A stretch of 64,000 bases of DNA from Methanotrichaceae archaeon (lineage in GTDB: Archaea > Halobacteriota > Methanosarcinia > Methanotrichales > Methanotrichaceae), in contig CAVVKN010000003.1 of the NCBI GenBank assembly GCA_963748825.1, positions 32,001 to 96,000 on the forward strand, given 5' to 3'. Shown piece by piece: positions 1-64,000 of this stretch. The position numbers and the translations under genes are program-made. A model generated the notes under the pieces. It saw only the letters and a program-made list of their open reading frames with translations. It searched no databases and was not told the DNA's origin. Each line of letters begins with the position of its first letter. Position 1 is the stretch's first letter.

Positions 1-1082
1 TGAAATGCCCTTTTCTTTATTGTCGATGCATCATATTCGCCGGGCAAGGTAAACGCAAAACCTACCAGCTGATTTCCTTTGGGTGCCAGCGTAGGATCGT
101 AATTTGAGGTCGGAACCACCCAGGCATAGGGATCGGAGTCAACCCACATCTCCGAGCCGTAGTTGTTAAATATTTTCTTAGTCAGGCCCAGCCATATGGT
201 GAGGGAATTAACTCTTTTTATAGATGTCAAATTCTTGGTGTATTCTGCGGGCAGATTATCGATCAGATAAGGCAGGTCGGATGAACAGCCGGAATAAACA
301 ACGGTATCGCAGTCATAGCTGTCTTCAGAGGTTATCACACCTTCCACTCGCTCGCTGCATTCGATCTTATTCACCGCAACATTGGTTTTGATCTCCACAC
401 TATCCTTAGGAAATGATTCCACTATGGAGCTTACAATGGATTGCAGACCGCCTTTGGGGTATCCCTGGTCTGTGGCGCCTTCCTTTATGAACAGGTCATA
501 TAGTTTTCCTACGTAGGGAACAGTTCTGGGATGATGGGTCTTATTGTCCACGAATCGAGAAATAGGTGCATTTTCTATGGATGTTCCAACCATGAAGTAA
601 CATAGCCAGTCCAGAAATCTTCGCGTCGTTATGGAGACCTTATTCGGAAGAATCTGGGAGAGAGTGATATTGGAAAAATCCTTGCCGGCATTTTTCAGAT
701 ACAGGATATTGAACAACGCCCTCATCAAGAGCAATCTGTCCGTCATGGGAAGCAAGCCGAAAGTCAGCCAGGCATTGATGCTCCATGGGAACGGTTTTAT
801 ATCGTTGCCGATTCTTACATAATATTTTCCAGAAGGGATAAACTGAGGAACTATTTTGAAATATCTGTCCATCAGTTCCTTGAGCGGGCCGTTTTCCAGC
901 CTGGTGATGATGTGAGGGCCTGTATCGACACGATAGCCGTTTACATCATACGACCGGCAGACCCCGCCAATGTAACTCTCCTTCTCCAAGATCACTACCT
1001 TTTTGCCCTCTCTAGAAAGCGCTAGGGCGGACAATAAGCCACTGATTCCTGAACCAATCACAATGACATCTTTACTTTTCAT
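1..1082 (-). CDS. NAD(P)/FAD-dependent oxidoreductase, phytoene dehydrogenase-like (runs off window start)
   Basis: Not in the ORF track. Manual reverse translation from ATG at 1082 gives MKSKDVIVIGSGISGLLSALALSREGKKVVILEKESYIGGVCRSYDVNGYRVDTGPH (GxGxxG dinucleotide fold, DTG motif); GGTGA RBS upstream. Confidence 0.8.
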   Translation of the reverse strand, partial: MKSKDVIVIGSGISGLLSALALSREGKKVVILEKESYIGGVCRSYDVNGYRVDTGPHIITRLENGPLKELMDRYFKIVPQFIPSGKYYVRIGNDIKPFPWSINAWLTFGLLPMTDRLLLMRALFNILYLKNAGKDFSNITLSQILPNKVSITTRRFLDWLCYFMVGTSIENAPISRFVDNKTHHPRTVPYVGKLYDLFIKEGATDQGYPKGGLQSIVSSIVESFPKDSVEIKTNVAVNKIECSERVEGVITSEDSYDCDTVVYSGCSSDLPYLIDNLPAEYTKNLTSIKRVNSLTIWLGLTKKIFNNYGSEMWVDSDPYAWVVPTSNYDPTLAPKGNQLVGFAFTLPGEYDASTIKKRAF

Positions 1083-1464
1083 GATTCACCCATTATTATA
1101 CGAACCTGGAAATCAGCAGTTTTTTTCTCCATCTTCTAGAAAGCACCCCAACTGAATAATAATATTACCGTGGACATGTTATACTTTTTCCAGATTGCCT
1201 TTCTCGAATCTATTCGCGTATTCTTTCGCTAGATTTATTAAGGCTTTTGGCTTTGCGGGGCTCCATTTCAATTTAACCAATTGGCCTGCATGCATAGGAA
1301 ACACAATATCAAAAACACCCACCGGCTAAAAAAACCCGGCGCTCGATCAGAAGGCTCGGGTGTTTGGTCGAAAAGAGCCTTTATATCTGATAAGGTGAAT
1401 CCTTGCGCCTTGCACATTTACATAAAGGAATCGAGCATGCAGATGGTTTAATGCGTGGGATGAC

Positions 1465-1746
1465 ATGATCACCAGGGAAGATGTGGAGCACATCAGCTGG
1501 CTTGCCAGCATCAAGATCGAGGATGAGGAGAAAGATGAGTTAGTGGAGCATTTCAACTCAATTTTGGAATACTTCCACCAGCTGGATGAGGTGGACACCG
1601 AGGGAGTAGAGCCCACCTATCGTGTTGTAGACCTAGCCAATATCTTTCGAGAGGATGTGGCCTTCCAGTCCCTCTCTCAGGACCAGGCGCTCAAGAATGC
1701 GCCGCGCACGGAAAATGGCTACTTTAAGAGCCCCAGGATTGTGTAA
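1465..1746 (+). CDS. gatC: Asp/Glu-tRNA amidotransferase subunit C
   Basis: MITREDVEHISWLASI...REDV...ALKNAP...GYFKSPRIV; directly upstream of gatA. Confidence 0.95.
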   Translation: MITREDVEHISWLASIKIEDEEKDELVEHFNSILEYFHQLDEVDTEGVEPTYRVVDLANIFREDVAFQSLSQDQALKNAPRTENGYFKSPRIV

Positions 1747-1748
1747 TC

Positions 1749-3167
1749 ATGCTCTCGGAATTAAAGGCCAGGCTATTAGCCGAATCATGCGAGGAGTACC
1801 TTTGCCGGCTCTTTGAGAGAATCGAGAAGAGCTCGCTTAATGCCTTCACTACTTTAGCCAAAGAGAGCGCATTGAATGAGGCCAGACAGTTCGACAAAAA
1901 TCCCAGCCAGGGCCTCTTAGCGGGAGTGCCCATCGCCATCAAAGAGTGCATCTCCACCAATGGAATTGAAACCAATTGCAGCTCTCGAATACTGCGCGGA
2001 TATATCCCGCCCTATGATGCCCATGTCATCGAGCGCCTCAAGGCGGAAGGGGCCATCATCGTTGGAAAGACCAACATGGACGAGTTTGCTATGGGCACCT
2101 CCACGGAGACGAGCTGCTTTGGGCCGACAAAAAATCCCTGGGATCAGTCATGCGTTCCGGGCGGCTCCAGCGGCGGAAGCGCTGCTGTTGTGGCCGGGGG
2201 CGAAGCGCCCTGCGCATTGGGTTCGGATACGGGCGGCTCAGTGCGCTGTCCTGCATCCTTTTGCGGCGTTGTGGGACTCAAGCCCACCTACGGCCTGGTC
2301 TCACGCTATGGCCTAGTGGCCTATGCCAACTCCCTGGAGCAGATCGGCCCGCTTACCCATACTGTAGAGGATACCGCTCTTCTCATGGAGGTCATTTCAG
2401 GGCACGACGGACGGGATTCCACATCGGCTGAGGGAGAGCGTCGCAGTTATTTGCCGGGCCTGAAAGACGGCATCGCCGGCCTGAAGATCGGCATTCCCAA
2501 GGAGTACTTCGGCGAGGGAGTGAATGAAGATGTGGAAAAGGCCGTTTGGGACGGCATTCATACCCTGGAATCACTGGGCGCATCCTGGCAGGAGATCAGC
2601 CTGCCCCATACCCGCTATGCTCTGGCCGCCTACTATGTCATTGCCATGAGCGAGGCCTCCTCCAATCTGGCCCGCTTCGACGGTCTGCGCTATGGCTCCC
2701 GTCAGGGGGAGGATAAGGACTGGCATACTACATTCTCGGCTATTCGCGCAAAGGGCTTTGGGCCGGAGGTGAAAAGGCGCATAATGCTGGGAACCTATGC
2801 CCTCTCCGCTGGCTATTACGGTCGCTACTACCTCAAAGCTCTCAAGGTGAGGACGCTGATAAAAGAGGACTTTTTGCGCGCCTTCAAGGAGGTGGATCTT
2901 CTGGCCAGCCCTACCATGCCCATTCCCGCCTTCAAGATCGGTGAGCGCATCAACGATCCGCTCTCCCTCTACATGGCCGACGTCTTTACCGTGCCCATCA
3001 ATTTGGCAGGCGTGCCAGCCATCTCCGTGCCCTGCGGCTTTGCCGGGCGGTTGCCCGTGGGCCTGCAGCTCATAGGCCCGCACTTCGGTGAGGCGGCGGT
3101 CCTGAAGGCCGCTCAGGCCTTCGAGGCGGCCACGCCTTTCCATGAGGCCAAACCGGAGGTGATCTAG
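1749..3167 (+). CDS. gatA: Asp/Glu-tRNA amidotransferase subunit A
   Basis: Amidase signature GKTNMDEFAMG, PGGSSGGSAA, GSDTGGSVRCPA; EVKRRIMLGTY. Confidence 0.97.
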   Translation: MLSELKARLLAESCEEYLCRLFERIEKSSLNAFTTLAKESALNEARQFDKNPSQGLLAGVPIAIKECISTNGIETNCSSRILRGYIPPYDAHVIERLKAEGAIIVGKTNMDEFAMGTSTETSCFGPTKNPWDQSCVPGGSSGGSAAVVAGGEAPCALGSDTGGSVRCPASFCGVVGLKPTYGLVSRYGLVAYANSLEQIGPLTHTVEDTALLMEVISGHDGRDSTSAEGERRSYLPGLKDGIAGLKIGIPKEYFGEGVNEDVEKAVWDGIHTLESLGASWQEISLPHTRYALAAYYVIAMSEASSNLARFDGLRYGSRQGEDKDWHTTFSAIRAKGFGPEVKRRIMLGTYALSAGYYGRYYLKALKVRTLIKEDFLRAFKEVDLLASPTMPIPAFKIGERINDPLSLYMADVFTVPINLAGVPAISVPCGFAGRLPVGLQLIGPHFGEAAVLKAAQAFEAATPFHEAKPEVI

Positions 3168-3168
3168 A

Positions 3169-4584
3169 ATGGAAGACGTCATCATTGGCCTTGAGATTCA
3201 CGTGCAGCTCAACCGCCTGCAGTCCAAGATGTTCTGCGGCTGCTCCACGGCTTATCATAACTCACCGCCCAACAGTCATACCTGCCCCGTTTGCCTGGGG
3301 CTGCCCGGCTCTCTGCCTGTCATCAACAAAAAAGCGGTAGAGTGCGGCATAAAGGTGGGGCTGGCCTTGAACTGCACGATCGAGGAGGAGACGCTCTTTT
3401 ACCGGAAGAACTACTACTATCCAGATCTTCCCAAGGGCTTTCAGATCAGCCAGTACGACTATCCTCTGGCCGTTCAGGGCCACATCATGATCCTGGGCGA
3501 CGATGGAGCGGAAAGAAATATTCGCATCAACCGGGCGCATATGGAGGAGGACCCCGGACGGCTGGTGCACGCGGGCACCATTGACAAGGCCAAGTACACC
3601 ATGGTGGACTACAACCGCTGCGGCATGCCCCTGCTGGAGGTCGTGACCGAGCCGGACCTCTGCTCACCCAAAGAGGCGCGCGCCTTCCTGGACAAGCTCA
3701 GAAGCATTCTCGAGTATCTGGATGTCTTCGACGGCTCACAGGAAGGGTCCATGCGCGTTGATGCCAATATATCCCTGAAAGGCGGAGACCGATCTGAGGT
3801 CAAGAACATCACCGGCTTTAAAGGCGTGGAGAAGGCCCTCTCCTACGAGATCACCCGGCAGAAGAACCTGCAGCGAAGGAACATCAAAGTGGTGCAGGAG
3901 ACGCGCCACTTCGATGAACTGCGTAACGTCACCGTCTCCATAAGAAGCAAGGTGGGCGCTCACGACTACCGCTACTATCCAGAGGCCGATTTGGCAGTCA
4001 TGCGCGTCGCTCCTTGGGTGCCGGAGATAAGAGCTGCGCTCCCTGAGCTGCCCGACGTCAAGCGGGAGAGGTTTGTCAAGCAGTACGGTCTGGCAGATGA
4101 TCATGCCAAATCCCTTACATCGGAGATCAAGCTGGCCAACTTCTACGAGGCCGTCGCGGCGCGGGCTTCGCCCAAGCTGGCGGCGGTCTGGATCGCAGAT
4201 GTGCTCAAAGGCGAGCTGAACTACCGGGATCTGGCCATCGAGAGCTTCCGGGAGGAGCACATGGCTGAGATAGTGCAATTGCTGGAGAAGAGCACGATCA
4301 GCGAGGACGGGGCGGTGCAGATCATACGCGAGCTGCTGGACAAAAAGGGCGGCACGCCTCAGGAGATCGTCCTGGCCCTGGGTCTTTGCAGAGCGGAGGA
4401 CGATGCCGTGCAAAAAGCGGTGCGAGAGGCCGTGGTGGAAAGTGCTGCGGCAGTGGCCGACTACCGGGCGGGAAGCGAGCGGGCACTGAACTTCATTGTG
4501 GGCCTGGTCATGAAGAAGACGCGAGGCAAGGCTGATGCCGGCGAGGTGCACAAGCTGGTTAAGGAAGAAGTGGACAAGGCCTAG
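3169..4584 (+). CDS. gatB: Asp/Glu-tRNA amidotransferase subunit B
   Basis: IGLEIHVQL, RKNYYYPDLPKGFQISQY, HMEEDPG, GSMRVDANIS, DYRYYPE. Confidence 0.97.
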   Translation: MEDVIIGLEIHVQLNRLQSKMFCGCSTAYHNSPPNSHTCPVCLGLPGSLPVINKKAVECGIKVGLALNCTIEEETLFYRKNYYYPDLPKGFQISQYDYPLAVQGHIMILGDDGAERNIRINRAHMEEDPGRLVHAGTIDKAKYTMVDYNRCGMPLLEVVTEPDLCSPKEARAFLDKLRSILEYLDVFDGSQEGSMRVDANISLKGGDRSEVKNITGFKGVEKALSYEITRQKNLQRRNIKVVQETRHFDELRNVTVSIRSKVGAHDYRYYPEADLAVMRVAPWVPEIRAALPELPDVKRERFVKQYGLADDHAKSLTSEIKLANFYEAVAARASPKLAAVWIADVLKGELNYRDLAIESFREEHMAEIVQLLEKSTISEDGAVQIIRELLDKKGGTPQEIVLALGLCRAEDDAVQKAVREAVVESAAAVADYRAGSERALNFIVGLVMKKTRGKADAGEVHKLVKEEVDKA

Positions 4585-4783
4585 ATGGCTTTTGTCCCCC
4601 GTGAATAGAAGGATGAGCGCTCTCGCGTCGTCAGGGCTCGTTTCTCGATGAAATGCTCTTCTTTATTTCCTGGAAGGAGTACGTCTTGACTTTTCCTGCC
4701 TTCAGTTCCATCATCTCGATTCACCACTGCTTTGTGCGCCAGGGATTGCTCTTCTTCGTTTATCATTGCTTTTATGATTGAGT

Positions 4784-5301
4784 TCACTTAGCTACCTGCC
4801 AGCGTCCGCCTTTATCTGGGCCGATGCGCTGAATGCGACCTTTTGCTTTCATTTTTTCTATCTGCATCTTGATGGCTCTCTCCGTGATGCCGATGTGTAG
4901 GGCAAGGTCTGCGATAGTAATCCCCGGATCATTCTGCATGAGTTCGATGATTTTCCGGGAAGTTTTCTGGGAAGCTTTTCCCGCTAACCCCGCATCATCA
5001 AGCTCTTTGCGGTGAATGGTGGCGATGAACATGCATCCTTCTCGGTCGTCTGTAAAACTGATATCCGGCCAGTCCTCCAGAGCGCGTTTAATTCCGGAAC
5101 CCAATCCTTTGTAAGGCAGCAGCCCTTTGGCCGCGTAGGACACGAGAATTGGATTTCGGATATTCGAAATGCCTGAGGGGATTTTTTCCACGGTCAGGTT
5201 GTTTGGCAGATGGCCGGGACTGATAATCTCAATGCGGTCGTTGAAAATGAATAGGCGAATCGTGGCGTTCACGAGATAGTCCCGGTGGATCAGCGCGTTG
5301 A
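4784..5301 (-). pseudogene. C-terminal fragment of a RecG-like/ATP-binding transcriptional regulator (HATPase-like + HTH)
   Basis: Homology starts abruptly at VNALIHRDY (upstream of the called GTG), then DRIEIISPG, RNP, GLGSGI, and a C-terminal HTH ending RIGPDKGGRW. The N-terminal half is missing. Confidence 0.7.
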
Positions 5302-5389
5302 CCCAAGTCTGCCAGCCTTTGCAATCAAATATATGCAGCCGGACCCAAGTCCGGATTGAGCCGAAGCTCTCATCGCATCGGGAAGATTA

Positions 5390-6943
5390 TCATCCATTTT
5401 TCTCCTTGGCAAACCAGGCCCGGCCTTTCTCGGTGAGGCGGTATTTCTGCAGGCTGCTCCTGGGCTTGTCCGGAATGGTCAGCTCAACAAGACCCTTGGC
5501 TAGTGCTGGATCAAGATAGCGTTTCCGCATATGCGTTCTGTCCCTCAGACCAAGTTTGCTTCGGATCTCCAGATTGCCCAAAGCACCACACGAGTCCAAT
5601 AAAAGCAAGAGCACTTCTACGGCAGGGTTGACTGGTGGAGTGACTGGTAGAGTGACTGGTAGAGTGACTGGTAGAGTGACTGGTGGAGTGACTTGGGGGG
5701 TGACCGCTTTGAGGGCCAGCTCAGGCTTCCTGCGTATGATGGTAACGAAACCGTCCGTCAGGTAGAATTCCGGTTCCAGGAGGCCGGCATTGCGGCAGCG
5801 TTCAATCATATCCCCAACGCCCGTCCCCATGCGTTCGATGTATTTGGTGAGATAGAGCGATTCTGCGAGCAGAGGGTTGCCGGGAACCGAGCCGTGCGGC
5901 AGCCGGAGCCTTGCCAGGGTCAGCGTGGGCGGCAAAGTTCCTGGATTCCATACCTCCAGCCTGTCTGAGAAGAGCATCACCTGAATGCTGCCGTTGCTGG
6001 TGTAGTCACGATGGGCTATCGCATTTACTATCGCCTCTCGCACCACCTCAGGCGGCATCTCGTAAGCCACCGGTGCTTGCGTGCTCTTCTCTCGCGTGCC
6101 TACAGCCAGATTGATCTTGGAGAGCACAAAATCCACGGCCTGATCTACCAGATCGAAGGCGGTTCCCTTGTAAACCTGGTAGAAGGGAATGGGCTTTCGG
6201 ACATCGGTTCCATGGAAATGAGCGCACTTGACCTCGGAAGAGATAAGAAAACGCTGTGGCTTGTTGCCGAAGAGAAGAACCGCGGCGTTGGTCGGCAGTC
6301 CGTTCTTGAGCAGGTTCAAGTGCTCGAGCACATGAACGGGGAGTGTGTCTTCCGAGAGCGGAAAGCCTCGGGCGCGGCGGGCTATTCCCAGGAAGAGCCG
6401 AATTTTCTCGGACGAGAGGTCTTCCATCGTGGCGTCCGGACAGGGGGTGGCATCGAAGGGGCCAAAGCGGAGCAGTTCTTTAGCCGCGAGGAAGTCTACC
6501 AAACTGGCATAGATGGATGGAAGCAGTTCGGCAGATGAGAGAAATCGGCGTCGAATCAATTGTGCGCCAGCCTCTGCAATCAAGGCCTGCATTTTTGGGT
6601 GTTTGCCGGAATCGGTTGCCCCTTTGACGAAAACCAGGCGATGCTTGCCAAGGCGGGTGGCTTCGCAAAACTCGCGGTGAGTGGGAGAGAGTCCGTCACT
6701 GTCCTCTCTTCCGTAATCATTTCCCAGGAGGGCTACATAGATGTCAGAGGAGCCTACCTCGGCGAGGTAGACCGCATCTGCACGCCGGTCGGCTGCGGGA
6801 AGGTCTTCGAAGAGGAAAACATCGAAGAACCGGCACAGCAAGGCATCATCCCTGAGGTAGGCCTTAAGCGCCTGCCGTTCATTTTCCATCTCCTTTTGCA
6901 CGGAACTGACGAATACCTTTAGGCGAATCATCTCAGGTTGCAC
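5390..6943 (-). CDS. DUF4062-like N-terminal domain + RecG-like ATP-binding domain + C-terminal HTH protein
   Basis: N-terminal VFVSSVQKE..ERQAL...EV..SDIYVALLG..YG...SPT.REF; REAIVNAIAHRDY; IERMGTG; C-terminal PDKPRSSLQKYRLT. Confidence 0.8.
   Translation of the reverse strand: MQPEMIRLKVFVSSVQKEMENERQALKAYLRDDALLCRFFDVFLFEDLPAADRRADAVYLAEVGSSDIYVALLGNDYGREDSDGLSPTHREFCEATRLGKHRLVFVKGATDSGKHPKMQALIAEAGAQLIRRRFLSSAELLPSIYASLVDFLAAKELLRFGPFDATPCPDATMEDLSSEKIRLFLGIARRARGFPLSEDTLPVHVLEHLNLLKNGLPTNAAVLLFGNKPQRFLISSEVKCAHFHGTDVRKPIPFYQVYKGTAFDLVDQAVDFVLSKINLAVGTREKSTQAPVAYEMPPEVVREAIVNAIAHRDYTSNGSIQVMLFSDRLEVWNPGTLPPTLTLARLRLPHGSVPGNPLLAESLYLTKYIERMGTGVGDMIERCRNAGLLEPEFYLTDGFVTIIRRKPELALKAVTPQVTPPVTLPVTLPVTLPVTPPVNPAVEVLLLLLDSCGALGNLEIRSKLGLRDRTHMRKRYLDPALAKGLVELTIPDKPRSSLQKYRLTEKGRAWFAKEKNG
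5628..5704. repeat. 12-bp tandem repeat (GTGACTGGTRGA, ~6.4 units) encoding a VTPP/VTLP linker
   Basis: Read directly: ttgactggtgga, gtgactggtaga x3, gtgactggtgga, gtgacttggggg, gtgac. Confidence 0.9.
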
Positions 6944-7136
6944 TCCTGCCAGTAACCTCTGATCGGGCTTCCATCAACGCCAATGGCACCATTGCAGACC
7001 GCAGAGATACCGTTGATCTCCCTCTTTGTTGCATGAAACAACGCGATGAGGATATAAATCTTCAGGAAGAAAAATATGAGCGAGAATCGATTGCTTTTTA
7101 TCCATCCGGGTATTCATTGCCCCAGGTTGATCATCA

Positions 7137-8442
7137 ATGTCCGGTTACTGGGATCCACATATTGAGCGCATGCCCCTCGAGGACCTGCATGCTCTTCAAG
7201 AGGATCGGCTCAAGTCTACAGTGCGATACGTCTACGATCATTCCGCGTTCTACCGGCGGAGATTCAAGGAAGCAGGCGTGGAGCCTGGCGACATTAAGAC
7301 TCTCGCCGACATTACCAAGCTGCCCTTCACAAGGAAGGTGGACCTGCGGGACAACTATCCCACAGGCATGTTCAGTGCTCCCAAGAGCCAGGTCGTGCGC
7401 TACCACGTCTCCAGCGGCACCACGGGAAAGCCGACCGTTGTCGGCTACACCAAGGGCGATATCGAGACCTGGTCCGAGTCGCTGGCCCGGGCGCTGACCT
7501 CCATTGGCCTTGACAGTGACGATGTGGTGCAGGTAGGCTACGGCTATGGCCTTTTCACGGGCGGTCTCGGCCTGCACTACGGAGCAGAGCGCATCGGCGC
7601 GGCTGTGCTGCCGGTAGGCACGGGCAACACGGAGCGGCAGATCGAGCTGATGCAGGACCTGGGCACGACGGCCATCGCCTGCACGCCCTCCTACTTCCTG
7701 CACATCATGGAGGTGGCGGAGAAGATGGGCATCTCCATCAAGAAGGACACCCAGCTTAAGGCAGGCATCTTCGGGGCCGAGCCCTGGTCTCTGGAAACCA
7801 GGAAACGGATTGAGGATGCCACAGGCATCAATGCCTACGACATCTACGGCACCAGCGAGATTTCCGGCCCACTGTTCACGGAGTGCCACGCCAAGAAGGG
7901 CATTCACGTCTGGGCAGACATGTTCCTGATCGAAGTCCTCGACCCCAAGACGGATGAGCCGGTGGCAGACGGCGAGACGGGCGAGCTGGTCTTCACCACG
8001 CTGCACAAGTTCGCTTTGCCCCTCATCCGCTACCGCATCGGCGATCTGTCTATCATGAACAGTGAGCCCTGCGAGTGCGGTCGCACCCACCCGCGGATCA
8101 TGAGGATTTTGGGCCGAACAGACGACATGCTCATCATTCGCGGCATCAACGTCTTCCCGAGCCAGGTGGAGTCGGTGCTTGATGAACATTCCGGAGGTAG
8201 GCGACCACTGGGAGATCCTGGTGGACCGCAAGGGGCCGCTGGATATGATGACGGTGCGCGTCGAGCTGACAGAATCGGGCTTCTCAGACAAGATCGGCGA
8301 CCTGATGAAGCTCAAGAAAAATATCTCAAAAGAATTAAAAGGCGTGCTGAACATAGCTGCAGAAGTAGACCTGGTTGAGCCCGGCACCATCCCCCGTTCC
8401 ATGGGCAAGGCCAAGAGAGTAACAGATAACCGAAAGGTGTAG
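7137..8442 (+). CDS. paaK: Phenylacetate-CoA ligase (single extra base at ~8180)
   Basis: SSGTTGKP, YDIYGTSE, GRTDDMLIIRGINVFPSQ. Removing one T in GTGCTTGATGAAC joins ORFs 7137-8378 and 8179-8442, ending GKAKRVTDNR. Confidence 0.88.
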
Positions 8443-8460
8443 GTGTAGGAGGCTTTCAAA

Positions 8461-8895
8461 ATGTCAGAGATCAAACAAATTTCCCTCTTTGTGGAGAACC
8501 GGCCGGGCAGAACGGCCAAAGTTGCCAAGACGCTATCAGATGCAGGTGTGAACATTCGCGCTCTCACCATTGCCGAGGCTGGCGACTTCGGTGTCATTCG
8601 CATGGTCCTGGATGATCCGGAGAAGGGCTACAAAGTTCTGAAAGAAAATGCCTTCACCGTCTCCATGACAGATGTTTTAGCCGTAGAGATGATGGACACT
8701 CCCGGCGGCCTTTATGAGATCGTAAATACCCTGGGACAGAACAACGTGAATGTGGATTACGCCTACGCCTTCGTCACAGCCAAGGCACAGCGTGCCATGC
8801 TCATCCTGCGGGTGGACGACATCGCCAAGGCCAGGCAGGTACTGGGCGAAAAGAACGTCAAGATCGCCACCAAGGAGGAGATCCAGGCCATTTGA
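8461..8895 (+). CDS. ACT-domain protein (commonly paired with paaK)
   Basis: KQISLFVENRPGR, NIRALTIAE..DFGVIR, second ACT unit DTPGGL...NVDYAYAF. Confidence 0.9.
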   Translation: MSEIKQISLFVENRPGRTAKVAKTLSDAGVNIRALTIAEAGDFGVIRMVLDDPEKGYKVLKENAFTVSMTDVLAVEMMDTPGGLYEIVNTLGQNNVNVDYAYAFVTAKAQRAMLILRVDDIAKARQVLGEKNVKIATKEEIQAI

Positions 8896-9017
8896 GGGCC
8901 TGGGGCCACAGTTTATTTTTAATATTTTTTATTATATTTTTATTGCTGAAATATCAACGGGTCGTCATAAAATCTATATACATTGTTCGTCAATTTTTGT
9001 CAATTGGAGTTGACAAT

Positions 9018-9560
9018 ATGAAGCCCTTTACAGTACTTGTACCGGCCATCCTTCTCTTGGCCTGTCTGGCCTTGCCTTGCACCGCCCTGGAATCAAAAGT
9101 GCTTACCGTATCGGAGAAGACTCTTTCCGTGGATCTTGGTCCTAGCTTTGAGATTTACGGGGGCGAATTCAACGCCAGTGAAAAAGGAATGGTCTCTTCG
9201 GATTTCGTCATCAACAACACAGCTACAGCCGGAGCGGCATTCGTATCCGTCATGAGTGTCTATGATGAGATGATGAGCAAAATGAGCCCAGCCGCACTTT
9301 CCGAGCTTTTCCTGATCGGCGGCATCTCTGCGGTTGAAGCCAGAGGTGATACTGAGGCCGGAAACTGGACTGCTGTCGATAGCCAAGGCCGAAATGTGAC
9401 CGTTCACACTATGAACACAAAGGATCAGCGCGTTCAGATGCTTGGCGGCAGCTACGGCATAGCCGTCTGGAACCTGGACAGATCCACTTATGCCGTGATG
9501 GTATCGCTGTTTGATAAAAATAATACTACTCAAGCAATCAAGACTCTGGCCATCAGCTAG
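9018..9560 (+). CDS. Secreted hypothetical protein
   Basis: GGAG RBS then ATG at 9018; signal peptide MKPFTVLVPAILLLACLALPCTA. Confidence 0.75.
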   Translation: MKPFTVLVPAILLLACLALPCTALESKVLTVSEKTLSVDLGPSFEIYGGEFNASEKGMVSSDFVINNTATAGAAFVSVMSVYDEMMSKMSPAALSELFLIGGISAVEARGDTEAGNWTAVDSQGRNVTVHTMNTKDQRVQMLGGSYGIAVWNLDRSTYAVMVSLFDKNNTTQAIKTLAIS

Positions 9561-9659
9561 GCCGGAGCCTTTTTATTAATTTCATCGATGTCGCTTTCTT
9601 AGCATCAGGCGACTTTATTTTTCCGTTGATTGGACTAAAATGCTCTTAGATTCTTAGAT

Positions 9660-10151
9660 TTAGATATTCTCTCCCTGATATTTTCCCGAGTACATCTTCT
9701 CTGCCTCTTTTTCCAGCCGCAGGAATACCAGTTGCATCAGCCGGGCGTTCTTCTTCAGCCGCAATCCATGGGGATTGTAGACCACCAGCAGGCTCTGGCT
9801 CCTGCCCCTGTAGCCTGGGTCCCAAAGTGCCGTCTCCAGGCTGGCCCCGCAGCGCAGAAGCGTGGAGCGGGCGCGGGCCAGGGCGGCCACATCTTTGGGA
9901 ATGTTCACGATCTCATTGAAGGTCACCAGGTAGGAGCCCGCGGGCAGATCGATCCAGCCCGACGCACCAAAATCCATCGGCTCGGTCTGGGGCAGCACTC
10001 TCTCAATGTTATCAAAGGCTACCGTCCCGGCGGATGTGAAGCGTTCGATCTTTTGCAGCGTCAGCTCCATGCCGCACATCTGCGTTTGAGTCTCGGGGTC
10101 GATCATGGATTCGAGGAGGCCGCGCGCCTCGCTGCCGGTAAGAATGGTCAT
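9660..10151 (-). CDS. dut: Trimeric dUTPase (dCTP deaminase/dUTPase family)
   Basis: ARSTLLRCG, WDPGYRG, RLMQLVF, C-terminal YSGKYQGE. Confidence 0.85.
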   Translation of the reverse strand: MTILTGSEARGLLESMIDPETQTQMCGMELTLQKIERFTSAGTVAFDNIERVLPQTEPMDFGASGWIDLPAGSYLVTFNEIVNIPKDVAALARARSTLLRCGASLETALWDPGYRGRSQSLLVVYNPHGLRLKKNARLMQLVFLRLEKEAEKMYSGKYQGENI

Positions 10152-10197
10152 CTTAAAACACCTTGCAAAGCTCTATTAACTACCACAGATAACTTAT

Positions 10198-10972
10198 TTG
10201 CGGGTGCTAAAGCTGTTCGAACTTCTCTTCCTGCCTTTGACCATCGTCGTCATGCTGCTTATATTGGTCGCGCCCCTCATCTTCATCTACCTCTTTCTCC
10301 GGCTCTCTGAGACCGCCTTTGAGATGGTGGGCTTCAGCCACTGGCACGCCACCCTGGCAGTCTTCGGCTCCATTTTGGGAAGCCTGGTAGACTTTCCCCT
10401 CCATTCCGATCCCATCTCCACCTACCCGGACTGGTACGCGACTCTGCTTAGCCTGTATTCTCAAGACGCTGCCGCCACCTTTCATCCCCTCTACCTGGCC
10501 GTCAACCTGGGTGGGTGCATCATTCCCCTGCTCATCTCCGCCCACCTTCTTTTGCGCGGCCAGGCCAGCCTCAAAAAGGCCCTGCTGGGCATGGCCGTGG
10601 TGGCAGTCATCACCTATTGGGCAGCCCAGGCCATTCCAGGCGAGGGCATTGCCCTGCCCATCTGGCTCTCGCCCCTTTTAGCGGCTGCTCATGGGCCTGC
10701 TCCTGGCACGCGGCTTTCGCCGCGCTCCGCCCCTCGCCTACATCAGCGGCACCCTGGGAACGCTGATTGGAGCAGACCTCTTCAGCCTGCTCACCCCCGG
10801 AATACTCCCCGCTCTTTCACCGCTGGAGCTGCACCAGGCCAAGCCCCTGGTTCTCTCCATCGGCGGAGCCGGAGTCTTCGACGGCATATTCCTAACGGGC
10901 ATCATTGCCGTGCTTCTGGCAGCTGGAATCGTCTGCCTCTTGCGAGGAAACTGCAAGGAAGTGGGGAGATGA
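10198..10972 (+). CDS. DUF1614 family membrane protein (single extra base at ~10688)
   Basis: AVNLGGCIIP in the first frame; LAYISGTLGTLIGADL and SIGGAGVFDGIFLTG in the next frame. Confidence 0.8.
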
Positions 10973-11020
10973 TAGATGAGAAAAAAGAGCGGGAAAAAAT
11001 AGCGCCTGCTCTCAAATTAT

Positions 11021-11680
11021 TTATGGATCGGAAAGATACTGGAGCAGGAATGGTGTGCCCGGATAGTTGTTATCTATCGTCCCCAACGAGAAATCCTTAC
11101 CAAAATGATATTGTGATGCCGATTTAGGAATAACAATCCCATTCTGGTAATTCATAATATGAGCACCTACGGGATTGTACTGAAGCATAACGGGATCACT
11201 TGAGATCTCTCTCGAGAGAGAAATAGGCGCTGCACGGGGTATGAATCGGATTGATGGTGCGCGAGTGTTCGTTTGAGGCATAACATAAGCAGGCGCAGCC
11301 GACGGTGAAGGGCAATCATTTGGTGCATAAGTGCCTTCTACATCAATTACCACCGGGTTGCTTTCCTTGCCATTTATGACATAGGACAATACGTGTCTCC
11401 CTGGTGTATTTGCATAGAAAGGCAGACGATCGTAACCCATGAAGTAATAGCAGTAGTTATGCGTGCTTCCATCTGGATATTGATCATAAAGTGTGCCGTC
11501 GCCTTCTTTTGTAGCTAGCACCACAAGAAAAGCGGTTGATCCCTGGGCAACTTCGAGATGCTTTGTCCAGCCATCTGGTCCCTCTATCCGCAGGCTGTTT
11601 CCTGCTGTCCCTTGGACTGTAGAACAACATAGCAAAAAAACTGATATTAATATTATAGGATGCAGTAGATTTCTTTTCAT
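11021..11680 (-). CDS. Secreted hypothetical protein (domain shared with 56215-57387)
   Basis: Signal peptide; ~90-aa beta-rich domain GNSLRIEG...FYANTPGRHVL...SNPVVIDV. Confidence 0.75.
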   Translation of the reverse strand: MKRNLLHPIILISVFLLCCSTVQGTAGNSLRIEGPDGWTKHLEVAQGSTAFLVVLATKEGDGTLYDQYPDGSTHNYCYYFMGYDRLPFYANTPGRHVLSYVINGKESNPVVIDVEGTYAPNDCPSPSAAPAYVMPQTNTRAPSIRFIPRAAPISLSREISSDPVMLQYNPVGAHIMNYQNGIVIPKSASQYHFGKDFSLGTIDNNYPGTPFLLQYLSDP

Positions 11681-11956
11681 AATTTCTTCCCTCAGATCCG
11701 AATACTCTTGCTCATTAACTAACTATGAATGTACCTCATACTATTTTAAAAATTAGGTTCCTAAATTACCCCACCTATGTCAAGAATACTCTAAAATTGA
11801 GTTCGCCCCTAATTCAGGCATATTTAAGATGAATTATGAGCATGGCCATCTCTTCGACTAAAATGAGCATTTTCATTTGCCCTTTGTCGTTATATTTATA
11901 GCATCTTAGATACCGCTTTCTAATACCCGAAAAGGAATTTCAACCAGTAAAAACGA

Positions 11957-12031
11957 TGCTCCCGTCGGGATTTGAACCCGAGTCGAAGGAGTGAGAGTCC
12001 TTCATGATTGGCCGAGCTACACTACAGGAGC
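11957..12031 (-). tRNA. tRNA-Glu (anticodon CTC)
   Basis: Reverse complement GCTCCTGTAGTGTAGCTCGGCCAATCATGAAGGA-CT-CTC-AC-TCCTTCGACTCGGGTTCAAATCCCGACGGGAGCA folds as a cloverleaf. Confidence 0.96.
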
Positions 12032-12059
12032 GCGGACTTTGGGTGGTTTCTTCTATCAT

Positions 12060-12722
12060 TTAAGGCTTTTGGCCCTGCAAGTAATAGCCGCAACAATTAC
12101 GCAGGGCACACTCTTCGTGCCTGGGCAACCGCGCCCGACAAATGAGCCTACCGTGCGTTATCAGGTTCAGATGCAGGGAGAGATACTTCTCCACAGGAAC
12201 GATCCGCTCTAAAATTGGCTGCGCCTTTTCCGGCCTGACATCCTCGGCCAGCAGCCCCAGCCGGCGCGAGACGCGATAGACGTGTGTGTCCACAGGCAGG
12301 AAAGGCATAGAAAAGGCGAAGAGGAGCACCACGGATGCCGTCTTGGGGCCCACGCCGGGCAGGGATATCAGATATGCCATGGCCTCTTTCTTGCCCATAT
12401 CAGCCAGAAAGGAGAGGGAGATCGCCCCCGCATCCTGCTTGATCCTGACAAGAGCCTCTTTTATGCGGCGGGCTTTTATCTCCGCCAGACCGCCAGGGCG
12501 AATCGCGTCGGCCACCGCTTCATCCGAGGCGGCGAGGGCCTTCTCGTAGTTGCAAAAAGCGCCCTTCAAGAGGGCAAAGGCTCGCAAGCTGTTGGTATCG
12601 CTGGTGTTCTGAGAGAGGATTGTCATGACCAGCAGATCCACTGGATCGATCCCGTCCGGCTGGGGCACTCCGTATTCATTCTCCAGGATGGCAATGCATT
12701 TCGCGACTTTTGACTCGTCCAT
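12060..12722 (-). CDS. nth: Endonuclease III (HhH-GPD glycosylase/AP lyase)
   Basis: LVMTILSQNTSD, HhH LPGVGPKTA, PVDTHVYR, C-terminal Cys cluster. Confidence 0.9.
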   Translation of the reverse strand: MDESKVAKCIAILENEYGVPQPDGIDPVDLLVMTILSQNTSDTNSLRAFALLKGAFCNYEKALAASDEAVADAIRPGGLAEIKARRIKEALVRIKQDAGAISLSFLADMGKKEAMAYLISLPGVGPKTASVVLLFAFSMPFLPVDTHVYRVSRRLGLLAEDVRPEKAQPILERIVPVEKYLSLHLNLITHGRLICRARLPRHEECALRNCCGYYLQGQKP

Positions 12723-12825
12723 CCCTCATTGGGATACAGTCTCTCGCCTTAAAGCTTGGCTAGATGTTCTGATGCCTTGATAAAGAGCCAAAATTGTTAA
12801 CTAGACAGCTTGCAAAAAATGCACC

Positions 12826-14070
12826 ATGGACTTTGCCGATATCTACCCATTTCTCGTTGCGCTGCTCATAGGCGCTCTCATCGGCACGGAGCGCCAGCGC
12901 CGGCTGGTTGAAGATAAAGTCCGGGGCGTGGCGGGCCTACGCACCTTCGTCTTGATCGCCCTGCTGGGGTCACTGTGCTCCTCCCTGGCCGCCCATTACG
13001 GCCCCGGCTTTGCCATAGCATCCATGGCCACCTTCACCATCCTCGTGGCCGTGGGATATGCATCCTCGATCAGTACTCTGGGCAGAGTCGATTTCACAGC
13101 CGCGGTAGCTGCCGTCGTCACCTTTGCTCTGGGAATGCTCACGAGCTTTCCCGATAGCATGCTCTTGGCTGTGGCTCTGTCCATTATCACCACCTGGGTC
13201 CTGGCCACGCGAACCATCACCCACCACTATGTGGAAGTCCTGAGCGAGACGGATCTGCTCGATACCCTCAAGATGGGCATAATCGCCCTGATCATCTACC
13301 CACTCTTGCCCGAGACACCTCTGGGCCCATGGGGTGTGCTCAACCCCCGCCAGATCTGGCTCTTTGTGGTGCTGGTGAGCCTCATAGGTTACGCGGGCTA
13401 CATTGCGATCCGCATCCTGGGGGCGGAGAGAGGCCTCGGCCTTACCGGCATCCTGGGCGGCCTGGTTTCCAGTACTGCCGTCACCTCCTCCATGGCCGCG
13501 GAGGTAAAGGTGAACCCCGCGATACTGCCCTCTGCCGTCTTCGCCACCGCCATCGCGAGCTGCACCATGTTCCCCAGAATACTCTTCGTTGTGCTGGTAG
13601 TAAACAGGGATCTCTTCTTCGCCCTTCTGCCCCATCTCCTGCTCATGACCTTGGTGGGCTCGGCTCTAGCCTATCTGCTGGTCAGAAAGAACGCCCCGCT
13701 GGGAAAGGATGTGCAGGTGAAAGATCCCTTCCGCATCATTCCCGCGCTGAAGTTCGGCGCATTCTTCGCCTTTGTGCTGATAGTATCCAAGCTGGCCAAT
13801 GTTTACTTCGGCGATGCGGGAATTTATGCAGCCGGCATAGTCTCCGGCCTAGCTGATGTCGATGCCATTGCTCTCACCATGGCCTCTCTGGCCGGGTCGA
13901 CCGTCGCTTCCGCCGTGGCAGTCACCACCATCACCCTGGCCGCCATAACCAACACTTTGGTCAAGCTCTTCATAGCTTATATTCTGGGTACAAGGGAGTT
14001 TGGCAACAAGATGGCGGTGATCTTCCTGCCAACGGTACTGGTGGGGCTCGTTGCCCTATTCTTGCTCTGA
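12826..14070 (+). CDS. MgtC/SapB family + DUF4010 membrane protein
   Basis: GALIGTERQ, AGLRTF, GGLVSSTAVT, SGLADVDA. Confidence 0.88.
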   Translation: MDFADIYPFLVALLIGALIGTERQRRLVEDKVRGVAGLRTFVLIALLGSLCSSLAAHYGPGFAIASMATFTILVAVGYASSISTLGRVDFTAAVAAVVTFALGMLTSFPDSMLLAVALSIITTWVLATRTITHHYVEVLSETDLLDTLKMGIIALIIYPLLPETPLGPWGVLNPRQIWLFVVLVSLIGYAGYIAIRILGAERGLGLTGILGGLVSSTAVTSSMAAEVKVNPAILPSAVFATAIASCTMFPRILFVVLVVNRDLFFALLPHLLLMTLVGSALAYLLVRKNAPLGKDVQVKDPFRIIPALKFGAFFAFVLIVSKLANVYFGDAGIYAAGIVSGLADVDAIALTMASLAGSTVASAVAVTTITLAAITNTLVKLFIAYILGTREFGNKMAVIFLPTVLVGLVALFLL

Positions 14071-14277
14071 ATTTCCCAGGCGAAAATGAGTGCGCCATGA
14101 AAAACAAGGGTAAGATAGTTCGAAACCATTTTGTTATAACCAGCGTCTAACGACGTTTTCAACCACAGAGACACCACAGTTCACAGAGGACGCACAGAGT
14201 GACTAACTAACAACTAAAAACATAGTAACCTGAGGTTAGCCTCTGGAAATAACGAAGAGCGAAAACGATTGATGATA

Positions 14278-14351
14278 TGGGCCCGACGCGATTCGAACGC
14301 GTGATCCCCGCCGTGTAAGGGCGATGTCATAACCAGCTAGACCACGGGCCC
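14278..14351 (-). tRNA. tRNA-Val (anticodon TAC)
   Basis: Reverse complement GGGCCCGTGGTCTAGCTGGTTATGACATCGCC-CT-TAC-AC-GGCGGGGATCACGCGTTCGAATCGCGTCGGGCCCA. Confidence 0.96.
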
Positions 14352-14552
14352 TGCGCCTTCCAATATCTCCTCGTCATATTAGATCTTATCGCTCCTATGC
14401 CTTCGCTGTGTAGTCCCGAAAGCTTTGACTTTATATACCCACCAATGTGGCATGGGAAAGAAGAATAAAGCTGCAAAGCTGAATGATAGCACATTTGAAG
14501 TAGGATCGGAGGGGCCAACAAAAATATCTTCTTTAAGCACTTACTGGATCCT

Positions 14553-15212
14553 ATGAGATTGATGACATCTGCACAATGTAAGCCGACTGCAGAAGATTGG
14601 TTCAACAAAAGCGTTGTTCTCTATGACCAGGGTAACTATGCTGATGCCATTAAAGCTTTGGACGAGGCCATCAAACTAGCCCCCAGCGATCCCAACAATG
14701 CCATAGCATGGAACAACAAAGGTCTTGCTCAATATTGCCAGGGCGAGTACGGTGAAGCCGTCAAAGCCTATGAAGAGGCCATCAGGCTCAATCCCAAGGA
14801 AGCCGATGCCTGGATTGGCAAAGGCAGTGCTCTCGGTAAGCAGGGCAAGTACGACGAGGCCGTCAAGGCTTATGAAGAAGCCATCAGGTTAGATCCCAAA
14901 CATGCAATGGCCTGGTACAACAAGGGCAATGCTCTCGATGAGCAGGGCAAGTACGATGAGGCTATCAAAGCCTTTGATGAAGCCATCCGGCTAGATCCAA
15001 ACGATGCCGTAGTCTGGAACAACAAAGGCGTTGCTCTACATAGCCAGGGCAAGTACGATGAGGCTATCAAAGCCTATGAAGAGGCCATTAGACTGGATCA
15101 AAATGATGTCGCAGCCTGGAACAACAAAGGCGTTGCTCTTGAAGCATTAGGCAAGACAACAGAAGCTAATGCTGCTTTCGCCAGAGCCAAAAAGCTGGGG
15201 TATAGCGGATAG
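14553..15212 (+). CDS. Tetratricopeptide repeat protein
   Basis: About six 34-aa repeats AWxNKGxAL..QGKYDEAIKAYEEAIRLDP. Confidence 0.92.
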   Translation: MRLMTSAQCKPTAEDWFNKSVVLYDQGNYADAIKALDEAIKLAPSDPNNAIAWNNKGLAQYCQGEYGEAVKAYEEAIRLNPKEADAWIGKGSALGKQGKYDEAVKAYEEAIRLDPKHAMAWYNKGNALDEQGKYDEAIKAFDEAIRLDPNDAVVWNNKGVALHSQGKYDEAIKAYEEAIRLDQNDVAAWNNKGVALEALGKTTEANAAFARAKKLGYSG

Positions 15213-15393
15213 GGTTCAGTTCTATCCTCTTTTTCCGTTTGCTTCCTGGCATGAAGGCGACAAGGTGCAAAATGTCTACCTTGGTGGTGCCAGGAAACTG
15301 AAAGCGAGGTCATGGCGAGCTTAATGGTAATCTTAAAGCTATAAAAAATTTGGAAGAAAGAAAAAGACCTGCTGCCTGGCCGGATATTTCGGC

Positions 15394-16932
15394 TCAGGCC
15401 TTCTTGCGATCCCGGATGAACATGCCGGTGCTCGTCTCATCCAGCAACTTCTCGGACGGTTTTTTGGTCATCAGGCTGACTACAATCATGGCAGCCAGCG
15501 ATAGCGCAAATCCGTATATGCTGGGGTGCATGGGCATGGGTGCGATGAATTTGGCGTAATAGCTGAAGGCAAATACACCCACCAGCCCCAAAATCATAGA
15601 GGCGAGAGCGCCCTCGCGTGTCGCCCGCCGCCAGTACAGCCCGGCAAATAGGGGCGTTACAAAGCAGGCCAGCATCACGCCAATGGCCATCCAGATCAGC
15701 CAGGCCAAAAGCTCCGGCGGATTGGACCAGGCCAAATAGAGCGTAATGACCGTGGAAAGCCCAATGGCCACCCGGCTGAGCAGGGTGATCGATTTCTCAG
15801 ACGCATCCTTGTTGATGAACTGCTTGTAGACATCCCAGCCCACGTAGCTGCCAATGGTCAGCATGAGCCGGTCCGTCGTGGACATGACTGCAGATAATAC
15901 TATTATGGCCACAATGGGCGCGAAGATGGCCGGAAAGACATACTCCGCCGCCACAATGAAGCTGTAGTCGGAAGGATTGGCAACACCCGTGGGCAGCGAG
16001 ATCATATTTTCGCTGACCATAGATCGAGCCGCAAAGCCGGTGATCTTGCACAGGTACATGATCACGGCATAAATTACGAAGGCTGCCAGCGGAGCCCACT
16101 TGAAGTACTTGATGTCTCTTGCTGCCAGGACGTTGTTGACGACGTGCGGAGCTGCCGCCAGCCCGAAGGTGAGCAGGAAGAAGAACGATACCAGGTACTC
16201 GGGCGTCATGAAGGCGTACTTGGCATAAGGCGGATGCACTTGCGGATACCAGAGATGCGTCATGTTCACATCTATGCTCGCCAGGACGACGTTGATGTGC
16301 TCCAGTCCCCCCGCCGCAGCAATGACTACCGGCCCCACGAGCAACACTCCTGCCAGTATCATTATTCCCTGCACCAGGGCGGCCATGCCTACGGCGTAAA
16401 GGCCACCAAGGATTGTGTAAGCCATGACTATGACCGCTCCGATCACTAGAGACCACTCATAGGGGATCTTGAAGAGCCATGACAGGACCATGCTGATGGA
16501 GACGTATTGCCCCACCAGGTAGATGATGGAGATGAGGACACCGATTATGGCCGATGTGCCGCGAATACCTCTCGGGCTGTAGAAGCGGTGAGCGAAGTAG
16601 TCCTGCACCGTCACGTAGCCCGTTCTAGAGGCGACAGAGTGCAGCTTGGTTCCGAAGAACAGTATGCAGACCGCAGCCGAGAGCGGCACAAAGATCTGCT
16701 CCCAGATGCTGGGCCAGCCTGCGGCGTAACCGAGACCGGCGACACCCAGGATGGTCATGCCGCTGCAGATGCTGGCTACTACCAGTAGAGTAAAAGTCCA
16801 AAAGCCCAGATTCCTTCCAGCTACCAGGAAATCCGCTGAGTTCTTGATCTTCTTTGAGGCTATGGCTCCGATGGCCATCAGGCCAACGAAATACAGGATT
16901 ATAATAATAGTTCCAATAAAGTCCAAGCCCAT
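15394..16932 (-). CDS. Sodium:solute symporter (SSS/SLC5 family)
   Basis: DFLVAGR, SGMTILG..GLGY..G, YTILGGL, SAVMSTTD, GLYWRRATREGA; many hydrophobic segments. ATG overlaps the stop of the upstream micro-ORF (TGATG). Confidence 0.92.
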   Translation of the reverse strand: MGLDFIGTIIIILYFVGLMAIGAIASKKIKNSADFLVAGRNLGFWTFTLLVVASICSGMTILGVAGLGYAAGWPSIWEQIFVPLSAAVCILFFGTKLHSVASRTGYVTVQDYFAHRFYSPRGIRGTSAIIGVLISIIYLVGQYVSISMVLSWLFKIPYEWSLVIGAVIVMAYTILGGLYAVGMAALVQGIMILAGVLLVGPVVIAAAGGLEHINVVLASIDVNMTHLWYPQVHPPYAKYAFMTPEYLVSFFFLLTFGLAAAPHVVNNVLAARDIKYFKWAPLAAFVIYAVIMYLCKITGFAARSMVSENMISLPTGVANPSDYSFIVAAEYVFPAIFAPIVAIIVLSAVMSTTDRLMLTIGSYVGWDVYKQFINKDASEKSITLLSRVAIGLSTVITLYLAWSNPPELLAWLIWMAIGVMLACFVTPLFAGLYWRRATREGALASMILGLVGVFAFSYYAKFIAPMPMHPSIYGFALSLAAMIVVSLMTKKPSEKLLDETSTGMFIRDRKKA

Positions 16933-17042
16933 CACCACCGGAGAGCCCAGAGCAAGAGCAATAGTGAGATGGCTACGGGCACAATTATGACTCCAATAAA
17001 GGTATCAGTAGGTAACCCAATGATCAAATAGAATCCCTCCAT
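16932..17042 (-). CDS. Small single-TM protein, putative SSS accessory subunit (~36 aa)
   Basis: MEGFYLIIGLPTDTFIGVIIVPVAISLLLLLWALRW; stop coupled to the symporter start. Confidence 0.65.
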   Translation of the reverse strand: MEGFYLIIGLPTDTFIGVIIVPVAISLLLLLWALRW

Positions 17043-17115
17043 GATTGTTACGTGATAGCATGTTACAAATTGGCATGTTATAAAGCTTTTTGATCTCAAG
17101 TGAGAAACTTTTATA

Positions 17116-17958
17116 GTGGGCATGCCTCTCTGGAAAGGGATGAGCGAGCGACTTTCCTCCCGAGGTAGCGATCTACTAAAGCTGTGCGATAATGCGGCAA
17201 AAGCCGTGGCTGCGGCTGTAGAAGAGATGGCAGGCACTGCCGCCGGCGGGCAAAATGTGAAGATGGGCGCGGACGGCACACCCACCAAGGGCATCGACCG
17301 GGCAGCAGAGAACGCAGTTCTCGATACACTGCGTGCCTCGGGCCTGGGCTTTAGAGTGCTCAGCGAGGAGATCGGCGAGGTTTTAATCGGCGAGAAGCCC
17401 GACTATTTCCTGCACCTCGATCCCCTGGACGGCACCTTCAACGCCATAGCAGGCATCCCCTTCTACTCAGTCTCCATTTACCTGAGCAAAGGCGATTTTC
17501 ATTTTGGCTATATCTCTGATCTGGCCCGGGGCGGAAGCTTCTATGCCGAAGCAGGGCGGGGCGCATATGCCCTGCCGGGTGGCCGCCTGCAAGTATCGCC
17601 CCATGCCGACCTCTCCCATTTCAGCATCTCCGCTTACACCCTGCGGCCCCATACGGGCAGGATTGCGGCCATCGGCGACACTGTGCGCCGCATTCGCACC
17701 TTAGGGAGCACCTCCCTGGAGATGGCCCTTGTCGCCTCAGGAAAGCTGGACGCCTTCGTGGATCTGCGGGGCATGATGCGGGTAGTGGATGTGGCGGCTG
17801 GAAAGATCATCCTGGAGGAGGCGGGCGGAATTGTGACCGATGCGCTGGGAAACGCGCTTCATCTTGACGGCAATATGTGGCAGAGGAAGGATCTGATCGG
17901 CTCAAACGGCCTAAAGCATGCGGACCTGCTGAGGCTCATCGGAGGCGGCCCCCATTAA
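17116..17958 (+). CDS. Bifunctional fructose-1,6-bisphosphatase/inositol monophosphatase
   Basis: MGADGTPT..ID..AE, LSEE, LDPLDGTFN, RTLGS, DVAAG. Confidence 0.9.
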   Translation: MGMPLWKGMSERLSSRGSDLLKLCDNAAKAVAAAVEEMAGTAAGGQNVKMGADGTPTKGIDRAAENAVLDTLRASGLGFRVLSEEIGEVLIGEKPDYFLHLDPLDGTFNAIAGIPFYSVSIYLSKGDFHFGYISDLARGGSFYAEAGRGAYALPGGRLQVSPHADLSHFSISAYTLRPHTGRIAAIGDTVRRIRTLGSTSLEMALVASGKLDAFVDLRGMMRVVDVAAGKIILEEAGGIVTDALGNALHLDGNMWQRKDLIGSNGLKHADLLRLIGGGPH

Positions 17959-18778
17959 GATCGGCTTTGTCTCCCGGCAGCAGCCCGAATCCATTCGGCT
18001 GGCGCAGATGCTCATCTATCAGATCGAGTGCGAGGATAAGGGCGTCACGATATTCGTGGATGAGGACCTTGCTCTGCAAATCGGCCGGCAGGGCACAACA
18101 GTCGCGGAGATGGAGCGGCAGAAGGTGGACTTCATAGTCTCCGTAGGGGGAGACGGAACCATTCTGCGCACCATTCACAAGATGGCAGATCCGGTGCCAA
18201 TCCTGGGCATAAACATGGGCACGCTGGGCTTTCTGGTGGACGTGGAGCCCAAGGACGCCGTAGAGACGCTAAGAAGGCTTTTGTCGGGCTTTGATGTAGA
18301 TGTGCGCTCCCGGCTCAAGCTGCTCCTTAATGGGGTATGCCTGCCTCGCGCCACCAATGAGATCGCCTTTCTCACCGCCAGTCCCGCCAAGATGATCGAG
18401 TTTGAGATCATTGTGGACGGCGCTCTTATGGAGGACTTCCGGGCGGACGGGGTGATCATCGCCACCTCCACCGGCTCCACTGCCTATGCCATGTCCGCGG
18501 GTGGGCCCATCGTCGATCCGCGGGTGGACGCCATTGTGCTCGTTCCCATGGCGCCCTTCAAGCTCTCCAGCCGGCCCTGGGTGATTCCGGGTGACAGCGT
18601 CATAGAGGTTCGCCTCAAGCTGCCGGACAAGGAGGCGCTGGTGGTGGTGGACGGCCAGAGCGCGACCACCATCTCCTCCAAGGACACGGTGGTCATAAGC
18701 AAGGCCAAGACCCCTGCCAGGTTTGTGAAGGTGGGAAGAGTTGGATTTTACGCTAAGGTGAAGAGCAAGCTGACATGA
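17954..18778 (+). CDS. nadK: NAD kinase (start uncertain: ATT at 17954, ATG at 18008, or fusion to the upstream gene)
   Basis: GGDGT, GINMGTLGFL, NE, DGVIIATSTGSTAYAMSAGGP. A typical first strand (IKIGFVSR) lies upstream of the called ATG. Confidence 0.9.
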   Translation: MKIGFVSRQQPESIRLAQMLIYQIECEDKGVTIFVDEDLALQIGRQGTTVAEMERQKVDFIVSVGGDGTILRTIHKMADPVPILGINMGTLGFLVDVEPKDAVETLRRLLSGFDVDVRSRLKLLLNGVCLPRATNEIAFLTASPAKMIEFEIIVDGALMEDFRADGVIIATSTGSTAYAMSAGGPIVDPRVDAIVLVPMAPFKLSSRPWVIPGDSVIEVRLKLPDKEALVVVDGQSATTISSKDTVVISKAKTPARFVKVGRVGFYAKVKSKLT

Positions 18779-18865
18779 GGCGGGGTCGCGAGACGACTGA
18801 TCTGGGTCCTTCAGTTACTCAAGGAAACAGCCAAATAGCCCAACGAACATATACTGAGAACGGAC

Positions 18866-19318
18866 ATGAAACTGGAAATCAAGATTATCGGTCCTAAAGT
18901 GCATGACGTAGGCTACAGATACTTCCTGCTCGGCATAGCCATGTCCAACAGAATCAGAATGTTCGAAGCACATAATACAAAAAGCAGCGAAGGCGAAGAA
19001 GTCGTAGTTTTTGCAGATGGTGACGAAGCGGCAATCAAAGCATTCTGTAACCAGGTAGAGACCGAACGCCCCGTTCGCTCGAAAGTGTCAAATATCGTCT
19101 TTGATGACTTCGAGGGAGAAGTCATGAAAATTGGAGAGTATGCTCAGTTCTGCGCCACAGTCCAATTAAATAAGGCTATCCCCGTACTTCTTGACCTGAG
19201 AGACAGCATGTATGAAGTAAGGAAGAATACCGCCGTCACGCCTCAAATCCTGGAAGAAATCAAAGGCTTGAGAGAGGACATTCAACCAGGATATGGGATG
19301 ACTCTTAGACAATTGTGA
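18866..19318 (+). CDS. Acylphosphatase-like protein with C-terminal helical extension
   Basis: IIGPKVHDVGYR resembles the VQGVGFR phosphate loop; conserved Asn in EAHN. Confidence 0.75.
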   Translation: MKLEIKIIGPKVHDVGYRYFLLGIAMSNRIRMFEAHNTKSSEGEEVVVFADGDEAAIKAFCNQVETERPVRSKVSNIVFDDFEGEVMKIGEYAQFCATVQLNKAIPVLLDLRDSMYEVRKNTAVTPQILEEIKGLREDIQPGYGMTLRQL

Positions 19319-19352
19319 GTGGATAATGTGCCTTTGTGAACAGCTGATTGTT

Positions 19353-19415
19353 CTTCGCGGCTTCGCGTGAAATTCAACAGGGTCCGGTTCCACGCGAAGG
19401 CGTGAAGCCGCGAAG
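19353..19415. repeat. Inverted repeat built from CGCGAAG units
   Basis: cttcgcggcttcgcgtg ... cacgcgaaggcgtgaagccgcgaag, between convergent genes. Confidence 0.7.
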
Positions 19416-19527
19416 TTAAAACATTGGTTTATTTCGGCCTCGCTGTATTCCAGCCAGAACACTGCAGGCCATAGTCTATTTTCTTTAGAGCCTATATCTT
19501 GAAGAATCACCAAGGATCGCCATTAAC

Positions 19528-20592
19528 TCATGCCACCTCTCTTCTCAGCATGAGCGTCGCCAATGCAAAGAAGATCAGGAAGAATACTCCCAGCGCCAGC
19601 AGGTCGGGATAGAGGATATCAGCGACTCCCGCTCCCTTGAGCATCACCGCTCGCAGGGCATGGGCGGCATAGGTGAGGGGAAGGACGTAGGAGAAAGGCC
19701 GGATGAACTCGGGCACGGATTGCAGGGGCCACCAGATTCCGCAGAGGACAATCTGAGGAGTGATGATGAGGGGTATGAACTGCACCACCTGAAACTCGCT
19801 CCGGGCGAAGTTGGAGAAGAAGGATCCCAGGACTAAAGCACCAGCGCCCAGCAGCAAAACGATCGCCAGCGCGGTGAGTGGGCTTCCTTGCAGGGGCACT
19901 CCGAAGCCGAAGGTAACCACGAAGAGGGTGGTGGCCGATTGCAGGATCGTGAAGAGGGAGAAGCCCAGTACGTAGCCCGATACCATCTCCAGCCGGCTGA
20001 GGGGCGAGACCATGAACTTCTCCAGCGTCCCCTGCGATCTCTCCCGGATGAAGGCGATGGCTGCGTTGATGAATGTGAAGAAGAAGACAACCAGGCCTAA
20101 GATGGCCGGGCCCACCGTGTCCATCATCTTAAGGTCGTAGCCGAAGATGTAGCGGGTGATGATGGGGCTTTCCTGTGCTTTTTGCAGTACGGCCTTTTCC
20201 TTTGAGGCTCCCGCTTGCACTGCCGCCTGAATAGCACCCGAGATCTGCAGGCTGCTGGCGTCCAGCAGCACCCGTACCCCTTCCGGCTGCAGGAGCACGG
20301 CTCCGTCCAGCCGCCCTTCGGTTATTAGCTTCTCTGCATCCGACTCAGATCCCAGGTAAAGTATATTGAAATCTTTTATCGATTCGATGTATGCTCGCAG
20401 GGCTGCGTGGCCGCCGTCGTCCACCAGCCCCAGGGCGACGCCGCTCATATCTCCGGAGAGGGCATAGCCGAAGAGGATCATGAGGACGATGGGCGCGAAG
20501 ACGATCAGGCCGATGGTGCGCCGGTCTCTCTTGAGCTGGCGAATGACGCGAAGAGCCACCACACCCGTTCTGCCCAGGCCTGGGCGGCTCAT
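19528..20592 (-). CDS. ABC-2 type transporter permease
   Basis: RDRRT, RERSQGTLE, PLTYA..ALR.VML. Confidence 0.9.
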   Translation of the reverse strand: MSRPGLGRTGVVALRVIRQLKRDRRTIGLIVFAPIVLMILFGYALSGDMSGVALGLVDDGGHAALRAYIESIKDFNILYLGSESDAEKLITEGRLDGAVLLQPEGVRVLLDASSLQISGAIQAAVQAGASKEKAVLQKAQESPIITRYIFGYDLKMMDTVGPAILGLVVFFFTFINAAIAFIRERSQGTLEKFMVSPLSRLEMVSGYVLGFSLFTILQSATTLFVVTFGFGVPLQGSPLTALAIVLLLGAGALVLGSFFSNFARSEFQVVQFIPLIITPQIVLCGIWWPLQSVPEFIRPFSYVLPLTYAAHALRAVMLKGAGVADILYPDLLALGVFFLIFFALATLMLRREVA

Positions 20593-21485
20593 GTCGCCTC
20601 CGAGAGACGCAGGAATGCCTCTTCCAGCTTGGGCTCCGCCAGCCTCATGTCCCGAGGCGAGATTGCAGCCAGTACCTCTTTGATCTGTGCGTGGCTTTCC
20701 AGGCGGACCTGCACGACTCCACCAACGACATCTATCTCATATCCCTGGGCCAGAAGCTGGGCGGCATCTCTCTCCGGCTCGGCCAGCCAGAGCTTGAGAA
20801 TGGGTTTTAGGCCTGCCTGGCGTTGGATTTCCTCCGGCGTCCCCTGGGCCGCCATCCTTCCCGCGCGCATGTAGCCCACCCTCTGGCATTTCTCCGCCTC
20901 ATCCATGAGGTGGGTGGTGATGAGCACCGTCTTGCCTTCCCCTGCCAGGCGGTTGAAGTACTCCCAGAATGTTTGCCGGAGGCGGGGGTCTATGCCCACG
21001 GTGGGCTCGTCCAGCAATAGCAGCTCGGGCTCGTGGATGAGGGTGCAGGCCAAAGAGAGCCTCTGGTACATACCGCCGGAGAGCGCCCCGGCCAGACGAC
21101 TGCGGTGCTCCAAGAGATCGACCATTCGGAGCAGCTCCTCTATCTTCTCCTCTCGCTTCTGCTTCTTCAGGCCATAGAGCCCGGCATAAAACTCCATATT
21201 TTCCTGCACAGTGAGGTCGGGATAGAGAGCTTTGTGCTGGGTCATATAGCCTATCTGAGAGTAGATCTTATCAACTTCGGAGACGGGCCGGCCAAGGACT
21301 TTCATCTCTCCCCCGTCCAGGCGCAGCAGCCGCACGATGGCGCGAATGAAGGTGGTCTTGCCCGAGCCGTTTGGCCCGAGCAGGCAGTAGGTCATGCCGG
21401 AGGGAATGTCCAAGTTAAGGCTGTCCAAGACCTTTTGCCGCCCGAAGCTCTTAGTCACGCCCCGAGCCGATACCGCCAGCTCCAT
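20589..21485 (-). CDS. ABC transporter ATP-binding protein
   Basis: GPNGSGKT, LSGGM, LLLDEPTVG, TTH. Confidence 0.93.
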   Translation of the reverse strand: MELAVSARGVTKSFGRQKVLDSLNLDIPSGMTYCLLGPNGSGKTTFIRAIVRLLRLDGGEMKVLGRPVSEVDKIYSQIGYMTQHKALYPDLTVQENMEFYAGLYGLKKQKREEKIEELLRMVDLLEHRSRLAGALSGGMYQRLSLACTLIHEPELLLLDEPTVGIDPRLRQTFWEYFNRLAGEGKTVLITTHLMDEAEKCQRVGYMRAGRMAAQGTPEEIQRQAGLKPILKLWLAEPERDAAQLLAQGYEIDVVGGVVQVRLESHAQIKEVLAAISPRDMRLAEPKLEEAFLRLSEAT

Positions 21486-21517
21486 TTCTCTCACCTTCCT
21501 TCTCCCGGCCATGCTCC

Positions 21518-22621
21518 TCAGCTCTTGCTCCTTCTCTTGACTACTACTACAATCAAGACGGCGGCCAGCACAACGAGGAGAAGGACGGCTGCCAACGGTC
21601 GGCTTGAGCTCTGCGGTTCGATTTGCAGATAGGCATTCTCCGAGTCGGAAAGGTCGTCCCGGTAACTATCGGAAAACTCGAAGAGAACCTTAAGCTGATA
21701 TCTTTTGCCGGGCACGGCATCCTTGGAGACATCCATTTTATAGAGCAGCTCTGCCTCCTGTTGCGGCTGCAAGGCTGGAATGGGCGACTCGTCCACGCTC
21801 ACATAAAGGCCGCTCTCCGGACGCAGCCTGGCCACCAGGTCTTTGGCCACATCATGGCCTACATTTTTTATGCGGATTTTGATCACATTGTCCTGAGTGC
21901 CTGCCGGCAGGGCAGAGGGACTGACATCCAGGATCTCAAACTGCGCGCCGCTTCTTCGCTCTACTGTCAGGGTTAGGGGAATGGTCTGACTGAGGCTATC
22001 ATACCAGTAAAATACATCCGGGCTCTCTGGGCGGTCTTCATCTCCTTTCACGGCCACGTCTCGCTGGTAGGTGTAATTGACGATGGCGTCAAGCCGATAT
22101 TGGCCGGGGCGGGTATTCTTGTAGGCTTCCAGGGGAAACTCCAACCGGGCGGAGGTCTGGCCCTCCCGGATGTTGCCGGGAAAGGCCACGGACCGTTTTA
22201 TGTCTATGGCGCTCTCATTTTCAGCTATTAGGCGAATCGAAACATCCTGGGCGATGGTTCTCTGCTTTTCCAGCTCCTGCTCTCTTTGTGCGGCGAGAAT
22301 CTCTTCTCTCTTATTGGCGCCGGGCTCCTCGTTGACCTGGAAAGAGGTTATCCTTCCTCGATTGCTCAGGGTGAGAAAAAGCGAGGTCTGCTCACCCTGA
22401 TAGACGCGAGTCTGCTCCAGGGAGACGGTCAGATTAGGTGTGCCGTAGACCTTGTAGTAGTCGTCCCCGAACTTCTCCGGGGGAATGGGTGCGCCGCTCT
22501 CGGCTGCCTGCCCGCAGGCAAAACAAGTAGCAAGAGCTGCGAACATGGCCAGGGCGAAAATGCCCCAGAATGAGATAAAATTTTTCTGCCCGGAATTATT
22601 TATGATCTGCGTGTCCATCAT
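21518..22621 (-). CDS. COG1361-like S-layer/Ig-domain membrane-anchored protein
   Basis: Signal peptide, two Ig-like units (LSNRG; IKNVG..VA), C-terminal TM plus basic tail; operonic with the ABC exporter. Confidence 0.75.
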   Translation of the reverse strand: MMDTQIINNSGQKNFISFWGIFALAMFAALATCFACGQAAESGAPIPPEKFGDDYYKVYGTPNLTVSLEQTRVYQGEQTSLFLTLSNRGRITSFQVNEEPGANKREEILAAQREQELEKQRTIAQDVSIRLIAENESAIDIKRSVAFPGNIREGQTSARLEFPLEAYKNTRPGQYRLDAIVNYTYQRDVAVKGDEDRPESPDVFYWYDSLSQTIPLTLTVERRSGAQFEILDVSPSALPAGTQDNVIKIRIKNVGHDVAKDLVARLRPESGLYVSVDESPIPALQPQQEAELLYKMDVSKDAVPGKRYQLKVLFEFSDSYRDDLSDSENAYLQIEPQSSSRPLAAVLLLVVLAAVLIVVVVKRRSKS

Positions 22622-22680
22622 TTAATCCGCCCCTGTTTTACGATCCTTTCTTTCATGTCCATCTATTTGGATATTTTCAA

Positions 22681-23292
22681 TTATTTACCCCGGCACCACA
22701 ATCTTGGCAAGAACATGGGCACAGCGTTCCGGTATTCCTCATACTCCTCTCCGAACTCTTCTTTCAGCGACCTCTCCTCGTGCCGGGCACCCAGGTAAAA
22801 GTAGATCGTGACCAGGATATTGAAGGCCAGCAGATTCTCGGTCATGAGGGGGGAGAGCCAGAGGAAAACAGCGGAAAAGAAGAAAAGAGGATTTCTGATG
22901 TGGCAGTAAAAGCCGTCCGTCACCAGCCCGCCCTCTCCGCTTGATGGCCCACTTGCGCCCTGCAATTGGGACAGGCCCAGGAAATAGGAGACGCCCGTCC
23001 TGCGAATCGTCTGCAACAGCGCAACTGCTGCCAGGAGCTGGGCGACGAGCATTAGCCATCTCCAGGGTGCTGGAATGGAATAGAGAATTCGGTCAGGTAG
23101 GAAGATCAGAATGTTGAGAAAGGGCAGGATCATGAGCAGAGCGAGCAGGTTGTAGGCCAACCTCTGCCAGCGGTCAAAGGAATTGCCGTTCGCTTTTTTG
23201 GCCCGGCTCTTGAATCTGGGATCAGCCAGGAAACTGTGCACAACGGCAAATAGTACAAAGTATGCCCCCATGATAATAGTGCTTGATATCAT
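22681..23292 (-). CDS. Isoprenylcysteine carboxylmethyltransferase / nurim / MddA-like membrane methyltransferase
   Basis: LFAVVHS, G.Y..IRNP, EERSL..EFGEEY..Y...VPMFLP. Confidence 0.8.
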   Translation of the reverse strand: MISSTIIMGAYFVLFAVVHSFLADPRFKSRAKKANGNSFDRWQRLAYNLLALLMILPFLNILIFLPDRILYSIPAPWRWLMLVAQLLAAVALLQTIRRTGVSYFLGLSQLQGASGPSSGEGGLVTDGFYCHIRNPLFFFSAVFLWLSPLMTENLLAFNILVTIYFYLGARHEERSLKEEFGEEYEEYRNAVPMFLPRLWCRGK

Positions 23293-23342
23293 AATTCTGC
23301 CTTGGAATTACTGATAGCATCTCCTGTAGATAGTTATCTGAG

Positions 23343-23585
23343 CTAAATTCCAAAGCCCAGGAAATGGAGCAGTATCACCAGGAATGCGCCCAGGACTCCG
23401 CCGATGCCGCAGATCAAGACCACCAGCCAGCTATAGCCAATGCCTAGACCTGCTACGGCGTTAGCCATAATGAGAATCAACAGCCCCATTATGGCATTGA
23501 CCACGAAATTCTTGATGGATCTCATGATCAAGAATGCGCCAAAGACTATGACTATGAATAATAATATAAGTCCTGCGTCGCTCAT
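23343..23585 (-). CDS. BofA-like small membrane protein
   Basis: 80 aa, NAIMGLLIL..AN, ICGIGGVLG; three hydrophobic segments. Confidence 0.7.
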   Translation of the reverse strand: MSDAGLILLFIVIVFGAFLIMRSIKNFVVNAIMGLLILIMANAVAGLGIGYSWLVVLICGIGGVLGAFLVILLHFLGFGI

Positions 23586-23628
23586 GGCATCAAATTGGAC
23601 TCGCTAACTATTTAACTTGTAGGATCAC

Positions 23629-24942
23629 GAAGGGCGGAGCGGGAAGTCCCCATCCTTCAGGGTGGGGATGAAAGCGGAGTCATTTGTCATGATTACTTTC
23701 ACGCCGCCCTCAACTGATATAAATATTAGGTATGCATATCTGTATTCGTATGATGATCAGCTACAAGTATCCCATATTCCCGAGCAATATCACTCAATGG
23801 AAGTTAGCAGAGAATTTGGATGCTTGCAGGTGGCTCTATAATCGGCTTCTCGAAGACCTGAATGATGCTAAAGAGAAAGGCATCAAGCTCAAGACCTATG
23901 ATACTCAGAACATGATTCCAACTCTTAAGCTTGAGAATCCGAAGCTGAATCTGGTCTATTCCAAAGTTCTTCAGATGGTGAATTATACTCTTTGGTCTAA
24001 TTTCAAGGGACTTGCAGCGTCCAAGAAGAATGGTCGAAAGATCGGTCATGTCCGTTTCAAAGGATATGGCTGGTACAACACTATGAATTACAATCAGTCC
24101 GGCTTCAAGATCGATCAAGATCATAGCCTGCTGCATCTCTCTAAGATTGGAGAAATGCGGATCAAGATCTATCGAAAGATCGAAGGTTGCATCAAAGCCG
24201 TCATAATCAAGAGAGAAGGCGAGAGATGGTTCGCCATAGTCCAGGCCGATCAGGGACCACAGCCGTTACCGGAAACTGGAGAAGCAGTTGGTATTGATGT
24301 CGGTTTGACTTCCTTCGTGGTTGACTCTGAAGGCAATGATATAGAAAATCCAAGATGTGCAGAACAATCCGAAGATAAGCTTGCTGGACTGCAAAGAAGG
24401 CTAGCCAGGGCGGTGAGGGGATCGAATAATTATGGGGCGATCAAGGATAAGATTGCAAAGCTGCATAAGAGAATCAACTGCCAACGAGATGATTTCCTGC
24501 ATAAGCTCTCTCGGATGTATGTCAATAACTTCGATATCATTTGCGTTGAGGATCTGGATGTCAAAGGTCTGAAAGAGAACGGCCATAATAACGGTATGCA
24601 TCGCAGCATTCATGATGCATCCTGGTCAAAGTTTATATTCATGCTTTCGTACAAGGCTCAAAGTGCTGGTCGGAAGCTGATAAAAATAGATCCCAGGAAC
24701 ACGACTCAAAGGTGTTCTGCTTGTGGTGGCATCGTAAAGAAAGATCTATCGGTACGAGTGCATGAGTGCCATTATTGCGGTTTCTCATGCAATCGAGACT
24801 ACAATGCTTCCAGAAATATACTCATCGCAGGGATGGAACAGCCCGTAGCGCCCATCGAGTCGAAACCTCTAAATCACATATCCGTGATGCAAGTTTTGGC
24901 GATGAAGTGGGAAGCCGCGCCCTTCAGGACGCGGTAGTTCAC
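23629..24942 (+). mobile_element. IS200/IS605-family (IS1341-like, tnpB-only) element
   Basis: Left subterminal hairpin TCCCCATCC-TTCA-GGGTGGGGA (23647-23668), right hairpin CCGCGCCC-TTCA-GGACGCGG followed by TAGTTCAC; TCAC precedes the inferred left end; no tnpA. Confidence 0.85.
23732..24937 (+). CDS. tnpB: RNA-guided endonuclease TnpB
   Basis: N-terminal HTH (CRWLYN), RuvC GIDVG / VEDL / RDYNA, zinc finger CSAC...CHYC. Confidence 0.95.
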   Translation: MHICIRMMISYKYPIFPSNITQWKLAENLDACRWLYNRLLEDLNDAKEKGIKLKTYDTQNMIPTLKLENPKLNLVYSKVLQMVNYTLWSNFKGLAASKKNGRKIGHVRFKGYGWYNTMNYNQSGFKIDQDHSLLHLSKIGEMRIKIYRKIEGCIKAVIIKREGERWFAIVQADQGPQPLPETGEAVGIDVGLTSFVVDSEGNDIENPRCAEQSEDKLAGLQRRLARAVRGSNNYGAIKDKIAKLHKRINCQRDDFLHKLSRMYVNNFDIICVEDLDVKGLKENGHNNGMHRSIHDASWSKFIFMLSYKAQSAGRKLIKIDPRNTTQRCSACGGIVKKDLSVRVHECHYCGFSCNRDYNASRNILIAGMEQPVAPIESKPLNHISVMQVLAMKWEAAPFRTR

Positions 24943-24947
24943 AAGCC

Positions 24948-27900
24948 TTATACCTTGAACTGCTCCATTTCGCTTCCCAAACGATGCAGCTCTTTTGTGT
25001 CCAGGGAGAGTGGATCGATATGGACCAGCATTATAGCGTTCTTTAGGGCGATCTCATCCCTCTGGGACTGAACAAACCGGAGCACAGTTTCGTAGTTGCT
25101 CTGGGTGATGAGATAACCCATTCCCTCCAGCAATATAATGGGATAGTTGGCCCTGCCCAGGAAATCGGTGATCATACTGGAGAGCCGGGGGAAGTTCGTC
25201 GGGTCCACTGCCCTATATCCCGGCTCGCTCTTTTGCGTCAGCCATATGACCGCATCTGCAGGCACATTATACCTTTCATTAAGGATTTTTGGATTGTAGC
25301 GGCTCAAACACAGTCCATCCATGCCGTGCCTCACCAGCTCGCTGAAGATCTCCAGGCTCTTCTGCGGCTTTTCCTCGGCAATAATGTAGGTAGTCCCTGG
25401 AATGAGTGAGATCTCATAGGGACTTCGTCCATAGCTCTTCATGAGCTCAGCCAGTGTCAGCGTGAGGTCGAAAGCGGGATCGTATGTCTTGATGATCCTG
25501 GCCAGCCTTCTCATCGCCACAAAGAAGCTGCGCCTTGTCAGCACCAGATCCGGGCGAATATCAAGAGACATACTGGACTGCAAAGCGCCTTGCATTTCCG
25601 GCTCGCAGGCGGCAACGGAATCATCTGAGGGCTGCTGCGTCTGCTTGCCAGTCTCGAAGAATTCCCCGGAGGCTATCAGCTCATTGGCCTGCATAACGGT
25701 CTCTCTTCTCACTTCATCGCCGATCCGTGAGAGCATGGCATCGGAGAAGGCCCGGAAGAGATAGGCGGAAAGGGGGCCCAATGAGAAAAGCAGCTCTTTG
25801 ACCTCATTAATGCTCGAGTTCATGCTCGTATGGACGAAATCTGGTTTTTCTGCCAGAATCAAATGCGTCTTATGGCCTAAAAGCTCCATCTGGTAGACAA
25901 AGTCAAGTATCTCCCTTTGCGGGATCTTGCCTTCGTTTTCTTTGACGAGCTGCTCGATGCTGTCTATGAGAACGACGCTGTTCTTGCTGGACTCAACGAA
26001 TGCCTTTATGGTCATAAAAAGGAGTGGCAGATTTCTTGGGGAGATGTAGCGATCGCTTCCCTTCTCATCAGAGAGCTTGATGATGGGCGTCTCTTTAAAG
26101 CCCCAGCGTCGTCTCACCTCTTCAGGGGCAAAATGCGTAATACACAGCCCCTCCACGCCATGGGTGATCTGATCTGTGAAGACCTCATAGGCAATCTCAG
26201 GCACGATATAGGCCTTTCCTCGCACTAAATCATATGCGGGAAGGGTTTCCTTGGCCGCTTCTATCACCGGCTTAACTGTTACCCGATCTTCCACAATCAT
26301 CTTCGTAGCCGAGGATCCCACTGAGCCGGTAAGCGTCTTCTCAAACTGGTCCCATAGGAGCCGAAGCTGTCCTGCTTCAATCTTCTCCCGGCTGGTGCCC
26401 AGTCGCTCAAGGTGAGCATCGACCTGCTTCCTGGCTGGCGTCTCACCGATGTAACGTGCCAGTGTTGCCTCCAGCTCCTCAACTGTTCCCTGACGTATCT
26501 CATGTGTCTCGTGGCCCTGAGCAGTAGCATCTTCATGGTACGCATCCACGAAGCAATTGGCAGACCTCTGCTCATCTAAACTGGGCTTGCTTACCAAAGA
26601 GACGAGGACATAAAGGCTGCAGTTGACCAGTAGTGTCCAGAAGACGGAATTTGTCCACATGTCCAGATCAAGACCAAAGAGATTGGTGGGTATAAGGGCA
26701 GCTATGCCGAAGGGTCCGTCCCGTACAAGATTTCCCAGCCATACATTCCCTTTCGCAATGGTAGGAATGAGGGCCGTGTAGGCCCAGAGTAAAAAGCCCG
26801 ATACCAAGCCTGCCATGGCCCCTTTCCGGTTGCCCTTCTTCCAGTATAGGCCCCCCAGGGCGGCAGGAGCTAATTGACTGGCTGCCAGAAAAGAGACAAC
26901 TCCGATCTCTGCCAGTATCTGGTAAGCAACGGCGCGCGAGTAGAGATATCCTAGGAGCACGACCAGAAGTATGTTCAGCCTTCTGGTATTGAGAAGCGTA
27001 TTGACCAGGTTTTTGTCCGTCTTTATTTTGCTCAAAATATAGGGCATCTCCAGGTCGTTGAGCAGCATGGTGCCCACGGCAACGGATTCAACCAGGATCA
27101 TGGCAGTGGCTGCCGAAGTCCCTCCTATGAACACGAAAAGAGAGAGAGCGTCCTGGCCCTGAGTGTAAGGTATGGTTATTATGAATGCATCCTTTAGACC
27201 GGCAGTATTCAGCAGCACCCCTCCCCAGGCGATGGCGGGGACGAAGATGTTGATCAACAAAAGATAGAGCGGAAAGAGCCACATTGCCTTCCTAAGGTGC
27301 TTTTCATCTGAGTTTTCCACCACCATAACATGAAACTGCCTGGGCAGGAATAAGATGGCAAAGAAGGAGATCAGCGTCAGGGAGAACCAGAGGGTCGGCT
27401 CTACATCCATGAGTGTCTCATATGCCTGATTTTTTGAGGCCAGCTCGATCATCTGGCTCATAATATCTGCATATCCACCAAAGACGCCGTAGGCGACATA
27501 GAGTCCTGCGAAAAGAAAAGCAACTATCTTCAGCAGTGATTCAAAGGCCACGACAGCGATCAAGCCCTCATGCCGCTCCATGGGATCGAGATGGCGAGCC
27601 CCGAATATGACTGCAAAGGCCCCTAAAAGCACGGCTACCACGAGCTTGCTCTCTACGGCAAAGCCCAGAAATATTTGCGAGCCGCTCAGTATCTCAAGAG
27701 ATGTGGATATGGCAATAAGCTGCAGTGCAACATAAGGTGTCACCATGACCAGGCTCAATATCGCCACTACGGCGCCTATGGCGTAGCTTCGACCATAGCG
27801 GAAGCTGATAAAGTCACTTATGGAGGTGAGTCTGTGCTCCTTTGAGACGCAAATCATCTTTCGGATTATGATCCAGCCAACGGTCATGGCTAAGACGGGT

Positions 27901-28124
27901 CCCAGGTAGATGGGCAAGAACTCCAGGCCCGTGGATGCCGCCCTTCCTATTGAGCCATAAAAGGTCCAGGCGGAGACATAGACACATAGTGAGAGGGCAT
28001 AAACATAAGGGTTAGCGACTATGCTTTTTCCCAAAAGCTTTTGGCGGTCGGCATACCGTGCGATGGCAAAGAGCAGCAGCAGGTAAAGGACCATGACGGC
28101 TAACGCGAGATGTGGTCCAATCAA
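24948..28124 (-). CDS. CrbS/CbrA-type SLC5 transporter-like domain + STAC + two DUF835 (inactive KaiC/RecA-like) domains
   Basis: YALSLCVY..AWTFYGSIG, LPIYLGP, LPRQFHVMVVEN, WLFPLYL; STAC-like LARYIG...EKTLTGSVGSSAT; two copies of GLC(I/L)(T/S)...P.N....(IDS/LEG); no histidine kinase motifs. Confidence 0.85.
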   Translation of the reverse strand: MIGPHLALAVMVLYLLLLFAIARYADRQKLLGKSIVANPYVYALSLCVYVSAWTFYGSIGRAASTGLEFLPIYLGPVLAMTVGWIIIRKMICVSKEHRLTSISDFISFRYGRSYAIGAVVAILSLVMVTPYVALQLIAISTSLEILSGSQIFLGFAVESKLVVAVLLGAFAVIFGARHLDPMERHEGLIAVVAFESLLKIVAFLFAGLYVAYGVFGGYADIMSQMIELASKNQAYETLMDVEPTLWFSLTLISFFAILFLPRQFHVMVVENSDEKHLRKAMWLFPLYLLLINIFVPAIAWGGVLLNTAGLKDAFIITIPYTQGQDALSLFVFIGGTSAATAMILVESVAVGTMLLNDLEMPYILSKIKTDKNLVNTLLNTRRLNILLVVLLGYLYSRAVAYQILAEIGVVSFLAASQLAPAALGGLYWKKGNRKGAMAGLVSGFLLWAYTALIPTIAKGNVWLGNLVRDGPFGIAALIPTNLFGLDLDMWTNSVFWTLLVNCSLYVLVSLVSKPSLDEQRSANCFVDAYHEDATAQGHETHEIRQGTVEELEATLARYIGETPARKQVDAHLERLGTSREKIEAGQLRLLWDQFEKTLTGSVGSSATKMIVEDRVTVKPVIEAAKETLPAYDLVRGKAYIVPEIAYEVFTDQITHGVEGLCITHFAPEEVRRRWGFKETPIIKLSDEKGSDRYISPRNLPLLFMTIKAFVESSKNSVVLIDSIEQLVKENEGKIPQREILDFVYQMELLGHKTHLILAEKPDFVHTSMNSSINEVKELLFSLGPLSAYLFRAFSDAMLSRIGDEVRRETVMQANELIASGEFFETGKQTQQPSDDSVAACEPEMQGALQSSMSLDIRPDLVLTRRSFFVAMRRLARIIKTYDPAFDLTLTLAELMKSYGRSPYEISLIPGTTYIIAEEKPQKSLEIFSELVRHGMDGLCLSRYNPKILNERYNVPADAVIWLTQKSEPGYRAVDPTNFPRLSSMITDFLGRANYPIILLEGMGYLITQSNYETVLRFVQSQRDEIALKNAIMLVHIDPLSLDTKELHRLGSEMEQFKV

Positions 28125-28330
28125 TCAAAATTCCCCCGATCGAAGAGATACAGAGCAAGGATGAAGAATAACCAGATCAGGGTAATATAAACCAGTATGG
28201 CCGGCATACCCATTATAACGTAGCCTTTCGGCAGTTCGATTAAAGGCCAGTTGAGCAGCACCCACCCTGTGGCGAAGAGAAAAACCCAGAATTCCTTCTG
28301 GCCCAGGAGATCCTTCAAGGATAGTGCCAT
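28121..28330 (-). CDS. Small two-TM protein upstream of the SLC5 sensor
   Basis: 69 aa MALSLKDLLGQKEFWVFLF...NWPL...GMPAILVYITLIW; stop overlaps the sensor start. Confidence 0.75.
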   Translation of the reverse strand: MALSLKDLLGQKEFWVFLFATGWVLLNWPLIELPKGYVIMGMPAILVYITLIWLFFILALYLFDRGNFD

Positions 28331-28332
28331 AT

Positions 28333-29013
28333 TTATAAACCCGGATAAACAACTAACCCCTTGACAGATATATCTACTGCATGCTTTCCCGAATGATGAG
28401 ATGTGCAGCACATCTTGACAATCTCAATGGACCTTCTCCGTGCGAAATTTATCTCTTCATTTTGCAACAGGATTATTCCATCGGCAACTTGCGCTATATG
28501 TGCTGGATAGGGTGCCCCTGGCGGTGCATCTTCTGCCACCAGTGCCACCACTTTTTTAATCTTGATCAAGTGAGATAGCTTGAGAAGAAAACGCCAGTAG
28601 TCGTCTTTGAGGATGTCTTCCAGAACGGATAGGTTTTCAATGACGATTCGAGTCGGCTGGAATGTATCGATCTCCTTCTCCAGCATATCCAAAAATAGGT
28701 CTTTCGATCTGCATGCTTTTTCCGCCATCTCTTCCAGTTCCAGGTAGCAGATCTCCTTGCCCAAATATGTGCTCTTTACAAATTCATAACGGGTGGCATA
28801 ATTGAATTGCAGATCAAGCGGTCCGCCGAAGGTCAGGAGGTATAGCCCGTGCTCGCCCAGATCCGCGCCTTTGCAGAGAAACTGAGTGCAAAAGGTGGTC
28901 TTGCCTGCCCCAGCGTCGCCCGTTAGAAGAATAAGAGACGGTCTGGGAAGACCGCCTTCAATCATGTTATCCAGACCCGGAATTCCTGTAGGCATCCTGT
29001 TTATCATATTCAA
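28333..29013 (-). CDS. Single-domain KaiC-like (RAD55/RecA-superfamily) ATPase
   Basis: TGIPGLD..IEGG.P, Walker A GDAGAGKT, Walker B variant IVIEN, VADGII.L, R.IEIVKM. Confidence 0.9.
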   Translation of the reverse strand: MNMINRMPTGIPGLDNMIEGGLPRPSLILLTGDAGAGKTTFCTQFLCKGADLGEHGLYLLTFGGPLDLQFNYATRYEFVKSTYLGKEICYLELEEMAEKACRSKDLFLDMLEKEIDTFQPTRIVIENLSVLEDILKDDYWRFLLKLSHLIKIKKVVALVAEDAPPGAPYPAHIAQVADGIILLQNEEINFARRRSIEIVKMCCTSHHSGKHAVDISVKGLVVYPGL

Positions 29014-29140
29014 ATCCTTTCACCAGGCTTTCTGAGGTTCAGGGAATCTTTTAGAAAATATTGCCTCTCATCTTATTTGTCTTTATCTTTCTCCAGACGG
29101 CTTTTATATCAGGAATTCATTCTCGTTGACGTGAGACGAC

Positions 29141-30445
29141 TTGATCCTTAGAACTCATTATTCAGGTGATATAACTCCAGAATTGGATGGCAAAGAGGTT
29201 ATTTTGACTGGCTTTGCTCACGAGACGCGCGACCTGGGGGGCATAGCCTTCCTGGTACTGCGGGATAGAAAAGGCCTGGCTCAGGTAACTCTGGTCAAGA
29301 AGCTTTTGGGAAAAGAGATGTTCAAGAGCGCGCGCACCATCAGCCGGGAGAGTGTGGTAATGGTGCGAGGAAGTGTCAAGGCAGAGCCGAAAGCTCCTCG
29401 CGGATACGAGATACTTCCCACTGAGATTCAGGTATTGAATGCCGCACAGGTGCCTTTGCCCCTGGACCCCACGGAGAAGGTGGAGTGCGAGCTGGACACA
29501 CGCCTCGATGCCAGGTTCATGGACATTAGAAGGCCCTGCATTCTGGCTGCGTTCGAGATCGAGAGCGCTGTTTTGCAGAGCCTGAGAAGCTGCTTCTACC
29601 AAAAAGGAGTAACCGAGGTATTCACTCCCAAGATAGTGGCTGCGGCCACAGAGGGTGGTACGGATCTCTTCCCCATCAGCTACTTCGAGAAGGAGGCTTT
29701 CCTGAATCAGAGCCCCCAGCTCTACAAACAGATGCTCATGAGCGCGGGCATGGACAGGGTCTTTGAGATCGGCCCTATCTTCCGGGCTGAGGAGCACGAC
29801 ACCCGCCGCCACCTCAATGAGGCCATCTCCATCGATATTGAGTTTAGCTTTGCTGATGACAAGGCCGTTATGGAGCTTTTGGAAGAGGCAGTGGTAGGGG
29901 CCTACAGGTATGTGGCAGAGAATTGCCGCTACCAGTTGGAGGTCCTGGGCCTGGACCTGCAAGTTCCAAAGCTTCCCTTTAAGCGAATCACTTATTCTGA
30001 GGCACTGGAGCTGGCAGGAGAGAAGGCAGGAGTCAAGATGCAGTGGGGAGATGATCTGGATACAGAGACGGAGAGGTTCCTGGGCGAGACCATTGGCGAG
30101 CACTACTTCCTCACCGACTGGCCGTCCTCCATAAAGCCCTACTACACCTTGCCTTATGAGGATCGGCCCGAGGTCTGCCGGGGATTTGACCTCATGCATC
30201 CGCGCATGGAGCTGGCCTCTGGGGCGCAAAGAGTGCACGACTATAACCAGCTTGTCGAGCGCATAAAAGAGAAAGGGCTGGACCCGGACGGATTTGAGTT
30301 CTACCTCAAGGCCTTCCGCTACGGCATGCCGCCGCATGCCGGCTGGGGACTGGGCCTCTCCCGGCTGGTCATGACCATGCTTAAATTGGAGAATATTCGC
30401 GACGCGGTGCTCTTCCCGCGCGACCGAAGGCGGCTGGTGCCCTAG
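29141..30445 (+). CDS. aspS: Archaeal aspartate--tRNA ligase, probably non-discriminating
   Basis: [37 protein letters not shown]; anticodon-domain His and Pro (KAPRG) typical of ND-AspRS, consistent with gatCAB in the window. Confidence 0.96.
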
Positions 30446-30686
30446 AGGCACAGGCTGTCTTTTTTAGCGGCCTTTGTCCCGTCTTTTTTTATTTCTTATG
30501 AGCTATTCCGGATCTTTCGAAGCGATTTTGCAACTCAGTTAGCAAAAATAAAATAGTTCTACTGAGATTAGTTTTACGTGGCTATAACTGTCTTTTAGTA
30601 CATCCGTTTTAATCAATTTCAATTCTTTAAGAAAAAAATATATATTACCTGTCTACAAATTAACTCATACTAAACGAGATGATTTC

Positions 30687-31892
30687 ATGATTAAACGAGA
30701 ATCGCTGCAAAAGAAGCTGGCAATGGCGGCAATAGCAGGGATGCTGATGCTGCTATTGGCGGCATCATGTGTCGCCCAGACACCGTTGGAAGTTGGTGGA
30801 CCGGAAAATTGTACTGATTGTAGTGGGAATGCTTTCGCTGACCAGACTCTAGACGGTTCAATAACAGAAGCTGAAGCTTCCAGTTCGCCGGGCTTCGAAA
30901 ATGCGGTCCAGGAAACGGATTCATCAAATGCATCGATCAGCCGGGAACTTCAAGCCGCCGACCTAGTGTCGCCTTCCGGCATTCTGAATACGGGGAGGCC
31001 CACTTACGTCTGGGACGGCGTATCTGGCAGCCAGTACTACCGCCTGGAGGTGATGGACGATCACAATAATGTCGTCCTCAAGCAATGGTACAATGCATCG
31101 GACTATCCACCGGACACAATCTCTGTAACGCCTCTACAGAGCCTGGACCCCGGAGACTACACATGGAGAATCCTTTGCTGGAACTGCCAGAACCAGAACG
31201 AACAGCCGAGCCCGGAAATGGATTTTACCGTCTGCACATCCACCACCTTCCCAGGCAGGGCGACCCTTATCTCTCCTAAAGATACAATTGGCAGCAAGAA
31301 TCCGACCTTTGTATGGAGCCCAGTTGCAGGATGCACTCAGTACTGCCTTAAGGTGGCCAATACATATTATCAAAATGATCCCATCTTAGTGGAGTGTTAT
31401 GATGCAGAAGAGGTTATCTCCGGCCAGCGCTGCTCCATAACGCCTGGGCTGGATCTCGATCCAGGAAACTACCGGTGGTGGATTCAGACTATTAACTGCA
31501 AGGGAGAAGGGCCCTGGAGTAATTACAAGAGCTTCAGATATCAAAACAGGTCCCCAGGCAGAACGACTCCAATATCTCCTCGGGGCCTAACTTCCTCTAC
31601 ACCGACCTTCATCTGGACGGCGGCCTCAGCCGCCACACAGTACCATCTGCAGGTGGACAGCAACAGTGACAATGTGGTAGACGAGGTTTATGATGCCGAA
31701 GATGTGACCCTAGGAAGTCGGTGCTCAGTATTATTGCCTGAAGCCCTCCCGGATGATGATGGTGCCATTTACTACTGGCGCGTACAGGCCAGCAACGATG
31801 CCGGGAATGGACTCTGGAGCAGCTATCGGTATTTTGAAACGATCTGTCCCTTTAGGCCGGGTACGGACAAGAAAAAAGCCCGGATGGGATAA
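30687..31892 (+). CDS. Secreted protein with three fibronectin-III/Ig-like repeats
   Basis: Signal peptide; three ~100-aa units SP....PT(Y/F).W....Y.L.V....Y.W....N; Cys-rich. Confidence 0.8.
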   Translation: MIKRESLQKKLAMAAIAGMLMLLLAASCVAQTPLEVGGPENCTDCSGNAFADQTLDGSITEAEASSSPGFENAVQETDSSNASISRELQAADLVSPSGILNTGRPTYVWDGVSGSQYYRLEVMDDHNNVVLKQWYNASDYPPDTISVTPLQSLDPGDYTWRILCWNCQNQNEQPSPEMDFTVCTSTTFPGRATLISPKDTIGSKNPTFVWSPVAGCTQYCLKVANTYYQNDPILVECYDAEEVISGQRCSITPGLDLDPGNYRWWIQTINCKGEGPWSNYKSFRYQNRSPGRTTPISPRGLTSSTPTFIWTAASAATQYHLQVDSNSDNVVDEVYDAEDVTLGSRCSVLLPEALPDDDGAIYYWRVQASNDAGNGLWSSYRYFETICPFRPGTDKKKARMG

Positions 31893-32031
31893 TTTCCCGC
31901 TATTGGGCAAGGATGCGGGGGTGAGGCCGACCCCGGTCTCATCCATCCTATTTCTTTATGCTTAAGATTTTGAGGGCAGGCCATGGGCCAGCCCGCGCAA
32001 GCATCTTCTGGATTTCAGATACCGATTCTGC

Positions 32032-32298
32032 CTATTCCAGCTTCTCGATGCCGACCTTCTTTACCTTTGGCTTCCAGATCTTGTCAGGCATCCAGGCTGG
32101 CGCTCCGGCGGGCTTGTCCACCTGCACTCTCTCTCCTGAAAACACATGCACCTTCTTGGTACCACGTTCGCGCAACTTGATATCGGTGTAGCCCCGGTTG
32201 GCTGCTTTTAGGGCGGCCTGTCTGGGTGATTTTCCTGTAAAGACTCCAATCTCATTTCCCTCAGCATCTCGTAGGGCGAAATTTCTCATCTCAGCCAT
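32032..32298 (-). CDS. Methanogen chromosomal protein MC1
   Basis: RNFALRD..GNEIGVFTGKSPRQAALKAANRG...LRERGTKKVHVF...APAWMP. Confidence 0.95.
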   Translation of the reverse strand: MAEMRNFALRDAEGNEIGVFTGKSPRQAALKAANRGYTDIKLRERGTKKVHVFSGERVQVDKPAGAPAWMPDKIWKPKVKKVGIEKLE

Positions 32299-32510
32299 AA
32301 TTTTCCCTCCTTCGTGGATATGAATAAGCCTCTCTGATTCGGTATATTAATTTAATCCAAAAGTACCCTAAAAAAGGGTGGAAGTGGTCTTGGACTTTGC
32401 CGCAAACGCTTTTGCTAATTATCAAAAAAATTCAGCAAAAAATTGATTATATTATAAAAAATTAGCAAATGGACTGAATAACATATCCATTCGCCAATCG
32501 TTTAAGCAGA

Positions 32511-33929
32511 TTAGCCCTGATATGCCACCCGCATTCCGCTGGGCCGGCTTGTCGCCAGACTTCCTACCACGTAGGCCACCGTGCCGCAGATGAGACCTAT
32601 GAAGACGGGGTGGATGATAGGGTTGCCGTAAAAGTTCCAGGCGACTACGGAAAAGAAGGAAGCTAGCAGGCTGGCGATAAAGCCCGTTTGCGTGCCTCTG
32701 TCCCAGTAGAGGCCGAAGATAAGCGGCACGAAGACGCAGCATGCGATGACTCCCATGCTTACTGAGACCAGGGGCACGATCTGTTGGGGAACATCGACCG
32801 CCGATATCGCAGCTATTAGCAGGATTGTCACTCCTACGACGCGAGTCAATAGCAGCGTCTTTTTGTCGGAGATCTCGGGATGCAGGTAGCGCAGGATATC
32901 TGATGTGAGACTGGTGGTGGTGACCAGCACAATGGCACTCATGGTGGACATTGCCGCGGAGATCGCTGCCAGTAAGATGATTGCGTCAAAGCCGGGCGGA
33001 AGAAAAGTCGTAGCCAGGAAGGGTACCAAACCATCGGGATTCTTGAGGAACGGCGCCAGCTGCTCGGTGCTCAAAACTCCGTAGGCCAAGATCCCCAGGG
33101 AGAATATGCAGAGAGCATAAACAGCAATCGAGAGTGGCCCAAAGATGCCGGCGAAGCGGACTACTCTCCTATCTTTGGCCGAGAATATCATTATGAGCAG
33201 ATCGGGCAAAGCCAGCAGGCCGAGGCTGATGGAAAAGGCCATGCCTAAGGTCTTCTGCCAGGGCACATTGAGGCCCTGCATGGAGAGCACGCTTGCCGGG
33301 ATATGCTGCCAGATCTCCGATCCGCCGCCTGCGGAAAAGATGCCTCCGTAGAGGAAGACCGCCCCGACCAGCATGAGAATGCCCTGGATAAAGCCGATCC
33401 AGATGATGGCTGGTAGGCCGCCGATGGCGTAGTAGACGGCCACGATGGCTACGGCAATCATCAGGCCCTGCAGGTAGCTGACGCCAATCAGTCCCTGAAA
33501 GAGGGTGGCGCATCCCTTGAAGATAGGCACTAGATAGACTGTGTAGAGGAGCAGCATGATCGCTGCCAGGATTACCTTGCCCGTGGGGGAGTTGTACCTT
33601 TTTTCCAGCAGTTGAGGTACGGTCTTGGCATCATACTGCTTGGCCATGGCCCAGATCTTTCCTGCCATGAGCCAGGCAAGGCAAGCGAAGGCCACATGAA
33701 AGAAGGTGCAGAAGACCACCCAGGGCATGCCGGCGACCAGGCCATATCCTCCACCACCCAGGAAAGACGCTGCACTGAAGTAGGCTGCCGTGAATGCTAT
33801 GCCTATGACGGCAGGATAAGCGATGTTGCGATCGGAGAGAACGAAGCCCGAAAAGGTCCCCTGGCGCAGCTTGAAGGAGAGCAGTACTATGAGGGCCACG
33901 TAGGCCACGAGCAGCAATTCATTGATCAT
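32511..33929 (-). CDS. Sodium:solute symporter (SSS/SLC5 family)
   Basis: SAASFLGGGG, Y..IGGL, AAISAAMST, GLYW; divergent from iorAB-paaK. Confidence 0.9.
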   Translation of the reverse strand: MINELLLVAYVALIVLLSFKLRQGTFSGFVLSDRNIAYPAVIGIAFTAAYFSAASFLGGGGYGLVAGMPWVVFCTFFHVAFACLAWLMAGKIWAMAKQYDAKTVPQLLEKRYNSPTGKVILAAIMLLLYTVYLVPIFKGCATLFQGLIGVSYLQGLMIAVAIVAVYYAIGGLPAIIWIGFIQGILMLVGAVFLYGGIFSAGGGSEIWQHIPASVLSMQGLNVPWQKTLGMAFSISLGLLALPDLLIMIFSAKDRRVVRFAGIFGPLSIAVYALCIFSLGILAYGVLSTEQLAPFLKNPDGLVPFLATTFLPPGFDAIILLAAISAAMSTMSAIVLVTTTSLTSDILRYLHPEISDKKTLLLTRVVGVTILLIAAISAVDVPQQIVPLVSVSMGVIACCVFVPLIFGLYWDRGTQTGFIASLLASFFSVVAWNFYGNPIIHPVFIGLICGTVAYVVGSLATSRPSGMRVAYQG

Positions 33930-34014
33930 GGTATCTCCTCATCAGGATAAAGAGCGTTATGGAGAGCATAATTATTATTGAGATCAGCAAAGCGAAGTAT
34001 GGCAGTGGCATCAT
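33919..34014 (-). CDS. 31-aa single-TM microprotein
   Basis: Manual translation MMPLPYFALLISIIIMLSITLFILMRRYHDQ; overlaps the symporter start. Confidence 0.6.
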   Translation of the reverse strand: MMPLPYFALLISIIIMLSITLFILMRRYHDQ

Positions 34015-34394
34015 CTTCTTCCCACCGTGAAGAGCCGACGGGCTCCTGCAATAACCGGCAACATCATGCAGTTGTTCATTAATATCCCTCATAATGTACT
34101 AAGTTGTACTTCAATGCGCAACTACGAGCAATCCAATTTAAAAACATTTCCCTCGCAGCAAGTTGAAATCGCCAAATAAAATCGCGAATTTTCATGACCT
34201 GATGTTCGAAGATTTATATTAGTATCAATTAAAATTTCAACTTAAGTTTAGGGTTAAGAATATAAAAGCACGGATCCACCACAAGAATTATAAGCCAAAA
34301 TTCGTATCGCCTCGTGAACCTTTGATGTATACGATTGCGCATAAACGACCAACAACAATCACCCGCATTTCAGCAAATGAAAACGAGGAGAAAA

Positions 34395-36152
34395 ATGGCA
34401 TTGAGACGTTTAATGTCCGGCAACGAGGCCATTGCCCGCGGGGCCTTTGAGGCCGGTGTGACGGTTGGTGCGGGCTATCCGGGAACTCCTTCAACGGAGA
34501 TCCTGGAAAACCTGGTCAAATACAAGCCCGATGTGTACTGCGAGTGGTCACCAAATGAGAAGGTAGCCTTTGAGGTTGCTGCGGGAGCCTCCCTGGCCGG
34601 AGCACGCTCCATTGTGACCATGAAGCATGTGGGGCTGAATGTGGCGGCAGACCCGCTCATGACTTTGAGCTATATCAGCGTTGAGGGAGGATTTGTGGCC
34701 TGCGTGGCCGATGATCCGGGCATGCACTCCTCGCAAAACGAGCAGGATACCCGCAATTACGCTCGCTTTGCCAAAATTCCCCTATTCGAGCCCTCCGACA
34801 GCCAGGAGGCAAAGGACTTCCTCAAGCTGGCCATCCAGGTCTCGGAGGGGTTCAAGACGCCGGTCATCCTGCGCACCACCACCAGAGTCAGCCACTCCAG
34901 GAGTCTGGTGGATCTAGGCGAGCGCATTCTTTCCGAAAAGAAGATCGGCCTGGTCAAAGACCCGCCCCGTTTTGTGCCCATACCCGTCTGGGGCCGGCCC
35001 ATGCGCCAGAGGGTAGAGGACAGGCTCCTTCGCCTGCGAGCCCTTTCAGAATGCTCGCCCGCCAATCGCATAGAATGGCGGGAAAGAGATTTGGGGATCA
35101 TCACATCTTCCATCGCCTACCAGTATGCCCGAGAGGTCTGGCCCCAGGCCTGCATTCTCAAGCTGGGAATGTCCTATCCTTTCCCTGATGCTCTGATCCG
35201 GGAGTTTGCGGCTGGCGTCTCAAGTCTTCTCGTGGTGGAGGAGCTGGACGACTTCATTGAGCAGCACGTCAAGGCCCTGGGCATCACATGTCGGGGAAGA
35301 GATGTTGTTCCTGGGATCATGGAGCTGTCCGTGGACCGGCTGCTGGCGTCCCGGGCCAGGCTAGAAGGAAGGCCGGTGCCAGAGGAAAAGCCCTCTATGT
35401 TTTCGGACCGCTTGCCGCCCCGCCCGCCGGTGCTCTGTCCCGGCTGCCCTCACCGCGGCATCTTCTATTCCTTAGGCAAAGAGGACGTGGTGGTGACTGG
35501 CGACATCGGATGCTACAGCCTGGGAGCTTTCCAGCCGCTGGACAGAATGGACAGCATCCTCTGCATGGGCGCCGGCATATCCATGGCCCACGGCCTAGAG
35601 AAGGCAGGCGAGCCTCGCAAGGTCGTGGGCATTGTGGGCGACTCTACCTTCTTTCACTCCGGCATCACCGGCCTACTGGATATCGCCTACAACAAGGGCC
35701 ATTCGACCATAATCGTATTGGACAACCGCACCACGGCCATGACCGGCCATCAGGACCATCCCGGCACGGGCAGAACTCTCATGGGTGAAGCGGTAAAAGC
35801 CGTCTCCATAGAGGATATCGGCCGGGCCTGCGGCATCGAGCGTGTCTGTGTGATCAATCCCTATGACCTGGACGCTTCCCGGCTGGCCATCTCTGATGAA
35901 ATCGCGGCAAAGGAGCCGTCCCTGATCGTCTCGCGTGCGCCCTGCCCTCTGCGGGAGAAGAAAAAGGTTGGTGTGACCAGAAAAATCGTGGCGGATGAAT
36001 GCAAGGGCTGCGAGCTGTGTCTGGATCTCGGCTGCCCGGCTATTGAAGGCGGAGAGGACGGCCCCAGGATAAACGAGACGCTCTGTGCTGGCTGCGGCCT
36101 ATGCCAGCAGGTCTGTCCGGCCGGGGCCATCATCAGCGGGGGGAGAGCATGA
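34395..36152 (+). CDS. iorA: Indolepyruvate:ferredoxin oxidoreductase alpha subunit
   Basis: MSGNEAIARG, YPGTPSTE, NEKVA, MKHVGLNVAAD, RPP.LCPGCPHR, GDIGCY, GDSTFFHSG, C-terminal 2x[4Fe-4S]. Confidence 0.96.
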   Translation: MALRRLMSGNEAIARGAFEAGVTVGAGYPGTPSTEILENLVKYKPDVYCEWSPNEKVAFEVAAGASLAGARSIVTMKHVGLNVAADPLMTLSYISVEGGFVACVADDPGMHSSQNEQDTRNYARFAKIPLFEPSDSQEAKDFLKLAIQVSEGFKTPVILRTTTRVSHSRSLVDLGERILSEKKIGLVKDPPRFVPIPVWGRPMRQRVEDRLLRLRALSECSPANRIEWRERDLGIITSSIAYQYAREVWPQACILKLGMSYPFPDALIREFAAGVSSLLVVEELDDFIEQHVKALGITCRGRDVVPGIMELSVDRLLASRARLEGRPVPEEKPSMFSDRLPPRPPVLCPGCPHRGIFYSLGKEDVVVTGDIGCYSLGAFQPLDRMDSILCMGAGISMAHGLEKAGEPRKVVGIVGDSTFFHSGITGLLDIAYNKGHSTIIVLDNRTTAMTGHQDHPGTGRTLMGEAVKAVSIEDIGRACGIERVCVINPYDLDASRLAISDEIAAKEPSLIVSRAPCPLREKKKVGVTRKIVADECKGCELCLDLGCPAIEGGEDGPRINETLCAGCGLCQQVCPAGAIISGGRA

Positions 36153-36769
36153 GCGAGAATGGCAGTATGGCGAAGGAGACCGCGAAGGAGACAGCGGAGA
36201 CGAAGAGCATCGTAATAGTTGGCGTGGGCGGACAGGGAATTTTGCTGGCCAGCGAGATACTGGCCCAGGCGGCCATGCTGGAAGGCTACGATGTCAAGAC
36301 CAATGAGGTGCACGGCATGGCGCAGCGGGGCGGCTCGGTGATGGCTCAGATTCGCTATGGCAGAGAGGTGCATAGCCCCCTGGTGGCCAGGAATGCAGCT
36401 CACATTCTGGGCGCTTTGGAGAAGGTAGAGGCGCTCCGCTACGCAGACTACCTTCGACCAGACGGCCTGGCTGCCGTAAGCTCTCAGGCCATAATGCCTG
36501 TGACAGTTTCCTCGGGCGCGGCCCATTATCCGGAAGACGCGGAAGAGCTGCTGCACCAAGCCTTTCCCAGGCTGGTTTACATCGATGCCGCAAAAATAGC
36601 CAAAGATCTGGGTGACATTCGGGCGGCCAATGTCGTCCTCCTGGGAGCCATCTCCCAGGGTCTGGATCTGCCCTTGGAGTCGTGGGAGAAGGCCATTGCG
36701 CTATGCGTGCGGGAGAAGTTTCTAGATATCAACCGGAAAGCCTTTGCCGCGGGAAGGAACTATTCATGA
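36149..36769 (+). CDS. iorB: Indolepyruvate:ferredoxin oxidoreductase beta subunit
   Basis: GVGGQGILLAS, EVHGMAQRGGSV, NVVLLGA. Confidence 0.95.
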   Translation: MSENGSMAKETAKETAETKSIVIVGVGGQGILLASEILAQAAMLEGYDVKTNEVHGMAQRGGSVMAQIRYGREVHSPLVARNAAHILGALEKVEALRYADYLRPDGLAAVSSQAIMPVTVSSGAAHYPEDAEELLHQAFPRLVYIDAAKIAKDLGDIRAANVVLLGAISQGLDLPLESWEKAIALCVREKFLDINRKAFAAGRNYS

Positions 36770-38058
36770 CAAAAAATGACAATTTTCACAATAAATTAAT
36801 GGAAACCGCTTCCAGAAAGGACATATTGGAGATGCAGTCCGCGAGGCTGAAAGCCATAGTCAAACACGTTTACGAGTCCAATGCCTCCTACCGGCGGCTC
36901 TTTGATGAGGCGAACGTAAAGCCGGAGGACATCCGGACAGCAGACGATGTGGTCAAGCTTCCCATGACCAACAAGGACATCCTGCGGGAGAGCTACCCTC
37001 TGGGGCTCTCCTGCGTGCCGCGCCAGAAGATCGTGGAGATGCACATGTCCTCTGGCTCTACAGGAACGCCGGTGGTCATGCCTTACACCGAGAATGATCT
37101 GTTGCAATGGGCGGAGTGCATGGCCCGCTGCTACCGCATGGCCGGGGCGAAGCCCGGAGACGCCACCCAGATCACACCTCTCTTCGGCCTTTTCAACGGT
37201 GGCTTTGGCATGTACCACGGGGCGCGGGCGGCGGGGCTCTTTGTCATACCGGCCGGGCCAGGAAATACCGCCCGGCAGATACGCCTGGCCAAGGATCTGA
37301 AGACGCGGGTCTTCACGGGCGTTGTGAGCTACGGTGTGCGGCTCATGGAGATCTTGGAGGAGCAGAAGGAGACTCTGCCGGACCTCGAGATCGGCATCTT
37401 CGGGGCGGAGGCATTCTCTGAGTCCATGAAAAAGAAGATCTCAAACGGCCTGAACATCGATGTCTTCGACATCTACGGCATGACCGAGTCGGGCGGCGTG
37501 GGCACGCTGGGCATGGACTGCTCGGCTCACGACGGCCTGCACGTCTGGGAGGATCAGTACATTCTGGAGATCATCGATCCCAAGACGGGAGAGCCGGTGG
37601 ATGACGGAGAGGAGGGCGAGCTGGTCTTCACCTCCTTAACGCGCGAGGCGTTGCCCATGATTCGCTTCCGCACCGCTGACCTGACCCACATCATATCCCG
37701 GGACACCTGTGAGTGCGGCAGGACTCATCTGAAGATCGCGCCCATCACCGGTCGGCGGGACGACATGCTGATTGTCAAGGGCGTGAACTTCTTCCCCAAG
37801 CAGATCGAGCAGACGCTCCTTGGCATTCCCGGCATCGGCAACAACTACCAGATCATTGTGGAAGAGGTGGACGGGGTCAACAATGTGCGGGTAAATGTGG
37901 AGGCCGGGCCCGGAGTCACGGGCTACATGGTGGAAAAGGCGCTCAAGGAGACACTGGGCTTTTCACCCAAGGGAGATGTCTTTCCCATAGGCGGCCTGCC
38001 CCGCCAGGAGGGCAAGGCGAAAAGGGTGTTCCACGAGAAGATCGGAGGGGGGAAATAG
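36766..38058 (+). CDS. paaK: Phenylacetate-CoA ligase family protein (second copy)
   Basis: SSGSTG.P, DIYGMTE, GRRDDMLIVKGVN.FP, GKAKRV; ATGA-coupled to iorB. Confidence 0.9.
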   Translation: MTKNDNFHNKLMETASRKDILEMQSARLKAIVKHVYESNASYRRLFDEANVKPEDIRTADDVVKLPMTNKDILRESYPLGLSCVPRQKIVEMHMSSGSTGTPVVMPYTENDLLQWAECMARCYRMAGAKPGDATQITPLFGLFNGGFGMYHGARAAGLFVIPAGPGNTARQIRLAKDLKTRVFTGVVSYGVRLMEILEEQKETLPDLEIGIFGAEAFSESMKKKISNGLNIDVFDIYGMTESGGVGTLGMDCSAHDGLHVWEDQYILEIIDPKTGEPVDDGEEGELVFTSLTREALPMIRFRTADLTHIISRDTCECGRTHLKIAPITGRRDDMLIVKGVNFFPKQIEQTLLGIPGIGNNYQIIVEEVDGVNNVRVNVEAGPGVTGYMVEKALKETLGFSPKGDVFPIGGLPRQEGKAKRVFHEKIGGGK

Positions 38059-38646
38059 GCCCCTCGCGCATTTTTAGAATCGCGTTTTATACACATCGTT
38101 GCTAACCTATGTGGGAATGTTGTCGTTTGGATCTGTGAGCAGATAATATTATGGTGTTATTCCACTTAGACCGAAATAATTCCGGCTAGGTGAGAATTAT
38201 TTGGTAGAGATCGAGAATAGAAGTAGGGAACTGACAGATGCATTAACCCTTAAAGCTGTGTGCTTGAAACCTCGTTAGAATCAAATTCCATTTTACCAAA
38301 TTACTTCTTATTATTTTTTATTCCAATCAATGCATCATTGTTTATGAATAATGATAATAAATCGCCATTTTTTAGATTTCGATTACTATTTCCTAGGTCT
38401 TTTCTAATTTCTATATTTAAAGATGTGCTCAAAATTACACAAAGCACCACATCTAGAAATAGTTCTTACGATCTTGCCGTTGCATCAAGCATTTCGCAAT
38501 AAGTCTGGAGGGCTATGTAGATCCTGTATGTGGAAAATCAAGGCAAAATTCCTGACCATATGCAGCCATCTCGCAATCCTTCCTGAAGCTTTCAGGTATT
38601 TCAGCAAGGATTATTGTATATTTTGAGGCGATTGAATATTCGCTAA

Positions 38647-38826
38647 TTAATGCTCCGGAATCCATCTTAGTTTCTGGATGATTACTGCTTCGGCATTCTC
38701 TATCAAGGTGATGCTCTGCGCCCTGTGCCTGCCGCTCTTCACAATAACCACCGGCCCCTGCATCTTTCGGGCCTCGGCGTAGATCTTTGCACCGTGCAAT
38801 GCATCGCCTTCTTCGTAGCAATCCAT
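38647..38826 (-). CDS. Small hypothetical protein coupled to the RHH gene
   Basis: ~59 aa; ATG overlaps the upstream TGA; no recognised family. Confidence 0.4.
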   Translation of the reverse strand: MDCYEEGDALHGAKIYAEARKMQGPVVIVKSGRHRAQSITLIENAEAVIIQKLRWIPEH

Positions 38827-39167
38827 CAAATGGCCTCCAGGCGGCCTTCTTTCTTCAGCTCGGCAGTAATGCGGCGCACCAGGTCAAAATCCAGCTCCAG
38901 ATCCTGAGAGATCTCATCAGGATAAGCCTCTTGCTTTCTCTGGAAGTATCCGATGATTTCCTTTTTTGCCGTCTCATAATCGACGTCACGGCATTTTATC
39001 ACTTTTATGGCTGCCAGCTTGTCACGGATAGCTTCTCGAACGAAGTCCGATGCGTTGAGATAAACTCCTGCATCAATCAGATCCTGGATCTGCGTCAACT
39101 CGCTGCGCGTGATCTTCGATCCTATAACACATCCCTGGGATTCCTTCGACCTCACCGCACTGGCCAT
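38826..39167 (-). CDS. Ribbon-helix-helix (CopG-like) regulator with C-terminal winged HTH
   Basis: LI..G.Y.N.SDFVREAIRDKL, then EAYPDEISQDLELDFDLVRRITAELKKEG. Confidence 0.75.
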   Translation of the reverse strand: MASAVRSKESQGCVIGSKITRSELTQIQDLIDAGVYLNASDFVREAIRDKLAAIKVIKCRDVDYETAKKEIIGYFQRKQEAYPDEISQDLELDFDLVRRITAELKKEGRLEAI

Positions 39168-39331
39168 GCGTTAAATTAGGTTAACGTTGGTTAAAAACTT
39201 TTCCCAGGAGATTTGATTTGTCCTCACTTGTGCTTCAATGGGATTGATACTCAACCCTAAGTCCTGCTGGGGGGATCGGTCTTGAGTCAAAAATAGAATT
39301 TTAAGAGTCGCGTAAAAATTCCGCAGCTTCT

Positions 39332-39946
39332 CTATACCGTCCCGCAGGGGCTCTCCGTGAAGCTCTTCTCGAAGACCTCCCTCTCGGCAGCCACTTCAGC
39401 GAAGATCTGCGCCTGGAAGTGCTGAACCTCGGTGTCCTCATCCAGCCAGGCATCCGGGGGCAGTCCCGCCTTGACGCAGGTCTGCGAGAGGAATTCCAGC
39501 GGGTCGAAGCCCCACTCCGGAGCCACCTGGGGCAGGAGCAGGCCGGAAAAAGGCCCTTTGGTGACAATTAGCCCGTCCTTGCCGATCTTCACTAGCTCAG
39601 GCAGCTTCTTTTTGGGCTCGATGTAAGGTTCGGGCTGGGTGAGTATGGTCACCTCTATCTCGATCCTCTCGAGCTCGCCCGGGTGCACGCAGGGAAAGCG
39701 CGGGTCGCGGGAGCAGGCATTGATGGCCGAGTCCACAATAGCCTTTCCGAGCGGCATGATGGGCTCCGGGTAGCCGATGCAACCGCGCAGGTCACCGTCC
39801 TCGTGCAAGGTCACAAAGACGCCCCGCTTTTCCTCGAATACAGGCGGCAGGCCCCTGGGCTCGATGATCTTTTTCTTCTCGGTGTAGCCGGTCAGAGCCT
39901 TTCTGGCCAAATGGACGGCCAGACGGCCCTCTTCCAGTGTCAGCAT
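39332..39946 (-). CDS. AMMECR1-domain protein (TIGR00296)
   Basis: GVFVTL...LRGCIG, DPRF, GLLLPQV, KAGL..DAW. Confidence 0.93.
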   Translation of the reverse strand: MLTLEEGRLAVHLARKALTGYTEKKKIIEPRGLPPVFEEKRGVFVTLHEDGDLRGCIGYPEPIMPLGKAIVDSAINACSRDPRFPCVHPGELERIEIEVTILTQPEPYIEPKKKLPELVKIGKDGLIVTKGPFSGLLLPQVAPEWGFDPLEFLSQTCVKAGLPPDAWLDEDTEVQHFQAQIFAEVAAEREVFEKSFTESPCGTV

Positions 39947-40024
39947 AAACGTTACTGTAGGACTGGAAACTATTAAAGAGTTGTGCGGCTCCGACCTCTG
40001 AGAGATCTTGAGAAAAGCATCTCC

Positions 40025-40687
40025 CTAGTTCCAGTTGAGACGATTCCAGTACTCGTATTCGTGCTCCCAGTTCTCTTTGTTCATCTTCACGAGCTTCTTG
40101 AAGTACTCCCGCGTTTCCTCTTGCATCTTCCTCTGCTCGACGTAGTCGCGCTTGGTCTTGATATCCTCAGCTAGAGATTTGCCGAGCACAATGGCCTTCT
40201 TCTCCGCCTCCTCTAGAGTCCCCGGCCCCTGGGACATGGCAGCGCCCACGCTTCCCGTGACGAAGGCTCCGAAATTGAGCATCAGGCCGTCCAGATAAGT
40301 CGTGACCTGATCGTAGTTGCTGCCGCCGCTGGAAACGCTGCAGCAGTACTTGCCTGTGAGAAGCTGGCAGTGAATGGCGTCCGCCATGCGATCGATGAGC
40401 GTCTTCATCTGCGCCGTGACGGTGTGGAAATAATTGGGCGAGCCCCAGACCATGCCGTCTGCGGCCAGGATTTTGTTATAGAGCCCCTGGAAGTCGTCTT
40501 TATGCACGCATTCGCCTTTCTTGAAGCAGACCTGGCAAGCGTTGCAGAATTTGATGTCCAGCTCACAGACATCCACCAGCTCCACCTCGGCCCCGGAAGC
40601 TCTTGCCCCATCCAGGGCGGCCTGAACCAGCCGCAGCGTCGTGCTCTTGGAGCCCCGCGGGCTGGCGCAAATTCCTAAAATCTTCAT
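40025..40687 (-). CDS. Iron-sulfur flavoprotein / flavodoxin family
   Basis: SPR...T, CNAC..C.....C...DD, GSPNY, MKTLIDR. Confidence 0.9.
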   Translation of the reverse strand: MKILGICASPRGSKSTTLRLVQAALDGARASGAEVELVDVCELDIKFCNACQVCFKKGECVHKDDFQGLYNKILAADGMVWGSPNYFHTVTAQMKTLIDRMADAIHCQLLTGKYCCSVSSGGSNYDQVTTYLDGLMLNFGAFVTGSVGAAMSQGPGTLEEAEKKAIVLGKSLAEDIKTKRDYVEQRKMQEETREYFKKLVKMNKENWEHEYEYWNRLNWN

Positions 40688-40811
40688 ATCTTATCCTCCA
40701 TTAACCTATCCTGATAATCATGATATTATGTTCCGTTAATATTTTTCCATGCACTCGTTAATATCCAGTTTTATTCATTTATTTTTTCCCATCGTTTCGC
40801 AAAATTTCGAT

Positions 40812-41648
40812 TCAGGTGACCACTGCGTTCTTGAAAACCCTCCAGGCCACCAGGAACATGGCCGCCGCAAAGCCCGTCAATGCCAGAAAGGAGAGCATTA
40901 CGTCGCTGCTGCTGTAAACATAATGAATGCCGATGGCGTAAAAGTCTCTGCCCACGGCAAAGTAGCGCACCCCGTTCACCAGATGGGTAAGCGGATTGAA
41001 CTGAGAGAGCGTTCTCACCACGCCTGGGAAGGCATCAATGGGGTAGAGGGCATTGCTGGCGAAGAACAGGGGCAGGGTGAGAAGGGTGATCACGGCCTGT
41101 AGCCCCTCCGGAGTGTCCATGCTCATGGATATGGCCGAGGAGAGGAAGAGAAATCCTAAGGAAAAGACGCCCACAAAGAGCAGAACTCCCAAAACAGCCC
41201 CAACCGTCTGCATCAAGGTATAGCCGGGAAAGAAGCGCACCCCTATGACAAGGCCAAAGCCCATGATAACCATCACCTGGATGAAGGACTTGGTGACGCC
41301 GGAAAGGCCAATACCGAGGATTATGTGGTTTCGGGGCATGGGGCTGGCCAGAAGCTCCCTCATCAGCCCCCAGTTCTTGTCGAATAGCAGGGTGATCCCG
41401 CCGAAGAGGCTGGTAAAAAGTGTGGTCAGAGCAATCACTCCTGCCCCCATAAAGGTCAGGTAGGATACGGCGGTCACGCCCTCGGGCACGACCATGCCGG
41501 AGCTGAGCCGGGAGAAGTTGCTGGACATGGCTGCCCCGTAAAGCGCCATCCACAAGGCGGGCTGGATGAGGGATACCACCAGAGCAATTCGAAAGCGCAC
41601 AAAGCGAAGCATATCGCGCCAGTAGATGGTTAAAAACTCCCAGGACAT
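40812..41648 (-). CDS. ABC-2 transporter permease (DrrB-like)
   Basis: QPALW, ELLASP, PLFFASNALYP, NPLTH. Confidence 0.9.
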   Translation of the reverse strand: MSWEFLTIYWRDMLRFVRFRIALVVSLIQPALWMALYGAAMSSNFSRLSSGMVVPEGVTAVSYLTFMGAGVIALTTLFTSLFGGITLLFDKNWGLMRELLASPMPRNHIILGIGLSGVTKSFIQVMVIMGFGLVIGVRFFPGYTLMQTVGAVLGVLLFVGVFSLGFLFLSSAISMSMDTPEGLQAVITLLTLPLFFASNALYPIDAFPGVVRTLSQFNPLTHLVNGVRYFAVGRDFYAIGIHYVYSSSDVMLSFLALTGFAAAMFLVAWRVFKNAVVT

Positions 41649-41649
41649 A

Positions 41650-42639
41650 TCATTTCCCTCCTTTGGACTGGAAGGGGAGCCGGTGCAGCTTCCCCGCTCC
41701 CGCCTCTCTGATATCGCGTCCTGTGTAGTGCACGAAGACGTCATCTAAAGTTGGCTTTTTCAGGTTGACGCTAATGATATCGATGCCCCTTTCCCGCAGC
41801 CGGTTCATGATGATGGGAAGGCAGTGCGTGCCATCCGCGTTTATGGTGACGGCCAGGCCCGCGGCTGCCGCTTTGACATCTCGAACTGCCTTCATGCCTC
41901 TTAGCATTTCTTCCGTCGCGGCGTTGTCGCTGGTGTCCAGGTAGATCATATCATTTCCAAGGGCATCTTTGAGCTTGGTCGGATCGCCCGAAGCGATGAT
42001 CTTGCCGTGGTCCAGAATGTCGATCCAGTTGCTCACCTGATCTGCCTCATCCATGTAGTGGGTTGTCAGGAAGATGGTGGTTCCGGAATCGTTGACTTTT
42101 TTGATGTAGTCCCACAGCCTGCGCCGGGTTTGCGTGTCCAGGCCGATGGTAGGCTCATCCAGGAAAAGCACCTTGGGCCTGGTCATCAGCCCCCGGCCAA
42201 TCTCCAGCCGCCGCTTCATGCCGCCGGAGAGAAAGCGGGTGCGCACATTCCTCTTCTCCTCCAGCTCCACGAGCTTTATGATCTCTTCAATCCTCTCTTT
42301 TCGTTCCGCTTTGGGCATGGAGTAGATGCGACCGTGCAGCTCCAGGGTCTCCCAGACGGTGAGATCCCTGTCCAGTGTCTCATCCTGAAAGACGATGCCG
42401 ATGGAGCGGCGCACCTGCTGCGGCTCTTTTGCCAGGTCGTATCCGGCGATGGTGACGGAGCCCTTCTGCACGGGCAGAAGCGTGGTGAGAATATTGATGA
42501 CTGTGCTCTTTCCCGCCCCGTTGGGCCCCAGGAAGGAGAAGATCTCTCCCTCCCGGACAAAGAAGCAGACGCCATCCACTGCTTTGAAGTCCCCGTATTT
42601 GTATTCGAGATCCTTGACCTCTATGATTCTCTCGCTCAT
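41650..42639 (-). CDS. ABC transporter ATP-binding protein (DrrA-like)
   Basis: GPNGAGKS, LSGGMKRR, LDEPTIGLD, TLDDVF..YTG. Confidence 0.93.
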   Translation of the reverse strand: MSERIIEVKDLEYKYGDFKAVDGVCFFVREGEIFSFLGPNGAGKSTVINILTTLLPVQKGSVTIAGYDLAKEPQQVRRSIGIVFQDETLDRDLTVWETLELHGRIYSMPKAERKERIEEIIKLVELEEKRNVRTRFLSGGMKRRLEIGRGLMTRPKVLFLDEPTIGLDTQTRRRLWDYIKKVNDSGTTIFLTTHYMDEADQVSNWIDILDHGKIIASGDPTKLKDALGNDMIYLDTSDNAATEEMLRGMKAVRDVKAAAAGLAVTINADGTHCLPIIMNRLRERGIDIISVNLKKPTLDDVFVHYTGRDIREAGAGKLHRLPFQSKGGK

Positions 42640-42706
42640 TTGTAGGGCGTCTTGTCACCTCTGAGAATTTATAGATGCCAGATCTGGCCGGTTGGTAGAC
42701 AAAAGT

Positions 42707-42733
42707 CTTAACTTATTTGTCAGCCAAGTTAAG
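42707..42733. promoter_or_regulatory. Candidate operator CTTAACTT-N11-AAGTTAAG in a divergent promoter
   Basis: Perfect 8-bp inverted repeat between the ABC exporter and rubrerythrin starts. Confidence 0.4.
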
Positions 42734-42774
42734 GTATAGCTAAAAAAACAATGCCATATTATGGAGTGATTTAA

Positions 42775-43272
42775 TTGACCAAGACTGAGGATTTCTTAAT
42801 GGAGGCTTTTTCTGGTGAGTCGCAGGCGAACAGGAAGTACACCGCTTTTGCCGCCCAGGCGGACAAAGAGGGTTTTGCTCAGGCCGCCAAGCTCTTTCGG
42901 GCTGCAGCCGAGGCGGAGGCCGTGCACGCCGCCAACCACCTGCGTGCCTTGAAGGCCATCAAGAACACCAAGGAGAACCTGCGCGAGGCCATCGCCGGGG
43001 AGACACATGAGTTCAAGGAGATGTACCCGGAGATGATCGCGTCCGCCAAGGCCGAGGGTGCCAAGGACGCGGAGAGGAGCTTCAATTATGCCAACGCCGT
43101 GGAGGAGTACCACGCCCGGCTCTACCACGATATGCTGGAGGGCCTGGAGGCAAAGAAGGAGAGCTACCCCTACTTCGTCTGCCCGGTATGCGGCATGACT
43201 GTGGAGAAAGAGGCACCGGACAAGTGCCCGGTATGCGGAGTGAAGGGAAGCATGTTCAAGAAGGTCGAGTAG
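42775..43272 (+). CDS. rbr: Rubrerythrin
   Basis: AFSGESQA, E..H diiron motifs, C-terminal CPVCG...CPVCG. Confidence 0.95.
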   Translation: MTKTEDFLMEAFSGESQANRKYTAFAAQADKEGFAQAAKLFRAAAEAEAVHAANHLRALKAIKNTKENLREAIAGETHEFKEMYPEMIASAKAEGAKDAERSFNYANAVEEYHARLYHDMLEGLEAKKESYPYFVCPVCGMTVEKEAPDKCPVCGVKGSMFKKVE

Positions 43273-43443
43273 ATCGGAATCATCCTATTTTTCTTTGCCT
43301 GAATTTGAGTTTCCGCTCTTCCCTCAAATTGAGAATGAGTTTCATGTGACTCTGTTTCCCGAATGAAGACTTTTCTGCCCTTCATCCATTCAATGGTGCC
43401 ATGTACTACTCTGATATACGTATAAATTTTGAGAGCTGATTCA

Positions 43444-43653
43444 TCAGCTCAGATCGGGTGGCAGCTCCCCTGTCAGGCACTCAATCCTTCTCTGTGCACC
43501 CTCCAGCCGGGAATTGCAGAGCTTGACCAGCTTCATGCCCTTCTCATACTGGTCCAGGCTCTCCTCCAAGGTCATCTTTCCCTCTTCCAGCACCTCTACA
43601 ATCTGCTCCAGACTGTCCAGAGCCTCTTCCAGGCCGATCTCATTCTTCTTCAT
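43444..43653 (-). CDS. xseB: Exodeoxyribonuclease VII small subunit
   Basis: EEAL..LE.IV..LE.G...LEESL..YE.G..L...C...L..A. Confidence 0.93.
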   Translation of the reverse strand: MKKNEIGLEEALDSLEQIVEVLEEGKMTLEESLDQYEKGMKLVKLCNSRLEGAQRRIECLTGELPPDLS

Positions 43654-44855
43654 AGTGAAGCCTCTTCATCATCCAGGCATTCCAGCACCCTGCATCTGAG
43701 CCTTCCCTGGCTCAGGATCAGCTCCAACACATCTCCCGGCCGGGCGTCCTGGGCCTGCAGTATCAAGCCCCTCCGTGAGCGGGCGATGGCATAGCCCCGC
43801 AGGAGGGTGGCCCGCGGCCCCACCGCGGCCAGGCGTCCTTTGGCCAGCTCCAGCCGGCTCTTCAGGCTCTGCATCTTATCTGCCTGGGCAGCTTCCAGGC
43901 TTTGGCTCAGATAATCCAGGCGCTGGCGAGCATCCCGCGACAGAGAGTACATCCTTTTAGCAGAGATGCTGTGCTTTAGATACTCCAGACGCTCCTCTTT
44001 TCGTTCCAGGCCCGTCCAGAGAGCGCGCATCATTCTGACCTGGGCGGAGCGCAGCCCTTCCTTAATCTCCTCCACATCCGGCACAGCCATCTTAGCCGCA
44101 GCGGTAGGTGTCGCGGCTCGCATATCCGCCACATAGTCGGCAATGGTTACGTCCGTCTCGTGCCCGACGGCGGAGATGACAGGCGAGTCGCAGGCGAATA
44201 TGGCACGGGCTACAATTTCGGAGTTGAAGCACCACAGATCCTCTGTCGAGCCGCCGCCGCGACAGACTATGATCACGTCGGCCCTGCCTTGCAGGGCCAA
44301 GATTGCAAAGGCAATACTCTCCTCGGCTCCGTCTCCCTGCACCTGGGCCGGGGATAGGATGATTCTGGCGGGATAGGGGCCTAAGGTTCGCAGAACATCT
44401 CGCAGCGCCGCTCCCTGGGGGGATGTGACAATGCCGATTCGCTCTGGATACAAAGGCAGCGCCCGCTTTCTCTCTACCGAGAAGAGCCCTTCTGCGGCCA
44501 GCTTCTTTTTGAGCGCCTCCAGTTGCAGGTGCCGGAAGCCCAGGCCCTCATCCTGCTTTATGCCGCGAGCTACGAGCTGCACTCTGCCCTGCGGCCTGTA
44601 AACGGCAACATCTCCGAAGACCAGCACATTCTTGCCGTCCTTCAGCTCAAAGTTTAGGGAGAGGCCGTTGTTCTTGAAGAGAACGCAGGAGATCGAAGAG
44701 CCCTGGTCCTTGAGAGTGAAATATCTGTGTCCAGACCTGTGATGAAGGTAGTTGGAGACCTCGCCTCGTGCCCAGAGGTCATGCAGGCGGGGATCGTTCT
44801 CCAGGCGGTCTGCTATCCTCTGATTCAGGTCGGTGACAGTGAATATCTGGGTCAA
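43650..44855 (-). CDS. xseA: Exodeoxyribonuclease VII large subunit
   Basis: GEVSN, SGHRYFTLKD, RGGGS.EDL, SAVGHETD, TPTAAA, LLRGYA; probable TTG start at 44855. Confidence 0.95.
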   Translation of the reverse strand: MTQIFTVTDLNQRIADRLENDPRLHDLWARGEVSNYLHHRSGHRYFTLKDQGSSISCVLFKNNGLSLNFELKDGKNVLVFGDVAVYRPQGRVQLVARGIKQDEGLGFRHLQLEALKKKLAAEGLFSVERKRALPLYPERIGIVTSPQGAALRDVLRTLGPYPARIILSPAQVQGDGAEESIAFAILALQGRADVIIVCRGGGSTEDLWCFNSEIVARAIFACDSPVISAVGHETDVTIADYVADMRAATPTAAAKMAVPDVEEIKEGLRSAQVRMMRALWTGLERKEERLEYLKHSISAKRMYSLSRDARQRLDYLSQSLEAAQADKMQSLKSRLELAKGRLAAVGPRATLLRGYAIARSRRGLILQAQDARPGDVLELILSQGRLRCRVLECLDDEEASL

Positions 44856-45066
44856 GATAATGGCGTTTCTATCCGGCCCAATATTTAAGGACGATTCATG
44901 TGCGAGGCGAAACTGATGAAGCGTAATTATCGGCAAACTCAAGCAGAATGAGATTTTTTTGTTTTAGGGATGGTGCTACCGAATTATATCTTCAATTAAA
45001 CTAATTTGGTCCTAACACAAGAAAACTTTATATGGCAGAATATCGTTGCAATTAAGCGGTGAAGCA

Positions 45067-45763
45067 ATGCACATAATGGAGGGTTTTCTTCCTCATCCCT
45101 GGTGGGAGATCTGGTTTCTACTCTCACTTCCCGTAGTTGCCTTTGGTGTCTACAAGATGAACATGATGATAAAGGATAATCGGGAAACTTTGCCCTTGTT
45201 GGCCGTGGCGGGAGCCTTCGTCTTCGTTCTCTCCTCCCTAAAGCTGCCCTCCGTCACCGGGAGCTGCTCTCATCCCACAGGTACGGGAATGGGCTCCATA
45301 ATCTTCGGCCCCTGGATAACATCGGTCCTGGCCGTGATTGTCCTGGTCTACCAGGCCGTATTTCTGGCGCACGGCGGCCTGACCACCCTGGGTGCAAACA
45401 CTTTTTCCATGGGAATTGCCGGCCCGGTTATTGGATACCTGGTTTACAAAGCCGCCACACGAGCGAGGCTGCATCTGTACCTGGCGGTTTTCCTGGCGGC
45501 GACTTTGGCCGATTGGGCCACCTATCTTGTCACATCCATACAGCTGGCGCTGGCCTTTCCGGCGGCATACAGGTGGCGTGCTCGCCTCCTTTGAGGCCTT
45601 TGCCGCTGTCTTTGCCATAACCCAGATTCCTCTGGCCATAGTGGAGGGGATGGTGACGGCATTGATGTTCAAATATATCGTGCAACTGAGAAGCGATGTG
45701 CTGGTGAGAATGAATGTGGTCTCCCTAAATACGATAAAAAAGCTGAAGGAGGCTGTGGCATGA
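45067..45763 (+). CDS. cbiM: Cobalt ECF transporter S component (single extra base at ~45569)
   Basis: MHIMEGFLP, GSCSHPTG, HGGLTTLGAN; continues in the next frame as TQIPLAIVEG. Confidence 0.9.
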
Positions 45764-46089
45764 AAATAAAACTGGAGCTTTTAACATTAGGCGTTATAGT
45801 GCTCTTCATCGCCGCCTTTGCTTATGTCAGCTCCAGCCAGAATCACGAGTGGAGCGGAGCAGACAGCCAGGCCGAGGATGTGATCTCCGATCTCACCGGC
45901 GGCACCTACATCCCATGGTTCCAGTCCATTTATACTCCGCCTAGCGGCGAGATTGAGAGCCTTCTCTTTGCCCTGCAGGCGGCCATCGGCAGCCTTATAA
46001 TCGGCTATTTTTTAGGCTACTACCGTGCTCTGGCCAAGATAAAAGCAGATAATGCAGCCCAGGAGCGAGATGGAAAGTCTAATGCATAA
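45760..46089 (+). CDS. cbiN: Cobalt transport protein CbiN
   Basis: GAD..A, Y.PWF, PPSGEIESLLFALQAAIG. Confidence 0.95.
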   Translation: MKIKLELLTLGVIVLFIAAFAYVSSSQNHEWSGADSQAEDVISDLTGGTYIPWFQSIYTPPSGEIESLLFALQAAIGSLIIGYFLGYYRALAKIKADNAAQERDGKSNA

Positions 46090-46864
46090 TCTTCTTGACG
46101 ACTACGCCCATGGCAATGCTCTGCGGGAGACCAGTGCCCGGCTCAAACTGTTCTTGGGCCTGGGGGCCATCCTCCTTTCGGTATCATCCACGACTCCAAT
46201 AGCGCCTCTATTCATGGCCATAACCTTGAGCCTCGTAACTGTGGTGCTGGCCAAAATTCCCGGACGCATCTATTCCCGGCTGCTGATGGTGCCTCTATCC
46301 TTCGCCTTGCTCAGCGCCGGCGTGGTGGCCTTCATGCATGGCAGCGGGCAGACACTATTTTCCGTGGAGCTCTTCGGCTTTAATTTGGCCATCGGAGAGG
46401 AAGGAGCAAACCTGGCCGCACTTCTTATCGCCCGGACCTTTGGTGGCATGTGCTCTATGTTTTTCATAGCTTTAACCACGCCCATGATTGAGATCTTTGC
46501 CGTGCTCAAATCCTTGCGGATACCGCAGTCCGTCATTGAGCTGTCCATGATGATTTATAGGTACATCTTCGTCTTTTTGGACCAGGCGGCCATGATCCAC
46601 AGCGCCCAGATGATGCGCCTGGGAGATGCCGGGACAAAGAATTCCCTGAACTCCTTTGCCATGCTTTCCAGCGTTCTTTTCCTCCGCTCCTGGGAGCAGG
46701 GGGAAAGGCTCATCGTGGCCATGGACTCTCGTTGTTACGACGGCAAGCTCGATCTCATGGTGCCTGCAGAGGGGGCAAAGCCCAGGGCGATTTTTGCGGT
46801 AACAGTATATTTGGCCGCAGCTACAGCCATCGCTGTTTTAACCAGAGGCGTCCAGCTTCTGTGA
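46082..46864 (+). CDS. cbiQ: Cobalt ECF transporter T component
   Basis: TTP, YRYIF, AQ..RLG, AMDSRCYDG. Confidence 0.93.
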   Translation: MHNLLDDYAHGNALRETSARLKLFLGLGAILLSVSSTTPIAPLFMAITLSLVTVVLAKIPGRIYSRLLMVPLSFALLSAGVVAFMHGSGQTLFSVELFGFNLAIGEEGANLAALLIARTFGGMCSMFFIALTTPMIEIFAVLKSLRIPQSVIELSMMIYRYIFVFLDQAAMIHSAQMMRLGDAGTKNSLNSFAMLSSVLFLRSWEQGERLIVAMDSRCYDGKLDLMVPAEGAKPRAIFAVTVYLAAATAIAVLTRGVQLL

Positions 46865-46871
46865 GGCTACT

Positions 46872-48032
46872 ATGACAATCATCCTTGAAACCAGAAGTCT
46901 CAGTTATTCCTATGGAGACGGAACCCCTGCCCTGAAGGACGTGAGCATATCTCTGCAAAAGGGAAAAAAGGTCGCCCTGGTGGGGCCCAATGGAGCCGGC
47001 AAGTCCACGCTCATGCTCATGTTCAACGGCATCCTGCGGCCTAGCGAGGGCGAGGTTCTCTTTCAGGGCCGGCCCATGAGTTACGATGCCGCCAGTCTGC
47101 GGTCCATCCGCCGGGCAGTGGGCATGGTCTTCCAAAATTCAGACGACCAGCTCTTTGCGCCTACCGTTTACCAGGACGTGGCCTTCGGCCCTACCAATCT
47201 GGGATATGCTGCGGAAAAGGTGAAGAGGTACGTGGGCTTTGCCCTGCAGTACGTGGGCCTCTTTGGATATGAGCGCCGTCCACCCCACCACCTGAGCGGC
47301 GGCGAGAAGAAGAGGGTGGCCATCGCCGGCATACTGGCCATGGAGCCGGAGGTGATTATTCTCGATGAGCCCACCTCCAACCTCGATCCGGCAAGCTCCG
47401 AAGAGATCATGGAGATGCTCGATGAGCTGAACTACGGCGGAAAGACATTGATCATCTCCACTCATGATGTGGACCTGGCCTACCGCTGGGCGGATGAGGT
47501 CATTCTCATGAAGGAAGGTGGTGTGGTGCGCCGGGGCACAGGACAGGAGGTATTCGGAGATGCCAAGCTGATACGAGACGCCCGGCTCAAGCTACCCCTC
47601 GTGGTAGACCTCTACCAGGAGCTAGCCGGAAGGGGCATTGCCAGAGGGTCAAAGCCGCCCAGGAACATCCTTGAGCTTTGCGATCTCTTGCAGCCAAAGG
47701 CGGAGGAGCGTGCCCTTCCCGCGGCTCTGGGCAAAATATACATCTGCAATGTAGATGAGGATGAGGGGGAAGAGATCCAGGCCATGCTCGAAAAAATTCC
47801 GGCTGGCTTTAAGGGCGCTATGGGCACCAGTGCCAAGGTCATGGCGGAAAAGTGCGGCATCTCAATAGATTTTACTTATGGCGTCATCGACAAATGCATC
47901 CTCAAGGCGTTGATTGGCAAGAACTCTATCATAATGACCTCTGGGGGAATGGTAGACCACACCCTGCAGAGGATCAAGGACTACGGCCTGGAGTCTGGAG
48001 CTTGCATCGAGGCGATCAGGCTTTTGCAATGA
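46872..48032 (+). CDS. cbiO: Cobalt ECF transporter ATPase with ~110-aa C-terminal extension
   Basis: GPNGAGKS, QLFAPTV..DVAFGP.N, LSGGEKKRVAIAG, DEPT. Confidence 0.93.
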   Translation: MTIILETRSLSYSYGDGTPALKDVSISLQKGKKVALVGPNGAGKSTLMLMFNGILRPSEGEVLFQGRPMSYDAASLRSIRRAVGMVFQNSDDQLFAPTVYQDVAFGPTNLGYAAEKVKRYVGFALQYVGLFGYERRPPHHLSGGEKKRVAIAGILAMEPEVIILDEPTSNLDPASSEEIMEMLDELNYGGKTLIISTHDVDLAYRWADEVILMKEGGVVRRGTGQEVFGDAKLIRDARLKLPLVVDLYQELAGRGIARGSKPPRNILELCDLLQPKAEERALPAALGKIYICNVDEDEGEEIQAMLEKIPAGFKGAMGTSAKVMAEKCGISIDFTYGVIDKCILKALIGKNSIIMTSGGMVDHTLQRIKDYGLESGACIEAIRLLQ

Positions 48033-48092
48033 TTTTGTGGTTTCTTGCTGTTTCTAGAGGCACCGAAAACCTTAAGTAAAATCAACTTGACT

Positions 48093-48197
48093 GAAGGAAA
48101 GTACATTGGAATAACTGGCTATTCCAAGCGTCCATTCAGCACCAGATGCGAGGATCAACTGGCTGGCAGTTCAGTCCTCGCTCTGGATCTCCCCTCC
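48093..48197 (-). ncRNA. Candidate ~105-nt three-way-junction small RNA
   Basis: On the minus strand 5' GGAGGGGAG pairs with 3' CUUUCCUUC and encloses two long hairpins; G-U pairs work only on this strand; TATA-like TTATAC ~20-25 nt upstream. Confidence 0.5.
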
Positions 48198-48346
48198 AAA
48201 GCAATCTTGTTACAAGTATAATTGGGTAATATGCATACAATAAGTAACGAGCGGGTAGGGGAGTGGGGGTTAGTGAAAAAGATGTGTGTACCCGCTCTCG
48301 TTCAACAACTTTTTGATCGTATAAATACTTTTCTGGAAATAATTTA

Positions 48347-49123
48347 TTACTGTTTTTGTCCATATGCTTTTTGTCTGGCGATCTTTGCCGCATAAGCGCC
48401 TGCTACAAAGCCCGCATCAATATTGACCACAGTGAGAACGGAGCAGGACTGCAGCATGGAATAAAGGGCCGCCTGTCCAGCTCCGCCCAAACCATAGCCG
48501 GTGGAAACGGGCAGGCCGATAACCGGGGCCTCTACCAGTCCGGCCACCACAGCCGGCAGCGTCCCTTCCCGTCCGGCCGCCACCACGAAGGCATCAACAT
48601 TTGCCATCCTCTCCAGGCAGGGAAAGAGCCTATGAATGCCTGCCACTCCCACGTCGTACTCCGAGATGACATTGCAGCCCATCTCCTCCGCCACCACGCG
48701 CGCCTCCTCAGCGACCGGCATGTCGGCGGTGCCTGCTGCCAGGATGCCCACCCATCCCCTTTTGGCCTGCGGCTTTGCGGACCGGAGGACCACCGTCTTG
48801 GCTCGAACGTTGTGCTCCAGCTCACAGCCCTCGGGCAGTTTTGCTGACTGCAGGTGCTCCAGCTGTTCTGCCGAGACGCGCGTGATGATCACACTGCCAG
48901 TTGCCTGCAGGTGGGCCAGGGAGATGGCCACAAGATCGGTTTTATCCTTTCCTTCAGCGAGAATGGCCTCAGGAATGCCGATGCGATCCGCCCGGCAGAT
49001 GTCAAGCTTTGCCACCTCTCCTACTGCCAGGAAGCTTTGGCGTTTGATGCGGCGCAAGGCCTCTTCCAGGTCCATATCCCCCCGGCCAAAGCACTCCAGC
49101 AGCTCTCTCAGGTTCTCTTGCAC
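48347..49123 (-). CDS. larB: Nickel pincer cofactor biosynthesis protein LarB (PurE-like)
   Basis: R..R.GIPE....GK, AGTAD.PVAEEA, DVGVAGIHRL, AG.EG.LP, P.STGYG, VVNIDAG. Confidence 0.9.
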   Translation of the reverse strand: MQENLRELLECFGRGDMDLEEALRRIKRQSFLAVGEVAKLDICRADRIGIPEAILAEGKDKTDLVAISLAHLQATGSVIITRVSAEQLEHLQSAKLPEGCELEHNVRAKTVVLRSAKPQAKRGWVGILAAGTADMPVAEEARVVAEEMGCNVISEYDVGVAGIHRLFPCLERMANVDAFVVAAGREGTLPAVVAGLVEAPVIGLPVSTGYGLGGAGQAALYSMLQSCSVLTVVNIDAGFVAGAYAAKIARQKAYGQKQ

Positions 49124-49183
49124 AGCCCTTAAAATAGATCGTCAAGCATAAAGGGTTTATCCCCGCATGGAGGATGAAAAGAG

Positions 49184-50398
49184 ATGCTTGTAAACCTTGA
49201 TCTTCACATTCATTCCCGCTATTCGATGGCCGTCTCCGCAGACATGAAGCTGCCCGAGATTGCCAGAGAGGCGGCGCGTAAAGGCGTGAAGATCATGGCC
49301 ACGGGAGACTGCCTGCATCCCCTGTGGCTGGATGCCATAAAGAAGCTCCCCGAGGCCGACGGGCTCTTTCATCTGGACGATACGCATTTTGTCCTCAGTG
49401 TGGAAGTGGAGGATCGCAGCCGCGTGCATCATCTCATCTTTTTGCCGGATACGGCCAAGGCCGAGCAGCTGCAGGAAGCTTTCGCTCCCTACTCTACGAA
49501 CCTGTCGGCAGACGGCAGGCCACGGCTGCATTTGAACGGCGCTGAGATTGCGGATCTTGTTATTGAGGCGGGCGGCCTGCTGGGACCTGCCCACGCCTTC
49601 ACACCCTGGACGGGCATATTTGCTTACTTTCGCTCTCTTGCCGAATGCTACCAGGAGAAGGCGGAACAGATTCGTTTTATTGAGCTGGGCCTCTCGGCGG
49701 ACACGGATTATGCGGACCGGATTGCGGAGCTCACCTCCCGGACATTTCTCTCCAACTCCGATGCTCATTCGCCGCGCTCCAACAAGCTGGCCCGGGAGTT
49801 CAACCAGATGGATCTGGACAATTTCAGCTATCAGGATCTTATCCTCGCCATCAAGCGTGAGGGCGGGCGGCATCCTACAAAGAATGTGGGCCTTTTCCCG
49901 GAGGAAGGAAAATACAATCGCACCGCCTGCACGCGCTGCTACCGGCAATACTCTCTTAGCCAAAAAGATGAGCTGATGGGACGCTGTCCGGAATGTGGGG
50001 GCCAGATCAAGCTTGGCGTGACGGACCGGGTAAATCTTCTGGCCGATTATGAAAATCCCGTGCATCCGCCTCACCGGCCACCTTACTTGCATATCATTCC
50101 CCTGGCCGAGATCATTGCCCTTGCCCTGGGCCACAAGAGCGTCATGACGGCCGGCGTGCAGAAGCGCTGGAGCGAGCTGACGGAGGAGAAGACGGAGATT
50201 GAGGTATTGTTGCAGGCCGATCTCGCGGAGATGAAGGCCGAGCCGAGAGTTATCGAGGCCATCCAGAACTTTCGCATGGGCCGGGTAGAGGTCAGGCCCG
50301 GGGGCGGAGGCAAGTACGGAGAGGTCAGGCTGGCCGAGCCAGCCGGGGCGGAAGCGGGGCAGGGGAAAGCGGGGCAAAAGTCTCTCTTCGACTTTTAG
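49184..50398 (+). CDS. TIGR00375 family PHP-domain nuclease (endonuclease Q)
   Basis: DLHIHSRYS, PAHAFTPW, ELGLSAD, SNSDAHS, GKY..TAC..C...CP.CG. Confidence 0.9.
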   Translation: MLVNLDLHIHSRYSMAVSADMKLPEIAREAARKGVKIMATGDCLHPLWLDAIKKLPEADGLFHLDDTHFVLSVEVEDRSRVHHLIFLPDTAKAEQLQEAFAPYSTNLSADGRPRLHLNGAEIADLVIEAGGLLGPAHAFTPWTGIFAYFRSLAECYQEKAEQIRFIELGLSADTDYADRIAELTSRTFLSNSDAHSPRSNKLAREFNQMDLDNFSYQDLILAIKREGGRHPTKNVGLFPEEGKYNRTACTRCYRQYSLSQKDELMGRCPECGGQIKLGVTDRVNLLADYENPVHPPHRPPYLHIIPLAEIIALALGHKSVMTAGVQKRWSELTEEKTEIEVLLQADLAEMKAEPRVIEAIQNFRMGRVEVRPGGGGKYGEVRLAEPAGAEAGQGKAGQKSLFDF

Positions 50399-50417
50399 CA
50401 ATCATGAGGCACCAAAT

Positions 50418-51381
50418 ATGGAAAGATCCAGGACTAGATATTTGTTAAAGACCTCAATTGCGTTGATATTGGGGCTGGCCCTCATCTCCAGCGGGAGCGC
50501 AACTTTCTGGTCTTCCACAGTGGGCACGAAATCCTCATCCTGGTCCATCTACCGCCAGAGCGGGAACTTGAGCTTCGATTACTCTCAATCGGTTCAAGGG
50601 AACCGTATCGCCCGTAGACTACCATGGCAGATCCCTGAGCCCTTACCACTCCGACTACCAAGAGGTGAATGTGAACGACGTCCGCCTGCGCGACCGAACC
50701 TCTGCCTTCCAGGGAAACTACAGCTCAGAGGAGCTGATGTACCTGCGGTCGGATACCAGCAATTCGATTAGCATTGACAACACCAAGTCCGGAGGAAGCT
50801 CGGTCTACACCATCCAGTACGTTGAGCAATGGCCTGTGATTCTCAAATATGGCAAAAACATGAGGTACTCCGGCAGGGAGATAAACGACCGGGAGTTTGT
50901 GGGGAACAATCTGGACTTTGCAGGCAGCAGTCTGCTCTACAACCAGGAGCTTTCTAGGGATACATACGCGGGCCTACTGCTGAAGAGGATGAACGCTACC
51001 GTGCTGGCTACCGATGATGCTATTCTCTCTGCTGATTTCATGCCTTCCAGAGAGATGGTCTACAGGATCAAGACTCATACTACCGGCATTGCAGACCTGA
51101 AATACAGGCTGACCAGCCCCAGCTATGATCTCAAACATGTGAGCTATCCGGCGTTGATCCAGGGCGAGGAGAGGTACGTTGGGACCTACAATATCACAAG
51201 GAGCATCCACATTAAATCCGATTTCGAGAAGCCCGACTTCGAGAACAGCACGCCAGAGGACTGGCTCCCCTGCTGCTTTGCCGGCTGGAGCGACATGAAT
51301 CCCCTGGACAAGAGGGACTTGGGGGTCAGTGCCAAAGAGATCTTCGACTGTAGCTGCGGCAAATTTCCCGCTATTGAGTAG
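50418..51381 (+). CDS. Secreted hypothetical protein with C-terminal WLPCC...FDCSC motif (single extra base at ~50599)
   Basis: Signal peptide; removing one G in CAAGGGAACC joins ORFs 50418-50771 and 50665-51381. Confidence 0.7.
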
Positions 51382-51396
51382 CTAGATCAGGCAGCT

Positions 51397-52152
51397 TTGC
51401 TGGTCTTTGAGAAACAGTCCAATCCCTACCTCAATGCAGTCCATTCTCAGGTCGAACAGGATGTCTTGAGGAGGCTTCAGAAATCCTTTGACAACTTCTT
51501 TCGAAGAGTTCGCGAAGGGGCTCGAAAAAAAGGCTACCCCAGGTTCAAGTCCATTAACCACTATCGCTCGGTTACCTATCCACAGTCCGGGTTTAAGCTG
51601 AATGGCTCTCGGCTGACACTTTCAAAAATTTTCGGCACAATTAGAACCTTTGTGCATAGGCCGATTGTGGGCAGGATCAAAACCTGTTCGATCAAGCGAG
51701 ATAAGACAAATGCATGGTATGTCATATTTACGACCGAGCTTGAGAATCCAACCAAGCAGGAGACCAAGACCACGATCGGAGTAGACCTTGGCATCACTCA
51801 TGCAGCCGTAACTTCGGACGGTCAGTACTTCGACTATCCAAAGTACTATTTCCAAGCTGAAAAGAAGAATCGAGCTGCCAATAAATCGTTGTATCGCAAG
51901 GAGCTCGGTTCCAATAACCGGAAGAAAGCCCAGACAAAGTTGGCCCGGATCGCAAAGAGGGTAACCAACCTTCGAGAGGAGTTCTTGCATCAGGTATCCT
52001 GGAAACTTGTAAACTCGGCTGACAGAATCATATTCGAAGATCTGAGCATCCAGAATATGCTTAAGAACCATTGTCTGGCAAAGCATATTCAGGATGTCTC
52101 ATGGGGAAAGCTAATACGCTTCACGGTGAGCAAGGCTGAAAGAGCTGGCTGA
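51397..52152 (+). pseudogene. tnpB: Truncated TnpB (no N-terminal HTH, zinc finger, RuvC-III or IS ends)
   Basis: GYPRFK, YPQSG, GVDLG, FEDL; stops at KAERAG. Confidence 0.88.
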
Positions 52153-52162
52153 ATCCAGAAGA

Positions 52163-52336
52163 TCATGCTAAATCTCTCACCGCCTCCAGCACCTTTTTCG
52201 CCGCCGAGCACCTCTCCGCCCTGGAGGTATCTGCCGCCATCTGCTCCAGATCCCCGACGTTGATTTGGCCCATCTTGAACTTTGTAACAAGAATGCCGGT
52301 CATGACGGCATCGCTATGCTTCGCTTTCTTAGCCAA
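52163..52336 (-). CDS. 57-aa hypothetical protein
   Basis: Manual translation from TTG (purine-rich RBS): MAKKAKHSDAVMTGILVTKFKMGQINVGDLEQMAADTSRAERCSAAKKVLEAVRDLA. Confidence 0.55.
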   Translation of the reverse strand: MAKKAKHSDAVMTGILVTKFKMGQINVGDLEQMAADTSRAERCSAAKKVLEAVRDLA

Positions 52337-52489
52337 TTTTCCCCCTACCTAACACGCCTGCCTGGATCTCTCTGGCCTGGCCCCTCAGGTAGTCGATGGA
52401 GGAGTAATTAGCTTGTGCTCAGCCGTTCGACCGCCAACTACAAATATTCATAACGATCATATAGATAGTTTGCCGCTTCACGCCATGAT

Positions 52490-52856
52490 AGGGTGGCGGG
52501 CGTGCCGTGGGCTTAACGTATCTGATGATGCTCTGATGACAAGGGTGTTTGCTCCACCATGGAGCAACATGCCGCTAGCTCCTAAAGGCTGGTTGGTCTT
52601 GATCCCTTGGTACAGGAGATGCATGCCGTCGTGGCACTGCATTTGGCTACGAGCCTGTGAGGCTGATATTTCGGCGGGCTGAAAAAGTTGCGCGCTGTAA
52701 CAGGCGCAGTAATCTGCCGGATCTCACGCTAATACACGGTCGGGGCATGAAACGGCACAAGTAGAAGTCGAAGGCGAGAGGGCGAGCACGAGGCCCCATG
52801 AGAACGGGTTCCCATAAAACGGACGCTGTGTGAGATTCCAGCGCTTGTGCCGCCTT
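52490..52856 (+). ncRNA. Candidate large structured non-coding RNA of unrecognised family
   Basis: Nested long-range helices, several local hairpins, an 11-bp crossing complementarity, G-U pairs on the + strand, upstream TATA-like box, no credible ORF (see findings). Confidence 0.6.
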
Positions 52857-53488
52857 CGAGCCCGGCTTATTAGAGTCGAGCTTCGGGCAGGGTCAGGCCA
52901 ACACTATGCGGTGATTGGCTCCTCCTAAAAGGGCGCTGTGGATCGGCGCTGGCCTGCCTGAGACTTGATGTATCATTTTCTTGGCTATTTCTTTTGGGGT
53001 GGAGATGGTCTTTTCTAACTTGAAGCGAAAGCCTTTTATCTCGGCAATTGACGTATGGTATATTGGCGAAAGTCGATGGCAGTTTTTCCCCTCCTACATC
53101 CAATTGACTTTCTCCTCCCACCTTCTTATTCATCAAACGCTTTCATAAGGGCCTAAAGCATCCTGCCTCAGCTTTCTAAAAGAAAGACTTATAGCCTGAC
53201 TCGTCCTTCATTCCTTCAAGAACGCCAGCCATAAGGAGAAGAGGCAATTAAGTCGGAGCGATGAGGCTTGAGGACTGGCCAGGCCCGCAGCTCCATTTAT
53301 CTCATTCAGCATAATCGATTTTATGGGCTCGCTGCAGGTTGTACGCACCGCCTCATACAACAGCTCGGTATGATGAAAAACGGCTAAAAGAGCTCTTTGA
53401 GCTAAGTCGTCATTTCATAGTTTATAGGCATAAAACAAAATCCTCTCTGCTATTGATCTAATCAATATGCCCCGACATAAATTTGTAA

Positions 53489-55137
53489 CCTGACCTCCCC
53501 AAAGTTTAGGCACACATATGAAGTGCATCCAGGATTTCTCGCTGTTTCTTGGTAATCTCAGTTGTGATTTTCTCGCCATCCGGCAAGATCATTAGCTTGA
53601 TCTTTTCTAGTTCAGTGAGCAGTCCTTCCACTGAATATCGTTTATTCAGCTCGGCATTGACCATGAGCCTGGTCAGCTTCATTCTTAAGATCAGAGCAAG
53701 AAAAGCGACGAACAGATAGCCACTCAAACTGTTATTGGTTCTTAGGTTTGTTGGCATCAGTTCAATGTCGTTCTTCAATACATCGAATCCTTTCTCGACG
53801 ACATCCTTGCTTCTGTAAAGTGAAAGACAATCATTCCAAGAAAACTCGCCCCGATACAGCAGAATAAACTTACCCATCTTATTGATGGCCTGAGAGACGG
53901 CATTTTTTCTGAGGGAGACCTCAAATTTTCCGTCAATTGCTTTCCATTCGATGAACTTGGCATCCTTTTTTGCCGTTTCCCTGAAAACCACACTCGGAAT
54001 CATCCAGCTCTTTAAGGTCACAGCCTTGAGCCGTTCCATTAAATCGTATAGCCGCTTATAGAGAGTACTTCGTTCCAACTGCTCTCGCTTCTGATCGTAA
54101 TATGCGTATCCTTTCAGCTTGTTTTTGCCTACCTCGATGTCCACAGGCATGACAAAAAGCGGTTCTTTCTCGTAGAGTTCCAAATTCTCAGGATCATCGA
54201 TGCTGCTATGGATGGCGGATATCGCCTCTTTGACATTTTTGAGAGTACTTGTTGGGGGGATGATGAACGACAAATCCGCTGAGACCATCTCATGGATATT
54301 GGCAGTCGAGAAGAAACCACGATCCATGATCATAGTATAATTCTGAACACCCAGGGCCTTTATTTTTTTGACTGTATTCGTGAGGGTAGTTACATCCGAG
54401 ATGCTTCCTGGATATAGATCATACATTACCGGTATGCCTAGATCCTTGTCCACAATCAGAGACAGGTTGATCTGAGGCAGATCGAGACCATCTCGATTAT
54501 AACCGTATTCCAGTAGGCCTATGTTTTGAGAGTAAGAGGACAAAGAAGTGATATCATAAACCAGAGTGCTGCATGTTGAGATTCTTTGGATTAGTCGATG
54601 AGCGAATTCCAGATTCGCGGTGCTCTCACCGATACGGCTTAGCATTCGAGAAAGGCTCTGAGAGGATAGGGGAAGATCAGGATGGTCTTCCGATAGAATT
54701 GTGCCTTCATACCAGCTTTGGATATGGGTTAATGCTCGGGGACGCAAAGCAAAATTCATAGCCAGAGTTAAAACAGGCCAGACTTCTTTGCTGGGCAAGA
54801 CTCCAGAGAGAATTTCGTCTAGTTTAAGGTCTTCTGTTATCTTTTTCAGTGGAACGAATTCGCCATGTGATAGAACTTTCTTTGGTATTTTTCCCTGAGA
54901 TCGGACCTTGACAGGAACTCCATTAACATTCTTGCCGAGGTACTTGCTCTTCTGGCGAATTTTCTTCTTTTCTTTGTCGTAGTAAGGAGTGATTTTGTAT
55001 ATGTATTCAATTCCACTTATATTTTTTATTCGATTAAACGATTTCATGTGCATATTTAGGCACATAATATTATTTATAGATTTCGGCTATAGATAACGAA
55101 AATTGTTTAAATATGCCTAAATCATGGGGAGGTCAGG
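53489..55137 (-). mobile_element. IS1634-family insertion sequence, 1649 bp
   Basis: 24-bp terminal inverted repeats CCTGACCTCCCCA(AAG/TGA)TTTAGGCA; 6-bp target duplication TTGTAA at 53483-53488 and 55138-55143. Confidence 0.93.
53506..55065 (-). CDS. IS1634-family DDE transposase
   Basis: YDITS, GYNRD...PQINL, PG...D, MDRGF, Y..KD.VEK.F..LK. Confidence 0.93.
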   Translation of the reverse strand: MCLNMHMKSFNRIKNISGIEYIYKITPYYDKEKKKIRQKSKYLGKNVNGVPVKVRSQGKIPKKVLSHGEFVPLKKITEDLKLDEILSGVLPSKEVWPVLTLAMNFALRPRALTHIQSWYEGTILSEDHPDLPLSSQSLSRMLSRIGESTANLEFAHRLIQRISTCSTLVYDITSLSSYSQNIGLLEYGYNRDGLDLPQINLSLIVDKDLGIPVMYDLYPGSISDVTTLTNTVKKIKALGVQNYTMIMDRGFFSTANIHEMVSADLSFIIPPTSTLKNVKEAISAIHSSIDDPENLELYEKEPLFVMPVDIEVGKNKLKGYAYYDQKREQLERSTLYKRLYDLMERLKAVTLKSWMIPSVVFRETAKKDAKFIEWKAIDGKFEVSLRKNAVSQAINKMGKFILLYRGEFSWNDCLSLYRSKDVVEKGFDVLKNDIELMPTNLRTNNSLSGYLFVAFLALILRMKLTRLMVNAELNKRYSVEGLLTELEKIKLMILPDGEKITTEITKKQREILDALHMCA

Positions 55138-55353
55138 TTGTAAGCCTATTTTCCATAGCGCACTATCAGGGAGTTTGAGCCGGGAAGTATCCTTATAATA
55201 ATATCTCGTGGTTTAATGGATATCGAAAAAAAAGAAAGATGGATTACAGGTTGCACATACTACGAAGAACTGGAATCTGTTCGTATATCCCAGTTCCTCA
55301 GCCTTGGCAAAGGCCTGCATCGCTTCTAAGATTGCTCATAAATGGTACTATCT

Positions 55354-56076
55354 CTATGCCCAGCCCTGCTCCTTTAGCACATTTGATGCAGCATCTCGGA
55401 TGTAGCTATCCTTGTCCTCCTTGGAAGCCTGGATCAATGGATCAGCTGCTCGAGCATCATTGATTTTTCCAAGAGCCCCAGCAGCCCAATATCTAACGCT
55501 TTTATAATCATCCTTCAGCGCCTGTATGAGCGGATCTACAGCACGGCTATCTTTGATATTTCCCAGAGCTTCCGCAGACTGATATCTTACGCGGGGGTCT
55601 TCGTCCTTCAAAGCCTGAATCAATGGCTCGACTGCTTTTTCACTCCCGATCTTTCCAAGAGCCCCAGCAGCTCTAGCTCGGACAGAACTATTAGCATCAT
55701 TCAGAGATTGTATCAGCGGATCCACAGCTCCAGAATCATTCAGCTCCCCAAGAGCCAACGCCGCAGAACCTCGAACTTCCCAATTTGGATCATTCAAGGC
55801 TTGAATCAATGGATCAACAGCACGGTCATCTTTGATCCATCCCAGAGCTTTCGCAGACTCCGATCGAACAGAGCTATTGTCATCCTTAAGGGCCTGGATT
55901 AAAGGCTCAACAGCACTGACATCATTTAGCTCGCCGAGAGTCATTGCCGCATCTACTCGGGTAATGCTATTTTCGTTTTTGAGGGCCTGAATACTCTGAT
56001 CAACGTTTTCAGCTAAAACTGGCGTTGCGAACACCATTAGGATAAACGCAAATACAATGGTCAATTCACATCTCAC
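55354..56076 (-). CDS. Secreted HEAT (PBS-lyase) repeat protein
   Basis: Signal peptide, then ~7 repeats AV.PLIQALKD....VR..AA.ALG. Confidence 0.92.
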   Translation of the reverse strand: MRCELTIVFAFILMVFATPVLAENVDQSIQALKNENSITRVDAAMTLGELNDVSAVEPLIQALKDDNSSVRSESAKALGWIKDDRAVDPLIQALNDPNWEVRGSAALALGELNDSGAVDPLIQSLNDANSSVRARAAGALGKIGSEKAVEPLIQALKDEDPRVRYQSAEALGNIKDSRAVDPLIQALKDDYKSVRYWAAGALGKINDARAADPLIQASKEDKDSYIRDAASNVLKEQGWA

Positions 56077-56143
56077 GTTTTTATCTCCTTTTTAATTCGT
56101 TTTATACTAGATTTCTGCTTAGGGACAACTCAATTGCGAAAGA

Positions 56144-56169
56144 GATATGGGGATCCGGATCCCCATATC
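56144..56169. repeat. Perfect 26-bp palindrome GATATGGGGATCCGGATCCCCATATC
   Basis: Read directly; intergenic between two minus-strand genes. Confidence 0.9.
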
Positions 56170-56214
56170 GCTCGGCTTGGTCCTTGATGAAGGAATGGCG
56201 CATTTTGCGGTATT

Positions 56215-57387
56215 CTAGCGTGGGATTAGCTTAAACGTCTCCCAGGGACCTATAGCATTTCGGTTAGCTACGACTGCTCCGCCACCGCCGTTTTCGGCAC
56301 AGACGTATTGGCCATTGGCGGCCTGCAGAGCATAATATCCATTTTCCCTATCTATGAGTTTGAAGGTCTCCCAGGAACCTATAGCATTTCGGTTAGCTAC
56401 GACTGCTCCGCCACCGCTGCCTTCGGCACTGACGTATTGGCCATTGGCGGCCTGCAGAGCATAATATCCATTTTCCCTATCTATGAGTTTGAAGGTCTCC
56501 CTGGCACCTATAGCATTTCGGTTAGCTACGACTGCACCGCCACCGCTGCCTTCGGCACTGACGTATTGGCCATTGGCGGCCTGCAGAGCATAATATCCAT
56601 GGAATAAACCAAAGGTTCCTAATGGGAAGGAGTTGAAATCCGGATAGTAGTAGGGATAGTAAGTAGATAAATAATTGGTCCGGTAATAGGTCTGATCCGG
56701 AGACTGAGTCTGAGTAGGTAGATAAGTGAGAACTGGTTGTTGGTATGATGGTGGGGTGTAGCTCGTAACATCGATAACTATTGAATTACTTATCTGACCG
56801 TCAATAGCGATAAGCAGTATGTGCTGTCCCATCGAATCTGCATAGAAGTCTATTTGATTATATCCTGGGTAGAAATAGAAGGTATTCTTATACAACATTC
56901 CGTCAGGATGTATCTCGTAGAGTTTACCATTTCCACCAGTTGATGATGTCGCCATTAACGACAGACTTGATCCTTGCGGAACTTTGGCGTACTGAGTCCA
57001 GCTTGAAGAGCCTTGTATCCACAGTGAATTACCACCTGTGTATGTGGCATAAGTCTGGTATTGAGTATATGGCATTGCCTGCATTTGATAGCTGAAGTAA
57101 ACTGTAGTTGGTGTCTTGTCTTTTATCTCACCCTTCTTCGGAGCTTCAATATGCTTCTTAGGGGAAGATCCTGTGGGGATCGAGTAGTATTGAGAATATA
57201 TATCAGATGCACCATAAGAAGGTGGGTTGCCACCTACCCAGGGCTGACCGAAACCATAATTGAACAGCTTTTCTGCCGTAGCTTCACCAGGACGCGTTTT
57301 TACGTCGCTTCCATCTAATGCTGAGACACACCCCATCAAAGAAATGATGAGGACAATCGATATCAGAATCTTATTCATATTCCTCAC
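56215..57387 (-). CDS. Secreted protein with a C-terminal fascin-like beta-trefoil (3 x 43 aa)
   Basis: Signal peptide; repeats YALQAANGQYV.AE..GGGAVVANRNAIG.(W/R)ETF; 129-bp DNA repeats at ~56236-56600. Confidence 0.88.
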   Translation of the reverse strand: MRNMNKILISIVLIISLMGCVSALDGSDVKTRPGEATAEKLFNYGFGQPWVGGNPPSYGASDIYSQYYSIPTGSSPKKHIEAPKKGEIKDKTPTTVYFSYQMQAMPYTQYQTYATYTGGNSLWIQGSSSWTQYAKVPQGSSLSLMATSSTGGNGKLYEIHPDGMLYKNTFYFYPGYNQIDFYADSMGQHILLIAIDGQISNSIVIDVTSYTPPSYQQPVLTYLPTQTQSPDQTYYRTNYLSTYYPYYYPDFNSFPLGTFGLFHGYYALQAANGQYVSAEGSGGGAVVANRNAIGARETFKLIDRENGYYALQAANGQYVSAEGSGGGAVVANRNAIGSWETFKLIDRENGYYALQAANGQYVCAENGGGGAVVANRNAIGPWETFKLIPR

Positions 57388-57781
57388 ACGTTATGCATCC
57401 TTTAGAATTCCAGTTCGATCTCCATTGCATAGGTTCTGCTTTTCCCTTTTGCATCGGAGATTAGTAATTCTAGATACTCCCAGTTATGCATGCAATAGAG
57501 CTATTACAACAACATATACCATAAGATATGTCCGTCATCGAACGATCTCTAACGTATCCGCTTTGGCCCATGTTGGGGCTAATCCAATCTCCGCTAGATC
57601 CCATTACGCTGCCACTACCACTGGAATTTTAACGTTTCCGCCTTCTAGATAGTCTTGTCCAGTTTCTCCGAAGACTATTATGCTATATTTGCATTTAAAG
57701 CTATTTACAATTTACAATTAAAAATTAAAAACTAGAAAGCACTAAAATTTACTATCCTGACTACCTGCGTTAGGACTTCCC

Positions 57782-58846
57782 TTGGAGCGCATTATCTGTA
57801 ACCAAGATGACGTTTTGGGAGCAACATCTTTCCGGCTCGGTGCGCCCATTGCCGAAGAGTATCAACGTGCGGTCAAGGGCAGCCGCTTCACCCTCCTGAT
57901 CCTCAGCCCCGCCTATTTGGCCGACCAATGGGGAGTATTTGGCAAAAACCTCGTATTTTATCTCAATGTGGCCGAGCAGCGTTACCGTTTGATACCGATG
58001 GCGCGGGAGCAGTGCGAGCTCCCTCTGAATATTGAGTTTCTCGTACAATTGGACTGCACCGCCCAAGACCGGTGGGAGGCCAAAGCCAAAAAACTGCGGG
58101 AGCTGCTCAAGCAACCGGAGCCGGAACTCGAGCATATTAAATGCCCCTACCCTGGCATGGGAGCCTTCTCGGACGAGAGGGCCCTGGTGGCTAACGGCGG
58201 TTTTCTTGGGGCCGGGACCATGAGTGCCCGCCTTCGCTCTGAATCCAAAGGAACTGCCAGCGCAGTGGCTTGTGTTTCTGTGGACGGGAAGCAGTGGCTG
58301 GAAGATGAGGATCTTAATAACGTCAACCGCGACCGTGATGGCATGGTAATGTCCCTGGAAGGCCTTCGTGCAGATCAGACGGGAAATCTGGGCACCTTGT
58401 GCATGCGGGCTGCGGACATGAAACGAGCCGATTATGAGGCGGAATTTGGGCTAAACCGGCAGGCATCCAATGCCGGATCAGCCTCAACGGATGCATTCTT
58501 ACAGGACGGGGCCATCACATCCACGATTTTGTACCTGAACAATCCCAGCGCCTACCTGCTGAAGGGATGGAAATGGACTGCGACGGACCCTCAGATCAAC
58601 TTGATCCTGAAGAACGACGCGGTCCTCGCAAGCGAAGGTCTTGGTACAAATGCCCAGGCAACAATCGCCGCTGCCGCCAATATCTGGGATAATGCCGTGG
58701 CTAAGAACCTCTTTGCAGATGGCAATGCTCTCGTGACATTGGATCCTGGTGCAAATGTCGATACCCGGGATAATAGAAATGTGCACGCTTGGGCGCCCAT
58801 AATACTCCTCGCGAAGCAGGATCGCCTCCTTGAGTATTTTCATTAG
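57782..58846 (+). pseudogene. Chimeric ORF: TIR-like domain fragment fused to an internal fragment of the neighbouring metallopeptidase family
   Basis: AV..SRFTLLILSPAYL..QW...RLIP (TIR-like), CPYPGM, then ALVANGGFLGAG...AAANIWDNAVAKNLF as in 59117/60822; lacks the HExxH motif. Confidence 0.65.
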
Positions 58847-59116
58847 CAGGCGGCATGCTCAATTATTGCGGGTGAAGAGATAATACGGTAATATCACAAT
58901 GGCTAACTATACCACCATTATAAATTTTTTAAAAGACGTAGCGTAAGAATTATTAGACCTTATCATTCATTCTTATCTTTTCATTTTGAGGATAGTTCTA
59001 TAAGGTAATCGTAATCTATTGTGAGTTTAAGCAATACGATTTCGCACCCATATGGCCCAAAAACTTAAATACAGACTTTTAAAATAATTCTAATACTGAA
59101 TATTGAGGTTGTATGT

Positions 59117-60628
59117 ATGGTGGGCAGACTTCTTGGCTTGACTTTGACATGGCTCATGACTGTATTTACTATTGTTGCGCCTGTGTCAGGCATCCAGGTA
59201 AGCTGCAGCACTGGAGATGTCTCATCCACAGAGAGCTTCGATTTGGACGACTCCACATCTCTGCATGAGCAGCTCGACCTTAACAGGGGCAGCATCTACC
59301 AGGACCGTCAGGCGAGCGGCGCCGGCAAAAACAGCCTGACGCATTCTATCTCGGGAAATGGTTACTCTCTGCAAAATGACATCGCCAACGAGGGAGCGTT
59401 TGGCGTCTCTACATCCTCAGCCGCAACAGCAGAGGCGGCCAGCCTCAGCCAGGACGTGAGCGGCGCGGGCAGCCTGAATCTTGCCCTGAGCGGCACGCAG
59501 GGGTCCAGGGAGGCGGGCCAGGATGCTGGCATTGAATTTGGTGCATTGTCCAGCGCGCAATCTCTCTATGTCGGCCAGGATGCGGCGATCGCCAGACAGA
59601 GCAGCGCCATGGCTGGCCAGGAGGGCTACTTGGGCACGGGAGCCTTTTCCGAGAGCAACGCCATGCTGGCGGCAGGCAGCTTCCAGGGAGCAGGAATCCT
59701 ACAGGCACAGCTTAGCTCGACAGCAACAGAGCGGGCTGCGGCTGGTGGAGAGGCCTCACTGGATGGAGTAACCTGGCTGAATGATGACACTTTCCAGGCG
59801 GTGTCCTTGGAGAGCATAGGAATGGGCATGGCTGGGCAAAGAGTGGTGGGGGATGGCGTAGGCACCTTTGAAATGAGCGTTCTTAACCTGGGGCAGGGAG
59901 AGCCGGCAGCGAAGGAGAGCGGTCAAGCCTATCAGACGGCCGCTCAGACGGCGGGAGGCTCCTCTTCATCTTATCTATTGACTGGATACCGGTTGAACAG
60001 CGCGACTCCGGTGCAGCTCTACCTGAATCCGGCAAATGCACCATCCGGCATGACGGATGCCTCCTCCAGGGATGCCATAGCCGCGGGGGCCAATACCTGG
60101 GATGACAACGTTGCTTCGAACATCTATGCGGACGGGAGTGCAGTGATTGTGGACTCTTCCAAGGTGGTGGACAATCCACTCTCCAGCACGCCGAAGAGAG
60201 ACGGCTACAATGTGAATGCCTGGTGGGGTCTGGGGAGCAACTATCTGGGATTATGTCGCTGGTGGACCAATGGGGTGGCGGCGGATGGTTATTATTCAAT
60301 TATCGAAGCAGATGTCTGGTACTCTCGCGACAAAAGCTGGACTACAGACTGGAATACGGCAGTTAGTACAGGCAAGATCGACCTGCAGAGCGTTGCCGTA
60401 CACGAGCTGGGTCACGGCATAGGCATGGGGGATATTTACTCTTCGACTTATGGCGGAACGCTGGATCCCAGCGACCCGCGAACCAAGGACTTCGACCAGG
60501 TGATGAATCTCTACAACGGGCCGCAGAGGCTCCTCGGAAACGGGGATTTGACAGGGGTGCAAAAGCTGTATGGGCAGACGGGCGCGGGCCCGTTGTACTG
60601 CATGTCGGCACCGTTTACGACACTTTAG
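59117..60628 (+). CDS. Secreted metzincin (matrixin-like) metallopeptidase
   Basis: Signal peptide, Ser/Gly/Ala-rich N-terminal half, DLQSVAVHELGHGIGMGD, Met-turn QVMN. Confidence 0.85.
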   Translation: MVGRLLGLTLTWLMTVFTIVAPVSGIQVSCSTGDVSSTESFDLDDSTSLHEQLDLNRGSIYQDRQASGAGKNSLTHSISGNGYSLQNDIANEGAFGVSTSSAATAEAASLSQDVSGAGSLNLALSGTQGSREAGQDAGIEFGALSSAQSLYVGQDAAIARQSSAMAGQEGYLGTGAFSESNAMLAAGSFQGAGILQAQLSSTATERAAAGGEASLDGVTWLNDDTFQAVSLESIGMGMAGQRVVGDGVGTFEMSVLNLGQGEPAAKESGQAYQTAAQTAGGSSSSYLLTGYRLNSATPVQLYLNPANAPSGMTDASSRDAIAAGANTWDDNVASNIYADGSAVIVDSSKVVDNPLSSTPKRDGYNVNAWWGLGSNYLGLCRWWTNGVAADGYYSIIEADVWYSRDKSWTTDWNTAVSTGKIDLQSVAVHELGHGIGMGDIYSSTYGGTLDPSDPRTKDFDQVMNLYNGPQRLLGNGDLTGVQKLYGQTGAGPLYCMSAPFTTL

Positions 60629-60821
60629 GGACGTTAGAGACCATGACCCCGATCCGAGCAATATCTCGGGACGCTATCAAGTCTCCAAAGCGAGTTTCAA
60701 TGCTGATGCAGAGGTTCGGCACGACAGCCGCAAGGTATATATTCGGCGCGTGTCGTACTACGTCGCGTGTCGTAGTACTATGTGATAAGTACTTAACTCA
60801 AATAAGGAGGAGTGTTTCTTT

Positions 60822-62663
60822 ATGTCTTTCCGGTTGGCAAGCTTGATGATAATATCCTTATTCTCGGTGGCTCTCCTTGCAGCCCCTGTCTTGGGAATTT
60901 CGGTTAGCGTCTCCACTGGAGACGGCAGCGGCGTGGCAACTTCTTCCAGCAGCTACAGCCTGGATGATTCGACCTCACTAAAGGAGCAGACCACCCTCAA
61001 GGATAGCGAGCTGCAAAAGAGCCTGCAGGCCAGCGGCAAGGAGAAGAATGAAATCAGCCAGCAGATGTCGGGCGGCTCCTCCTCTTTACAGAGCAGCCTC
61101 TGCAGCCAGGGAAGCCTGGATATCTCCTCTTCGGGCTATGCATCGTCAGGCTCGGCCAGTCTCGGAGTGGGCTTATCTGCGCAGGGAGACATCTCTTTAT
61201 CCGGGCAGGCCAGCCAGGGCCGGGCTGAGAGCGTCCAGGAAGCGGGCGTGGCCGGCGGCCTGATCTCCACCAGCCAGAGCCTCTCTGCCGGACAGGGCGC
61301 GCTTTCCAGCCAGAGCACGGCGATGGCGGGCGTAGCGGGCTACTTGGCCTCCGCCGCTTTTTCGGAGCAAAATGACATGGTGGCCACAGGAAGCTTTTTG
61401 GGCGACGGGCAGTTAAGCGCTGATCTGGGCGCTCTCTCCGCAGGCACGGCTGCGACCAGCGGGCAGGCGGCCATGGACGGGGTGACTTATCTTAACTACG
61501 CGACTTTCCAGGAGATATCCTCGGAGAGCCTGGGAATGCGCATGATGGGCCTACGCGAAACGGGAAATGGCATTGGCACCTTTGACCTGGATGTATTCAA
61601 TAGAGAGGCCGCCGACAGCCCCGCTTATGATCAGGCCGCGGACGAATCGGGCGGTTCCTCATCCTCCTACGATTTGACAGGGTACAGATGGAACCAGAAC
61701 AACCCCCAGATACAGCTTTACTACAATCCAACCGGCAAGCCCTCCGGCCTGGTAGACACTGCGGCCCGGGATGCCATAGCCGCCGCAGCCAACACCTGGG
61801 ATGATGCCGTGGCCCAAAACATCTTCAAGGATACCAGCACTGTAATTGTGGACACCTCCAAGACGGTGAGTAACCCCTTTGCATCCGGCTCCATGGACGG
61901 CTACAATGTCAACGGCTGGTGGAGCCTGGGCGGCAGCACATTGGGACTCAGCCGCTGGTGGTATGATCCCGGCTCGCTGGTGGGCGGATACAAGGGCATC
62001 CTGGAGACGGATCTCTGGTATACCAAGGACAAGAGCTGGACCACCGATTGGAATACCGCGGTCAACAACGGGAATATTATCGATCTGCAGAGCGTAGCTA
62101 CGCACGAGCTGGGGCACTCCATCGGCATGGGTGATCTCTATACTCTGCCTTCCAGCGATCCGCGCAAGAACGACTATGCTCAGGTCATGAACCTGTACGA
62201 TGCGCCGCAGAGGGCGCTGGGGAACGGGGACCGGACGGGGGCGCAGGTGATGTATGGTGCCGGTACGATCTCTCCTACTCCATCTTATATGGCCCTTCAA
62301 GCATATAACGGCCAATATGTCTGTGCCGAAGGCGGCGGCGGTCGAGAAGTGGTTGCGAATCGTAATGCGGTAAATGCTTGGGAGACGTTTAAGCTCTTAA
62401 ATTTGGGCAATAACAATGTGGCCCTTCAAGCATATAACGGCCAATATGTCTGTGCCGAAGGCGGCGGCGGTCGAGAAGTAGTTGCGAATCGTAATGCGGT
62501 AAATGCTTGGGAGACGTTTAAGCTCTTAAATTTGGGCAATAACAATGTGGCCCTTCAAGCATATAACGGCCAATATGTCTGTGCCGAAGGCGGCGGCGGT
62601 CGAGAAGTGGTTGCGAATCGTAATGCGGTAAATGCTTGGGAGACCTTTAGGTCTTCTTCCTAA
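60822..62663 (+). CDS. Secreted metzincin metallopeptidase with C-terminal fascin-like beta-trefoil
   Basis: Paralog of 59117-60628 with HELGHSIGMGD and QVMN, plus three 43-aa fascin repeats. Confidence 0.88.
   Translation: MSFRLASLMIISLFSVALLAAPVLGISVSVSTGDGSGVATSSSSYSLDDSTSLKEQTTLKDSELQKSLQASGKEKNEISQQMSGGSSSLQSSLCSQGSLDISSSGYASSGSASLGVGLSAQGDISLSGQASQGRAESVQEAGVAGGLISTSQSLSAGQGALSSQSTAMAGVAGYLASAAFSEQNDMVATGSFLGDGQLSADLGALSAGTAATSGQAAMDGVTYLNYATFQEISSESLGMRMMGLRETGNGIGTFDLDVFNREAADSPAYDQAADESGGSSSSYDLTGYRWNQNNPQIQLYYNPTGKPSGLVDTAARDAIAAAANTWDDAVAQNIFKDTSTVIVDTSKTVSNPFASGSMDGYNVNGWWSLGGSTLGLSRWWYDPGSLVGGYKGILETDLWYTKDKSWTTDWNTAVNNGNIIDLQSVATHELGHSIGMGDLYTLPSSDPRKNDYAQVMNLYDAPQRALGNGDRTGAQVMYGAGTISPTPSYMALQAYNGQYVCAEGGGGREVVANRNAVNAWETFKLLNLGNNNVALQAYNGQYVCAEGGGGREVVANRNAVNAWETFKLLNLGNNNVALQAYNGQYVCAEGGGGREVVANRNAVNAWETFRSSS
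62290..62645 (+). repeat. 129-bp near-identical tandem repeat (~2.8 copies)
   Basis: TGGCCCTTCAAGCATATAACGGCC recurs at 62290, 62419 and 62548. Confidence 0.95.
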
Positions 62664-62785
62664 CCAACTTTTCTTATGGCTTCGAGGCTTTCTTGAAGCA
62701 GCGACCATCTATTCGGTTCAGATAACCTTTTTATCATGTTAGATCCTTTAGCCAAATCCGTATCAATAGGACGTCGGTGTTTGCT

Positions 62786-64000
62786 ATGAGGATATCCATA
62801 GTAGGAGGGGGGTATGTTGGGCTAGTTTCAGCAACTTGCTTAGCAGACCTTGGGCATTCTGTTATCCTGATCGATATTGATGAGGATCGAGTAGAAGCTA
62901 TCAATGGTGGGATGTCGCCTATTTACGAAAAAGGCCTAATTGAACTCCTATCAGCACATATTGGCAGAGGTCTCCAAGCAACAACAGGCTACAAGGACCT
63001 TGTTAGTTCCGACCTTACTCTGATCTGCGTCGGCACTCCCTCGCTTCCGGATGGCAGTGCAGATTTATCTATGATTGAATCAGCAAGCGCCTTGATAGGG
63101 AGCGCTCTTGAGGAGAAGGAGAAGTACCATGTGGTGGCAGTGAAGAGCACTGTGCCTCCAGGAACAACACAAAATCTGGTGATGCCTGCGGTCTTGAAGC
63201 ATAGCGGCAAAAGCGCAAGCAAGATTGGCTTTGTCATGAATCCGGAGTTCCTGAGGGAGGGGCTCGCGGTCCAGGACTTCATGAAGCCAGATAGGATCGT
63301 GATTGGTAGTTCTGATGAACAGGCGGGTGATATAGTTGAATCAGTCTATCGTAGGATCGATGCGCCAATTGTTAGGACTGGCCTAATCGCGGCAGAAATG
63401 ATCAAGTACACATCTAATGCCTTCTTGGCTACGAAGATATCATTCTCCAATGAGATAGGAAATGTCTGCAAGAAACTGGGTATTGATGTCTATGAGGTCA
63501 TGAAGGGAGTCGGCCTGGATCATAGGATCAATCCCTACTTCCTAAATGCTGGTGTAGGCTTTGGAGGAAGTTGCTTCCCGAAAGACGTCTCTGCACTCAT
63601 CCATCTTGCAGAGAGAATGGAAGTGACTCCGGTCCTGCTCAGATCCGTTATAGAAGTAAATAAGCAGCAGCCTATGAAAATAGTCGAAATTCTTTTAAAA
63701 AGGGCAAAAGATATCAAGGGTAAGCGAGTAGCAGTTCTCGGTCTTGCATTTAAGAACGATACGGATGATGTGAGGGAATCAAGGGCAGTGCCAGTTATAA
63801 AAGAGATTGTAGGAAGGGGTGCACAGGTTGTCGCTTATGATCCCAAGGCAAATGAGTCTATGCGAGAGATACTGCCCGAAATAGAGTACTGCAAGAGCGC
63901 TTCCGATGCACTGATTGGCGCAGATGCCGTCCTCGTTCTAACAGAATGGCCTGAGTTTGGAGATCTGGATAAGGAGTTCGAACTTATGCGATCCAGGGTT
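62786..64000 (+). CDS. UDP-glucose/GDP-mannose dehydrogenase (runs off window end)
   Basis: Not in the ORF track. Manual translation MRISIVGGGYVGL...CVGTP...KSTVPPG...NPEFLREG...GFGGSCFPKD...LGLAFK..TDD.RES. Confidence 0.95.
   Translation, partial: MRISIVGGGYVGLVSATCLADLGHSVILIDIDEDRVEAINGGMSPIYEKGLIELLSAHIGRGLQATTGYKDLVSSDLTLICVGTPSLPDGSADLSMIESASALIGSALEEKEKYHVVAVKSTVPPGTTQNLVMPAVLKHSGKSASKIGFVMNPEFLREGLAVQDFMKPDRIVIGSSDEQAGDIVESVYRRIDAPIVRTGLIAAEMIKYTSNAFLATKISFSNEIGNVCKKLGIDVYEVMKGVGLDHRINPYFLNAGVGFGGSCFPKDVSALIHLAERMEVTPVLLRSVIEVNKQQPMKIVEILLKRAKDIKGKRVAVLGLAFKNDTDDVRESRAVPVIKEIVGRGAQVVAYDPKANESMREILPEIEYCKSASDALIGADAVLVLTEWPEFGDLDKEFELMRSRV

Follow-up and report, generated by a model that had tools for sequence, protein, structure and literature searches.

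A probable family of large, multi-copy structured RNAs in one family of methanogenic archaea

To our knowledge, very few large structured RNAs without an assigned function have been described, all of them bacterial; each of these that has been solved opened new biology. The IMES RNAs were reportedly first noticed through their extreme abundance in metatranscriptomes (Weinberg et al. 2009). The large 'ornate' non-coding RNAs OLE, GOLLD, ROOL and raiA of bacteria (see PMC12286853, PMC9723947, PMC10861870), whose functions are at best partly understood, are the closest analogues of the locus described here, although the likeness is one of kind only.

The locus lies in an archaeal window (the whole stretch of 64,000 nucleotides that was analysed), in which an earlier note, written from the sequence, had proposed an independently transcribed RNA of ~370 nt at 52490-52856. 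Every sequence quoted in that note was found where it had been placed. We consider that the locus probably belongs to a genuine, new, trans-acting structured ncRNA family, a reading to which we give a probability of about 0.75. It would be one gene of a multi-copy family encoding a stable, very abundant, trans-acting structured ncRNA of ~480 nt; the promoter from which the RNA is transcribed is its own and strongly conserved, and the RNA ends at a T-rich stretch.

Locus, promoter and transcript

The ORF listing of the window shows no long ORF in 52153-53505, the stretch that carries the RNA gene. The features of the locus and its neighbours are:

51397-52152: truncated TnpB gene (OrfB_IS605, E 1.9e-21), left neighbour of the ORF-free stretch
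52427-52480, + strand: promoter module of 54 nt, TCRACCGCM-AACTACAAATATCTATAACGATTATATAG-ATAGTTTGCCGC, near-invariant at 47 sites in 55 loci
52488-52970, + strand: mature RNA of ~483 nt, from metatranscriptome cover, minimum free energy (MFE), z-score and a 142-pair consensus in 46 copies
52976-52982, + strand: T-rich stretch ttttctt, read from the sequence, where RNA-seq cover ends
52985-53333, + strand: downstream repeat that accompanies some copies, outside the RNA, from matches in the own genome and the genus
53506-55065, - strand: IS4-like DDE transposase, right neighbour of the ORF-free stretch

The first 54 nt are the best conserved part of the repeated unit. At all 47 sites this module stands at a fixed distance upstream of the RNA, and the DNA beyond it is unrelated between copies. 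It holds two AT-rich boxes, at 52442-52453 and 52459-52467; the second, ATATAGATA, is the TATA-like box picked out in the earlier note, which thus sits inside a near-invariant element. The module is a strong, conserved promoter of archaeal type, and the RNA's own. The own genome has four copies of it, three ahead of RNA copies and one ahead of a gene for a secreted CarboxypepD_reg protein.

Part of 52200-53400 is matched by 20 public runs from 12 studies, ten of them recorded as RNA, with sediment, freshwater, wetland, ice and peat as sources. Expression was followed by mapping the contigs of four metatranscriptomes (X1-X4, from four studies) on the locus. The summed contig depths, which are uncalibrated totals over whole communities from contigs that carry neither strand nor exact ends, were:

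52364-52445: 0 in each of X1-X4
52446-52486: 637 in a single run and 0 in the others
52487-52855: 1.1e5 to 3.4e6
52856-52978: declining over these bins
52979 on: 0-95 in the first bin, then at most 2 in X1-X3 and 691-977 in X4 over 53184-53388

By these environmental depths, the RNA is a discrete and stable product that is extremely abundant in sediment and wetland RNA. The zero or falling cover in the flanks and at the 3' end comes from contigs alone and is not proof of absence. Between 590 and 6032 contigs per run match the RNA, which fits very deep cover of many variants. Cover begins near 52487 in all four metatranscriptomes, ~25 nt 3' of the second AT-rich box; this fits a transcription start ~25 nt beyond the TATA-like box, and agrees with the start near 52490 anticipated earlier. 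It ends near 52970, which fits the T-rich run at 52976-82; such runs lie 3' of the RNA in most copies of the alignments, and ttttctt is likely an archaeal termination signal by its sequence. The conserved archaeal-type promoter and the discrete deep cover from ~52487 to ~52970 together bear out the proposal of independent transcription. Since cover drops over domain III (from 46,000 to 2,200 to 53 in the last three bins toward the 3' domain in X1), a shorter RNA species ending near 52860-52900 may dominate. That end would be close to position 52856, at which the earlier note had ended the RNA.

Folding energy favours the longer extent. The span 52488-52970 has an MFE of -203.8 kcal/mol (z -2.96; 0 of 100 shuffles as good) and domain III alone one of -48.0 kcal/mol (z -3.63; 0 of 200 shuffles as good). 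The 367 nt originally delimited were no better than dinucleotide shuffles (z -0.70 on the + strand, -0.01 on the - strand) and, by folding energy alone, the finding would have failed; the comparison with shuffles that the note had recommended speaks for the full 483 nt and not for the shorter segment. The ~370 nt first given for the RNA are too short, and the hairpins to ~52965, whose membership had been left undecided, are part of it. The + strand had been favoured on account of G-U pairs, and the consensus pairs hold 914 G-U cells against 198 A-C cells, which fixes the RNA strand as +.

The locus could instead be a leader or riboswitch acting in cis, or the mRNA of a small protein. An 89-codon frame at 52413-52682 overlaps the RNA, and a second promoter-like module (53026-53126, within the downstream repeat) and variable genes lie downstream. 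However, the longest ORFs vary in place and length among 46 copies, and of 405 indels only 68 are multiples of three, so that no frame is conserved, the indels disregard it and a protein-coding gene is ruled out. RNA cover ends at ~52970, with ~0 over the downstream repeat in X1-X3 and a low level in X4. Flanking ORFs on both sides differ between copies, clustering yielded no common downstream family, and the single copies in a second genus have no neighbour gene in common. With differing neighbours and no conserved downstream gene, the RNA is not a leader, and we regard this whole group of explanations as highly improbable.

Copies, distribution and neighbours

In its own genome, 52427-53333 recurs at 92% identity on contig C23 and 52426-53137 at 83% on contig C17, with unrelated left flanks; a profile search gives three full copies and seven partial, diverged ones. 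Among 40 relatives, all 24 that belong to the genus carry full copies, and 0 of 16 genomes from two other families have a match. The matches are mosaic, covering query positions 1-907, 1-737, 1-707 or only 1-545 (position 1 being 52427). The smallest recurring unit runs from 52427 to ~52971, and longer units carry the downstream repeat besides. There are two subfamilies, type A and type B, which differ in the first ~60 nt and in a variable arm; common to both are the promoter, a GCUCU junction, the hairpin GUUGCGCGC...GGCGCAGUAAU, GCGGCAC and the entire 3' part.

Searches with R1, a model of the 3' part, recovered between 1 and 12 copies per genome in 52 of the 74 family genomes, which span 10 of 15 sampled genera, and nothing in 76 genomes drawn from four other families in the class. 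A second genus carries one or two copies per genome, ~410 nt long, of the second subfamily type and with the same promoter; three of its genomes that were re-searched held one copy each. R1 had no match in 22 of the 74 family genomes, including 7 of 7 from one genus at 91-99% completeness, and four further genera were likewise without a match. When five genomes of matchless genera were searched again, neither an R1 match below E 0.1 nor, allowing three mismatches, a promoter module turned up. The RNA is therefore either dispensable in these 22 genomes or too diverged there to detect. Judged by these searches, we take the RNA family to be confined to one family of methanogenic archaea. Neither this restriction nor the multi-copy state was visible to the author of the earlier note.

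The main rival reading is that the RNA belongs to a mobile element, either as the guide RNA (omega-RNA type) of the adjoining TnpB transposon or as RNA transcribed from a non-autonomous element that is dispersed through transposition or site-specific recombination. Its multi-copy, dispersed occurrence, with three full copies and ~7 fragments in the own genome, would fit such an element, as would the sharp left boundary with unrelated flanks beyond, the position between a truncated TnpB gene and an IS4-like transposase in the window, the existence of tandem copies, the failure to find the RNA in part of the family, and a 1.25-kb unit of DUF1699 and RNA that recurs in 8 of 36 loci. Omega-RNAs lie against their nuclease gene or overlap it, and stop where the transposon does; that of TnpB is encoded at the 3' end of tnpB, ends at the right end of the transposon and is always tnpB-linked. 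In a tblastn search with the TnpB fragment, by contrast, an upstream TnpB was found only at the window's own two loci among the 36 searched, with no nuclease linked to the others, and we rejected both a TnpB link and a TnpB omega-RNA. The conserved block extends from promoter to terminator, the pattern that selection on a gene would produce. Moreover, no terminal inverted repeats or target duplications were seen at the unit ends (read by eye), no match was found on viral contigs (by exact 24-mer), plasmids or phages, the RNA is single-copy in genomes of the second genus, and the DUF1699 paralogues of a sister family have no conserved DNA downstream. We therefore consider a mobile-element RNA unlikely, and prefer an RNA gene acting in trans.

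DUF1699 lies directly upstream of the RNA in those eight loci, as five full genes and three fragments. Only one of the six DUF1699 genes of the own genome adjoins the RNA, and 148 of the 151 genomes examined from the class carry such a gene, whereas the RNA is found in one family only; DUF1699 was rejected as a general partner on these counts. Nine DUF1699 loci from two genomes of the sister family have the coding region alone as common DNA. We therefore treat the gene as a passenger in a duplicated unit, although it is still a candidate partner. The predicted structure of DUF1699 (pLDDT 85.2) yielded weak matches only in a Foldseek search of the PDB, the best being a retroviral integrase core (E 7.6e-3, TM 0.28), and a sequence search of the PDB gave nothing significant.

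Fold, comparative support and known RNA families

The RNA is modelled as three domains, on the + strand throughout:

52493-52758, + strand: domain I, a body with several branches (from RNAalifold run on 27 copies of type A and transferred to alignment A3)
52540-52609, + strand: optional variable arm of domain I, CAAGG/CCTTG around two hairpins, which covaries where present
52773-52863, + strand: domain II, with outer helix 52778-88/52848-56 and hairpins 52793-96/52806-09, 52810-12/52821-23 and 52824-28/52839-43
52876-52968, + strand: domain III, a ~19-bp stem (52876-96/52949-68) and three hairpins that form a four-way junction, the most conserved part

Three sets of pairs were scored against slid positions and shuffled controls, on alignments made by MAFFT L-INS-i that are not structure-aware and hold interrelated copies; both structure models derive from the same sequences on which their pairs were counted:

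75-pair model of the earlier note on alignment A3 (46 copies), drawn from the window sequence itself and so with a head start over the slid controls: 82.6% paired (slid 37-47%); 39 pairs with both partners changed (28.5 +/- 2.9 in shuffles, 0 of 500 as high); covariation score 0.169 (slid 0.05-0.08)
142-pair consensus from RNAalifold, built on 27 type-A copies and transferred to A3 (46 copies): 88.1% paired (slid 36-43%); 66 compensatory pairs (shuffles 41.2 +/- 3.9; 0 of 500 reach it); covariation score 0.194 (slid 0.05-0.08)
46 pairs of the domain II hairpins and domain III on alignment A4 (50 copies, including at least six other genera): 90.2% paired (slid 35-50%); 29 of 46 pairs compensatory (shuffles 16.2 +/- 2.2; 0 of 500 reach it); covariation score 0.265 (slid 0.06-0.10)

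These compensatory changes, in all three sets, support the large multi-domain RNA that had been proposed. All-against-all covariation scans were noisy, because GC-rich segments yield many spurious helices, and served as leads only.

The helices of domain I are 52493-98/52753-58, 52499-509/52735-46, 52510-25/52643-55, 52531-34/52615-18, 52619-27/52633-42, 52656-62/52722-28, 52672-77/52714-19 and 52687-96/52703-13; they are 76-97% paired per helix, with compensatory changes in most. The domain II hairpins are 92-98% paired with compensatory changes in 50 copies. The long stem of domain III is 83-88% paired with 8 compensatory pairs, and this support was not fitted in, since the stem is absent from the search model R1. 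Most local helices drawn in the earlier note hold, and the following return in the RNAalifold consensus of the type-A copies: CAAGG/CCTTG (88.7% paired), the enclosed TTGCTCC/GGAGCAA (7 of 7 pairs compensatory), the hairpin GATGCATGCC/GGCA-TGCATT (85% paired), CGGCGG/CTGCCG (72-76% paired, its inner hairpin 91-96%) and CGCTG/CAGCG (96.7% paired).

Other parts of that anatomy had to be redrawn. The segment 52502-52508 had been paired with ACGGCAC at 52752-52758, but 52499-52509 pairs with 52735-52746 instead; here, GTGCCGTG pairs with CACGGTC (52735-41), with C-G changed to U-A in nine copies at 52505/52739. The partner first given for CUCU (52531-34) is replaced by GGAG (52615-18), which closes the optional arm. 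This arm is missing in loci L021 and L036 and in copies of genomes G012 and G020, and some genomic copies and RNA contigs skip 52540-52613; armless copies retain the CUCU/GGAG pairing as a simple hairpin. For the candidate pseudoknot 52719-29/52828-38 the comparative picture is mixed: it is 73.8% paired, with 4 of 9 pairs changed on both sides and one pair unpaired in 26 of 45 copies, against 90.6% for the competing local helix of GATCTCACG with TGTGAGG (52656-62), in which 7 of 7 pairs are compensatory. The mutually exclusive pairings thought to hint at a switch are 66-71% paired, values reached by 21-164 of 500 shuffles. As to the suggested K-loop, the alignment, judged by eye, does not keep the GA motifs: for UGAUGA...CUGA, some copies of type A have GAUAAUGCUCUGUUUGG and those of type B have CUGAGCUCUUAAGG, and the stretch is a junction strand in the consensus. 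The supposed T-loop sequence, read from the alignment, is not conserved among copies either.

Domains I and II leave room for more than one set of long-range helices. The closing helix of the earlier note, 5' AGGGTGGC with GCCGCCTT (52849-56), is 82% paired, and the other subfamily offers a counterpart, read by eye in L027 as GAGGGCAAGC with GCTTGCCTTC. The 3' strand of this helix has 52778-88 as an alternative partner in either subfamily, so that the outer helix of domain II competes with the 5'-end pairing, each being feasible in both; 52843-56 has three possible partners, as has the 5' GGCGGGC. A far 5'/3' closing helix, 90.9% paired but near-invariant, clashes with the domain III stem and was rejected.

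The RNA was assigned to no family of Rfam 15, the check by Infernal that the earlier note had called for. At gathering thresholds, the whole window gave two tRNAs only, both elsewhere; 52100-53500 at E up to 10 gave three chance-level matches, all outside the RNA, and six divergent loci at E up to 1 gave no match. A known housekeeping RNA, such as RNase P RNA, SRP RNA or a group II intron fragment, might have diverged enough to be missed by the models, and its size and high GC content would be comparable. Against this, the genuine archaeal RNase P RNA (RF00373, G000:C9:33744-34048, 216.2 bits) and SRP RNA (RF01857, G000:C23:164670-164984, 193.5 bits) lie on other contigs of the genome and not at the candidate, and we rejected both identities. 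The candidate is multi-copy and not universal in the family, and neither the window copy nor the divergent loci matched at permissive thresholds. A group II intron was likewise rejected: neither Intron_gpII nor group-II-D1D4 matched at E up to 10, and the RNA has its own promoter. A disguised housekeeping RNA thus has very little probability.

A large ribozyme, self-cleaving, self-splicing or otherwise catalytic, would account for the size and the conserved multi-domain fold, which resemble those of large ribozymes, and for invariant stretches inside otherwise variable copies. We nevertheless think it improbable: no Rfam ribozyme or intron model matched at E up to 10 or in the divergent copies, the RNase P RNA lies elsewhere in the genome, and no RNA contig joint was consistent among runs except loss of the optional arm, which is seen in DNA too. 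Nor is there anything to splice, since no host gene surrounds the RNA. Of the 'ribozyme-like complexity' once attributed to the locus, the size and multi-domain fold hold good, and the catalytic overtone was an impression of size.

Interpretation and comparison with known systems

We found no description of the RNA in the full-text literature, subscription journals and supplements being outside our reach, or in passages of PMC5737381 and PMC4405575.

Domain III is a constant four-way junction on the 3' side, and domain I varies through two 5' subfamilies and an optional arm. In our preferred reading, a new family of trans-acting ncRNAs, the molecule would act independently and, by analogy, most probably form the RNA at the heart of a ribonucleoprotein; a partner might grip the constant 3' domain, as a common handle, and paralogue-specific features might reside in the variable 5' body. 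This scaffold mechanism is a tentative part of the wider reading. The most far-reaching version, conceivable though doubtful at present, is a new large structured RNA class, the first specific to archaea. In sediments, wetlands and peat it would rank among the most abundant transcripts made by a methanogen family that uses acetate and is of global importance, and its constant 3' junction and diversifying 5' body would suit an RNA-guided or RNA-scaffolded machine, or a self-assembling or catalytic RNA, with paralogues differing in specificity. If the hosts belong to Methanotrichales, as the earlier note guessed, they are key acetoclastic methanogens, so that an RNA this abundant likely matters for their physiology or genome dynamics. 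In metatranscriptomics, throwing out such reads as unassigned would mean losing genuine signal from these archaea. The material for study is in hand: a gene, a promoter, ~100 homologues spread over about ten genera, a fold backed by covariation and high expression in nature.

OLE, GOLLD, ROOL and raiA share with the candidate a length of several hundred nucleotides, a conserved multi-domain fold, independent transcription, a limited lineage and a function that is not readable from sequence. Unlike them, the candidate is archaeal, has multiple copies per genome and a near-invariant promoter module, and does not match their Rfam models in sequence or structure; it shows no sign of membrane or protein partners, of a phage context or of self-assembly. 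Archaeal RNase P RNA (RF00373) and SRP RNA (RF01857) are similarly abundant, stable, multi-domain RNAs of 300-480 nt with their own promoters, but both are single genes elsewhere in the genome, whereas the candidate is multi-copy, is not universal and matches neither model. With TnpB/IscB omega-RNA it has in common a structured RNA, many copies and a constant scaffold, with a TnpB remnant just upstream in the window; it differs in having its own promoter, no TnpB upstream in other loci and no match to the Rfam HEARO model. Like the IMES RNAs, it is an unclassified structured RNA whose environmental read depth is far above that of neighbouring genes; the organisms and sizes are different, and for the candidate the producing genomes are in hand.

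Promoter and promoter-like modules with and without the RNA

The promoter module of the RNA also occurs in front of a protein gene, and a second, promoter-like module lies downstream of the RNA:

L005:1751-2745 (contig C20 of the window's own genome, G000), secreted protein of 319 aa with a CarboxypepD_reg domain, behind the RNA's 46-nt promoter module
53026-53126, + strand, second promoter-like module, GAAAGCCTTTTATCTCGGCAATTGACG...

Since the RNA's promoter module drives the CarboxypepD_reg protein in L005, it is not exclusive to the RNA. The second module was found alone at many sites in relatives (matches at query positions 600-700, counted from 52427), and in L014 a phosphoglycerate-mutase-like ORF follows directly downstream. 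The module resembles a portable promoter or 5' leader.

In one relative, two RNA gene copies stand in tandem, 1443 nt apart (L011:58-788 and 1501-2368; L035 is the same place). Some RNA contigs from two metatranscriptome runs, X2 and X3 (window 52488-52750), jump backward from the RNA interior, for example from 52748, 52628 or 52576, to its 5' end, with 12-30 promoter-proximal letters between at the joints. These contigs could derive from partial tandem copies, from precursor transcripts initiated further upstream or from assembly chimeras.

Transposon genes and other features

The following genes and remnants were identified elsewhere in the window:

11957-12031, - strand, ordinary tRNA gene (Rfam tRNA, 56 bits)
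14278-14351, - strand, ordinary tRNA gene (Rfam tRNA, 62 bits)
51397-52152, + strand, truncated TnpB of 251 aa, with the OrfB_IS605 domain alone (residues 113-224)
52163-52336, - strand, N-terminal gene remnant of 57 codons
53506-55065, - strand, DDE_Tnp_1 (IS4-like) transposase of 519 aa

The 114-117 nt adjoining the transposase (53484-53600) are 99-100% identical to sites on C10 and C6 of the same genome, showing recent spread of this IS4-like insertion sequence. The initial 145 nt of the tnpB gene match C10:143840-143984 at 90% identity; five further TnpB-like regions in the genome are more diverged (35-43% identity). The 57-codon remnant has no Pfam match. The stretch 52158-52480 matches C20:13773-14076 with 80% identity; for 52171-52338 the match is C21:64166-64333, with 89%.

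DUF1699 genes

One protein family recurs at RNA loci and elsewhere in G000:

L003:1005-1436 and seven further loci, DUF1699 (PF08004) genes; in G000 on C17, C23 (two), C11, C13 and C1

DUF1699 is present in 148 of the 151 genomes of the class, at 2-21 copies each. Its AlphaFold model (pLDDT 85) comprises an alpha/beta domain followed by three C-terminal helices; structure searches with it gave weak matches at best. The N-terminus carries an invariant R-V-x-S that may be reminiscent of serine recombinases.
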